Shown: positions 1 to 64,000 of the stretch, in pieces
How positions within the stretch are numbered: the first letter of the stretch is position 1
Layout: the number at the start of each line of letters is the position of its first letter
Origin: Bigelowiella natans CCMP2755
Lineage: Eukaryota; Protista; Cercozoa
Direction of reading: 5' to 3'
NCBI GenBank assembly: GCA_000320545.1
Contig: ADNK01001279.1
Span: 91,456 to 155,455, forward strand
Length of the DNA: 64,000 nt
Position numbers and translations under genes: made by a program
The notes under the pieces: generated by a model
The model's database searches: none
What the model was told of the DNA's origin: nothing
The model's input: only the letters and a program-made list of their open reading frames with translations

Positions 1-252
1 GTATTAGTTACTTTGTATGCAGTCATAAGAAAGAAAGACAACTTATTCTTTCGAATCTAAATCATCATCATCTTCTTCTTCTTCTTCTTCTTCTTATTGT
101 AGATGCCTTAGCCCGTTTATGGGTATTAAGTGAAAGAGAGAAAAGGTAAGCAATGACGATGATGGTGATGATGATGATAGTAAGATTGCATCAGAGCTGG
201 CACATCTCATGTGCTATGCAACGTGTTCTGGTTATAGAATATAAGTTATATT

Positions 253-326
<74 letters not shown>

Positions 327-1373
327 TATAATACATACTCGTCTCACAGTTTTTGCATCATAATCATGAGAAGAGTGAAAGGATGATGATGTGTATTAGG
401 GTAAGAAGACAATTGAAATCTTCTTCTTCCTCCTCGTCTATTAGAGGGGGGAGGAGGGTTGGGAAACGGAATTACCGACAGGACAACAGGGAGGAGCACG
501 AAGATGATCAAGGCAACACCGCACTTCGTAGGGACTAACAATAAACCAACACGCTTTCTATTCAAGGCATAAAAATGTGCAACTCAGTTGAGAATGTAGT
601 ATCATCTAATTTCCTTCGAAAGAAGACACACATGCCAACGAGAAAGAAGTCAGATTCTTTCTTCAAGAGCAAGAAGAGTGATAATCCAGTTGTTGATTGA
701 CATATATTGTACTTTATATGTGACGTGTGTTATTTGTCACGAATACTATATGTAGCTCGTATCCGCGCTGATTGGGCATTGAGGGAGATTGAAGCAGCTG
801 ATGTATAGTAGTATTAGTAGTTATATATAGTTAAAGTATGATCCAACCACATGTTTCTGTCGTTGTGACTAAAGAGTAGCCGATACCTAACACTCCAAAG
901 ACGGCAACGACGACGATATAATCATTCAGCAGCCTACTAATGGTTGGTTGTGTTACGTTGGTTTTGATTGCACCAATAATATGTGTTCTTCCATGAGCAG
1001 CAGTACAATCATCAAGCCAACAGCAATTCCATGACATTTTGGTCATGGGCTAATGAAGAAGACGACGACGACAACGAGCATACCAATGCTGATATTACCG
1101 CTGCTCAACAACAGCATCGATACCCAGTGCCTCAGTGCAGACTTTGCATGGCTTCTGAGAGATTCTTCGATCCGAAAACTGTCATCAGCGTTGGCAAGTA
1201 CATGTAATATTATGTGTAAAAGAAAGCACGTGTAGGAACAAGCCTGGTTGAGTGTCAAGTGTTGAGATAAACTCCTATATTATATATTGGTATTATGTAT
1301 TGGCATGGAAACAAAAACGAAGACATAAGTCGTTGTGTGCACGATAGCCAGGATAATGCTATCACTGGGAAAT

Positions 1374-1408
<35 letters not shown>

Positions 1409-1487
1409 CGTACGGATTAATTGACTTCTGGGGTTGCTCAGCAGCAGCAGAAGCAGCATAACGCCCAGCATTAGTTTGTGGTAGTTG

Positions 1488-1520
<33 letters not shown>

Positions 1521-2181
1521 ATATCATCATCAAATTACTAACGACAACACAGATATCTGAGCGTTGGTAAAGAAGCGGTAGTAGGGACTGCTATTAATGA
1601 AAAGAGGATGATGGCGAAGAACAAAAATGATAATAGCGATCATACCTGTACTACTGATCATGGTAGTATGTTGTCGTCGTCATCGTCTCGTTATCACCAA
1701 TGGCCTCTTTTCCATGAACAACAGCAACAACATCTAGTTACTATTCCTCCTCCTCTCGCCATTGCCAAAACCATCAATCAGCGACGATGCTGTACCTTAC
1801 CCCAATTGACCATGTCACTTCCAGTGCACAGCTGCATTCTAAGGTAAGCTGGTAGCTAGGTTCTACTGGCCATAATGATGATGATGGTGATGATGATGAT
1901 GATGATAACTTATATGATGATATTATGTGTTCATTTACCCCCAACTAAGAGAATTGGATAACCACGAAGAAAGTATCATCATCATCATTATCACCTTTAT
2001 ACTAGCGCACTCATCACTGTTTTTCTTCCTCCTTTGCTTCCCTTTTCCCCTTTCCTCTCTCTCATTCCCTACCAGGCTGTCAGGGAGATGGACCTTTTCG
2101 AGAAAAGATTGAGAATGTTTCTACGCTCAAGTACTCACTGCCAAACAAATTAATATCACATAATAAATGAGTAGGAGAGAA

Positions 2182-2227
<46 letters not shown>

Positions 2228-2628
2228 ATTGGAAGAGTTGCAGGCAAATGCAATCAAAGTATACTACTATGCGGACAAAAAATATCGAAGTTAGAAGATG
2301 TATGCTGTGATGTTATTTCATTACGACTTCTGTTGTCCTCCACGGGATCATCTCCTTCCTCCGCAGCATTGTTTTCATGATAATCGTTCATTATCGTCAT
2401 CAATGAGTAGGAAATGCAAGTGGTGTATCAGTGGAAAGAGGTTTGTCATAACTAACAAACCACCATATCTGATCATACACCACCATACCACCCACATGCC
2501 TATATCTTCCTGCAAACACACACGCACAATCAAACGCACACACACACACACACGCATAGGCATGTACATGCACATATATTTGTTGATATGAATTTCAATC
2601 TTATCAAACGAATGCGTAATTGCTAGCT

Positions 2629-3691
2629 ATGGAGAGTGATTCCAGAAGTCCTCGCAGCAGCAAAATTCCTGAACATCTTTCACGGAAGGTACAATGAAAA
2701 GAGAAACTTAGAAGAAAAAAAGATCAAGGGGACTATGCCGATGATGGATTTAAAGCACTATTCTTGTAGTCGATTGAGTTTGTTGTTGTTTTATCCATTT
2801 TCTACACGCTGATCGTTCATGGGTTGTTGTTGCTGTTATTGTTGCTGTTGTTGTTCTTGTTGATATTGCTGCAGGTGATGGTATTCAGTGAAACACGCTT
2901 GGCTACAATTCGGAAAGTACTGGAAAATGGATTGCACAGAGAGTCTCGAAGACAGTTTAACAATCAACAACAGACCACACTCCTTCCAGAGGGTAATGAT
3001 GGCACATTAGGCTATTATGTTTCGCACGAGTGTGCGTGTGTGTGCTTTGTATGTTTTGCAGTCGTTTTCATATTTCATGTTTTCTCATTGTTTGTTCTAT
3101 TTTTTCATAGGTGTAAATCTGAACGATGCAATTATGGATTCTAGAAATTCAGAGTAAGTAATCTAATTCCTTGTTTGTCTTCCTCCTTAATCACTTTGAT
3201 ACACACACACGCACACACATATGTGCTACTGTAGATATTTCTTTGTGGACTTCCCTGAAACTGAAGATGCGCCGCGTCATCGGCTCCTCACCCTGAGGGA
3301 CAAGGTTCAGATCATTAACAATAATTACACTGATGTAAGGATGATGATGATGATGCGTGAGACCGATTCTCACAAAGAACTAATACTTGCAGGGGCAAGC
3401 TGTATTGAGGAGCAATCTGCTATTGGACATTCTCAATGAGTTCAAGCTTCCGCTACCATCCATCACCAACTTGCTACTTCATTATCGGCGTAACTGTCCG
3501 TCGGAACCTGGTGAGAAGTCTTTCATGCATGATTAAGAAACACAAGATACAGTGATAAGCCTACCTGCTATCTGTACCGTTATGTTGATCTGACGACCAC
3601 TTTCTCATTAGAAGAGGAGCTGGTGAAAGGGTTGCGAGAAGGTTTTCAGAAATTCGATCCAATGTTCTTTAATGACGACGACGACATCTAG
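2629..3691 (+). CDS. Hypothetical protein, multi-exon
   Basis: GT-AG-bounded exons join in frame: MESDSRSPRSSKIPEHLSRK | VMVFSETRLATIRKVLENGLHRE... | YFFVDFPETEDAPRHRLLTLRDK | GQAVLRSNLLLDILNEFKLPLPSITNLLLHYRRNCPSEP | EEELVKGLREGFQKFDPMFFNDDDDI*. No family recognised. The 5' end is uncertain. Confidence 0.55.
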
Positions 3692-4041
3692 ACGTGCGAT
3701 GACAAATTCACCAGTGTTTACTGTATTATCGAAGAAGTCATTCTCGTTATCATACCAATCCTATACTAGCCTCATGCGCTCCGCGCGCATAGCTCTGTGT
3801 TAGGCAGTAAGGTACTAGCTGTGCGACACTTGTACAGCTGTGTCGTCACGACTCCCAGTGCTATCGTATGAACATACATATCTAGATACACCATACGTAG
3901 CATAGTGCATGGCTGCGTGTGTGTACATACAGCTTCAGTCGACCTGTATGGGCACGTGAAGCGTAGTGTTTAGACATGACTAGACATGTGACAAAAAAAA
4001 TACAAGCTAATTTGTTCATCGCATGGCTTGCCCAGCGAATG

Positions 4042-5107
4042 TATGAGACGGATGTAATGAAATTATTAAATCCAGCGTATGTATATAAATGCGTAGCTCG
4101 TAGCACCGAATCGCGTTAGATGATAAATCAAGGCATCGCATGCACATGTGTACATTGTTGTCAAATATTGTCGCGGGGGCCTGCGCGGACGCAAGAGACG
4201 CATCACATGCACCGCGATTCAATCAAAGAAACGGATCATGTGCTACAAGCTGCCCTGCGCGCACTCTCAGCATCGCAAAATGAACTGAAAAATTAATTCA
4301 AAGCCATCATGATCATCATAGACAAAATGACAACTATGACAACATCGACACAAAAAGAATTACCAAGGAAGACACGCAGCGGTCGCTCGCGCAGGGGCAT
4401 GGCAGCTCGCGCGGCGCAACAACGGCATTACCTTTGTGAACATGAAACACGTGAGAGCAGATTTTGCACATTGTGACAATGCAGATCAAGAGATATAGAA
4501 ACACAACACAGCCGCTGTAGCCACTACTTGAAGCTGCTTTGTGTGGCTGCATTAGCTAGTTAGGATGGTCATTCAAAATGTTCAATCACAGCATTGCATC
4601 CGTCTCACATTGATCAGACAGCATGCAAGTCCAGCAGCAATTTGAGTGCTGACATGGCCGCATGCAGCGCTGCACAGCTACAGTAGGATCACAATTGGAA
4701 AAAAAAAGATCAATTCATTGCATCCGTTTCATGTACGTGTGTACGTGTGTGTAGAAACATGTGCGTGCATGTGCATGCTGCGCATCCTTCAGGCCTTACA
4801 TGCTAGCTAGCTAGCATGTGTCGCTGTACTCATTACTCACACATCTGCTGTGTACGCAAGCGCTCGCGCGCCGAGCAAGCTGCATGTCATCTAGATACAT
4901 CGAAACAGAGCTAGAGTGTGATAGAGCACTACTATATGCTACCCAATCCATCATTGCCTTACGTAGCAGAAGCTACACAGCTACCAAACGGTAGCCAGCT
5001 TGAGGTGTACAGATTACTATTGCGTACATACATGTGGACGCTGCTTTGCATAACTTAATTAGGATGACTGTTGAAAATTTTAATTTGTTCATTACATCCG
5101 TCTCACA
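4042..5107. mobile_element. Degenerate MITE-like element or cluster bounded by inverted copies of a ~60-bp dispersed motif
   Basis: TATGAGACGGATGTAATGAA at 4042-4061 is the inverted partner of TTCATTACATCCGTCTCACA at 5088-5107. Further diverged copies lie at 4554-4609 and 4676-4733. The interior is non-coding and rich in TGCA/CATG. Confidence 0.5.
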
Positions 5108-5203
5108 CATCTACATAATGTCTAATGTGTGTTATGTCTATTAGGTCACATCTATTAGCACAACACCACAGCCATGCCATAAATATACACCTTAACATGT
5201 GGT

Positions 5204-5919
5204 TCAGTCCTTCTTTTTGTTCTCTGTTCTTTTGATTCCAGCTGCTTCGATAGAGTCAATTATCTCAGTTTTTTTGAAACCTTCAACATGTTTCAAAATT
5301 GCGCCATTTGGATCATAAAGTTTTATTGTTGGAAAGCATTTTACAGGCCCGGCGCCATCTTTTCTCACGTCTAACTTTGAGGCATTAAGCTTCGCAAATA
5401 TGATTTGGCTACCATCGAAATCCTTGTAATACACGAATAAAGTCACTCGACCGAATAAGCCTACTTGGCTAAAGGATACATTAGCACTAAATATTTACCT
5501 TGCTCATTTCTGCATATATCGGGGCAGCAGATCGGCACGGTCCACACCAATCTGCGTAATAATCTACCAAATAATGTTTACCATCTCGCTTGCTCTCTTC
5601 TCGTAGCTGATTCCATTCTTTTTTCGTCTTTATAGCTCTTACGTTGCCGGGATACTCAGGAATTGGCTTTTACAATAACAAATCAATTTCAATAGAAGCG
5701 AGGAACAGTACGAAGAAGGGACTAACCTTACTATTCTTGTACAGATTGAATAGCCTGACAAAATAAGAATGGAAACTTGATTCAGTAAGGAATTATGCAT
5801 TGGTCTTGGTGACAATCTTCTGGTTTTTGTTGTCACACGTACATCCAAATAATAGCAATAACGAGAAGCGGCTTCTCAGATAGGAAGGCCACTAGTGACT
5901 CAACGAACGAAGGTATCAT
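5204..5919 (-). CDS. Thioredoxin (WCGPC) with N-terminal hydrophobic anchor/signal, 4 exons
   Basis: Spliced translation: MIPSFVESLVAFLSEKPLLVIAIIWM-LFNLYKNSK-PIPEYPGNVRAIKTKKEWNQLREESKRDGKHYLVDYYADWCGPCRSAAPIYAEMSK-DFDGSQIIFAKLN...VKCFPTIKLY...VEGFKK...*. It has the canonical WCGPC site and the cis-Pro 'FPT' motif, with an in-frame stop upstream of the ATG at 5919. Confidence 0.9.
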
Positions 5920-6180
5920 GATCGACGATGAGTTCTTCTTTTTCTTCTTTTTCTTCTGTTCCTGTGCTTCGAATTATGACACTTCTTCCAAGCCTTCTCT
6001 GTCCAGATTTGCGAGCACCACGTACGTACTCGTACGTTGTTCCTGCTTTTCTGGATTGTCGCAGGGACTTGATTGTCCTGCATTCATTGCAACGTTCATC
6101 TGTTTATGGGACATTGAGCTCATGATAATATCTTACTAAAAGCGGTTCCATCATCATCATCAACATCATCATCGCATTCC

Positions 6181-6400
6181 ATGGTGCTCTTTGTCAAGAC
6201 TCTAACGGGGAAAACCATCATTATCGATGTTGACCCGCCTGTAACCACATTGCAGCTGAAAGAGAAAATTCAGAACAAAGAAGGGATCCCTCCAGATCGA
6301 TAAGCAAAGGTTGTTGTCCATTCTGCTGGCATTGTGCGAGCGAATCCATGCTTGTGGGATCTGACAACGCACAATGTGAAGCACGTGTAATCGACGAAAC
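6181..6400 (+). pseudogene. Ubiquitin-like pseudogene fragment
   Basis: [39 protein letters not shown] matches the ubiquitin/NEDD8 N-terminus. A 4-nt insertion (GAT-CGAT) causes a frameshift and stop just before 'KQRLL'. The rest is degenerate. Confidence 0.8.
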
Positions 6401-6444
6401 AAACAAGGACATTCTTAGCGCTGTAGCCACCGCATTGCACACAT

Positions 6445-6503
6445 AGCTACATTATTAGGATGACCATTGGCAATGTGCAATTGCACATTTCATTGCATCC
6501 GTC
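6445..6503 (+). repeat. Copy of the ~60-bp dispersed motif (AGCTAC..TTAGGATG..ATTG..TTCATTRCATCCGTC)
   Basis: Aligns by eye with the copies at 4554, 4676, 5059, 26465 and 48546. Confidence 0.7.
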
Positions 6504-7215
6504 ACTGTGCACGCACCAGCCCATCTGCTAGGCCATGCGACGCGCAGCATGCAAGCGGGCATATGCGCACACATTGCATGCACATACTCGAGCATAACAT
6601 CGGAAATGCATGAGGCAGGACATGCAGACACAGACGTGTGACTTAACGCTCTTGTCATGTTGCATGATGAAGCACAATCTGTGGCAATGCTAGCGACCTA
6701 CATGCTAGCTAGCACATGCACACACATGCACATTGCAAACATCTACGCTAGCTGTGCATTCATGTGATGCATCCAACTGAATGACAACGTTACTAATTAC
6801 TAATCTTGCATTACAATGATTAGCATGTTCTGTGGACAAAACATCTATCTGCCTGTGCATGCACCGTGTCTAGGCAAGCCAAATGTTCAATGTGTGGTGT
6901 GTCGCACTTCATTGCTCACTGCACATGCTAGCATGTACATGCACGCTAATATTTGAACACTCTGCTCATCTGTTGTGAAAACAATATAACCTCAAATGAT
7001 GAATGAAAATGACGAGCGGTTGTCGTTTGTCAGAAGATGCAATAGATGCTGTTCTTCCACAGTACACATTCGGCACACGAAATTGCGCCGGATGGTTAGA
7101 TTAGAATTGAAGGTTTTAGGTATACTTGGGGCAAGGAGTTACGCTGGATAGTTAGATTAAAATAGGAAGTGTCAGGAACAATTACTAATTTAAGAGTTAA
7201 TCTGTACTTCAGCAT

Positions 7216-8334
7216 TCACTCAGCAGCCGCAACTAACAGATTTTGCAAGCTTTGGAGAGGACGAGCTTCTTCTAACATGCGCAAGGCAGCATCAATCATT
7301 TTGATGTCCTTGTTCGTGCGATCGTACAGATCGCTATCAACATCATCATCATCATCAGATTCACTCAGTACACTTGCTCTTGAATCATCATCATTATCTC
7401 CTACTGAGACTGTCCGATGGCGTCTAAATTCCTCGTAAGATGATGCCATCGATGGACCAGACGTTGTCGGTATAGGAGCAACCCCTTCGCGTGTTGTCAC
7501 GATTTTATCGTCTATTTTTTCACCATTTATGCCAGGAATTCCGGGTGTAGTCACATGATCATCCTCGCAATCAACATCACCGGCAGCAGCTTCATCTTGC
7601 CTGGTGGATGTTTGGCTCTTCTGTTCGGCAAACGGTGATTGATAAAGATGGCCTTTCCCTTCCACTTGATTTTCGACAGAATTGGCTGAAATTCGTCTTT
7701 CTTTTCCGTCTGAGAAGATTTCTTTTACCGTTTTGGTTGAGGAGGTTGATTGGATTCTCCTACTCGTCACCACCTTGTCTTCTAGTTCATAATTGTTGAT
7801 AGATTCTTCTTCTTCTTCTTCTTCTTCTTCTTCTTCTCCTTTTTCAATGCGCTTAGGTTGCGTGACTTCAACTTCATACTTCGTACGACTATATTCTCCT
7901 TTAGGCACTGAATATAGATCACCTTCTACTGAAGGCTGGAGATCTCCTTTCTGGTAAGAAACGTAGCTGGAATTGTTCGAGCAGCCTGCGTTTTCTTCAT
8001 TGGAATCGCGCCTGTAGCGACGATGATGCCAATCCTGTGTAGGCTGTGTAGATAAACAGAGGTCTTCACTATCGGTGACAGTGCTCTCGTCTAAACTGAG
8101 ACGATTGAGATTCTCAAATGTTCCATCTTTCGAACCGTCCTTCTGTATGGCTTGATCAATTACATGGTTTTCAGTGTAGCTTGTAGCTCCATAATCAGAA
8201 AGACCGGGAGAATCCTTATGCGTATTACTATTCACTAAATTCGCATAAAGAAAGGATGCTTGATCTCTGATACAGTAGCCACAGCCACAGTAGCTGTTGC
8301 AAAGTTTTCCAGCGTTGGAGCAACAGTTGCCCAT
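7216..8334 (-). CDS. Hypothetical acidic, low-complexity protein with an N-terminal myristoylation/palmitoylation-type motif
   Basis: 372-aa uninterrupted ORF starting MGNCCS with a Cys-rich N-terminus. The C-terminus may continue after an intron. Confidence 0.7.
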   Translation of the reverse strand: MGNCCSNAGKLCNSYCGCGYCIRDQASFLYANLVNSNTHKDSPGLSDYGATSYTENHVIDQAIQKDGSKDGTFENLNRLSLDESTVTDSEDLCLSTQPTQDWHHRRYRRDSNEENAGCSNNSSYVSYQKGDLQPSVEGDLYSVPKGEYSRTKYEVEVTQPKRIEKGEEEEEEEEEEESINNYELEDKVVTSRRIQSTSSTKTVKEIFSDGKERRISANSVENQVEGKGHLYQSPFAEQKSQTSTRQDEAAAGDVDCEDDHVTTPGIPGINGEKIDDKIVTTREGVAPIPTTSGPSMASSYEEFRRHRTVSVGDNDDDSRASVLSESDDDDDVDSDLYDRTNKDIKMIDAALRMLEEARPLQSLQNLLVAAAE

Positions 8335-8927
8335 GTTGTAGTTTCAAGACAGATGATCTGGCTCACGAAGTACACGTTACGAAACCAACAAACCCTGCAT
8401 CTCAAAAGTTAATAGATAGATCTCCCTAAAGTATGATGAATCCGAAAGCGTGTTGCGAACAATCTTTCGATCTTTGTGCTAACGAGGGGGGGAAAGACAG
8501 GAACAGGTTTTCTCAATCGGTGCCTTTCTCGTGAATTGTTCTTGATATATCTCCAAACGACAGCGTAGACGTCTTGTCGCACTTGTTCTTGGCTCAGGAA
8601 AATGATCAAGTTCATGTGCATCCTCTTTTTCTTCTATTCTCTTCTCTCGGAAAGGGAGTGACAGAGTCAAGGATAATCTAGGATGCCGTTAAATTCAGAT
8701 TTGCGACATAATCTTTCTTGTGCAGAAGCAGAAAATTCTTGCCATATGATGGCTACTGAAAGTCTCCTTAGATGTTCTTTCTGAAACTAGTCATTTAATA
8801 GGGGAATTAGGTCAAAATTAAGATACGACGTAAAGAATGTTCAATTTTGAATAAAAATATGCCAATTTCCTGGTACCGAAGAGGCAACATTGTCTTAATT
8901 CTGAGAATGACCCGGAAGGTACTGTTA

Positions 8928-10200
8928 GCTGTTGACCACTTCTCTTGTTTTTTCAAACGGCTCCTGTGAAAATGATGACTTGTTTTGAACGGCTGTGCTC
9001 CTAGTTTTGTCTTCTGTCATCAAAGCACTGGGCGCATCTCATTGGAATGTCGAGTGAACACCAATGTTGGTCTTGAGTCTTGATTCACTTCAACGAACTG
9101 AGCTCTGGATGCCTGAGGCATGCTGATTGGGGAGGGTGGAGCGAGGGAGCACACTCCAATGATCCTTTCAGGTCCCCTCTTTGGAATCACTTGCTAGCTT
9201 GTTGCCTGATGTCTAGCCATGCATCGTGTCACTCTGGCATTGATCGAGTGTCAAACTTCACCAGTCTGGCAGTGCCAGAGTGTTTCAACGTTCCAACGTT
9301 TCAGTGTTTCATTTGCTTGCTCAAGGGAAAGTCAGCACGTCCCACGACCCTTTCAACCGCACTTTTGGACAGTGCTTTTGGGTGGCGCCACATGTGAGTC
9401 TTGCATGAACCTTGAGTTTTGCACCGCCAGACCGTTGCTGGAATCGTTTCGGCCACTTTCGTTTGTTCACTTGTCACACCTTGTTGTGACGACGTCCAAG
9501 TGAGCACGACTTTGAACTGTGAACTTCGCCTGCTCACTCACCAGCTCAGCGCATGCCAGTCATCTGGTCACTTGCACTTGAACTTTGTTGTTGCCCACTT
9601 GCTCAATGCATCCCACTCGTTGGCACATCCAGCAGCGTGCCCAACAGTTTTCCCTCTTCTCCGCCCACGTGCAAAAACTTCTTTGTTCACAAACACAAGC
9701 TAGCTCGTTCTTTCAACCAGCTGCACCACTGGAATCAATTCACTCACTCGTTCGGTCACCACGATCCAGTGTCACCAGCTGCACGATGCCATGATGATGG
9801 AGTTGGCACTTTTGACAATTGTCCTTTCAGCTGCGCCGTTGGAATCACTTCGTTCATTCGTTCACCAGCAGCATGCACCACGAGTTGGCACTTCTGGTGA
9901 TCCTTTCAGCCACTTCGCGTTTGAAACCAGCTTCACCAATTCGTGCAATTCGTTCATTGGAAACACTTCACTCATTCATGATGATCCTTCATTGCGGATT
10001 GCCTCATTGTGCATTGACGACATTGCACTCATCGTTGCGAGTGACGGGTGACACGTGCGTGACTGTGAACACAGCGTGTGGACGTCGCTGTGTCCGGCCC
10101 AGAATTGGCGTGCATGCGGGCTCCACAACGAGGGCCATCGTCATCCATCATGTGCACTCATTCTGAGCTTCCTCATCGTAAACGTTCAAGCTCTAGAGCT
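8928..10200 (+). mobile_element. Degenerate reverse-transcriptase retroelement relic (Penelope-like or non-LTR), TpA-erased
   Basis: Frameshifted RT-like motifs in the expected order: 'DDGVGTFDNCP', 'HQQHAPRVGTSGDPFS' and 'SLCIDDIALIV' (YxDD box with Y->C at 10010-10021). No TA occurs except in CTAG. Confidence 0.65.
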
Positions 10201-10381
10201 AGGATGGCACGTCTAGCCAGACATCTCTTGTTTTGCACACCACACGCCTGCATGAGTGTGATGATGATGGCGAGGAGGAGGACGATGCCAAGATGAAAGA
10301 AGAAGAAGAAGAAGAAAAGAAAAAGAAAGATGAGGTATTCGAACATTGCCGAGAAGTGCACGCTCCGAGATGCCGTCGGTC

Positions 10382-10416
<35 letters not shown>

Positions 10417-10796
10417 ACAAACACACACTGTGATCATGATGTCACAGGATGGAAATGGGCAGCTACATGAGTGGATTCACGTTGATTGTGCTCAGATTTA
10501 GCTTGTCATCAACATCTTAAACATTTAGACATGCTGACTGGCACATTCAATGTGTGCCAAACATGCACAAGCTTTCAGTGCTTCAGTTAGTGCTCCAAAT
10601 GGTATCAGGAGGGTTTACACGGATATTCTCTAGAAAAAGCCTGAGAGACCTTGGCTCGGGGTCAAAAAGAGCCTCAGTCTTAATGGTGTTACCATGTTGC
10701 GTGACCTATAATGCAGAAGGGAAAAAGAGGATGAAACTTGGAATGAAAAGTGGGTTTTTATGTGTACAAAAAAGATGGTGACGCATAACTGATTAC

Positions 10797-11578
10797 TCAT
10801 CTTTTTGTGCTCATCATTGCGAAGATAGCGGACACTACGCGAGCAGAAGAAGCAGCAGCAACGGCAGAAGCTAGCACCTTATAGATGGCGTCCGCCTTCA
10901 TGTCGTACTCTAACTTGAGAAGCTTGCAGTAGCGATGTTGGGGGTTGATTGCTAGGGCTTCAAATGTGATGGTGGAATCGGTGTGTAGCCCGTTCTGGGG
11001 TGTTGACACTACAATGGAATCGATCTCAACGTCTAAAATCAATCTCCTCTGCCCCCCAGTATTGGTAGTATCTGTATTCCTCTGTGGCAATATCGTTTCG
11101 ATTAGCGCCAAGATATGCACCAATACTGCGATTGGATTACACAGTAGAGATGCAAACTTAGACATCTGTGTGGCAAGTAGAGGTCCTGTTGAACCATTGG
11201 CTATTTTGCGGAATGCTGTAGATACGATATCCTTCACATTCATGGGAGAGAACCGCGACAATATGGTCTTTGGAGCCAATACTCCGACCTCAGGACATAA
11301 AGACTCGGGCGCAAAACGCACTTTTAGAGGACTGTTTAGCATCATGACGCTGTTGCCTATTTGTTCATATAATCCAGTATTGATAATAATATCCGAGGTG
11401 ATACTACGTACAAGCAATCAACACACTTGGATTGCAGAGGGAAAACATGAAGGATTAAAAAAGGCAGTAGGTCACTGTAGTCGTTCACATTTTCGTCGTC
11501 GTCGTCGTCTTCAATTGGACGTTTGCATGTATCATTATTTTGTGGGTGAAACAAATCATGTTATATACATACTTTTCT

Positions 11579-11614
<36 letters not shown>

Positions 11615-11619
11615 ATTTC

Positions 11620-11658
<39 letters not shown>

Positions 11659-14600
11659 CCTGCTCCGTGTCTAGCCCATATGCTCTTTATGATCTTAATT
11701 CTGGCCGTAAGTGCGAACTTCTCCATGCTTTGATGGAAGTCTTTAAGCTCTAACTGCCTTGTTGTACTGCGTAATTATTGAGTGCGATCAAGTATGAGTA
11801 GTAGTGGTAGAAGTAAGTAGTAGAAGCAGTACACAACCACCATCGAGATTTAAGAGGAGGAGGAAGTAGAGGAGATGGGGAACATACATTATATGGCTGC
11901 CAATAGTGCAGATAATAATTAGGTTACTAGTAGTAGTGATAGTAGTAGTAGTTGTAGTAGAAGTAGTAGTATCATCTTTTAGTTTATAAAGAGATTAGCG
12001 AACGATTAAGTAGTAAATAGGAAGAGGTGGGTGCAGCGTGCGTGAGAGATGGTTTGTTGTCATTTTCGTAGAAGAATAAGTAAACATAACACAGCATCAC
12101 ATCACATCCATGGAGGTTCATTCCAAAAACTAGAAACAAGAAAACCGCTTACGTGCTTCCTGTTCCAGATGCATAAATCTTTGTTTCAGTATCAAAATCA
12201 AGAGCGACAGCAACGTGTGACACTGTAACTCCAAGATGCGAGACCAAGATACGATCAGAGGATATAGGAGCGAGCACAATGCCTTCAAGCGCCTTCTCTT
12301 TTCGTAGTAAAGCTGGGTGCTTGAGGAATCTTCGTCTACGTGTGAAAGAGTCTAAGACCTCAACAAACTTATGTGCACGTAGGATTTTCCGCAAAACTGG
12401 CAATATCCTCTTTCCTTTGGATAACTCGTCCTCTAGCATTGGAAGATGCGGGTAGCGATAAGGCTTTGACTCCAAACTTAGCACCACTGTTTGTTTGTTT
12501 GCCAGCAGCCACAATACACATGACGACGACGACGACGATGATGATGATGATGATGACACAGCGATCACACATAAGAACTATGAGAATAATAAAAATGGGG
12601 GAACCAAACATCAGCAAACATCATACACATTATCCGTAAATGAATAATGAACAGCTTGCTTTAATATCGTGCTACTCTTGCTTCACTTGTATTTTCCGTC
12701 ATGTGTTACTTTCATGTGTGTGTGTGTGTGTGTGTGTGTGCGTATGTGTGTGTGTGTGTGTGTGTGCGAATCGTAATTTTCCTCCTTCCTCTCAAGACTA
12801 TAGCTATGATATTAGTAGTTATATGAGTAGCACCTGTTCCATTTATGAGAGCGTAGGCTACTACTTTCAGTTGTTGATAGTTCTGGTCTCCTTGGTGGTC
12901 AAAGGTGATGATAAGTGTATCGATGGAGAGCGACTTCACTCGAAAGAAATTGGAGGGAATGATGTTGCTAGATGGTATAGTTGTTGATGATGACGATATC
13001 ATCGGCCTCTTGTTCCATTCGATAAGCTCGAGGGCATAGTTTGCTAGTTGACTTAAAGTGTTCAGGTTCATGCCTACGAGCGTTTGTATCATCCTTGGCG
13101 ACATGTGATCGTAAGAAATACGTAGTTGAGCCCTCTCAGGAAAGTTAGACTCCACAATGTCCATGGCCGTTGGGTAACAATCGCTGTTTAGCTTGCCTGT
13201 CGCTCCCAAGAATCCGCCGAAACGAGAGCGACATGGCTTAAACTTGAGAACATGGCGGAGCGTTTTGAAGAACTTATTCGAGCAGCATGCGGTCCAAGGA
13301 GATAAAGGTGCCTCTGATGGAGACTCCACATCGATACGAACCTCATCAATGAACCAACAACAGATAGGGAGGCAGGGAGGAATGGGAGGGAGAGAATATA
13401 TATATTATTCGGTGTCGTTGTAGTTGTCGGTGAATGGGTTTTGAGATATTTGATTGATTTTGATTGATTGGTGAAGATGTTGTTATTATCACGATTATTA
13501 TTTATTACTGGAAGGCCTTGTGAAGAACCACGCATCCAAGGTGCTAGTTGAATGTTGGCCACAAACGTGATAGCAGAGGGGATTATAGGCGAAGATACTA
13601 ATTGGAGACGTGAGGTCTGGATTTCTATAAACCTATGATAAATTGATATTTATTAATTATTAGATGTAGCAGTACAGCAGCAGCAGCAGTAGTAGTAGTA
13701 GTAGTTGTAGTAGCAGCAGATGTGTAGAAAGTAGGAGATAGCAAGCTAGGAGTTCTCATTGACGAAGATGACGATGTTGATGATAATAATGATGATGATG
13801 ATGATGACCACCTTATCGGTGCTATCTGCTCGCAGTATGCAATTCCTTTTTGGATGTGAGACTGGTTCCACAAAGAAACATCGTTCTTTGCGCTACTGGA
13901 GGTGCGGAGGAAGGCAGTAGTATTGGATGGTTGGCCATATTTCTCAGTGTTGAAGCCGTTGTTCCTCCCAAACACCATTCCTGGGGAGTTGCAGATCGTC
14001 GTCACGAAAGCTTCTGCACTCGATATACTGCTGATGCTATTCTGGCCTTGTTGTTGTTGGGTCTTCTTCTCTTCCTCCTCCTCCTTAGGATCATCATCTT
14101 TTGTCAATGCTGCTGTAGCTACCACTGCATCATCATTACTTTCATCTTCTTCTTCCATTGCGTTGTTACTATTATGATCCTTATTGCTATAGCCACTACT
14201 ATTATTATTGTTCGGTTTGAAGAACGATAATACAGCATGCACCACAACGCTCCCAGCTTCAATGCCTGTAATCTCGACGACTCGTGAATGAAGAGAATTG
14301 TAGTGGGATTCCCCCAAAGAAGAAGATGGAGAGCCTCTGCTACTTCTACTATCACCACTTTGTTGTTTTGACCCCTTCTCGAGGAATCTCAAACATGACT
14401 ACGGCATTATCATCACAAAAACAGCAGCAGCAGCAACAATAACAAAAACACATCATTTATCTAAGAATTCATTCTTAATAATATCATCATAAAGAAGGAG
14501 CGCTATGATGGCCATCTATGTTGATGTTGTTTCTCGTTGTTTACCTTCGCTCTATTACTACTACTACTACTACTACTACTACTACCTGCTTGAAACACTC

Positions 14601-15327
14601 TTCAAATTGCTTTCTATCGTCTGTTCCTTGATGACCGATTTGCTCGAGGCTGCAAGAAGAGAATGTCACTTTGAAAACTACTTGATAGAAACATTTGGGT
14701 GCAAAGATGCCGTCCATCAACTGCCTTGCGTCTGTTACAACCGAGAAAGATTTCTTTGCTTGAGATTCTACCTGATAATCAATGGATGGACGAATAAATG
14801 AATGATGAGACGTCACTGTAATCAAAATATACACATTTGTTACAATCCTCCCCATCCTCCTCCTTCTCCTCCTCCTTCTCAGTGAGGAGTGAGAGGGACT
14901 ACCCCTCCTCCTCCTCCTCCTCATCATCATCATCATAATTACATCGTTACATCATCACTCAGGCACTCAGACAGTCACCTGTACTACTTGTATGAACCAT
15001 GCACTTGCATTGAGATCATCATCATCATCAACAACAACGCTTGAAGGCTCAGAAGAGGACAGCTTAATTCCGAGGAAGAAGTTGGACCATTTCCGTAGCT
15101 TGATGAAAAGGCAGTAGGTTCCCATAAAGGGGTTGTTGATGTTGTTGTTGTTGTTGTTGTTTTCTAAGGAAGAGGAGGAGGAGGAGGAGGAGGAGGAGGA
15201 GGAGGAAGAAGAAGGGGTAGAGCTGCTGGTCCAGTGCGCTGTCAAGTAGCGCGACGTTGAAAGTCCCATACTATCACAAACCTGATTGTTAGTTAGTTAG
15301 TAAGGTAGCTATTTCTCAATTTATCAC

Positions 15328-15363
<36 letters not shown>

Positions 15364-15399
15364 TCACATCAGCTTTGTCTCCTCTCATTTCCGTTATCA

Positions 15400-15440
<41 letters not shown>

Positions 15441-16349
15441 TCCCCCTCCCATATTATTGCATACATCCGATATGTGCTCCAAAGCTGCCTGAGACCGTAG
15501 TGATCTTAGTTCTGCCACGATGTTGTAGCAGCTCTTCTCGATTGCTTTCTGTGTGTTGAAGAGGATGCGGTGCAATCGTGGTTTGACCAGCTGTAGTAGT
15601 CTTACGTTCTCACCACCACTTTCATCACCACCAGTACTTGCTCTTCTCTCCCAACGAAGGATAAACTTACCAGTGCGCATGTGCACCGATATAAGAATCT
15701 GCAGTATATGATGATGATGGTGATGACGAGGATGACTTCAAGCAAATACGATAAAACATATAAATCGTTTATTTGTAGAAGTAACATTGAAATACATCAT
15801 GGAAGTTAGACACAATGACGTATTCACTCAAATATGTTTATGGTAAGAAAAGGAGGAGGAGGAGGAGGAGGAGGAGGAGGAGACGAAGAAAGAGAAATTG
15901 AATGTCTTCACAATGGTATATGGTATTGGGAACTATTACGTATGCTGCCCAATGACAACAACAACAACAACAACAACAACAACCTTGTACGAATAGGTGA
16001 GATGTACGCGTAGGCTAGTGCTGCACGAGTGTTCAGATAACGAAGAGGAAGATGTAGTAGTAGACGATGATGATGATGATGATGATGAGGATGAAGATGC
16101 TTTGGATCTTGTTGCAACGATTGACAGTCTTTCATAACTCCTTCTCTTCCCCATATTGTGTGTCGCACGCTCGATGTACCTGTTTCAGTGTGGCGCAGAA
16201 GAAGGAAAGAACAAGGAAACGAATGATGATGATGGTGATGATGATGATATTGAGAGATGGAGGAAGAAGATGGGGAGGAGAGGGATTAGAAAGAGGAGTC
16301 TTAGATGTCGTGTACTAGTACCTACTACAACAACAACACCTACAACAAT

Positions 16350-16382
<33 letters not shown>

Positions 16383-16543
16383 CTTTTAAGCCTGTGAATA
16401 CGGTGTGCTGCGTGTGTGCTCAACACCGTCTGCATTACGCTCTCCAGATTCAATGCGGAGAACTTTATCTCTGATGGTGATTGATGATGATAATGATGAT
16501 GCGAGAGTCACAGAAGACACGTTTTGCAATGATATATGTGTGC

Positions 16544-16579
<36 letters not shown>

Positions 16580-16727
16580 TATGAGAGTAGTCGTTGTGTG
16601 CAGGAGGGGGAGAGAGATGGAGAGGCCAGTAGATACTTGTGCGCTGTTCTGACAAAATGTGTCAGAATAAGGTGTTTCTACTAGTGCTGCTGCTACTACT
16701 ACCACTGCCACTACTACTGTAACCTGG

Positions 16728-16759
<32 letters not shown>

Positions 16760-17434
16760 GCGAAATCGTCTTGATCATCGTCCTGGTGCTAGTATTTCCT
16801 CTTCCTCCTCCTACTCCCTTCAAATCATCTGTAGCACTTCGGCCCATCTCCTCCCCTCCATCATTAGTAATATTATCAGCATCACTAGCTGAAGCAACAA
16901 CCCCCCAATCGTCAAGTGGAGGGTTGTTCGTTACACCTAGTAGATTGTTGTGATTGTTTATTGCGATCTTCAAGTATATGTTATCATCCTCGTCATCTTG
17001 TCTCGTCTTTGGCTCTGATATTTAGAGAAGAATAGGCAGAAGAAGGGGGGGGAGGGGGAGGGGGAGGAGGAGGAGGAGGGGGAGGAGGAGGAGGAGGAGG
17101 ATAAGGATAGGAGAGAGAGAAAGGAAGTACTTATTTTCCTTTTTTCTTAACATCTTCCTTTTTATTATCGTGTGAGGGAACATATGATATTTGCTGCTTC
17201 ACCACGATGAAGTGCTTTTCACTTATGATGATGATGAACATGATGAAGATGAAGATTTGAGACGACATTGTATTAGTATCAAAAGTAGTAGTAGTAGTAG
17301 TAGTAGTAGTGCTATATATCATAGAATGGATGGATTATGTAATCTCATCATCATCATTATATGTGATAACCAAAGAACGACGACTTCATCATGTTACAGT
17401 GAATGTAACAAACAAAGACGATAGTGTATTGTTG

Positions 17435-17468
<34 letters not shown>

Positions 17469-18901
17469 GCTAGATGAGCGAGAAGTTCTTACTCTTCTTC
17501 TTACTATTATTCATGTTCTTATTACCAGCCTGGATTTGAGCAGCAGCAGCAGCATAGATCTGCCCATCAACTGGAATAAGTGGCGCATTTTTCCAATACC
17601 GAATAACAAGTTGTTCCTTGCTCCTAGTATGTATTTATACATCAATTAGAGTAGTGACCAACTTAATGATGATGCGTATGTGTAAGTGTGGTGGGGGTGC
17701 AACAACATCTAGTCGTAGGACAGTGCCTATCATATTGCAGCAGCAGCAGCAGCAGCAGCAGCATATTGTTTGAAATGTTAGATGATAATACAAGTAGCAG
17801 TATGCACACACATAATAAAGTTACTATCTATTTAAGTAGCTAACCTGCTGATTGTCACTCCTTTTGGTCCAAACCTTGCGTGGAGACTTCCTGCTGCTTC
17901 TCTTGCTTGCTTCTGCAGCACGCCAAGACTGAAAAACAACAACAACAACGACAACAACAACAACAACATCAACAAGATGCAACCAGTAGAAACGAGAAGC
18001 TTTCATCAGAGTTATGACGACGACGATGATAACCATGATGATGATAATGATGGTTTGACTAGTAGCTAAAGCTGTAGAGAGAAAAGAGAGAGAGGGGGGG
18101 GGGGGGGGGGGCATAACAGAGCGCTAGTAATAAAGCAGCAATGTCGCATGGTGTATACATTTTCCAGGAAGGATTCTAACAACTGAAGAGATATGAATGA
18201 TGGGATTATCTCGATTATAAGTCTTTACGACAGAGTACACTCGCGTTACTTCTTCTTCTACTACTAAATGTGATATATTATACGTGATTATTGTGATGAT
18301 ATACTAGGAAAGAGTATCTTTTATTATTGTTACCCAAGTCTCATGCAAAAGAGATGCAACCGATTGTAAATCACGACGATGGGGTTGGTCTGTATGTTTG
18401 TATGTTTGTATGTATGTATGTATGTCTGTATGTTTGTATGTGTATATGTATGCATGTATGTATGTATGAAACACGGCATTATTATTAGTAGTATAACAAG
18501 AAGAATAAATAAGAAGAAGGTAATTGCGACGACAACTGACTGAGCGGCGAGAAAGAAGAGACAGTTACAAATTGTTGTTGTTGTTGTTGTACTTAAAACA
18601 TCATTTACATATTTTGGTTCGTCCAATTGTGTTATCATCAGGTCGGCTGTGTTGATAATAGTTGGTGACGATCCTTCTCACTATCATCATCATCATGATT
18701 CTCATGGTAGCAGATGAGGTGATAATGACCTCAAGGAAGATAAGATTATTTAGGTGATCTCTCAGTTTGTTCATCTGAGTTGATTGGATGGTGGAAGGAA
18801 AAGAAGAAAATCATCATCAATAAGGAGCTTGCTAAGAGAGAAGACGACGATTGTTGCTTGTGGTGGTAGCAGCAGATATGTGCTACTGCTACTAGTAGCA
18901 T

Positions 18902-18934
<33 letters not shown>

Positions 18935-19152
18935 CAGAAGTAGTGGTAGTAGTAGTTCCGTGGTGTAGTATAAAATGATGCTAGATTAGATGATGTGTAT
19001 GTTATATCGTATTTTTTGGCGGAGAGCACTACTACCTGCATTTGATCCACAAGGAGTCTATTTGACTTGTTCTTGTTCTTGTTGTTATTAGCTTTCTCAG
19101 CAACCAAGATATTAACGCTGAGTAGTAGCCAAAATACCCTTCTATTTTGAGG

Positions 19153-19184
<32 letters not shown>

Positions 19185-19590
19185 TGTCCCCCTCTTTCTG
19201 GTCACAGCCTCCTTCCTTGTACGCCGTCCTACTGCTACTGCTTCTTCTTCTTCCAGATGGCTGGTGCGGTGCTAAAGGAGCTCCTTCTGGTTTCATTCTT
19301 AGGGATATTCCTATCTCGAATTCGTCGGCAGCCCTCAGATATGCCACTCCGTTCTGTTGTAGATCAATAATAGAACAAGAAGAACAAAATTATCAAGATA
19401 AAAAAGAAGCAGCTCATCATCATCATCATCATCATCATCATCGTCATCATCGTCATCATGATATCACTACCACCACTACTACTACCTCAACTCGTATGTT
19501 TGTAAATTGTGCTGGGATCCTAGTTGCTAGTAGCCTTATCCAGACTTTGTCGTTTAGCCTAATGATATGATAGCGCACGGATGATGATGG

Positions 19591-19624
<34 letters not shown>

Positions 19625-19855
19625 CACTAGGTACTACGCCTTAAGGAGGGGGGATAGTAGATCGGTAGGTTGAATGTGTACAACCTTCGTATGGTACGTT
19701 TTCTTTCCTCTCGTGGCAACTTGCGTGAAATCTGAGCCTAAAAACCAACCGAATCAAGCATCTCAAGAGATCATAACGATAACGATAACAATACAATAAT
19801 AATTATGCCAAATCATAATGCTTTTCAGTGTCATTTATGTGAGTAATACCAATGC

Positions 19856-19900
<45 letters not shown>

Positions 19901-19960
19901 TGTTTGTCAAGTTCCTATGCACATATAAACTATACTACGTCCGTCTCGTCCAAAACGACA

Positions 19961-20014
<54 letters not shown>

Positions 20015-20600
20015 GAAAACAAGTGATGATAAATTCAGTACAAGCACAGGATATTCATCATTTTTCGGTGTATTCTACTACTAATAATAACACAAGGTAG
20101 TAGCACCATCACCAGCACCTTGGTTTCAATAATCTTCGGAAGCAAACGGTAGGAGCCTGCAGTCATGACATGCAGTGCAGCAGTAACATCCCACATAGGA
20201 TACGCTCTTTCATCGACCGCCCAGCGCTGATATGATGATGATAGTAATGATGATGATCATGATGAGGAATATCAAAGATCAATTGTTATTGGTTGCTTAC
20301 CGCAATAAGCTGAAGCCTTCTCTTCGTATCGTCAAACACATAGTCTCTCAATCGAGTCACCTGAGTAGTTGTCAAGATAAATCACTGTGGCTTACAATGT
20401 GATTTACCTACTTAATAGCGATTGCAATTGTGTCGCTTTTCCGGTGCTCTTTCCTCTCCTCTCTTCCTCGCTTTTAACATCATCATAATCATCATAATCA
20501 TCCTAGAATCTGCAACTACTAACTTTAGATAAACGCGAGAGTCTCTTGCTGATCGACGAGTAGTTCCTTGCGTATTTCACCAACACAAGGGCCTCTGCAC
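10797..20600 (-). CDS. Large intron-rich hypothetical protein (many exons; 5' limit uncertain, may reach ~21600)
   Basis: Long coding-like minus-strand exons (10797-11417, ~12150-12500, ~12800-13340, ~13810-14390 with '[20 protein letters not shown]', ~18990-19350, ~20120-20230), separated by microsatellite-rich GT-AG introns. No family recognised. Confidence 0.45.
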
Positions 20601-20866
20601 AAGGATGTGTGATGTATCAACAGTATGTAATAACAACAAAATTTTCATTCAAAAACTAAATCGGAACGGATGATAATGAATGAGCGAAGAGAAGCTTTCT
20701 CTGGCATGGCTATTGAATTATTCTATCTCTCGTTTTCAGTTTCCGGGAAAATTGCAACGTATCATGGGATGTAGCTGCTTCTAATTCTTTGTGAGAAATA
20801 ATCGGCAAGGAAGTGATTCTTGCTTGTGATTACGTTGTCTATCTGAACATACCCATCTTATGACTG

Positions 20867-20901
<35 letters not shown>

Positions 20902-20971
20902 CTATTCCTACTTTCAAATTCATGTCTCTTCACTTCGAGGGTGGCGAGAAGCCCTGCCGTGTAGCAAAATG

Positions 20972-21004
<33 letters not shown>

Positions 21005-21148
21005 ATAGTTGGATGTCAGTGAAATATTAGAGAAAGTAGACGGAAATAGGAGAGAGCTTGAAAGCCAAAATGGAACAGCAAACCAAAAAATCAGACAAAC
21101 ACACCAGGACCATTCTAAAAAATGAAGTTCGAATTACCTTAAAGTTCT

Positions 21149-21182
<34 letters not shown>

Positions 21183-22024
21183 CACTACACTACACTACTA
21201 CATGATTGTACATGATTAGATAGAGGGTGGTGTATTGACTTATTCTGTTGTTTGGATTCCCGGATCTATCCATCAGCGCTTCACTGAGATCACGCAGTGC
21301 GCTTGCTGTCCGGACGGCCTATTTGGGGGAAAAGGGGGAGGAGTGGGAACACAAAACCCATACGACGATCAAAGACATCGTTGTTTATACCCGACGGCCA
21401 GCGGCAGCAGCGGCAGCATCACCACCACCACCACCACCACCACCACCACCACCAATATCCTTACAGCAGCACCCACCAGCTGCTGCAAAATTCGTCTGAG
21501 CTCGACTTCATGATGCTCATTTTGCCAGGCACCCGCTCCCCTGATCGCAATATTCTTGTGAGGAGGAGAAGGGGAGGAGCAAATGAAGCTTGACGGCAAG
21601 ATAGTGTAGTCGCTTAATCATGATGATGCGCAGAAAGGAGGGCATTTTGATGTGTGCATCATTAGCATGAGGAGCACATGATTCACTTTTCCCTATAGCT
21701 GCGAAGAGGATTTGGGGGGGGATGTAGAGCGCAGCCCCTCTAGGAATAAAGGAATGAAAGAGAAAGACGTTATAGGTTTCATACTGCATTGTCCCCCTGG
21801 GTAGCAGGCTGGTGTGCTTTGTTTGTTCTCCTTTGTAGTAGTAGTAGGAAACTCTCTTCTGTAGTCTTTCTTATATCGTTGTCGTTGTGTTATATCTAGG
21901 TTGTTCCTTGGATGAAATAATGTCTACAATCAGATATGTCAGTTGATGAATGCCTTGTTGCTCGAAATAGATAGATCAACTTTTCATAATTACAAACATG
22001 GTAATATTCGGCTTGAATTATGAA

Positions 22025-23400
22025 ACCACTCAAAAATCTTCGCTGTGTTCTGAAATGTGTTCACTTGCAGCAGCCGCACTCACACCCGTCTTTCTTTGAT
22101 GTTTGTTGAGGCTCTGCTGCGTGCACATGCCTGTCTTCCATGTGGTTCTGGCGCATGTAGTTTTGATCAATGCTTTGTTCAATGTTCAATGTTCAATGTT
22201 CTTGTTCCCAAGTGGTGCAATGGCCTCAATTCCTGCATCATCACCTTGGTTCTGCCATGTGATTTTTTCAGTGATGCGGACGAAGCTGCAACCCCATCGC
22301 AGACGTTCACTGCAGGCGCGACTGCTTCCAAGTTCTTCCTCCCACGCCACTGCACCAACGGCACTCACGCAGTTGTCCAATTCGATGCAGCGATGGGCGT
22401 TTGACACATTCTGTCACAAGTTCTTCCGTGATTTTGCCTTTTTTTGTTCCACCTCTTGCGATTCAAACAGTGCTGGAGTGCACAAAAGCTCTCGCGATGG
22501 TTTTTGCCAAGGAAAGGATCGCCAGCGTGCAACGCTTGTTCACTGAGAGCAGGTGCCACTGAACGCACCAGCAGAGTTCAAGTCACTTGATTGACTCGAT
22601 TTTGTCTCCGCCCACTCGATCTAGCGATCTGACACACTCTGGCACTGAGATCATTGCCTGCTCGCCACCAAGTGATGGTTGACAAATGGTGGCTGCACCG
22701 ACAACGATCTAGCGGCCGACAGCCGACAGACAGCGCAGCACTGTGGCCCTGCCCCCTCTCGCACAGAGCCAGCGCCAGAGCGCATCGCCTCAAAACTCCA
22801 ATTTTTCCACCATCACTAGATCACATTCTCTGGTTCTGTGCGTGCGTGTCTGTGGGGACTTCAAGTCCCTGGGTCCATTCATTTTTCACTGCACATCACC
22901 ACAGCCATGGATGCTCTCGTTTTGTCACACACGCACATTGCACGTGCACACTGAAGATCGTGTCTGTCATTGTTGACCCAAATGACACTTCATGCATGCG
23001 CGATGGAGCAGGTGCGCAGGTGCACACATCATTGCAGGCCACGGTGTGGAAAGCAAGCAAGTGTGACAAGTTGCATGGCTTGAAAACCGCATCACAACAG
23101 ATGCAACATTTTGTGTGTGCACTGCAGTGCACGCTGCTGCACAATGCATTGCAACAAAAAAGTGTCCGTGCATGCTAGCATGTGCATGTCGTTTTGATCG
23201 CATGTGCATGCGCATGAACAAAGTCAATGCGGAGTCTACACGGGCAATGCATGTTTTGAATGGTCTAGGCACAGTGAAAGCCGCGCACCTAGCCACACAC
23301 ATGCACACGTGCGACACATGCTGCGCACATGTGACGCACTAGCGCAGCGATGCATGCACGCTATGCACACGCACGTTCTTTTGTCATTAGCGCAGGCCAT
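22025..23400. mobile_element. TpA-erased repeat/transposon relic, possibly with a DNA-transposase fragment on the minus strand
   Basis: About 1.4 kb in which TA survives only in CTAG plus one each of GTAG, CTAC, CTAT and TTAG. Overlapping ORFs are Tyr-free and Cys/His-rich. The minus-strand 'RESFCALQHCLNRKRWNKKRQNHGRTCDR' weakly recalls a transposase C-terminal ESF...KR segment. Confidence 0.45.
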
Positions 23401-23687
23401 TGTCACAATATATACGTAGTGTACATACCATTTGTAACAACTACGAAAGCATCCATCTTCGTCAATCATAATTCAGTTTAGCGTATATGATGGCTGCGTC
23501 AGCGTCGCGTTGGTATGCGCGCTGGTGGTAACTTCTTCTCAATACTCAAACTAAAAAAAGTCCCTCAAATTGTTCTGTTTGCTGAGGACCTGTGGACCGA
23601 AGAGAGCTCTATAGTGTTTACAATGTGCATGTTGATGACAAAAAGAGGGTATCTGTTACTAGTGTAGAACCATTTATGACATAGTTG

Positions 23688-24460
23688 TCAGAAGTGGAAA
23701 ATGAAAGAAGCTGCAAGCAAGGCAGAAATAATTCCAAATGCGCCATAGATGACGTACGGCTGCTCGGTTTGGACTTTGCGAAGTGCATTGCTTGCTTGGA
23801 TTGGTCTAACAGCCCCGTCTCGCAAGGAGTTTCGAGCCATATTTTTCATTTTGAGCAGAAGATCTTTGTCATTATTGGAGCTGTCTTTCCTGATATGTTC
23901 GAAGAAATTATGAATCAACAGACATTCTAGCTGAAGATTGTAATATTGTGACCCTGCTAAAGGTGTATACAGTTGTCTTGGAGTAGCTAACCTTCCTAGA
24001 TGATTGGGAACCTTTAAGTTAGGAGTGCAAGAATGAGAACATGACACATGAGAAATCATGAGGTTCAATCATCGGTTACCAGTTGTGACGAAAATGAAGG
24101 GAGAAAACCCTGAGTCAAGGATGCAGTCTTGCAATTGTAGTTTGTGTGAAAACGAGCTCTAAGGTCTCTCCCTAGAGGAGCCTGCTGCGTTGGTTTTATC
24201 ATCGCTATCACCACCATCATCGTCATTGTCGTCGTTGTCTTCATCGTCGTCCCAAATTCCTACTTGCTGCTCCTATGTAAAGACAATTATCATCCAAGAA
24301 CGATGCAAGTATACATGAAAATTGATACTAAGACGAACAGGCGAAAGAGTTAATGATAATGATGATCATGATGATGATGTCCTGACTGAATGAGCAACCC
24401 TTTCTTCGGCAGCAGAGCAGGGTGGCGACGATGGGAGTGGTTTCCAAAAATTGCCTCTAA
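23688..24460 (-). CDS. Hypothetical protein with a C-terminal transmembrane helix (tail-anchored-like); 5' exons uncertain
   Basis: The last exon ends ...VQTEQPYVIYGAFGIISALLAASFIFHF*. An upstream acidic exon-like segment reads EQQVGIWDDDEDNDDNDDDGG. Confidence 0.4.
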
Positions 24461-24808
24461 ATTGGGTCTACGTCATGAGATATATATTCATGCGAAAAAG
24501 AGACCGACGATAATAGGAATAGTTTAAATAAACCGCATCGATATCGGATCTACGTCATGAGATATTGATTCAAAATGTAGTTCGTACGAGTCGTAAGCAA
24601 ATATTACCATCATTATTGTTTATTCAAGTAGACTACCACAACAGAACGAAGCGAGGGAGGAGCAGTACCCCGATCTGACCACGAACAGTTCCTAGATCTA
24701 GTGGCAGTAGTGGTAGTAGGAAGGAAGGAAGTACGCTGCCCAGGAAAATAGATCACAGCAGTATAGGAAAGAAGAAGAAGGAGGACAAAAGGCGGGTTAG
24801 GAATCTCT

Positions 24809-24888
24809 CTGCTATCGGAACGTAAAGCCTAATCATATCGAACGAACTGCTATCGGAACGAAAAGCCTAATCATATCGAGCAAACTGC
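24809..24888 (+). repeat. 38-bp tandem duplication upstream of UFC1
   Basis: CTGCTATCGGAACG(T/A)AAAGCCTAATCATATCGA(A/G)C(G/A)AA occurs twice in tandem. Confidence 0.85.
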
Positions 24889-24945
24889 AAGAAACTAGGA
24901 CAGCTAAGTAGGCATTGTGAGAGGACCAGGCAAGAATCATCGAGA

Positions 24946-26328
24946 ATGCTATCTAATAAAACAAAAGCGACGGTGAAGAAAATTCCTTTATTGAAAGTTC
25001 GTGCTGGCCCACGAGACAAAGAGGCTTGGGGCAACAGATTGAAGGAGGAGCTCAAAGCAATGATTACGGTATTAGTGGTAACAAAACACTTAAAAAGATC
25101 CTGCCACATGGATGTCCTACAAAAAGAAACACATATGTGAACAAATATTTGCAAGAAATTCTGATCACCAATTGACGCAAACGCCAGTGATGATTGATAC
25201 GCAATGATGGCAAATGATGATGATCATGGACAAATGCGAAAGCTATATCTCGTTCGCATTATCCAACTTTCGTTCTGATTCTTGCAACGTGTTCAATGGC
25301 AGTACGTTAACAACAACAAGGAAAATGACAACGATTGGTTTTTCATAACTCCAAATGCGGATGGAACACAGTATGCTGATTAAGTAAACTTATTGTGGTA
25401 GATCATGACTTCATCATCAATTTACTTCGGAGCTAACTACGCCTTGGATTAACTGTTACTCGACATTGCTTTCACTACTATGTGTAAACAGCTTCTCAAG
25501 CAAGCTTTTGTTACGTTGGCTCCTTATAAAACTCTATTATTCAGATGGTCAGGCAAGTGCTGGGTATATCATGAAATGCAAAAGTATGAATTTCAATTTA
25601 ACTTCGAGGTATTTACATCTTCTTTTACTTTCCTCCGTTATTTTCATGAGAGTTAATCATTTCCCTTGTTATCGATTGATATCTTTAGATACCAATCACA
25701 TATCCAGTGACGCCATTTGAGATCGTACTTCCAGAGTTAGATGGAAAGACTGTGAAAATGTACAGGTAGTAGTACTTGAACCCTTCTTTGCAGGAGTATC
25801 ACTTCGGGTGAAAAAAAACGACAATACAATTTTGTGGTGGTGGTCATGATGATGATTATATTTACGATATTTAAGATGATGGCAGAGTCTAATTTGGACA
25901 TAAGTATGCTTTCTTGAAACATGGAAAATTTCATCAGAATATTTCATTTATTAAAAGAAGAGTGTCAGAACATGTGACTTGCTTGCTATCCGCTATTACT
26001 GCTATACTACAGGGGAGGTAAAATATGCCTTTCAGCCCATTTCAAACCTCTTTGGTCAAAAAATGTTCCCCGTTTCGGCGTAGCCCATGCTCTGGCATTG
26101 GGGGTTGGTTGCACAACACTAAATCGCTCATCAATACCACAAAATACAAATCATACTTCCTCACTAACTGTTAGTACCAGAAGCGATTAATTTCTTCTTT
26201 CCTCATACCTGAGTCACTCTCTATTTGCTATTGTGCAGCTGGCCCCCTGGTTGGCAGCTGAGGTCCCAAACTTAGTGGATGCAAAGCTAATTCTACCAAA
26301 AACTGAGCAGAAATCAGTAAAAACTTGA
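24946..26328 (+). CDS. UFC1: Ubiquitin-fold modifier-conjugating enzyme 1 (UFM1 E2), 6 exons
   Basis: Spliced: [41 protein letters not shown]|[22 protein letters not shown]|[22 protein letters not shown]|[25 protein letters not shown]|[31 protein letters not shown]|[13 protein letters not shown]...*. The catalytic Cys is in GKICL. Confidence 0.97.
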
Positions 26329-26464
26329 TAATATAGGCGAGCCATTTGCATATTCACTTTATTCACGTGCGAAAGATCAGATCAGAATGATCTCTCAGAA
26401 ATCGCGCATTTGAACCAGTTACACTACCACTGCTTCATATCATTATCCTGGAGTTGCTAGTGAT

Positions 26465-26521
26465 TATGAGACGGATGTAATGAAATGATTACAATTTTTC
26501 AATAGCCATCCTAACGTAGCT
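26465..26521 (-). repeat. Least-mutated copy of the ~60-bp dispersed motif
   Basis: The reverse complement reads AGCTACGTTAGGATGGCTATTGAAAAATTGTAATCATTTCATTACATCCGTCTCATA and keeps all its TA sites. Confidence 0.75.
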
Positions 26522-26987
26522 ATGCGAAGAGGCGGTTAAAGCTAGTGATTATAGATCCTATACAATGGGCTATGTACTGCGTGATAGATCGTACGATCAA
26601 TGAGTGCTGGCGCCTTAACGCACCAATCTTCATGCATATGTCAGATGCTATGGTACGTGACACGTACCTAAGTCGACGGCAGCGCGCGTCAAATGCTCAG
26701 TTTTTGTTTGAAACGCTTAGCTCATCCTATATCTACTCGTTCAGAATGTAGCAACGTACGATACGCGCGTGTATGTGTATTAAATGCAAAGTCACGTGCT
26801 AGCTAACCTCTTCCGTGACTAAATAGAGGTACATCTTAGTCGCTATGGCATGATACGCCGTACTGTGATGATATTTGTAGGATCGATGATTACGGTAGGT
26901 GGCACGTGTGGTTAAGTACAAGCAAGCGTTGCTGGCTCGAACAAGTAGTACTTCGTTTTAGGACACAGAATAATAGCCTCCATCATA

Positions 26988-27690
26988 TTATCGTGAAGCT
27001 AAGACCTCTGCCGCATTCGCAAAGTCATCCACATGCTGCGAAGTCATTCCAGATCAGCAATTATTTTCAAATAGATTAGAGAGTAGAATTTTTTTATGGT
27101 ATCACCTCCACTACTTCATGGTTTCCACCAGTAGAAGCTTGAATTTCTTTGTGATATTTTATCTCAATCACACCTTTTTCGGACACTGGAACCTCCTGTG
27201 ATGTGTAAAAAGATATCCAAATATGTAAAAATTTGGCGAGAATCGATGCATTCCGACGTAAATACCTGTCCAACTCCTGCATCCACAATGGTGCTCTCAT
27301 TGTCACGTAGTTCCACCCTCCGGGGCATAAGCTACAATTAAAATTACAACACTGATCAAAGCAGTTAATCTGCACGAATTTTCTTTAATGCGATTCTTAC
27401 GCGTATCTTCCCTATTTGTGGTAAGGGCCCTGATCGTTTTCTTCTCCTGATAAATGTATATACATGTTGACTATATTGACAATTACAATACCCAAAACTT
27501 GCAGACCTTGGTTTCTTTGGCATAAAGAGGAAATCCAATTTATCGTGTACAATCTGAAGTTAGAAAATGCTGCATCAATCAACAAAGCGGTGGAGTAATG
27601 CACGTACACATACCTCTTCACGAGTAGCGTTGTACAAATTCTTCAGCATGAACTCTTGATGTATCTGTAATAATACGAACCATAACTGCC

Positions 27691-27723
<33 letters not shown>

Positions 27724-28694
27724 ATAGCAGTAGCAGTAGCAGTAGCAGTAGTAGTAGTAGACCAGTAGTACACGTGCATCTTCTCACCCTGGACTTCCGA
27801 TCGAACTCTTCCTGTTCTTTCTCTCGCCGTGTCCTCTCTCCAGGAACAGTGGAAGGTTTTTGTATCTGTTGGAATGAACATCACTAATAGCGTTCTGATG
27901 TGTGGAATTATGCTTTGAAGACAAAAAAGTTACTACTACATTGTCAGATACGTTCTGTCGTGGATACCAGAGAGAACCGTATTGCATTTGAAGCTCGAGG
28001 TTGTACTTCTGCCAATATGGTGGATCAGGGTCTGGCGACTCCAAACCTGCAGCAATACGGGCTGGATGCTTTTTTGAAGGAGGCGGGAATAAGTGTGGGT
28101 ATAGACGTCTCTCGAGTATTCGCTGAGTAGGATGTAATAGGAAACAAACACTTTTAAGATCACAAACGCACGAACCGTCACCCATATTCATTTCGCGGCT
28201 TTCATGCAGATGTAGCTGTATGCCAGGCAAAAAGCTTTGTTGAACAGGACAAACCTGGAGCTCCATCTGCCTTTCCAAGTACCAGCCTAAAGAAGGAAAT
28301 GAATCAAACGATCATCTTCATTCAGAAGTGGTGGTGCCTTTAGAAACTAGTGCTGCTGCTGCTGCTGCTGTTACTTACGCTGGAAGTTCGGGTCAAGCCA
28401 CCGCCCACTATTTCTTCGTTTTCTTCGCTTTGACCTGACCGAAAGTGCCCCTCCTCGCAGATTTTGAAGTTGGCAGCGAGTGTGCGAAGAGACTTGGTTT
28501 CTCCTTCCCAGATACGAATCCCCTGATAAATAATACCAGCAGCATTTGAGAGTTGCAGCCATATACATAAGAAATTCAACTCCATTGTCACCATTTCTGT
28601 GCTCCGCAGCAGATATCATAGCAGGATTGACTGATGAAATCATCACCATCAAATTTGCCGATATGAGTAAGCCTGCTGCTGTGTAAACGATCAT
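26988..28694 (-). CDS. Hypothetical protein with a bipartite (signal + transit, 'LRGG') presequence, multi-exon
   Basis: Hydrophobic N-terminus MIVYTAAGLLISANLMVMISS..., then a basic segment 'LQNLRGGALSVRSKRRKRR'. Downstream exons include RILERRLYPHLFPPP...YGSLWYPRQN, MPGGWNYVTMRAPLWMQELD, EVPVSEKGVIEIKYHKEI and ...DDFANAAEVLASR*. Confidence 0.55.
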
Positions 28695-29166
28695 TTCTTG
28701 GCAGCAAGACTACTCGTTGCACCCTTTGGACTAATTCCTCACGTCGTTCCTAGGTGCCATCGTAGCACCCGCCCTAATGAAGCTACTGTCAGAAGGATAT
28801 TGCTAGCATGTAATCATATGATTCATCATCATCATCATCATCATCTCATCATCATCATCATCTCATCATCATCATTCCTCACTCTTCGCTGGATCGCATA
28901 GCAGGGAAGGAAAGCGCTAATTTATCGCTCGGTTCCGCAGATTTGTAGAACAATTTCTGTACTTAATACTTCGAAACATATAAGCACTGTGCTCATCAGT
29001 TCCTATGCGTGGAAAATTTCAAGGCGACATATTAAAAATCATTGATATTGTGTAATTATCTGAATATTTTTATCCAAAACCTGCAGAGAATCTCTCCTGG
29101 AGAGGAACGAATTGAACGGAGGTACCGGAAACAACCGAGTTGCGCTCTCCTTGCAGCCCCTCGACG

Positions 29167-29247
29167 ATGATCAATGCCGGTCATCGCAATAATGGCTTTG
29201 GCACATCATCATCATCATCATCATCATCATCATTATTATCATCACCA

Positions 29248-29278
<31 letters not shown>

Positions 29279-30336
29279 TATGCGAGAAGAGCCGAAAGGG
29301 ACTTGCAGGAGCGTTCCACCCGTTAATTATTATGATGCTTATGACCGCCGCCATAGTTTTCATCGCATTTGCGAGCAGTGACGTCACAAATACGCTTGGA
29401 GGAAGCTATATTAAAAGCATTAAGCCATCCTGTTTGCTTAGAAGCACATTGTCATCATCAGCAGCAGCACCACCACCACCATCACGGACGCATATCATAA
29501 CGAGACTGAGAAGGAGTTGCTTCAAATGTCCGCTGTCGTTGATGCATACTGCGTTGTCATCGAATCCCACTGCTTACACGTATGGGAGGGTTAGGAAAGA
29601 TGGCTACGTGAACGTGTTAACATCAGTCAGATCATCAGCAGGACAACGTGATGAATCTGCATCCAGCCAATACAATAGCAACAGCACCAACAAAAGTGAG
29701 GTGGGAGATCAAGAAGATGGAAAAAAGAGAAAAGGAGATATTTTAGACTCCATGATTGAATCGTTCCAGAAAACAGGGGAGTTTAAGCGTGATGACAACG
29801 ATGATGACCCCGAACACCGGCAACTCATTGATTCGATGTTCTTAGAGGTAGCAATAGTAGTAGTAGGAGAAGAAGTGCTAGTTAGTAGTAGTAGCAGCAG
29901 TAGCAGTAGCAATAGTAGGGTTTTATTTAAAAAAAATGTTGGTGGTTTGTGATAAGTCTAGAACCAAAACATTTAGAAGAATTATCACCACCATCACCAC
30001 CACCACCGCTGCCATCATCACCGCCATCGTCGTCATCGTCGTTGTGAATATAATGATCATAGGCAAACAATCTTCATGAGGAGGAGGACCACGAAGCTGC
30101 AATCGAGCTCTATCAGAAAGTGAATAATTACCGTATCTTAACATATCTTTGTACTTCAAATTTATGTCTCATTTAATATATTCATTTCTTGTTTCTATCT
30201 TGCCATCTCTTACTCTCTCTCTCTCTCTCTCTCTCCCCTCCCCTCCTCTCTCTATGAAATGATATTACTCGCTGAATGATGCAGATAATAGATATGGAAC
30301 CTGAATTCAACAAAGAAGCTCTGCTCAACATGGTAT

Positions 30337-30372
<36 letters not shown>

Positions 30373-31008
30373 AAATAATAATCCCAATGAATAATGATGA
30401 TATCTTTCTTATACTCTTAGACTAGGTTCTCCCAAATATGGAAATCACAATACACGCGAACTACTTTTGTAGCATGATCATCATTATCATCAACATCATC
30501 AGCATCCTCCTCTTCTTCTTCATGATGATGATGAGTATATTGTTAGGCCTTGTGCTATTCAGATATGGGAGAAGTAGACGCAGCGGTATGTAGTATATCC
30601 CACACTTCACATATGCTTTTCTTTATTTTTAAACTTGTAATAGTAGTAGTAGCAGCAGCAGTCTTATTTTTAGAATTAAATATCGGTAGTACAGTATCAG
30701 CGTAAATTCATCATCTTACTTTACCCACAACCTACAATTGCACGTAGTATTTGAGGAAGAAGAAACAGAGAAATCGTATGATAGAATCAAATGCATGACA
30801 TGGGTTGTCGCAGTCGCTCAAATATCATCAGCAAACAGCCGTACCACTATATGTAATTTATTATTATTATTATTATTGTTATTATTATCTTAGTTGGACA
30901 TTTACGAAAGATGTTGCGAGGAGAACCCATCATACGCAACTGCATTTTACAACAAGGGGTGGGTCATTTTGCGTGCTAGTGGGCAATCTTCTAATACATG
31001 GACGTGAA

Positions 31009-31042
<34 letters not shown>

Positions 31043-31812
31043 GTAAAATGAACAGCTCCAACCCGATGTTTAGGTTGTTATTGGAGGACGTTGGAAGACA
31101 TCAAAATGCTCTAGACGCATTCAAACTAGTATGACGATGAATGATAATGATAATTAATATGATAATGATGATGATGATGATCACGACGACGGTGGTGGTG
31201 GTGGTGGTAGACGCGATTCTTCTTCTTCTTCTTTACTTCTATTTGTGCTTTTGAAGGTGCTTTGTATCTAAGCATGGAATACACTGCGTTATGTTGTTTG
31301 ATGTAGGCATCACAGCTGACATCTCAGAAAGCTAAGGACACCCAGGCCACTTATTTCTATAGCATGGTGTTCTCCACCATATCATATCATATCACATACC
31401 ACATCATTCGAATTAATACCGTGATATCATATCATATCATACAAATTAAAACCTAGCCATGGGATGGTTTTGGAGGTTGTTCGCTTACGTCAAGAAAGAA
31501 TAACAAAGCGTGGAAGTAGACAGCTGCTGATGAGTGCTGTTAAACGCACTACAATTTCTACAATTTTATATTTTTGGAGAGCTGCTATATGTTAGTATAA
31601 TCCTATATTTTTGAAGAGCTGCAACCAACCGATGCTGTCGTTCATGAATATCAAATAATAGATAGTAAAAATACTATTGGGTTGTACCTTTTATTGATTC
31701 TTTTAAATTGAAATGGTGCTGAATTGGTGCTACTGGTGTTGCTACAGGGAGTAAGCTACGACAGTCTAGGAGATAAAAGAAAGGCCCTCAAGATGTATGA
31801 TATGGTAACTCA

Positions 31813-31845
<33 letters not shown>

Positions 31846-32913
31846 CAGTAGGAGATGATGATATATCTCATTTTCTTCTTCTTCTTCTTCTTCTTCTTCT
31901 TCTTCTTCTTCTGCTTCTTCCTCTTCAGGCTATCGAACTTGCCCCGGATGATCCTGATGTATGGCTAAATAGAGGACAAGTAACACTCACCATCATCATC
32001 ACCACCACCACCACCACCACCACCACCACCACCACAATAATAATAATAATAGTGATAGCAATGATTATGTATATCCTACCACTGGTTCCATCCCACCGAG
32101 GATTTGAAACAAGCTGCTGATAAGCACGTACAAATGCACACACACACACACACATTAGCATTCAAAGTCACACGTGCATCATCATAATACACACAAAGGT
32201 ACTTGCTGATAGTGGTAAATTGGAAGAGGCAATAAAGTCTTACAAAGAGGTATTAATATTTTTGTTTGCCTCTGGCATGTGATACCTGCTCTTGTGTGGC
32301 TGTGATTCCTCTTCTTCTTCGTCATCATCATCTTATTCTTCTTTGCCATCAATCCAATTTATCAACAATAAGCGAAATCATCATCATGATCATCCTTTCA
32401 GTTGCATCACGATCAACATAGCATTATGTGCTTCTAACGTAATTCCAGGCATTGGAATGCAGCAATCAGCAGGATGCTTTTGCATGGTGATGATGAGATA
32501 GTCATCGTCGATCGTTGTCCTCCTCCCACTACTACCCTCATATGAACAATAATCATAAAACCTCAACCCCTTCTTCCGTTGAAGGGCAGAAACAGTAAAG
32601 AGTACTGGTTGGATGTTCTTCAGGTACAATCTTGGTGTTGCTTATGCTTCTTCTCCCAATCCACAAATGATGGATGAAGCAAGGTACTTCTACTATACAC
32701 CTAGTAACATCGTTAAATTCTGTGAATTAGCTGCTCTTAGCTACTACTACTACTACCTACACGATATATGCACATCCATTGTCGTTTGTGGTGAGCGAGT
32801 GAGGAGAATGATGTGTGGCTTCTACTAAGTAAGATCTGCTCATTCTTCATCATCATAACATTCTTCTTCTTCTTCTTCGTCGCTTAAACCCCTTTTGCCA
32901 CTACTACTACTAT

Positions 32914-32948
<35 letters not shown>

Positions 32949-33260
32949 TGATCATGTTGATGTCTTTCTCTTCTACTACCAGACGGTGCCTTGTTCGTTG
33001 TAATGAGCTGGACAACGATGCTGTTAGAGCTTCCTTCTCTAACTTTATTTACGGGTCTTTTTCTTGTAATGTTATGTCATATATGTCATGGGAGAGGTGA
33101 TGATGGAGGAGGAGGAGAAGGAGAAGGTGTTGGTCTCATTATTATGATTATGAGTATATCGTGACATTGCTTTCATTCGAAACACTACCTACCACTATCA
33201 TACAAAGATGATGTCGTGAGTGAGCTTGCTCCCTCCCTTTGTTTCTCATTAGAATTAGCC

Positions 33261-33291
<31 letters not shown>

Positions 33292-33987
33292 CTTCTTCGT
33301 CATGGCATCATTTTGAATGATGTGCCAACAATTATTTTTATCTACTGATACAAACAATAGAGGGGAGATATTTGTGGAGCGATTAAATGAAGAAAGAAGA
33401 TATGCTCTCGCTGTTTTCGAAAATTTCACATCTAATGGGATGGCATTTGAACAAGGTTATAGTTTATCCTCATTATTATCATACTACATATATGATGCTT
33501 GTGTACCAAGGAGGGAAGTTGTGCTGGATTTCTACCGAAAACATCAGCATGAAGGAACATCTATAGCATTAATAAATATGTATTATTATATAGATAAATG
33601 GGGGACATTGATGGACGTTTGGCTTGAGCTACGTGGGGTTGAAGAAGACATCGAATGGATGATTCAAAGATTCAATGATTCACGTGGCCTAAATCAGGTA
33701 GTAGTAGTAGTATCAGTAATAGTCGTCGTCAAAGGATAATAGAAGCATATGAGTAGATAATGATAAATCATAGCTGAGATGTTGCGACAAATAAAAGGAG
33801 TTAAGATCACAGCAGTGGCATTAAAAACAACACATAGCACTCACATAAGGGGGAGGAGGAGGAAGATTACATTATAGCAGTCGCAGTAGTAGAATTCCAA
33901 AAAATTAAATTATATCTTAAAGTTGCTCTTTTTATGCAATGTGATGGCATCGTGCATTGAGTCGTTCATCATCAATAACAATCGTTA

Positions 33988-34033
<46 letters not shown>

Positions 34034-35148
34034 GACTAATGCTGCTGCTTCATCAACTAGATGGCCTATGGCTCTACTTGGCTTGAGTCTCACGTGGTGA
34101 GATGTAGTAGTAGTAGAAGTAGTAGATTAAGCTATTTCTTTTGCTGTTTCTTAGGATAATTCGTAGTACTCGATATACTGCTTATACTGCCACCAACGCT
34201 GTTTTTACATATTCCACATGTTAAGAAACAAATATACAATTCATATTCTTTTTCTTTTCTTTTCTTTTTGTAAACAACGACCTTTATCCTTTTGCGCACG
34301 CGAACGAGTATTATTCAGCATGTATTGCCATGGTTCTTCTCTCAGAAAATCAAGGAGGCCATACTTGATGTTGAATCGTCTGTTGGGGATGAGTTGCAAT
34401 GCAATGGTGTGGATCTCGTTGTGTTGGGATCGAGGTAGGTATTAGAAGGAGTACTGGTATGTTTCTTTGTGGATGGGTGGGTGGGAAAGCACCCCACTTT
34501 TAAGATCCCCGACAAATATTACTTCACTTCACACGACGATCGATTTATATGATAACACAAAAAATGATTTTATTGCCTAGTTTTATAATTCATTTGATTC
34601 TTATTTCAGTTTGGGCTGGCAATGCTTCTTTGGTAATCTATGGATGATGGACTTTGGTGAAGAAGGAAAAGAAGAAGAAAAGGGAGGAGGACGTTGTGTT
34701 GGCTATGAGATTCTAGGCTCTCAAGTCAGCACTGCCCAAAAGGTATTATTATTAGTAGTAGTAGTAGTAGTAGTAGTAGCAGCACACAACAAATGTTAAT
34801 TAGGATGATGTTTATGAGACGATGATGATGATCATGACGGGAAGAGAATTTTCCGTATTATTATTTGGACGAATTTCGTACAACTGTTACTACTACTACA
34901 AGTACTACTACTATTGCTATTACTACCACATGCTACTACCAGTGCTGCTATTGCTAGCTGAGTTACGAATCAAATGTACTGCTATATATTAGTGCCTTGT
35001 GAGATCATTTTAGTAATTTACATATTGTGTGAGGTGTTATTACTAGACACGTAACATATTCATCATTAAACCGCCGTCTAAACTTTATCGAGGGAGAACA
35101 AACAAGAGAATTCATATTCTTCTCGAGCGTAAATTTACTTACATTTAT

Positions 35149-35225
<77 letters not shown>

Positions 35226-35616
35226 CGAAAAGGTGGCTGAGAAGTTTGGTCTTAAAGATAGCATTACATTCGTGCAAGAGGATGCTCGGAAGTAAGTACT
35301 AAAGGAGAGTATTCAGAATCAATTTTTCATACAGAGCGAATACTACTCGATTGTTTATTTAACAATGAATGAATTGCCACCAGATATTAACTGTTACTTT
35401 TCTGTACATACGAATACTGTGCTGCAGGCAATGTATGCCTCCTTCAGTGCCAATACTTCCCTCCCACCCTCTCTCCCCTCTCCTCCTCCCAGTATTCTCT
35501 AATCATCTTAATGCCGTGATATTAATTATAAAACAGAGCGGATTTCTCGAATGCAAAGCTCATCTGGTTAAACACATATGCTTGGCCTCAAGATGTAGAG
35601 TTGTAGTAGTAATAGT

Positions 35617-35657
<41 letters not shown>

Positions 35658-35919
35658 GTGTGTGTGTGCGTGTGTGTGTGTGTGTGTATAAATATATTAT
35701 AAGTTCCTACATGCATACTAATGTGCAAATATCAAGTAAATAGAGGATGATATAACAACTCGCAGTTAGTAGATGATGTTAGCGTATGATACTGCCAGCC
35801 AATGATGCATGCTCTCTTCATGAAGATAGGAAGATAGAGAGAGAATCTATATAATGTAAGCATGCAGTGAAGACATGAAGGTTCAGGCTTTGGTTTTATC
35901 ATTCTATCATCCTCCTTAG

Positions 35920-35959
<40 letters not shown>

Positions 35960-36287
35960 CAGTTAAAGGATGAGATTCTTGCAAAGATATCTAGTGAAGC
36001 ACCAGCAAACGCCATGGTGATAAGAAGAAGCATATTGTATACCAACCAGCACTTTTTCCTTTCTCCCTCAATCACCGTCGTTTTGAATATTGTCAATGAA
36101 ACTCTTTATTCCACTCAACTAAATTCATTTGTTGTGATGTCAATGATTATGTGTGATTAACTCAACTTCACTGATGATGATATGTTTTGTGTATTATGAC
36201 GATAAAGGTATTAAGTTATGATCCTATAAACTCGGCTGAAGCATCAACAACAGATCATAACAACAACCTATTTCGGTACTAGACTGT

Positions 36288-36328
<41 letters not shown>

Positions 36329-36350
36329 TTTATTTATTTATACGTATATA

Positions 36351-36390
<40 letters not shown>

Positions 36391-36642
36391 TTCAGCTTTT
36401 TGCAAGTTTAAAGTCATCTATATTTTTCATGAAGATTACTTTCAATTTTTGATTTACTAATCAAAGTGGAAGCAAAAGTTGGTAACTTTCTTCTTCTCCT
36501 CCTCCTCCTTGTTCTTCTTCTTCTTCTTCTTCTTCTTCTTCTTCTTCGTCTTCCTTGCACCCACAGGCTTGAAGCTCAAGTCGACATAGAAACCACATGG
36601 GATCCCCAGATCAAGGCCCACATCTACCGTGTAACGAAATAA
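29167..36642 (+). CDS. TPR-repeat protein fused to a DOT1-like class I SAM-dependent methyltransferase, with a bipartite presequence; many exons
   Basis: The N-terminus has a hydrophobic stretch (PLIIMMLMTAAIVFIAFA) followed by an S/R-rich region. TPR exons: GVSYDSLGDKRKALKMYDM|AIELAPDDPDVWLNRGQ|VLADSGKLEEAIKSYKE|...AW|YNLGVAY. Methyltransferase motifs in order: MAYGSTWLES, LVVLGS-LGWQCFF, CVGYEIL, ADFSNAKLIWLNTYAW, LKDEILAKISSEAPANAM|VLSY, IETTWDPQIKAHIYRVTK*. Confidence 0.75.
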
Positions 36643-36699
36643 TAATAGGTTTTGTGATGGGATGTAGCATGTCGCGCGTGCTGCTAGACTAGAATAGGG

Positions 36700-39050
36700 A
36701 TCGAACTCATGTGAGTTTAAGTGCGCACATCATGTGCGCTTGTGTTGTCACTGGCCGCCGTTGATCAGCATAGGTGACGATGCCAAAATGAATCTAGAAA
36801 TCACCGCGGATGTCTAGAAATTGTGTCTAAATGTGTTTGTCTAGTTGTGGGCATGTATGCGCTGCTCAATGTTCCAGTCATTGTTCGCGTTGTCATCACA
36901 TGTACCCCCCCACGCATCAACACGTCGAGATTCTGAACGTGCAGCTTCCGTCAAACACCTAGCGCAAGAACCCTAGAGAGCACTGAAGAATGTATCAATT
37001 AGTTCCATGTTGGAGACAAAGTCACAATCATTCGAGAGCTCCGTCACAATTGATTTTCATTCATGCATGCTGCACGTTGGACACTCTCCAGACTCCAGTT
37101 AGCTAGCACTGCTGGACTAGGCAATGTGTAAGCTAGCAAGGCTAGAAGGTTCTGCAAAAGTTGTTGGCATTTTGCATTGTTGCGATGTGAAGCCTCGCAA
37201 TGTCATGCATGCTGGCTAGCTGGCCTGTCTCCAACTTTTTTTCTGACATGCAGATTCCATTGTCGCAATTTTGAAACGTCCACAGAAATGGTTCAGGCCT
37301 GTCACTAGATCGCATTCTTTGTGTCTGTTGTGCTTATCCAAAGATTTTTCTTTGTCATCTCTCTGATTGTTCACAGTTGCAATGATGTTGCACGATTCTT
37401 GAATGGAGACAACAGATTTGTCATGTCCCTCACTTGCAATCGAGCCCTCTCATTGTTGTTGAAATCTTCCACACATGGTCCTCTGATTCAGCACAACAGC
37501 CTAGCTAGGGGGGGATCATTGCGATAATGATGACTGGGGTGTTCATTTTTCAGCAAAGTGGAGCCCTTTTCGTCATCTTGAAACCCCTTTCCCCTTCATT
37601 CGCACACACAAATGGTGGAAAGAACTTGAGATTTGGCATTGTTGCTCACGCGATTGTTGACAACAGTGGGGGAAGAAGCTGTGGCTAGGAAGGGGGGTTG
37701 TGTCAGTGGCGGCAGCGCAGAAACATCACCAAAAGTGATTTGTCGCTTGAAAAAAGACTCAAGCGTTTGCATCTCAGCACAAATCTCAAGTTCAGCAAGA
37801 ATGGTCTCCACGTGGAACATCAAGTGACAACGTGAACAATCCCAAACAAGAAAGTGCATCCTGTGCCTGAAGCTGCTCAAAACCTGTCACAGGGATGAAG
37901 GCACACACCAAACTAGCAAATGCGAGTTGAGGCTGCATCCTGGCTACATCACCGTCATGCGACATGGATTCCTTTGAGAACAATGAGAATCAACACATTT
38001 GTGCATGGAACACAGGGAGTTTGGTGGCCACATGGCAAACGACAGATTTCACGTGACTAGCTAGCTAGATCTAGAGATGAAAACGACATGCCAGCATGTT
38101 CGGACCAAAATGGACGAAAAAATGTTGAAAAATGAGAGGATTCACATTTGTCACACCTTTCTTGACGGCATGGGGATCACACGTGTGCCAGTGTGGCCTG
38201 CACGTCCACACGCAGATGTGTGCACGATGCATTTTGTTGACAACCAATGATCTCCACTCTTTTGATTCTTTCATTCAAGTTTCTTCATCTCTCTCTCTGA
38301 TTCTCTCACTTTGCTCCCACTCTCTGCCCCCCCCCCTAGCCCCCCCCCCCCGAGCTCGTCATTTCAAGTGTAGTCTTGCTGTCACGGAGTCGAACTTGAG
38401 CAAAACAACACGTGAACTGTGCGGTTTGATCCGGCCTGTCTCGTGGCTGTCAGTGGCTGAAGACGAATTGACGCCGATCTTTGCTGCAATCTGTCCCTCA
38501 TTGTGAACGATGAAGACAGCTCCCAGATCTAGGACACTAGCTAGCTAGCTAAATGGCTAGGTCACAATGATCTAGTGATGGTTTTTCCGTCAGCAAGCCC
38601 AGCTAGCCTGTGAAAAAGTGGCGGAAGATGCAATGATCGTCCATCTTCCCCATCTGTCTGCAATGGAGCCCGTTGCCAATGAGCACAAAATGTCAATTCA
38701 TCATTCGGTTCACGCGGAGATTGCCCTAGCTGTCTAGCTGTAGCTAGCTGCTAGTGCCGAAATTCTGTGTGAAAAGGGAAAGCTAGAAAGGGGTGTTTGA
38801 GGAGGTGGCACGCACGGTGTTCCTTCATTGACAGCCCTTGCGCTAGCTGTGGCTGTTGACACTGCACACAAGATGCATCACGCACATCAGATATCTAGAC
38901 ATCACTAGATCATGCTGCAGCGGAGACAATGACTCAAACCCTCAGCATGCGTCGTCTCTCCACACTAGCACAACAGAGGAGATCAGAACACCACGTGCCT
39001 TGCTGCATGTGTGCACGCTAGCACGCGCAACGCCAAATAACGAATTTCGT
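36700..39050 (-). mobile_element. Degenerate LINE-like relic (ORF1-like and APE-endonuclease-like remnants), TpA-depleted and CTAG-rich
   Basis: Minus strand ~38370-38530 reads 'IAAKIGVNSSSATDSHETGRIKPHSSRVVLLKFDSVTAR', resembling the LINE ORF1 'R.G...PR.vlvkF.s' motif. About 37720-37750 reads 'QITFGDVSA', resembling the APE 'GDFNA' motif. TA is nearly absent outside CTAG. Confidence 0.45.
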
Positions 39051-39284
39051 GCGTTCGACCGAAGAATGTGATCAATCACTTAAATACACTGTGCATGTGG
39101 TCAATCACTAGACTGCATGAAACACACCATGCTTTCTGTCACCATTCACAATGAAAACGATCTACACGAGGCAGTAGGACCACGCAAAGATAAAGCTGTA
39201 CAGCACGATGCAATCAAACTATTTTTGACTGTCTGTAGGCAACCGAATGTAATGTCATTTTCATCCAAATTCTTTTCTGCAGAA

Positions 39285-41123
39285 TCATTTTTTCAACAGG
39301 GTGTCAATGACCGCTTGGCACTGCCCATTGTTGATTTCAAGCAAGGCCCTGTTTCGTTTTGTTTGCAGAAACCCCATGTTCGCCAACACTTGCAGTTGGT
39401 CGTGATACTTTTCACATGGATGAACTTGGTCAAGGGTTTGAAAATACAACCGGGCTGATCCGCCATTTTCACTCAGCCAAGTCTTTTGCACTGTTTCCCT
39501 ATCAAAGGTTTGGATCCAGATGTCATTTATGCGTACAAGTCGATCTCCATGGCGGAGAGTTGGATGAGCAGACTTGTTCCATCCATGCTTAAAAAACTTG
39601 ATTGAGGGAATTCCTTCGTCAAATTTCCATTTTATATGATTTCCTTTACCGACTACTAAAATTGTATCGGTTTGAGATTCTACCCCACTTTTGATGGCCT
39701 CCCCCTTCTCTTCGCTTCCCATTTTCGTGTCTGGAAGGGATTGCAGGGGTAACAGTGACTTTGAAGGCGGGCGACACACTTCGTGGGAGTCACGTACGTT
39801 GTCTCTCTCCATCTTACATTTCTTTTCTACACGGTGGACTTCATCATCATGAGTCTTTGGGGAGATCTCATCATCTTTCTTCTCATGGAATTCATCATGA
39901 ATGCGATTATAATCTTTGGATCCATCTAAGGCTGAAGCCATGACAAGCAAGGTTTCCGAGAGGGAAGTAATGTTACTCACAAATATTTGTTGCAGTACGG
40001 CAAAATGAGGAAGAACGGCTTGGTAAAATGGATGATTCACCAACTCAGGGTCTTCACTAGCCTTCTCACGAATAAATTGAAGGCACTCAGCGCCACGACC
40101 AGATGTGGTTAAATTCATAATCTTCTCCATATTCTTTGCAAGGACTTTCGAAAAGGACTTTGACCGAAGAAAACTTGCACCTAGACTCCTAACGTTCCCA
40201 ACTGCGAATTCCTCTGACTTGGCCTCCTCTGATTTTGATGAAGAATCTTGTCCTAAATCTTTTAATTTGTCTGAATGTTTAACTTCAGTTGTTACCAAAT
40301 CTTCACTATCATGTATAATCTGGTTTTCAGGGTCCGTACTTAAAAATTCTGTCATCACTTCTTCGATTTGGGAATCCACGAATTCTGTGATTGCCTCATT
40401 TAGATCATCCGAATCTTCGCGCTTCATTTTTGAAAGAATCTCGATTCGTGGGACTTTATCGACTTGAGAGTCAACTGAATCTTTGATAGCATCATTTGCA
40501 AGGCTCACGGTGGAATCAACCTTCACTTCATCTCTTGAGTCTTCCTTTACCTTTTCAGGGATCACGATTCGTGGAGTTTGATCGAAAGAGGAAGACGTAA
40601 GTTCTACGGGTGTAACTACGTCGACGATAACTGTTCCCCAGTCGGTGGTCTCCTGCTCCTTCTCATCCTTGACTACTTCAAAGGATGATGCCTGAGTTTT
40701 CTCTTCAATCAAGCTTGCAGCTTCATCTCTTGCTGGTTCGGCCAGTAAAAGATCGTCACTGTTATAAGATATAACGCTTTGTACTAATACATCCTCAGGT
40801 GCCGCTTCCTTTTGCTCGTCTTCTTGAGGGTCAAAAATGTGTTCAAGATGTATCTTGAGAACTGATTCACTTTTCACAGTTGAGAAAGCATACGCTAATT
40901 CTTCTGCAGACTCGATGGTAACCAAGTCACCTTCATCGTCCTTGTATTTCAACCGTACTGAGGAAGCTGCTTCTCCAGCCTTGTTATCCTCATTAGAGCC
41001 CAGATTCGAAACCTTCCTTAACAGTTCCACGTACGAATTTTTGTCCGGTCCTGAAATCCCTTCCAATCGGATCCTACGAATATCACCGTTTGGAAGAGCA
41101 AGCTTGATCGTCTTGGCATCCAT
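39285..41123 (-). CDS. PB1-domain ... UBA-domain protein (p62/NBR1-like selective autophagy receptor), intronless
   Basis: N-terminal PB1 (IKLALPNGDIRRIRL...LKYKDDEGDLVTIESAEELAYAF) and C-terminal UBA (YHDQLQVLANMGFLQTKRNRALLEINNGQCQAVIDTLL). LIR-like motifs (SSFEVV, DWGTV) and a PDZ-like segment lie before the UBA. Confidence 0.88.
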   Translation of the reverse strand: MDAKTIKLALPNGDIRRIRLEGISGPDKNSYVELLRKVSNLGSNEDNKAGEAASSVRLKYKDDEGDLVTIESAEELAYAFSTVKSESVLKIHLEHIFDPQEDEQKEAAPEDVLVQSVISYNSDDLLLAEPARDEAASLIEEKTQASSFEVVKDEKEQETTDWGTVIVDVVTPVELTSSSFDQTPRIVIPEKVKEDSRDEVKVDSTVSLANDAIKDSVDSQVDKVPRIEILSKMKREDSDDLNEAITEFVDSQIEEVMTEFLSTDPENQIIHDSEDLVTTEVKHSDKLKDLGQDSSSKSEEAKSEEFAVGNVRSLGASFLRSKSFSKVLAKNMEKIMNLTTSGRGAECLQFIREKASEDPELVNHPFYQAVLPHFAVLQQIFVSNITSLSETLLVMASALDGSKDYNRIHDEFHEKKDDEISPKTHDDEVHRVEKKCKMERDNVRDSHEVCRPPSKSLLPLQSLPDTKMGSEEKGEAIKSGVESQTDTILVVGKGNHIKWKFDEGIPSIKFFKHGWNKSAHPTLRHGDRLVRINDIWIQTFDRETVQKTWLSENGGSARLYFQTLDQVHPCEKYHDQLQVLANMGFLQTKRNRALLEINNGQCQAVIDTLLKK

Positions 41124-41992
41124 GGGGGGCTGTCTGATCGGGTCGGCTTTCCCTTCCTTTCACAGTGCTGTGGATTAAGTTTTCAAAGCTGAACAACAAA
41201 GATGGAATACCTTCTAATTAATAATTTTGATGTCTTATAAGTATGTCGTAAATCATATTTATAATGGATCCAATCTTCCTATCAAAAGATCAAAATATCA
41301 TTAGGGCTGATTATTTCAGTTTGATGAAATTAAGTCAACCTGGTTCAGAGCTGTTCGCAGACATTCCCGACTTTGGGGACAGATGCATTGATGGAATGGT
41401 TTTAAGAAAAGAAATACTCGATATTTTGCTATTTTTTATCTGGCAGGATGCAGTAATATTATCTGAAAACCTGAAGTTCAGGGAAGAATTTTCATGGAGC
41501 ACGCTCGTCTGAAAATGTCACGCTATATTTCTTTGTAAAGTTTTCATCTTCCCAACTTTTTGGCATGATTCCAGCACATTATTTATTTATGGAAACATCA
41601 GTAATGTTCCCGGAATTCTATCGGAAAGATAACCACCCACCTCCTTTTAAAGCAAAAGAAAAACAGGTCGTAGATCTACAGGCTGTAGAGTTCCAGTTAC
41701 ATGGTAAAAATCCCGGTGTTACGCATGGTGATACCGGGATTTAATTGTACATGTACTCGAACACAAACACGTTTTCAAGCACCGCTCGGAACACTACTCG
41801 TGTGCGAGAACAACCCCGTGCAATTTCGACTACTTTTGAGGCGATTGTAGTCAAGATCACTCAAAATGGAGCAGCACATTTCCGAGAAATAACGTCACGG
41901 AGCTGTCGTTCCGTCGTTCCGCGTTTAAGTTGTTGCACACGCTCTCATAGATTCAAACAGCAGCTAGCTGCCCCATTGCTTAACTCGTATTC

Positions 41993-42452
41993 ATGGAGGA
42001 TTCCGTTGCCACCAGCTCCAAAGTCTCTACTACGGAAACTAAAAACAATGCGCAGAGAGGATCTCTGCTCATCGCATATCTCAGCGTATTCATTGACATG
42101 CTGGGTACTGTTTTGAGAAGATGATGTTAGGTGCTTCTCCGAAATTGTTTTCGTATAATTGATTATGTTTTTTACTGCAGGTTTGAGTTTGATAATCCCT
42201 ATCATACCGTTCCTCGCAATTCGATTTGGGGCTAATGCCGCATCCTTGGGGTAGACTTTAAGTTTCTTCCAGTATTAGTAGAAAATGACTGTAGTTTTCT
42301 GATCATGGCAGATATATTTATGCATCCTACAATGGTGCACAGATGATCAGCGTGCCCGTGACAGGTAAATGCATTAGTATAATATATTTCATAAGTGGTA
42401 GTCCATAAGCTGACACGTCGATTAATAATTTGTAGAAGTTGCGAAAACATAT

Positions 42453-42522
<70 letters not shown>

Positions 42523-42637
42523 ACACATCTATCATCTTCTACAGGATGGCTAAGTGATAGCTATGGGCGTAAACCGCTCATCATGGTTAGTACAACAGAG
42601 AAAGAAATTCGTCACCGTCATCATCATCAGCAGCAGT

Positions 42638-42671
<34 letters not shown>

Positions 42672-44020
42672 TCATCATCATTTCGATTTTGGCCCTTCTT
42701 CTTCTTTTCACTACAGAAGCGACTAATCACACGGTTGCACATAAATGCACCACCTACTACTACTGCTATTACCGATACCCATCACTACCACCTCATTAAG
42801 CAGCCTTCGAAGAGTATTATCATATATTTGATTATCATATTGTTTCAGGCATCTTTGTTTGGAAGCTTTGCAGGATTTTTAGTCCAAGGAATGGCCACAG
42901 ATATCGTGACATTTTGCATGGGGCGTGTGATTACTGGAATATTTGGAGGATCTGTTCCGATTGTCAACGCTTACATCGTCGATACTGTACCACAGAAACT
43001 CAGACCAAAGTATTTTGCACAGGTTTTACTATGACTACTACTATTACTATTAGTTCAGCTTTGTGTGTAATTGTTATCATAGCATCAGCTTTGTCAATAA
43101 TCTCAGCAGACGACAACCTAAAATGGTGAAAACGATGACCGTGCTCATAATATCAACATTCATTTTAAAGCAAATTATGTTTTATACAATATATCATAAT
43201 ACTTATTTGTAGGCATGTGTATAAATTTTTTATTTGAATAGTTGTGTGATACGAGAATGAACAAATGACAATGATTTATCACCCTTTTTCCATCACCCAT
43301 CCATCCATTAGTTGGGAGCTGTGATTATCGTGGCGTTTATGTTTGGACCAGGTGTGTGTGTATGTGTGACGACGGCAACGATCAGCATTATCATGAATAT
43401 GAGTTGTTTGCTGAGCTCTAGTACATGCATGCATGTATGCATCTCATCGTATCATCAGGTATTGGAGCAGGTCTGGCTCAATTTACTCTTCAAACGCCTA
43501 TGCTAGTTGCATGTGGGATCGCAGGGGTACGTAACATGTCCCTACTTTCTGTCTTGTATGATGTTTTCGTCTTGTCTTTGATGAGATAACAACTATCGTA
43601 TTGCAACCAATCTTATATCTTATGATGATGCTGCAGATGGGATTCGTGGTGGCGGCTCTTAAATTTAAAGAGCCCGAAAAAGTAAAGAAAACTAACAAAA
43701 GGTACGTGGTGTGCTTAGTGCTTCTTAGAGTGTGGCAAAACAGTGGTAGTTGGTAATTGTGGACGGACCACAGCTTAAATCAAGTGTATTACTACAGTTA
43801 TGATCATCATTTGATGATGATAACATCGCCACCAACTGGTACATCGTCGTGATTGATAAATAGAATGATCGCCGACAGTAAGAACAAGAAAGGAGGAGGC
43901 AAACTGGGGAATGATGACGATGATAATTATGACGCTGACGATGCTCAAGAGCTAGGACAACACGGAGGAGGTAATAATATGTGTTATGTATAAATAACAA
44001 TGTAGCAATGATAAATGGTC

Positions 44021-44052
<32 letters not shown>

Positions 44053-44107
44053 AGGTAGTGGTGGTAGTTGTGGGAGGAGCACTTCGTCATCTGGAGATAA
44101 ACAAATG

Positions 44108-44149
<42 letters not shown>

Positions 44150-46027
44150 CGTATGTATTCCATGCAATATTTTATACCATGCAGCAGCACGACTATTACC
44201 TACCAATAAGCGATCTACAATCACTTGTGTGCGGCTGCTGCATTACTTGTTACTCTTACTTCCATATATTCATTCTTCATCTATCTTCAGATGCAGGAGT
44301 CGAGAAAGCAAAGCCGGAGTATCAAGCGCCCATCCTATGCATGTTCTTCATTTCTTTCTGCTTTGCATTAGCATTCTCAGGTGATAATTCCAGAATAGAA
44401 ATATCTATTTATCATTACTATTGCCCTTCCACACTGCTGCTGCTGCCTCCTCCCCCTCCTCCTTTCACCGTTGTTTGATATATTATTCCATGGTTATTTC
44501 TTGTCATCGTGTTGCCAAAAAAAACATCATCATCATCATCATCATCATCATCTGCTGCTGCTGCTGGCATCATATCGTAAAAGGATACCTGTACTTTTCC
44601 GGATTGTTACTCTTCGATCTTTTCGGATGGTAGTAGTAGTTTTTAATATGCAGCAGTTGCTCATTAGTAGCTAGTAATAATAGTATATGCTTTATTTGGA
44701 ACAACAACATCAACAACAACAACAACCTGTCTCTCTTATTTCTTTTCTTTTCTCCCTATTATTATTTATTGTTAAAATGGATGGATTGATGGTGATAATA
44801 AGGGAATCCCTTGAGTTTGGATTTGTGGCAATGGGAGCATCAATTTGGATGGTGATCCACCAGGTTGTGCTATGCTACAACTTGTAAAGTAGAGCTAGGA
44901 ACGATGATTTTGGGATATATTAGTATTCTAAGAGGGTGATGAATGAGAAGGAACCAGACGGTGATTAGCAGCAAGAAATGATAATGATGATGATATTGAT
45001 CAAAGTTCCATTTCAAAGAATGGCATATAACATGCACTCTCCTGGTTTGAAAGAGAGATGGCTGAAGCCATGAGCTAATCATCATGTGGTAATTGCTGAC
45101 AACCATCTTAATGGGATATGATCCTCCTACCATTTATTCATAATATCTCCAGACATCAACGTTTGTAGCGTTTCAGAAGAAGTTTGGCAAACACGCATCA
45201 CTAATGCTAGGAGCTTGCTTCATGGGTCTAGGTCTTTTTGCTATGTCAGCATGGGGTACTAAGAAGTAGTAGTAGTACTCGAAGCAGTTAGTAGCACCAC
45301 AATACTACGACTACTAATAATAATCACCACACACTCGATGATGTAAGATGGAAGAATGAGTGAGACGATTTCATCATATGATGCAAAATTTACATTATTA
45401 TAAAACACATATATTGCATGTATAGCATTAGTTCTCCCACCGCTCCTTCTTCTCCCTGGTTTAGGCGGAGACGTACGCAGTTTTACAGGAGTGCCATTGG
45501 TTGTGCTGAGCGTAGGGACTTTAGCGTTTGGGGTTGCATTCGTGCAGCCTTCCATCACATGTAAGAGGAGAAGAAGAAGAAGAAAGAAGAAGAAGAAGAA
45601 GAATCATTTAGTGTTACTTGGACAAATAATAACTTTAATAACAACAAAGAGCAAGGTGATGGTGGTGGTGGTAGTAAGTAGTACCTAGTACTTAGTACGC
45701 AATAGCAGTGCATCAGAGACGGAGAGTTCTAGCACTTATTGCGTTGGTTGTGATAGTTGTGTAAATTTGTATTTATGTGTTTATTGTGAGTTGTGTTGTT
45801 GATGTTGATATGATTTGCTTACTGGGGTTGATAGATGTCGTTGCTGGTTGATATGCTGCTGTTTGCTGTAATATTTCTATCTATTATTCTTTATTATGTG
45901 CAAGCTATCACAAGTCGATACGCTTTACAATCAGAGCAAGGCTCTGTATTAGGAAAGTAATAATGAGACATGTGATGTGATTTGTATGTTTCTTGAGCTA
46001 ATCGAAGAACAACTACAACAACAGCAG

Positions 46028-46061
<34 letters not shown>

Positions 46062-46533
46062 GAAGACGACTCGATTTACTACTACTGCAACTAACTACTA
46101 GGATAACAAGCTGTATTATCAAATATCTAGTACTTCTCCTTCTTTTCTTCAAGTGTACAACTACTTCTACTGCTATACAAGCGTGTTAAGTATAATAATT
46201 AATATTATTATTATCTGATCAATGTGGGGTGCTACTACTACTTCTACTACTACTGCTAGGTCCCAAGCCATATACTCCTTGGTTGTAATAATAATATGAG
46301 GAATAATCATAATCATGCTGGTTCTGCTGCTGCTGCTGTCGGTGCCGTAGTAGTAGTAGTAGTAGTGGAAGTAGTGCCATATTCTAGATAATAATAATAC
46401 CTTCTCTTCGTTGCTATTATTGTCTTTTGTTGTTACTTATTTATGTGTTTGAGTTTCTATGATGCTACCACTACTACTACTGCTGCTGCTGCTATATCTA
46501 TTGTCATCATCATCCTTTCACATATACAAATTG

Positions 46534-46567
<34 letters not shown>

Positions 46568-46766
46568 GCCACTACTAAAGCAACCAGCACCACTACAACA
46601 AACTAATAAAACGTGCTGCTACTACTGCATTATGAATCCAACAACGACAGGGGAATACCTTAGGGCCTTTGATTTGGGGAGGCGTGTACAGCTACAAATG
46701 GCGTAATACTACAATCATCGAGTGGCATGATACGTTTGATTCATGACCGACTGTCCTGATGATGAC

Positions 46767-46799
<33 letters not shown>

Positions 46800-47254
46800 C
46801 GATCGATCGATCGATCGATCGATAACCTTAGAGATGGTGTACACGTTGGCTGGGAGTCTAGCTTTCTGCATACTTGTTATGGGTCTCAATGTGCTAAGGC
46901 TTAATAGGTGGGGGATCCATCAATGAAGAAGAAGAAGAGATAGAGATAGAGATAGAGAGATAGAAGAGAGCAACAACAATAATAATAATCATCATGTATA
47001 TTGATAAATAAATACCAATGCTCCGTATCATCATTATCCCCCCCCCCCCCTCTCTCTCGTTTTGACACTCACTTCTTCATTGATATGTCACTCAGCTATG
47101 TACTATTGTTAGTCCTTTTCCTTACCTCGTCCTCCTTCTTCCTTCTCATCATTATCATCATCATCATCATCAAATTTGAAACTACACACACTCTTAAGTT
47201 AGTCTCCGTTATAAGGATTTTTCTCTTTTTCTTCTCGAAATCATCGAATGAATA

Positions 47255-47295
<41 letters not shown>

Positions 47296-47640
47296 TGTGT
47301 TATGATATTTTTGTTGTGTAGGCAGTTACCAGAGCACATGAAGATGAAAGACAACTCGGTACTACGTACTACTACTCACTCACCTACTATTCTCGCATGA
47401 TCCTCCTCGCTATTATACACTGATTAGTAATACACAGCCAATAAATTATGCACTACAGGTGCTACTATTCTTCTTCATAATAACAAACTGTTGAGAAATG
47501 ATGATGTGTTGGCTGGTTGTTACAGGGAGATGATACATCATCGATGAAGTACCTTGACCCTGATAGTAAGCAGCAGCACCAGCAAGACCTTCAAGTATGT
47601 ACTATTACCACCACTAGCTGAACGATGGGGATATTTATAG

Positions 47641-47683
<43 letters not shown>

Positions 47684-48202
47684 ACATATATGTTGTTCTG
47701 TTCCTTTTATATCATCAGTCTATGGAAATGGCCGATATGAAGAACGTGGATGATACGGTAGCAAGGACTTACTTATAATAATCGTGCACTAGTTCTGTTG
47801 TTCTTCCTTACCACCAAATATACTACGAATATATAGGCTGTAAGTAGTGCAGAGGCAGAGGCTGCTTCACTTCGCAGAGAGAATATAATCCTCAAGTCAA
47901 AAGTAAGAATATTCTCTCTCTCGCTCTCCCTCCTGTTTTTTCCCAGAAAGGATAGCAAAGCATTGAGATAAAGATCTCTTCTGTGCCATTTTAACGCTCA
48001 TATAAACATAATATATCATTGGAGCATGGATGGCTGATATAAGTTGTTACACATAATTGTAGTTGAAGCAATATGCCGCAACAGCTGCTGATGGACAGGT
48101 ACTAGTACTAGTAGTACTTCTACAACTAGTAGAAGTAGTAGTAGCTTACACTCTTCTAGTAGTAGTTTACACTCTTCTTCTCTATGCATCACCACCACCA
48201 CT

Positions 48203-48249
<47 letters not shown>

Positions 48250-48370
48250 ATAGCTTGTCGATGGTGAGTGAGTGGGTTAGTTAATGTATGCTACTCAACA
48301 GATAATTGACGACGAAGATGTGAATGAAGCCCTTCAAGCAGCTGTGGATCCATCTGCGGCGAGATATTGA
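41993..48370 (+). CDS. MFS transporter, DHA1/TetA-like, many exons
   Basis: Exons: LIAYLSVFIDMLG|LSLIIPIIPFLAIRFGA; motif A GWLSDSYGRKPLIM; CMGRVITGIFGGSVPIVNAYIVDT; motif C-like LGAVIIVAFMFGPG|IGAGLA; LVVLSVGTLAFGVAFVQPSIT. The last exon is IIDDEDVNEALQAAVDPSAARY*. Confidence 0.88.
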
Positions 48371-48545
48371 GGAAGTAGCAGCTCACTCTCGGTATTAGTA
48401 CATCTGGCAATTAAAGTTATTAGCAGCAGCTAGGGGATGGATGCTTTGTTGGATTAGCAGTAGTAGTTTGTGGTATGCATCTTCACTTCATTATTCAATA
48501 TAGCATTCACTTCCTCCTCTGCCCCTTCCTCTTCGTTATTGTAAG

Positions 48546-48604
48546 TCGGATGTAATTACTCAGTTATACAATTAAATTTGTTCAATGGACATCCTTTTGT
48601 AGCT
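48546..48604 (-). repeat. Diverged copy of the ~60-bp dispersed motif
   Basis: The reverse complement reads AGCTACAAAAGGATGTCCATTGAACAAATTTAATT...ATTACATCCGA. Confidence 0.55.
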
Positions 48605-49110
48605 ATAATGCGATATGTTGTCTCACATTGCCTCCTACTTCGCATGCGCATGGGTGCATTTTTCAAGTTCAACGTTCATTTGTTACTTTGTCTATTCTAG
48701 TATTTGCTACGCATTGAAAATCACAACAATTTGCACGTACTGAAACTCATAGCTGGATGGCGTATAATCGCACACACATGCATCTACGATGTAGACATGC
48801 CTGGCATGCCATGTGCAACGAGCAATCTGACAGTAACATCGATGCACTGCTAGCTCCTACTGTTCTGTATGTGATTACACACAATCGATACTATGGTAGG
48901 CAATGCCATGTCTAGATCTATGCCACACGCACACGCACGAGTACATTACGTTCATCATGTCTGCTAGATATGGCGTTGTAGTTCAGGATGCATGCATTTC
49001 AATTGACAATGCTTAGAATGACTAGATGAATGAAGCATGGAGATATTAGATTTCACGCCTTAATTTATAAATGCAGAGTAAAATCCTATAGATGATATTA
49101 GTCTTCTTAT

Positions 49111-49626
49111 TCATGACGCCCCCTCATCTTCGTTTTGCTGTTTATAGTATGAGGGAACATTCCATTTTTTGGTTGGTAGCGTTTCTATCTCCTCTTTAGA
49201 TATCTTTCCTTCCTTAAGGAGTTCTTTTGCTATTGAGTAGTCGAGGGGAAGGTGGTTTCTAAGGTAACTTCTTTGTTGTTCTTCTGTTTTGAGTTCCTTA
49301 ACACCGGTGAATGGTTCCATAACTCTGATTCTCCTGGATTGTTTGATAGGTGTCCATCTAATCATGTCCTCGTCTGCCTTGAACGACTTATCCACCTCCT
49401 TCAGTACTGAAGGTGAGCTTTGCACCCGAAATTTGAAGAAATTCCCATAGTAGTTGTATTTAGTGTGTGCTCGCATTCTATATGGGAGGGGTCGTGGCCC
49501 CAAGTTATCTATTCCTCGCACAAGCCCACCACTTCGCAACACAATGCCTGATGCTTTCTTGAAAATTCGAGAATATGTCTCAGATCCCGCCACCTTAGCG
49601 ATACATAGAATATCGTATGCAGGCAT
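49111..49626 (-). CDS. MRPS6: Mitochondrial ribosomal protein S6 (bS6m)
   Basis: MPAYDILCI...GGLVRGIDNLGPRPLPYRMRAH...YYGNFF...DEDMIRW is the bS6 family signature. Intronless. Confidence 0.9.
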   Translation of the reverse strand: MPAYDILCIAKVAGSETYSRIFKKASGIVLRSGGLVRGIDNLGPRPLPYRMRAHTKYNYYGNFFKFRVQSSPSVLKEVDKSFKADEDMIRWTPIKQSRRIRVMEPFTGVKELKTEEQQRSYLRNHLPLDYSIAKELLKEGKISKEEIETLPTKKWNVPSYYKQQNEDEGAS

Positions 49627-49945
49627 TGGCTTATAAAAATGCTATGCTTCTCGCTCCGCTTTTCTATGTAGTCCACGAGAGGGGGGTGGGCCTGCTTGCA
49701 CGGAGTTTCCAGTTGTTATTAACGTAAGCCGTCCATTTCTTTATTGCGACATGCTATGAAACGAGAACGCACTAGGTAAACTGCTGTAATATATATTGTC
49801 GCAAAAGAGCAACGGCATAGTAATACAGTATTTTCCAGAGCTAAATGCTGCTGAGATATGTCTGAATTTCTTCTCTGCCACCGGTGCCCCTCTCAAAATG
49901 CTCACAACCGAGCCTAGAAGCTTCTACTTTGGGGGTTGAGCGATA

Positions 49946-51169
49946 ATGGTGGCAATCATAATGCTGCGCCTACTACTAATAAATTTGATGATGCTTCGAC
50001 TTTTGGTGGAGTCGTCGTCTCATAGCTACTACTACCCCCCTCGCACGAACTACAAGGCAGCAGTGGGGAGCGGACTGAATGCAGCGGCAGATCTTCACCA
50101 ATCCTCTTCTTCCTCTTCTTCTTTTACTCTTCGTAAGCATCGTCGCCGTCATCATAATCATCATCATCATCATCATCAGTTGCAACAACTACAGAGAAAC
50201 CAGTATAGCAGCAGCAGCAGCAGCAGCAGTATGAATCGTAGCAGCAGGCGTGTTCGACGACGACACGAGGTTGTGCGTTTGGTTGGTGGATTAATAGCAG
50301 TGGTATCTGTATTATTGCAGCAGCTTTTTATTCCTCCCAAATCTGCGATATCTGGTATACCAAACCCTAAATTCTATGCCTTCTTCTTCTTCTTCTTCTT
50401 CTCCTTCTTCTTTATTGTTGTTTAAGAAGTTAACTGCGGGAAGAGGGGGGAGGATAAAAATCCACAAGAATATGAAGCACTACCATTTAAGTAGCATGTC
50501 TTGATCCTTAGGCGAAGAAGATTGGGGATGGAGCAGCACTACCAGTAGCAGCAGCTCTTTGCCACAGTTTGCACAACGACGACGCCTCACGAACCGAGAC
50601 AGCAGCAGCTTTTTCACCCGTGCTACTATTCCAGAGCCTAATCAAAACTATGCAGCCACTCAGGATACCTTCGTAAGTGTTGGCAGGGTAATGATTATAA
50701 TTCGTAGACAGCAAGAATTCCATTAAAACCGTCGTAAGTATGTAGTTGTAAATGGACCATTTTATTGTTAATACTATTTTGATAGCCAACTTAAATTCAT
50801 GTGATTCTAAGGTGTATGAAACCATTGAGGCGACTCTTGCACCACAGAAAATCGTAGGTAGTTAATAAGTTAGAAAGTAGGGGTGATTCTTACAGTTATT
50901 ATGTAATGTTGACGGTGCTTCTTACAGTTATTATGTAATGTTGACGGTTGACATCATTATTGCACATAGTACGTTCTTTTTCTTCTAAATCTCGAATCTC
51001 ATCACAGGAGAGACAAGATCCAAACTGCTGTTAGAAAATGTTGGTGATGATGCAAACAACCCCACCACCACCACCACCATCCCAAGCAGCAGCAGCAGCA
51101 GCAGCACTACTACTACTACTTCTTCGACTACCATTGCTACCAACATGAGAGCTCTAGATCTTGGCGCAG

Positions 51170-51203
<34 letters not shown>

Positions 51204-52665
51204 GATATTGATGATGGATGTGCTGCGCCACATCGAGTGATATCCATCATAAACAACGACGACGTCATAATTATCCTGTTTAATGATAATCCTGCTGATG
51301 ACAACTACAAATCTGATATCAGCAATAAGCACCCGTTGTTCGTATCGGCATATATTAGGTGCTGGAATGAGTACGCAAACATTATGGAACCTGGGGTTAG
51401 TAGTTGCACGTTATACCCTTTACAATGATGATAATGATGATGATCATGATGATGATGTGTTAGAGGAGAAGGAGGTGGAGGATGCATCAAGTAAATACAA
51501 TAAATACTCATTTGCATTATCATCACCATCATTATCATGAGAACCATCATCAGTATCACTATGATGACCTCCTCCTCCTCCTACTACTACTGCCATCTGC
51601 CGTATTGATCATAGATATCGAGACATTGTTGCAGTTGATCAATCAAGGGAGGCTTGGGACACGTATGTTGGTAGGAATATTAGTAGTATTTTGTTGTAGT
51701 AGTAGTAGCATTTGTTGTTGTTGTGGTAGTAGCAATGTCACATAGCAGTTGTAGCAGCAAGAACAAGCACATTAGGGATAGTAATTTGCCTTAATCAACC
51801 AAACGCCTTCCTCGTTTGTTTTTATTATAACATTAGCATCTCAGCCCCCAACTGTCAAGTTCTTCCACCTTACTGACGAAGAATTTTTGGAAGCTTTTCA
51901 TCAACAACAGCAGTATCAGAAGCAGCAGCAAGGTGATCGTTGTCAAGACGATTACCCTTCTGATTGTCTCAATTTTGGGTATGAAAGATTCGATGCAGTC
52001 GTCGTTAACTTTGCCATCAATCCAAAGAAGGGAGAGGAATTAAGTAGAAAGTTGTTGAAACCCAACGGAAGGCTCTTAGCCCCGGTACATCACTAGCAAG
52101 TGTTTGATTATACTCCTGTTAGGAAATGAAAGATATAAAATTGTAAGATCATTATACTAGAACAACTGCTAAATGCTCATAGGAGCAGAGATCTATGATG
52201 GAAACATGAATGACTGGTATTGAGATTTGTATAACATGGTCATGATGATGATTACTCAGGTTAACAATATACCCGACTATTGGTTTGAGCAAAACTTCTT
52301 ACTATATGACTGCAAAGGAAGAGTTCTAAGCAAGTAAGTAGTAGCAATCATTGGAAGATAACCATCATGCTTGTGCTGCTCGTCTTATCATCCCCTTGAG
52401 GCAGTTATCAACTCTCTGTTCTTCATGTTGAATGACTAGGAATGTGGATTTTTTGTTCCAGCCTGACGTGACTGACGGTTCTTGCCAGGTAGATAGTGCT
52501 GACATTGCTTGTAACATTTTTCTTCTTTGTCTGTCTTTAGATTGAACCTTGTCAAATGAAGCAGCATGTTTGTTGCTTTGATAAGAAAGTTTGATTACGT
52601 ATCAAACCTTGAATCCTAATCATTAGGGAATCTGGTGTGCAAGGAAATTGATCGATCGATATTAA
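49946..52665 (+). CDS. Class I SAM-dependent methyltransferase with a signal/transit-like N-terminus, multi-exon
   Basis: Motif I is split by an intron (ALDLGAG|AGMSTQTLWNLG). It is followed by DIVAVDQSREAW, ERFDAVVVNFAIN and LLKPNGRLLAP, and the last exon GIWCARKLIDRY*. The N-terminus is hydrophobic, then S/R/H-rich. Confidence 0.78.
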
Positions 52666-53618
52666 CCACTCGATCTAAGTGTGAGGGTGATCATTGATGT
52701 GGTGCATGCGCTGCGTGCAATTTGCAAGTAATCTACAACTCTTTGTGGTATTGTGAACCATGTGTGCGTTTCATATTTGCACGCCGGCCACCTGTGTACC
52801 TGACTGCCATGACCACAGCACATCTCGATCGCATCGTGTTGAACTTGCATGCCACGTTCAATGTGAGACATGGCAAACCACGTTGGCGCGCATTGCATCG
52901 ATCGGCCGATGTATTACATACGTGCAGGCATGCCAAAAATCAATGCTCCGCAAGTCAGTTCATGCGTATTCATTGCTCGCGCGATTTTGCGCTGCATAGC
53001 ATTGGTACTGCGTGCGCATGGCTTTTGTTGTTGGCAATGAGCGCACGTCGGGTCGTATGTGGCTACTACGCTAGTACGTACGCGGCATGCATGCAACAAC
53101 ATGCCGTGTATAGCGCGCGTGCCGCCATGCTAGCATGTACATCTAGACATGCGGTATAATGGCACGCAAATTGCATAACACGTTATAACGTATGCGACGC
53201 ATATCGTGCTTGTTATGCCGGCATCGATTGTTGAATGCAATAATGCGTGGTGATCGTGCCGAACTCCCACAAAATGAACATTGCAATGGCACCGCTAGCG
53301 CTAGCTTGTCATCATAAGTAGCTGACATTTTGCAGCTGCTGGACCATTGTTGACAATAATGCGTGCAATTTTTCAACTCATGCATCGCAACGCATGCATT
53401 AGAGACTTTTGTGTATCTTTATCATCCGGGATGAATAAGTCTTGTTTCCATGTTTGCATTGCTTCATACGTGATGGACATACAGGCATTTACAACATCAT
53501 GTTGCATCTACATGACACATTAACCACGTACGTACAAGAGTGCTTACTTGCAGTGATTTTGTGATCGTGAGGGCCAGGGAAGTGCAGATATTTTGTATTA
53601 TCTAATTTTATTTACAAT

Positions 53619-54813
53619 TTATAGCTTTGCCCTTGGAGCTCCATTTTCCTCTTTACTATCATCTTTTTCTTTGGTGCCACGGTCTTTTCCAGAAGTTGTG
53701 ACTTTATCTTTTTCATTTACCAAAAATCCCGGTAGATCACTAATTTCTCTCAAAAGTAATTTGCGGGCTTTTAAGAGCTCCTTCGCTGCGTTAGCAAATA
53801 TGCTTGCCAACTCTTTTTCAGAGGTACCGAATTTGAGTTTTTCAGCTATGTATTGCATCTGCCCCTTCACACGCCAGGCTTTATGACGGGCATACTCGAG
53901 ATTAGCTACATCGTCTGGATCATCAAACTGATCTCGAAACGCAACGAGGCGAGTCCTATCGTCCGCAAAAACATTTCTATTCGAAAAGGACTGAACGAAG
54001 GAGATACGGGGTCCTCTCGCCTTCAGAACTGGGGTAACTGAGTGCAGGATCTTCGAGCCCTGCATGAAGACGCAGTAACCTGCCCCCTTATAGTTAACAG
54101 TTTCAACTTTGGATTTTGGGACTCCCTTCACCATGAGATCATCGAAGAATTTCCCCGTGGCGTCAGCCATCTGCAATACCTGTAGTTCTCCCCCATCCAT
54201 GTCTGTCATGTCACTTAAGATAAGAACGCACACATAGTCTGTGCTGTCAACATGCCATTGGTCCACAGCTCTACCAGCTCCTGGCTCTCCAAAATTTGTA
54301 TGGCCATGGTTCATAATTCCATTGTGGGGAGATAGGGGTTGAAGTGAGAGATCTGCAAAAATTTTGTTGACCTCAGGGTTAAACGTGAAGTCACGCACCC
54401 ATTTCGAGAGGTAGCCAAGTCCACGAAGACACTTGTTGCGCTCATTTTGTTTAAGATGAGCATCTTTGTACCTCATAACGATCGATTCTGGACGGGAAAA
54501 GAGTGTGAGAAAAGTTATGATACTTGAGTAAAGGCAGCAGATCATACAAAATCGAATACTTACTTAGTATTCGAGTGCCTTCATCTGAAAGCAAACGAAA
54601 GGGGCGCGTATAAGCTATCCCAGGGAAGTTCCTTTGAATCTCCGGCGAGTAGGGAAATGGAACATCTTTGAACTCCAAAGTTTTTACGTGTGACGGTGGT
54701 TCATACTGTAAATGACGCCTTAAGTCAAAAGGCACATCTTCCAAGTCCATCTTGAACTCTACTGGGTTCATGTTTGGTGGTGACAGCGCATCTGCAACAA
54801 ATTTTCTCGACAT
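53619..54813 (-). CDS. Fe(II)/2-oxoglutarate-dependent dioxygenase-family protein, 2 exons
   Basis: Exon 1 is MSRKFVADAL...IAYTRPFRLLSDEGTRIL. Exon 2 has HxD (VDQWHVDSTDYVCVLILSD), GGELQV, the distal His (ILHSVTPV) and the 2OG-binding R-x-S (PRISFVQSF). Confidence 0.85.
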
Positions 54814-55455
54814 CGTCGTCTTAGCTCCAGTCCGTCGGCTTGTTTGTAGCAACAAAGGAATTATATTGATGTTAATACGAAATACAAGCAAGGTCTATGC
54901 AGTGGTTGTAACGCCGTGGTAACTGCCGACGCATGATATTTCATCATCATCACATGATGTAATTAATCTTAACCTTCGTCGTCATGGAGCTACGACAGCA
55001 ACGATTAGTCTATGTTTTGTCAGTACGACATCATGAAAATGCAGATAGAATGCAACAATGCAAACTAAATAATCAAATAGGATTTCCATCATTTATTTAT
55101 TTATGTTTATTTATTTATTTATTTATTACTCCGAGAAAAATAAAACAACTTTCATCTTTACAGTACTGACAGTACTCACACATCAAAAATGGAGACATGG
55201 CAAAAACAACATGCGACATCAAAAAGCTCCACGATTCGATGGTTTAATTCCCATTTAATTATTCGGCAAATAGTAGCACATTTGCTGTATCTAAATGTGT
55301 TACATCCGATAGATCTACACACATCGCTGTAGACCTACACAGATATCCACGAGGGAGGAGGAGGACCACCACCACCACCACCACCACCACCACCACCACC
55401 ACCACAGAACACCATCAGCATAGCAGTGGAAAAGATAATCGAAACCAGCATCATT

Positions 55456-56844
55456 ATGGCCACAGAAAAGTCGAGAAAGCGTCGTGTTTGCATCATCGGA
55501 GCCGGTCCTAGTGGACTAGCTGTTCTCCGTGCATTTCGTTCAGAGGAAAGCAAGCTCAAGGAAGGAGAGGCTATGCCTGAGCTTGTCTGCTATGAGAAGC
55601 AATCTGACTGGGGTGGGCTTTGGAACTACAGTTGGAGGACTGGGTTGGATGAGAATGGAGAGAAGGTTCATGGAAGCATGTACCGCTACCTGTGGTCTAA
55701 TGGGCCGAAGGAATGTCTAGAATTTGCTGATTACAGCTTCGAAAAGCACTTCGGCAAAGCAATCCCTTCTTATCCCCCCCGCCCCGTCCTCTTCGACTAT
55801 ATTAAGGGTCGTGTGGAGAAGTGTGATGTCCGCAAGTTTGTTCGATTCAACACGGCGGTACATAGATGTGACTATGATGAGAAATCAGGGAAATTTACGG
55901 TCGTAGCTCAGGATTATGGAAAGAAAGAAACTATCAAGGAAGAATTTGATAACGTTGTGGTGTGTGTTGGACATTTCTCAACGCCAAATGTGCCTTATTT
56001 CCCTGGGTTCGAGAGCTTTAAGGGCCGTGTGCTCCATGCCCACGATTTCAGGGATGCTGTTGAATTCAAAGGTAAAAGGGTCTTGATTGTAGGTGCGAGT
56101 TATTCTGCTGAAGATATTGGAAGCCAATGCTATAAATATGGGGCAAAGGAAATTATCTGCAGCTACAGAACCGCTCCCATGCCATACAAATGGCCAAAGG
56201 AATTCAAGACAGTGCCTTTATTGACCAAGGTTACTGGACATACTGCTCACTTCAAGGACGGCAGCTCACATGAGATTGATGCTGTTATCTTGTGTACTGG
56301 GTACCTTCACAGCTTTCCCTTCCTGTCAGACAAGAATCTTCGCCTTGAGACTGCAAACCGTCTCTGGCCTCTTGGGTTGTACCGTGGCATCGTTTGGGAA
56401 AAGAATCCCAAATTGTTTTACATTGGAATGCAAGATCAGTGGTACACTTTTAATATGTTCGATGCACAGGCATGGCTTGCAAGAGATTTCATCCTGGGTC
56501 GCCAGAAGATCCCTTCCTTGGATGACATGCAGAAGAACAGCGCTGAATGGAGAAATAAGGAAGAGAAAGCAGATACAGCTAAAAAACAAATCCTGTATCA
56601 AGGTGCATACGTGAAGGATCTTATGAAGGACACCAACTACCCTAAGTTTGACGTAGACAAGGTGAATGAGGTATTCCTTCACTGGAAGCATGACAAAATG
56701 GATAGCATCATGGGATACCGTGATGTCTCTTACCCTTCGGTCCTAACAGGAACACCTTCTCCCAAACACCATACCAAGTGGATTGATGCACTCGATGATT
56801 CACTTGAGTGCTACCTTGGAGCTCCAGAGAAGGAAAATCTCTAA
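55456..56844 (+). CDS. Flavin-containing monooxygenase, bacterial trimethylamine monooxygenase (Tmm/mFMO)-like, intronless
   Basis: FAD motif GAGPSG; [47 protein letters not shown]; FMO signature [12 protein letters not shown]; NADPH motif [13 protein letters not shown]; [17 protein letters not shown]. These are the stretches typical of bacterial Tmm. Confidence 0.95.
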
Positions 56845-57775
56845 ATTTGATAACAAGATCTGACCCCCTGCCACTGTGCGAAGAAGGCATTCGTCAGCTA
56901 ACAGAGAACGCCAGTAATCATGCATGCAATCGCTATTAAATCTTGTTATTCGTGACTAAGAAATTTCGCTGGCAATAAGATACATTCGATTTCAAAACTC
57001 TCGCAGATAGCAGAAATTTGAACGCTATGATTTGCCCATAATAGCATAGCAGCTGAATGTTGCGTCGTATATAGAAAACACGACAGCGTTCACATTACGC
57101 ATCCCGAATAATAGACACAGCAATACACAATATATATTATATTATATATATAGTGTATTGCATGTCTATCATCCGACGACATGCAAGACGCATTCATCAT
57201 TATCGCGAATGCATCATACACATTATGCTAGCCTGCAGCAGCATCTGGCCCAAGTGTCTAGGTGCATGCGCTGCGTGTGTGACTAGCCTGTGATTAACTA
57301 GATGAGCTAGTACATGCTATATCTCGCTATGCATGCTAGCATGCTGTACGTAGCATGTATATCGCATTCTACGGTACATCAGACATGATAATCATGCCTG
57401 GCTGCGCCACGCCGCACACTAGCACACTGGTGCGCATGAGATACTAAATTGTGCAGGCCAATTTTTGCATGTCGTACGCTCGCGCCGGCTCGCATGAACA
57501 TGGCTAGATAGTCCTAATGCCCAATAATAACGCAGGCACATATTCTGCTCTTCATGTGATGTCAAGTAACAGAATCGGATGTTAGTAGTGTGACATGCTG
57601 CACGCAATCAAGGCGATGGCTGTGATGACCCATGCATCCCAAGCGAAGTACAGCTACCGTGAGTGACACATACAGCAATAGGCCACGATGCGTCATACAT
57701 GCAAACATATAGAGTTTTTTCATGCTGAGAATGGCATTTTCTCATGCAATTCTTCATAAACTCATTATGTAATTC

Positions 57776-57986
57776 TTAGACAGCAGCCGCTTGTTCATAC
57801 TCCCAACTTGAATTATTTGGCAATCCGACCTTGCTCGCAGAATGAGCACCTCTTGTGACTTGATTTTTAATGGAATCTTCATCAGGCGTAGCTAGGTCTA
57901 TAACACGGACACGATGACTCCCAGGTTCAGCTACATAAACCTGCATGATTGCCCAATAATTTGAACAAAGTACTACTAAGAAGCTG

Positions 57987-58023
<37 letters not shown>

Positions 58024-59813
58024 TTATAAATATTTCTTCATGTGTGAGGATGAAGAAGACAAAAATCAGAGTTATTACATACATAGTATGTGTGTATATC
58101 ACGTAATATATATATATATATATATATATAATACTGCATATAAAGTTATATCTAATTGAGAATGAATCACCCCAATACTACTACTACTACTGCTACCATG
58201 GCTACTACTACAGTGCTTGATACTACCCTTCCAGATTTGAAGTCACGTGCAATGCCAGAAGGTCTGATGAAGCGTGCAAGCTCTGTGCTGCCGTCTGTGA
58301 ACTGATGATGATGATGATGGTGATGATGATGTGCTGCCGTCTGTGAACTGATGATGATGATGATGATGATGACGGTGATGATGGTGGCGATATTAATCAT
58401 ATGGAAGTAAACGCTATGGAAAAGTTGTGGTTATACAAGTTATATAAAACGTTTTTAAGTTACAGGGTGTCTGATGAATGGTACTATCGTCGCCCTCCTA
58501 GTAGCCCTGTTGTTGGTGACAATCTCACCCAACTGGCCATTCTTATTATTATTATTATCAGCAGCAGCTTCCGCAACTTTTACTGAAGTAGCAATAGTAG
58601 GAGGAGCACCAGCAAACGTGCTGACTAGTACAAAGCCATGAATGTGCCTGATTATTATCAGAAGAACTCTCACTCACTCAACCACTTGCTCATCTATCGA
58701 CGTCGTAGCAGATAATCATTATTATTATTATCAAGTCGCTCACTACCATATACATATATATTGAGGATAAGGCATATTATCACAGCTTGTACAACACCAG
58801 CAAGCACCTAATGGCGTCGTTATCTGAATCAGCAAAGTAGATGTTCTTCTCCATATCCATAGCAATTCCAACTGGGGTGTTGATTCTTGCATCCTTTATC
58901 AACGAAGAGTCGTAGTACCTTAAAACAACAAAGAGCGATTATTATACATTATCTATAGGCACTCATACAACATCAACAACAACAAACAATCAACCCCCTT
59001 TTTTTTCACAACATCATCTACTGGAATAATACCATCTTTGTGAATTCCTTTCTAAAGGCAAACACGTAGTAATAATAACAACAACGACACTGTCATGCTC
59101 AGCATCATCATCATCAGAAGGAGTTAGATGTTCTAATACATTGATAATATCAATAATGAATATCACCCACCCTGGGTTATGCTCTTTAGTGACAGTTTCA
59201 GTCTGAGAAGAAAGAAGGTGATCATCATGATGAAGGAGAAACTACTGTTGATGTTCATTTTTAATAACAGTGAAGAAGGTATCCTTTTCATCATCCTCAT
59301 CCTCATCAACACCACCACCACCACCACCACCACCACCACCACCATGTCCTCTTGTTCCTTCCTGCCTCTTGTGCAGTTGTGAGTATATATTACGTAGCAC
59401 CCACCTCGTATAAGAATTCTGAGTTTGGAAATCTGTCATATGGATCTTGCCTATTCCTCCACATAGAGTTGTCCCTGGGAAGGAGCAGTACCAATTACAA
59501 TATGATCATCCACTAGAATCAACGATATTTTCCATCTCTATACGCCATTTATCAGCTTCAACATTATCGTTAAACATCATCATCGTCATTATCATCATCA
59601 TCATATGTTATTGTTTGTTTGTTTGTTTGTTTCTCTGCTATATCATCATCTTCGTAGTAGTACTTTGGAACTGCTTTTATCCTACGGATACTGTTTGCAG
59701 CAGGGTCTGTCACGAACACATCCTAGTAGTAGTAGTAGAAATAGTAGTAGTATAACGATTGGATTGTACGTAGAGGGAGGAGGAGGAGATGAACCCAATC
59801 ATTATCGTCATCA

Positions 59814-59846
<33 letters not shown>

Positions 59847-60069
59847 GTACTACTACATTTAAGTACTAACGTGTTTTGGTTATTTTTCGTTACCCCTGTG
59901 TGCGTAGCTGCTATACCAAATAATGTCAGAAATTCAGCTTCGATCTGATGGGTGCGGCAGCAGCAGCAGAAATAACAACAACAAGAAGAGGAGGAGGAGG
60001 GGGGGGGGAGGAGGAGTAACGGTAGGAAGAAGAAGAAGAAGAAGAAGAAGTAAAGCAGGCTTGCACTTC

Positions 60070-60105
<36 letters not shown>

Positions 60106-60901
60106 GCACATACAACATAGACTCGAATTGAAGGATATTATCCAAGAAAGGATGATAACATCGGCAAGGCAGATGGTAATGTGTAGTGATAGTTGTAGTA
60201 GTAGTAGTATTGGGACAATAATAAGAGGGATAGACTACTACTACAACAACAACAACTACTACTACTACTACTACTACCCCCACTCCATCAGCCATTCCTT
60301 TCTTGCCACCACCTGCTATCGTCGTGACCTGATAATCAATCAATCAGAGTTCTTACAAGAACAAGACGGTATTAATAATAGACAAAGATGATGATGATGT
60401 TGATGATGATGATGATGATGATGGATATCAATTGTATTTATTAGCAAACTAACAACGATTTATCACCCTATAGCAATAAAGGCTGCAGATGACAGATATG
60501 AGATATACTCTACTAATACTACTACTTCCACTACTACTACTACTACTACTACTACTATGAGCACCTCTCCGTCAAGTATCATTCTAACAGCATTATTGCC
60601 TCCGTCACACACGTATATCTAGTGAATGGTGAAACACATAATAATAATGATAATGGGAGAGAGAGGTCAGTGAGTAAAGTTGTTGTTGTTGTAAGTTCTA
60701 ATCATAGACCAAATAATAAATCTTGAGAGGAGGCAGGACGAAGAGGAGGAGGAGGAGAAGGGAGGAAGGAGGGTGATGGTGAGGAGAGAAACACATATGA
60801 TGACAAATGTGTTATTACTCTTCTCCTCGTTCCTTCCTCTCTACCTCCTATGTTGTTGTATGGATGTTACTAATTCATCGTATTCTTTTTGTTTGTCCTG
60901 A

Positions 60902-60948
<47 letters not shown>

Positions 60949-61629
60949 GACAGTAGTAGTAGTACCTCCCCATCAGGTCCTGCATCAATACCAGTAGGAT
61001 AGGAGAAACGAGCACTTAAAACGGAACCATCCTACTCATCACCAACCAATGATAAATAACAACAAGAAGAAATCATGTTGATGCTGCTGCCACCACCATC
61101 CAGATATTGTTATGATGTGTACTTTGTGATGATGATGATAATAATCATCATAATGATTGGGACTGCTGTCAAATTGTTGTGCAGCTTGCTACTACTACCA
61201 CCTCTTCTACTACAATAACAACAACTACTACTACTAGTAGTAGTAGTAGTAGTAGTAGTACCACATAGCCTTGTCCACCTCCTACTATCATCTGTACTTC
61301 ACCAGTATCAACGTTGCATCTATAATCAAAATTGATGAAAGATCATTCACGAATGGAAGCGATTATTCATGATGATGATGATGATGATAGTGCGACGAAG
61401 ATGACGATATAAGTATTTTGGATACAAAACAACAATAACGATTACTAGCATTATTATATGTGGAGGATCTCATTTAGAAAGGCTACAATAAACATTATTT
61501 TATAATTAAATATAGAACCAAAAGACAAGAGACGTATGAGATAGTTGTTGGCATAGAGGAATGATGATGAGAATAATAATAACAACAACAACCTATAATC
61601 GAGCTTGTTACCCCTCTTCATATTTGATT

Positions 61630-61666
<37 letters not shown>

Positions 61667-62283
61667 GAATGCCGCATTGTCCGTTCAACAACCTAATGAT
61701 TCGATGCGCACAGGTATCTGAGATTAGCATTTCCCGTACTCTCTCTCCTCCTCCTCCTCCTCCTCCTCCCCCTCCTCGTCTTTCTCCTCCTTCTTCTTCT
61801 TGTTGTTCTTCCTCTTCTTGTCGTTGATAATGATGATCGACAAGCGCAATTCCACGAGGGGCTGTAAGTCTGCCCTATAGCATAGAATACACATGTCACC
61901 ATATACCATTCATCTATCACCACGTCGTAGCTATTATTGTGGTAGTAGTAGTAGTAATAGTAGTAGAAGTAGTAGTAGCAGTATCCTCTCAGTTTAATAA
62001 TACATCATATATAAACCATATCGTCATCTTCGTCGTGTTCTCACTACACCATCACCACCATTAATACTACTACTACTACTACCTCTAAAAGGACTTTTGT
62101 TTTTATAGCGTCGTTGTTTGTGTAGTGCGCATTTTGTACGGAAACGACTCTGATTTAGTTTCCATCAACAACGAGGGAAAGCAGGGGGTTGATATAGGAA
62201 ATAGGTCAGAACAAGAAAAAGAACAACTACTATCAGATAAATTAATGTGTAGTTGTACTACTTGAGTAGTACCATAGTAGCAG

Positions 62284-62317
<34 letters not shown>

Positions 62318-62465
62318 CACACTCCTCACCAAACCACATGGCAAGCATGACCTCATGATGGCATGCCTACTACTACCTGTTGTTCCCGGTATCGAGGATA
62401 TATAGGGTATTAGATACGCTATCAATGGCCACGTTGAATGGGTATCTTAGATTCAAATCTTTGCC

Positions 62466-62499
<34 letters not shown>

Positions 62500-63900
62500 G
62501 GTAGTGGTGGTGGTAGTGGATATAATAGCCAAGATAGATGATATAAGCACCGAATTATAACCTCATGGAACGATTACAAATAGAGAAAGTGCAAGTCGAT
62601 AAGAGTGAAAAAATGAAGCAACAAAGCTCGCAACATCCTCATCAAGATCATCATCATTCTTTAGGCTACAAAATTAAAAGAAGGAAATTACATATCTTAC
62701 TACTACTTCAACGACCGGTGTGTACTGTAAATACTTCTCGATGTGGTACTCTAAAATAATAATGAAAATGATAAATATTAATGATAAGAATCATAATAAG
62801 ACATAAGATGAATGAGAATATCAAGCACATGGCATATAATGATGATTTAAGGAGGAGGGGGAGGAGGAGGAGGAGAAGGAGGAGAGACATAAAATGACAG
62901 CAGGATATCGGTTAGTGAGTGGATGGGAGGAAGGTGGAACAAAGAGATGTTTTGATTGATTTTACTACTTTATCGGTCTTCGGCGAGTAGCATCATGGTA
63001 GGGTGGTGATGCCAATTTTAAGTTATCGTTATCACTGTGTAAGTCCTCCTCTTCTTTGCTTTCCTTTCTTGCAAGAAGTGATTGGTTGAATACTAGATTT
63101 CGATTATGATGTTGCTGATGATGATAATGAGAGTTCCTGACCATTTTGATATCACTAGCAGCAAGGGTATGATGGAAATGAATATCAATATGATGGTGAT
63201 GATCATGATTATGGTTATAACCAGGCTGCTAACACTGCTTGATTTGTTTAAGGTTCTTGCGACTCAGTAGCCACTAGAGTTCTCATAATAGTGATAAACA
63301 AATATAGCCCTCCCTACTACAAATATTTTCTCTATTACTAGTCTTCTTGGTAGTAGTTACTATGTACTATCCTCTTCTTCTCCTGCTCCTTCCTTCCCCT
63401 AGCCTCCTCCCCCCCCTCTCCCGGTTTGTTTGATATTGTTGATGGTTTGATAGTGCAGTGTGATGAAACAACAGTGATGTTGATGTCGTGAGTCTAATCA
63501 TCTATCATAGAAGGAAGATGACTAATACTTACTACCTTACTGCTTTCGTAGCAGCACCATCTTGATGTGGTGGCAGAGGAGGAGGAAGAAGATAGAACGG
63601 TTCTTCGTAACAACCTAACACCAGAACATCATTCACCTTGCAATGATGATGGGTGTGACACTAAAGCATGTTGTTGTTGTTGTTGTTGCTTTTGCCCATC
63701 GACTAAGTTCTAATGCAATTGGTGCTTTGAAAGAAATGTTTCTAAGAGAAGAGAGATAGAAAGAGAGAGGAGAGTGGAAGAGTGAGCATTATACCTCCTC
63801 CTGCCGATGATGAGGATGATGAGTCATCATCGTCTTCATCTTCCATTCATTGACCACGTTCTTTCTTTGCACATGGCAAAACACACACAAAACACATATT
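57776..63900 (-). CDS. NHL-repeat (beta-propeller) protein, multi-exon; 5' end uncertain or outside the window
   Basis: Exons: LRYPFNVAIDSVSNTLYILDTGNNR; DGSVLSARFSYPTGIDAGPDGE; IYVCDGGNNAVRMI; VTTIAGGGKKGMADG; ARINTPVGIAMDMEKNIYFADSDNDAIR; DGSTELARFIRPSGIA; VYVAEPGSHRVRVIDL. Confidence 0.85.
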
Positions 63901-64000
63901 AACTAATAGTAGAAACTTTACTAAGGAGTACTATGTTACGACACAACGTAAGAAGGTAATAGTAAGTTAAAAAGAAACGAAGAAGAAAGAAGAAAGAAAG

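Follow-up and report, generated by a model that had tools for sequence, protein, structure and literature searches.

TA-directed A:T to G:C changes in the dispersed 3′ tails and bodies of LINE retrotransposons in Bigelowiella natans

TA-specific hypermutation is already known from Bigelowiella natans. In a mutation-accumulation experiment, Mettrop et al. (14 April 2026) counted 231 de novo mutations across two integrated viral regions, of which 230 were A>G or T>C; all of these transitions fell on TpA, which became TpG or CpA depending on the strand, and rates in the hypermutable viral regions were ~1000 times the background (bioRxiv 10.64898/2026.01.13.699255). The same preprint reported an over-representation of reverse transcriptase (RT), endonuclease-RT and DDE domains among TpA-depleted coding sequences (CDS), and proposed an ADAT2-like adenine deaminase as the enzyme (bioRxiv 10.64898/2026.01.13.699255). 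The changes described here resemble that process in consisting only of A>G and T>C, in falling only on TpA with TpG or CpA as the outcome by strand, in being localised to foreign DNA and in being independent of CpG. They differ in material: LINE copies are compared here, whereas the preprint dealt with NCLDV and virophage insertions and with composition statistics. The words 'retro', 'CTAG' and 'context' are absent from its main text, which contains no comparison of LINE copies (bioRxiv 10.64898/2026.01.13.699255), and a literature search returned nothing else relevant beyond it. What is new here is therefore confined to details, namely copy-by-copy polarity, saturation at 95-97%, random resolution at each site, slow CTA and TAG contexts, inheritance from source elements and open frames that lack Tyr.

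Two further systems invite comparison. Fungal RIP also makes dinucleotide-specific transitions on both strands, destroys mobile elements and leaves tracts of skewed dinucleotide composition. However, the transitions made by RIP are C to T, mostly within CpA, and they generate TpA and stop codons and reduce GC, whereas the process here removes TpA, raises GC from 0.44 to 0.50, creates no stop codons and leaves near-identical repeats untouched. The RIP signature was not seen in the LINE copies: C>T at CA occurred at 2/328 sites in a partly converted copy (L072) and at 9-11/320 in saturated copies, and TpA was lost. Mammalian APOBEC3 editing of retroelement cDNA is likewise a deaminase-type hypermutation recorded in retroelement copies, but APOBEC3 attacks cytosine on minus-strand cDNA and leaves G>A on one strand only, whereas here adenine is changed, on both strands equally and after integration. 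APOBEC-like cDNA editing was accordingly rejected as a candidate, as it involves the wrong base and would affect only one strand. A TA-specific A:T>G:C mutator acting against foreign DNA is an uncommon kind of genome defence, with a chemistry opposite to that of fungal RIP, and a natural DNA adenine deaminase may lie behind it.

The DNA analysed, referred to as the window, is a stretch of 64,000 nucleotides. An earlier note, made from its letters, had described a dispersed motif of ~60 bp whose copies seemed to record changes from TA to TG or CA. All the strings that it quoted were recovered, by direct reading at 4592-4609 and 6489-6503 (with CTGTTG at 5068-5073 and CCATTG at 6464-6469), and by a 20-mer pattern search at 4714-4733 and 5088-5107 and, on the reverse strand, at 4042-4061 and 26465-26484. 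When up to three mismatches were allowed, the 20-mer had 4 matches in the window against 0.03 expected from shuffles. A tail profile (nhmmer) found 7 copies, one of which, at 48542-48656 on the reverse strand, the note had not listed. In the 91.4-Mb assembly, the 11-nt core CATCCGTCTCA occurs 703+664 = 1,367 times, compared with 3+8 = 11 for the reversed control. The motif is dispersed as claimed, but the unit is larger than the ~60 bp given for it, measuring 78-110 nt or more as the 3′ end of a longer element.

On the forward strand, a diverged, 5′-truncated LINE 3′ fragment of ~390-465 nt lies at 4147-4610 (nhmmer tail profile and whole-element queries); its tail, at 4480-4609, reads CATTGCATCC...CTCACA, and the interval 4200-4800 is low in TA and high in TG and CA. 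Tail copies are present at 4632-4734 (~100 nt), in which the CATTACATCC site has TG and the terminal letters are CATG, and at 5033-5109 (~77 nt), which contains the CTGTTG noted above and ends in CTCACA; both were found by the 20-mer search, the tail profile and whole-element queries. The LINE 3′ fragment at 6305-6505 (~170-200 nt; tail profile and whole-element queries) is missing the last few nucleotides of the tail and reads CATTGCATCCGTC. On the reverse strand, a 32-nt terminal fragment of the tail at 4042-4073 is unmutated, i.e. has TA (20-mer search and tail profile), and the copy at 26465-26571 (~85-107 nt; 20-mer search, profile and whole-element queries) is also in the TA state and had served the earlier note as its reference. 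The previously unlisted copy at 48542-48656 is a further diverged tail, detected by whole-element queries as well as by the profile.

What the note described as a motif is the 3′ terminus of a non-LTR (LINE) retrotransposon whose 5′-truncated copies are dispersed. Two long copies have ~3.9 kb in common, and one long copy contains a 1173-codon open frame with Pfam matches to Exo_endo_phos_2 (PF14529, E 7.6e-13) and RVT_1 (PF00078, E 1e-08). This frame runs into the motif, which comprises its final 17 codons, the TAA stop and a UTR of ~25 nt ending in CTCATA. Copies on other contigs have a common 3′ boundary (...CATCCGTCTCATA) and extend upstream to variable points, with lengths of 422, 473, 497, 513, 583, 599, 707, 868, 990, 1030, 1235, 1266 and at least 1890 nt and a single 3′ end. 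For the one window copy that was checked, at 26465, a repeat search revealed a target-site duplication, with perfect 12-nt direct repeats at 26456-26467 and 26541-26552. The open frame with endonuclease and RT that continues into the motif, the common 3′ end and the target-site duplication together identify the motif as the 3′ end of a LINE. Target-primed reverse transcription would yield many 5′-truncated copies with one shared end, so that short tails become scattered and are often clustered.

A SINE was considered and rejected, since the apparent 405-nt unit only reflected where the query itself was truncated, and farther upstream the copies continue to align in register, within the LINE ORF. 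The reading of GGATG...CATCC as a MITE or hairpin was ruled out by the ORF that runs through the motif. The hallmark of SINEs and MITEs, a defined short unit that is complete in itself and has a 5′ end of its own (a tRNA-like head or a terminal inverted repeat), was not found for the motif, the copies of which continue upstream. LINEs of the stringent type, for example the L2/CR1 kind, carry a conserved 3′ tail that is recognised by their own reverse transcriptase. The elements studied here are similar in that a conserved 3′ tail is common to two LINE families whose bodies are only 67% identical. Poly(A) is absent from the 3′ end, and a TA-rich microsatellite often follows ((TA)n-like in several copies, lacking in many). 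They differ in that the 1173-codon ORF, which has a C-terminal Cys/His motif, ends 25 nt from the element terminus. By analogy, the tail may be recognised by the reverse transcriptase of this LINE.

By themselves, the window copies are weak evidence for TA targeting. They show many non-TA differences from the reference, with ~10% transversions, and TA-directed changes are in the minority. Across the 7 window tails, transitions affected 13/83 TA cells compared with 14/215 other A/T cells (2.4-fold, p=0.022), and the same TG occurs at one site in three copies. The TA observed/expected ratio is ~0.8-1.1 in most 1-kb bins of the window and 0.07-0.21 in three tracts, at about 9-10 kb, 22-23 kb and 37-39 kb. 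No homology to this LINE was found in these three TA-free tracts. Searches of the window with blastn and tblastn matched only tails, indicating that the tracts come from other element families.

The LINE family as a whole gave a much clearer record. A protein search of the genome returned two kinds of LINE copy with few intermediates. Copies of the intact kind contain 62-64 TA per 1203 nt and 14 Tyr codons, have a GC content of 0.44 and an ORF of 1179 codons, and are 99.6-99.9% identical to one another. Those of the mutated kind contain 0-4 TA per 1.2 kb and no Tyr, have increased Cys and His and a GC content of ~0.50. TA loss is thus confined, with most of the window TA-normal and the LINE copies bimodal, as for a process directed at foreign or mobile DNA. 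Three mutated copies (L072, L073 and L082) come from the family of the intact copies, which allowed a base-by-base comparison with unmutated sisters. In L072, 55/161 TA sites (34%) were converted; these accounted for 55 of its 74 differences (TA>TG 31, TA>CA 24), only 10 of the differences were transversions, and outside TA the frequencies were 3/1072 for A>G and 1/638 for T>C. Conversion reached 145/153 TA sites (95%) in L073 and 151/155 (97%) in L082, whereas A/T in non-TA contexts was changed at 0-5% and CpG at 1-5% in these two copies. The direction proposed in the earlier note, from TA to TG or CA, was therefore correct, because intact copies that are 99.6-99.9% identical to one another have TA where their mutated sisters have TG or CA.

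The check proposed with the note, a comparison of per-site rates by dinucleotide, was run on LINE tails and showed that TA changed fastest and that CpG was not elevated. In an alignment of 125 unique tails, out of at least 1,367, transitions were observed in 222/1507 TA cells compared with 122/4018 other A/T cells (p=2e-50), and in 6/532 CpG cells. For young copies, three groups were compared over the last 405 nt with differences scored against the group majority. TA was changed at 51/401 sites and other A/T at 30/3687, a ~16-fold difference (p=2e-32) that, together with the 55 of 74 differences in L072, confirms TA as the target. CpG transitions in the young copies numbered 5/762 and those at other C/G 29/2809, in agreement with the proposed independence from CpG decay. 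The CpG in ATCCGT was, as stated, intact in every window copy, and in the 125 tails its C was retained 113 times and found as T 0 times, with 110 G and 1 A at the next position. Even in copies devoid of TA, CpG observed/expected was 0.66-0.76.

Whole-genome pattern counts at the single site on which the note had dwelt gave 677 occurrences of CATTACATCC... (TA), 146 of CATTGCATCC... (TG), 138 of CATCACATCC... (CA) and 1 of CATCGCATCC... (CG). The CG state thus made up 1/962 at this site, and it was seen 0-2 times per site in the 125 tails. The similar numbers of TG and CA and the absence of CG exclude a CpG ancestor and indicate that a site, once converted, is not targeted again. The reported tendency of TTAGG and GCTAC to survive was also reproduced: all 10 of the 10 TA survivors in L073 and L082 were in CTA or TAG. 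The slowest context was CTAC/GTAG, in which 30/49 sites were unchanged. The LINE copies supply hundreds of independent polarised events together with a ranking of contexts in which CTA/TAG is slow.

Both strands were affected alike, as had been suggested. TG:CA ratios in full-length mutated copies were 74:67, 70:69 and 30:23 (pooled 174:159, p=0.44), and the ratio at the single site genome-wide was 146:138 (p=0.68), showing at the same time that one TA can become TG in one copy and CA in another. TG was in excess in the 3′-terminal 400 nt and in 3′-only copies (41:10 in the young groups; 38:20, 34:22 and 29:11 in family A), so that the symmetry is exact only over whole elements. No strand-coordinated conversion tracts, as in APOBEC clusters, were detected (runs test, z ~0, −1.9 at most). 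Two mutated copies of the second family, which are 86% identical, have 95 reciprocal adjacent double differences, CA versus TG. Six other long copies were divided between the two patterns at these 95 positions, in ratios of 40:34, 36:46, 35:40, 18:19, 17:14 and 34:21. These approximately even splits indicate that each copy was mutated separately after divergence and that each TA was resolved at random. Taken across the whole LINE family, the inference of the note regarding direction, target, strand symmetry and independence from CpG is supported.

Some states were nevertheless inherited. The shorter copies L033-L035 match the resolution pattern of L051 at a ratio of 29:3, and a copy elsewhere that is truncated at a different point matches the 3′ 389 nt of L051 exactly, indicating that some mutated sequence was copied again. 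The tail of the active family itself reads CATCACATCC and CTCACA, and its older copies are intermediate. TG at four tail sites is common to 5 unrelated loci. Source elements themselves thus lost TA over time, and some of the TG and CA states in tails were inherited by daughters. Because TG states are shared among loci, the counts given above exceed the number of independent events.

The limits of conversion were visible in individual copies. In L072, conversion was present only in the 3′ half when compared with 99.9% identical sisters. The 3′ flanks of L073, L082, L077 and L074 have normal TA, which places the end of the converted domain inside the last ~400 nt of these four copies. In L078 and L056, conversion did not stop at the tail but extended 300 nt or more past it, into non-LINE flank. 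Two unmutated LINE copies sit in TA-free flanks, and 11 or more full-length copies, which show 99.6-99.9% identity over 3.5 kb, are unmutated, with 150-156 TA each. The change occurs in DNA, after insertion, and covers stretches of a copy instead of hitting isolated sites. A comparison of tail conversion with copy length by class was set aside, as it was confounded by TG and CA inherited from the tail of the active family.

The best explanation, to which we assign a probability of about 0.88, is that LINE 3′ tails were scattered by retrotransposition and then hit by a DNA process that changes A:T to G:C only at TA. Inserted copies are exposed to a DNA-level A:T to G:C change restricted to 5′-TA-3′. 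TA reads the same on both strands, so the product depends on which adenine is struck: TG if it is the one on the top strand, CA if it is the one on the bottom strand. Every TA site is resolved on its own, either outcome being about equally frequent, and CG almost never arises, since a changed site is not targeted again. TA within CTA or TAG is converted slowly. Long copies can become saturated to 95-97% of their TA sites, with short tails being hit much less, and some TG and CA states in tails were gained in source elements and then handed to daughter copies. Chemically, adenine may be deaminated to inosine, which would be read as G at the next replication; this is the proposal of the preprint, as is the putative ADAT2-like deaminase, and the choice of targets is likewise conjectural.

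Several other processes could account for part of these observations. If the window copies were old tails derived from several source elements, and their TA, TG and CA states diagnostic variants of subfamilies overlaid with random substitutions, no TA-specific process would be needed, and the ~10% transversions in the window tails, where most differences are outside TA, agree with such neutral decay. So do the marks of descent, i.e. the active family tail of CATCACATCC plus CTCACA, the 5 loci with TG at four sites and the 29:3 match of L033-L035 to L051. However, neutral decay is contradicted by the family as a whole: it leaves unexplained the conversion of 95-97% of TA versus 3% or less elsewhere, the 16-fold TA excess among private changes of young copies and the independent 50:50 resolution, and the differences between subfamilies are themselves almost all at TA; we consider it unlikely. 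Decay from CpG, with CG as the ancestral state, TG and CA as products of methylation-driven deamination and TA as the double-decay product, would likewise leave TG in some copies and CA in others at a given site. This possibility is practically negligible, given that CG is found at 1/962 at the genome-wide site and 0-2 times per site in the 125 tails, that the youngest, near-identical intact copies have TA, that CpG transitions are not elevated and that CpG observed/expected is still 0.66-0.76 where all TA has been lost.

Editing at the RNA level, in which an ADAR- or ADAT-type deaminase with a preference for U before A would edit LINE transcripts and reverse transcription would fix A>G, draws on the T that precedes the edited A, as for known RNA editors (also noted in bioRxiv 10.64898/2026.01.13.699255), on the transmission of some variants to daughters and on the excess of sense-strand A>G (TG) in the 3′ 400 nt. 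Editing of sense transcripts cannot, however, produce TG and CA equally, as is seen in full-length mutated copies, and it does not fit the restriction of changes to the 3′ half of L072 relative to 99.9% identical sisters, the extension of conversion into non-LINE flank in L078 and L056, or the de novo changes in integrated single-copy DNA (bioRxiv 10.64898/2026.01.13.699255). We regard it as highly improbable. A homology trigger like that of RIP, by which duplicated sequence as such would be detected and mutated, seems very unlikely. The targets are indeed repeats, saturation is seen in longer copies whereas short tails largely escape, and the analogy with fungal RIP has been drawn before (bioRxiv 10.64898/2026.01.13.699255), but no fewer than 11 full-length copies are unmutated despite an identity of 99.6-99.9%, the main target in the preprint is single-copy (bioRxiv 10.64898/2026.01.13.699255) and the chemistry is the opposite, A:T>G:C at TpA rather than C>T at CpA.

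Within the preferred reading of a TA-only process acting on inserted DNA, targeting could be dictated by the element itself and not by mere spreading of the change. It is possible, if rather doubtful, that the defence is steered to sequence inside the element and that LINEs without Tyr persist as non-autonomous parasites. Candidate guides would be small RNA or transcription. The idea starts from the four saturated copies in which the tail and the TA-rich 3′ flank are untouched, and from L072, in which only the 3′ half is converted. If true, hypermutated LINEs without Tyr would exploit the active family through the shared 3′ tail. The idea also draws on lineages with a TA-free body and an intact tail, which were still copied (L051 and L033-L035).

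The fate of the coding frames follows from the genetic code. The only products open to TAA are TGA and CAA, and none of the remaining codons is turned into a stop, so that TA>TG/CA cannot create a stop codon. Destroyed copies consequently keep open frames of >1000 codons in which Tyr has been turned into Cys or His. Such frames from destroyed LINEs, lacking Tyr, can be predicted as genes, which calls for caution in annotation, and they probably account for many of the 'TpA-depleted CDS' of the preprint. The 1173-codon frame contains three Tyr, all near the C-terminus, and none in the RT core.

At least 11 LINE copies (L057-L067) were 99.6-99.9% identical across 3.5 kb, and most of them retained an intact 1179-codon ORF. 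These copies lie on contigs C2167, C908, C2179, C3306, C3676, C1129, C3064, C515, C2494, C2903 and C2133 of the genome assembly (G000). The LINE family to which they belong was recently active, and hypermutation has not reached it so far. When the flanks of two of these young, unmutated copies (L063 and L065) were followed for 600 nt past the element end, the 3′ flanking DNA was found to be TA-free, with 0-4 TA per 300 nt vs 13-18 expected. Because both copies are unmutated within TA-free DNA, old hypermutated islands receive new insertions that stay unmutated.

Hypermutated LINE copies retained open frames that ranged from several hundred codons up to 1173, as in L052 (87-3605, minus strand) and also in L053, L056, L073, L076, L081 and L082, and tyrosine was absent from the RT core. 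These frames stay open as 'zombie ORFs' because TA>TG/CA changes cannot create stop codons, and they could be mis-annotated as genes. Within the window, tracts nearly devoid of TpA were located at 9001-10000 (4 TA per kb; observed/expected 0.07), 22001-23000 (7 TA per kb; 0.12) and 37001-38000 (15 TA per kb; 0.21), all three with an excess of CA/TG. Neither blastn nor tblastn detected similarity between the LINE family and any of the three tracts, indicating that hypermutation reaches other element families too.

LINE families A and B share only ~67% identity in the body of the element and a nearly identical 3′ tail, and the tail differences between them were mostly at TA sites (last 80 nt of L059, family A, compared with L023, family B). 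The sequence comparison suggests that this common tail may be the part of the LINE recognised for reverse transcription. On the 3′ side of several tails were stretches of CA, TG and TA units, e.g. CATGTGCATGTG, which were observed at 4733-4800 and 6505-6700 of the window and in the 3′ flanks of L067, L075 and L079. These stretches look like one-time (TA)n microsatellites that were converted unit by unit.

The genome average was ~1 LINE tail per 67 kb. The genome listing contained many same-strand tail pairs spaced by 50-110 nt, including those at C243:30112/30170, C392:79292/79399, C436:22099/22196, C445:7221/7269 and C478:15270/15381. Such clustering suggests that new LINE insertions occurred beside older tails or within the microsatellites of older tails. 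In the window, 5 tails were found in 2.5 kb (4042-6505), 4 of them in the same orientation. Trinucleotide microsatellites with ATC, TAC/GTA, GAG, CAA or CAG units were also highly abundant throughout the window on either strand (e.g. 1369-1417, 15320-15372 and 20866-20900), many of them within open frames.
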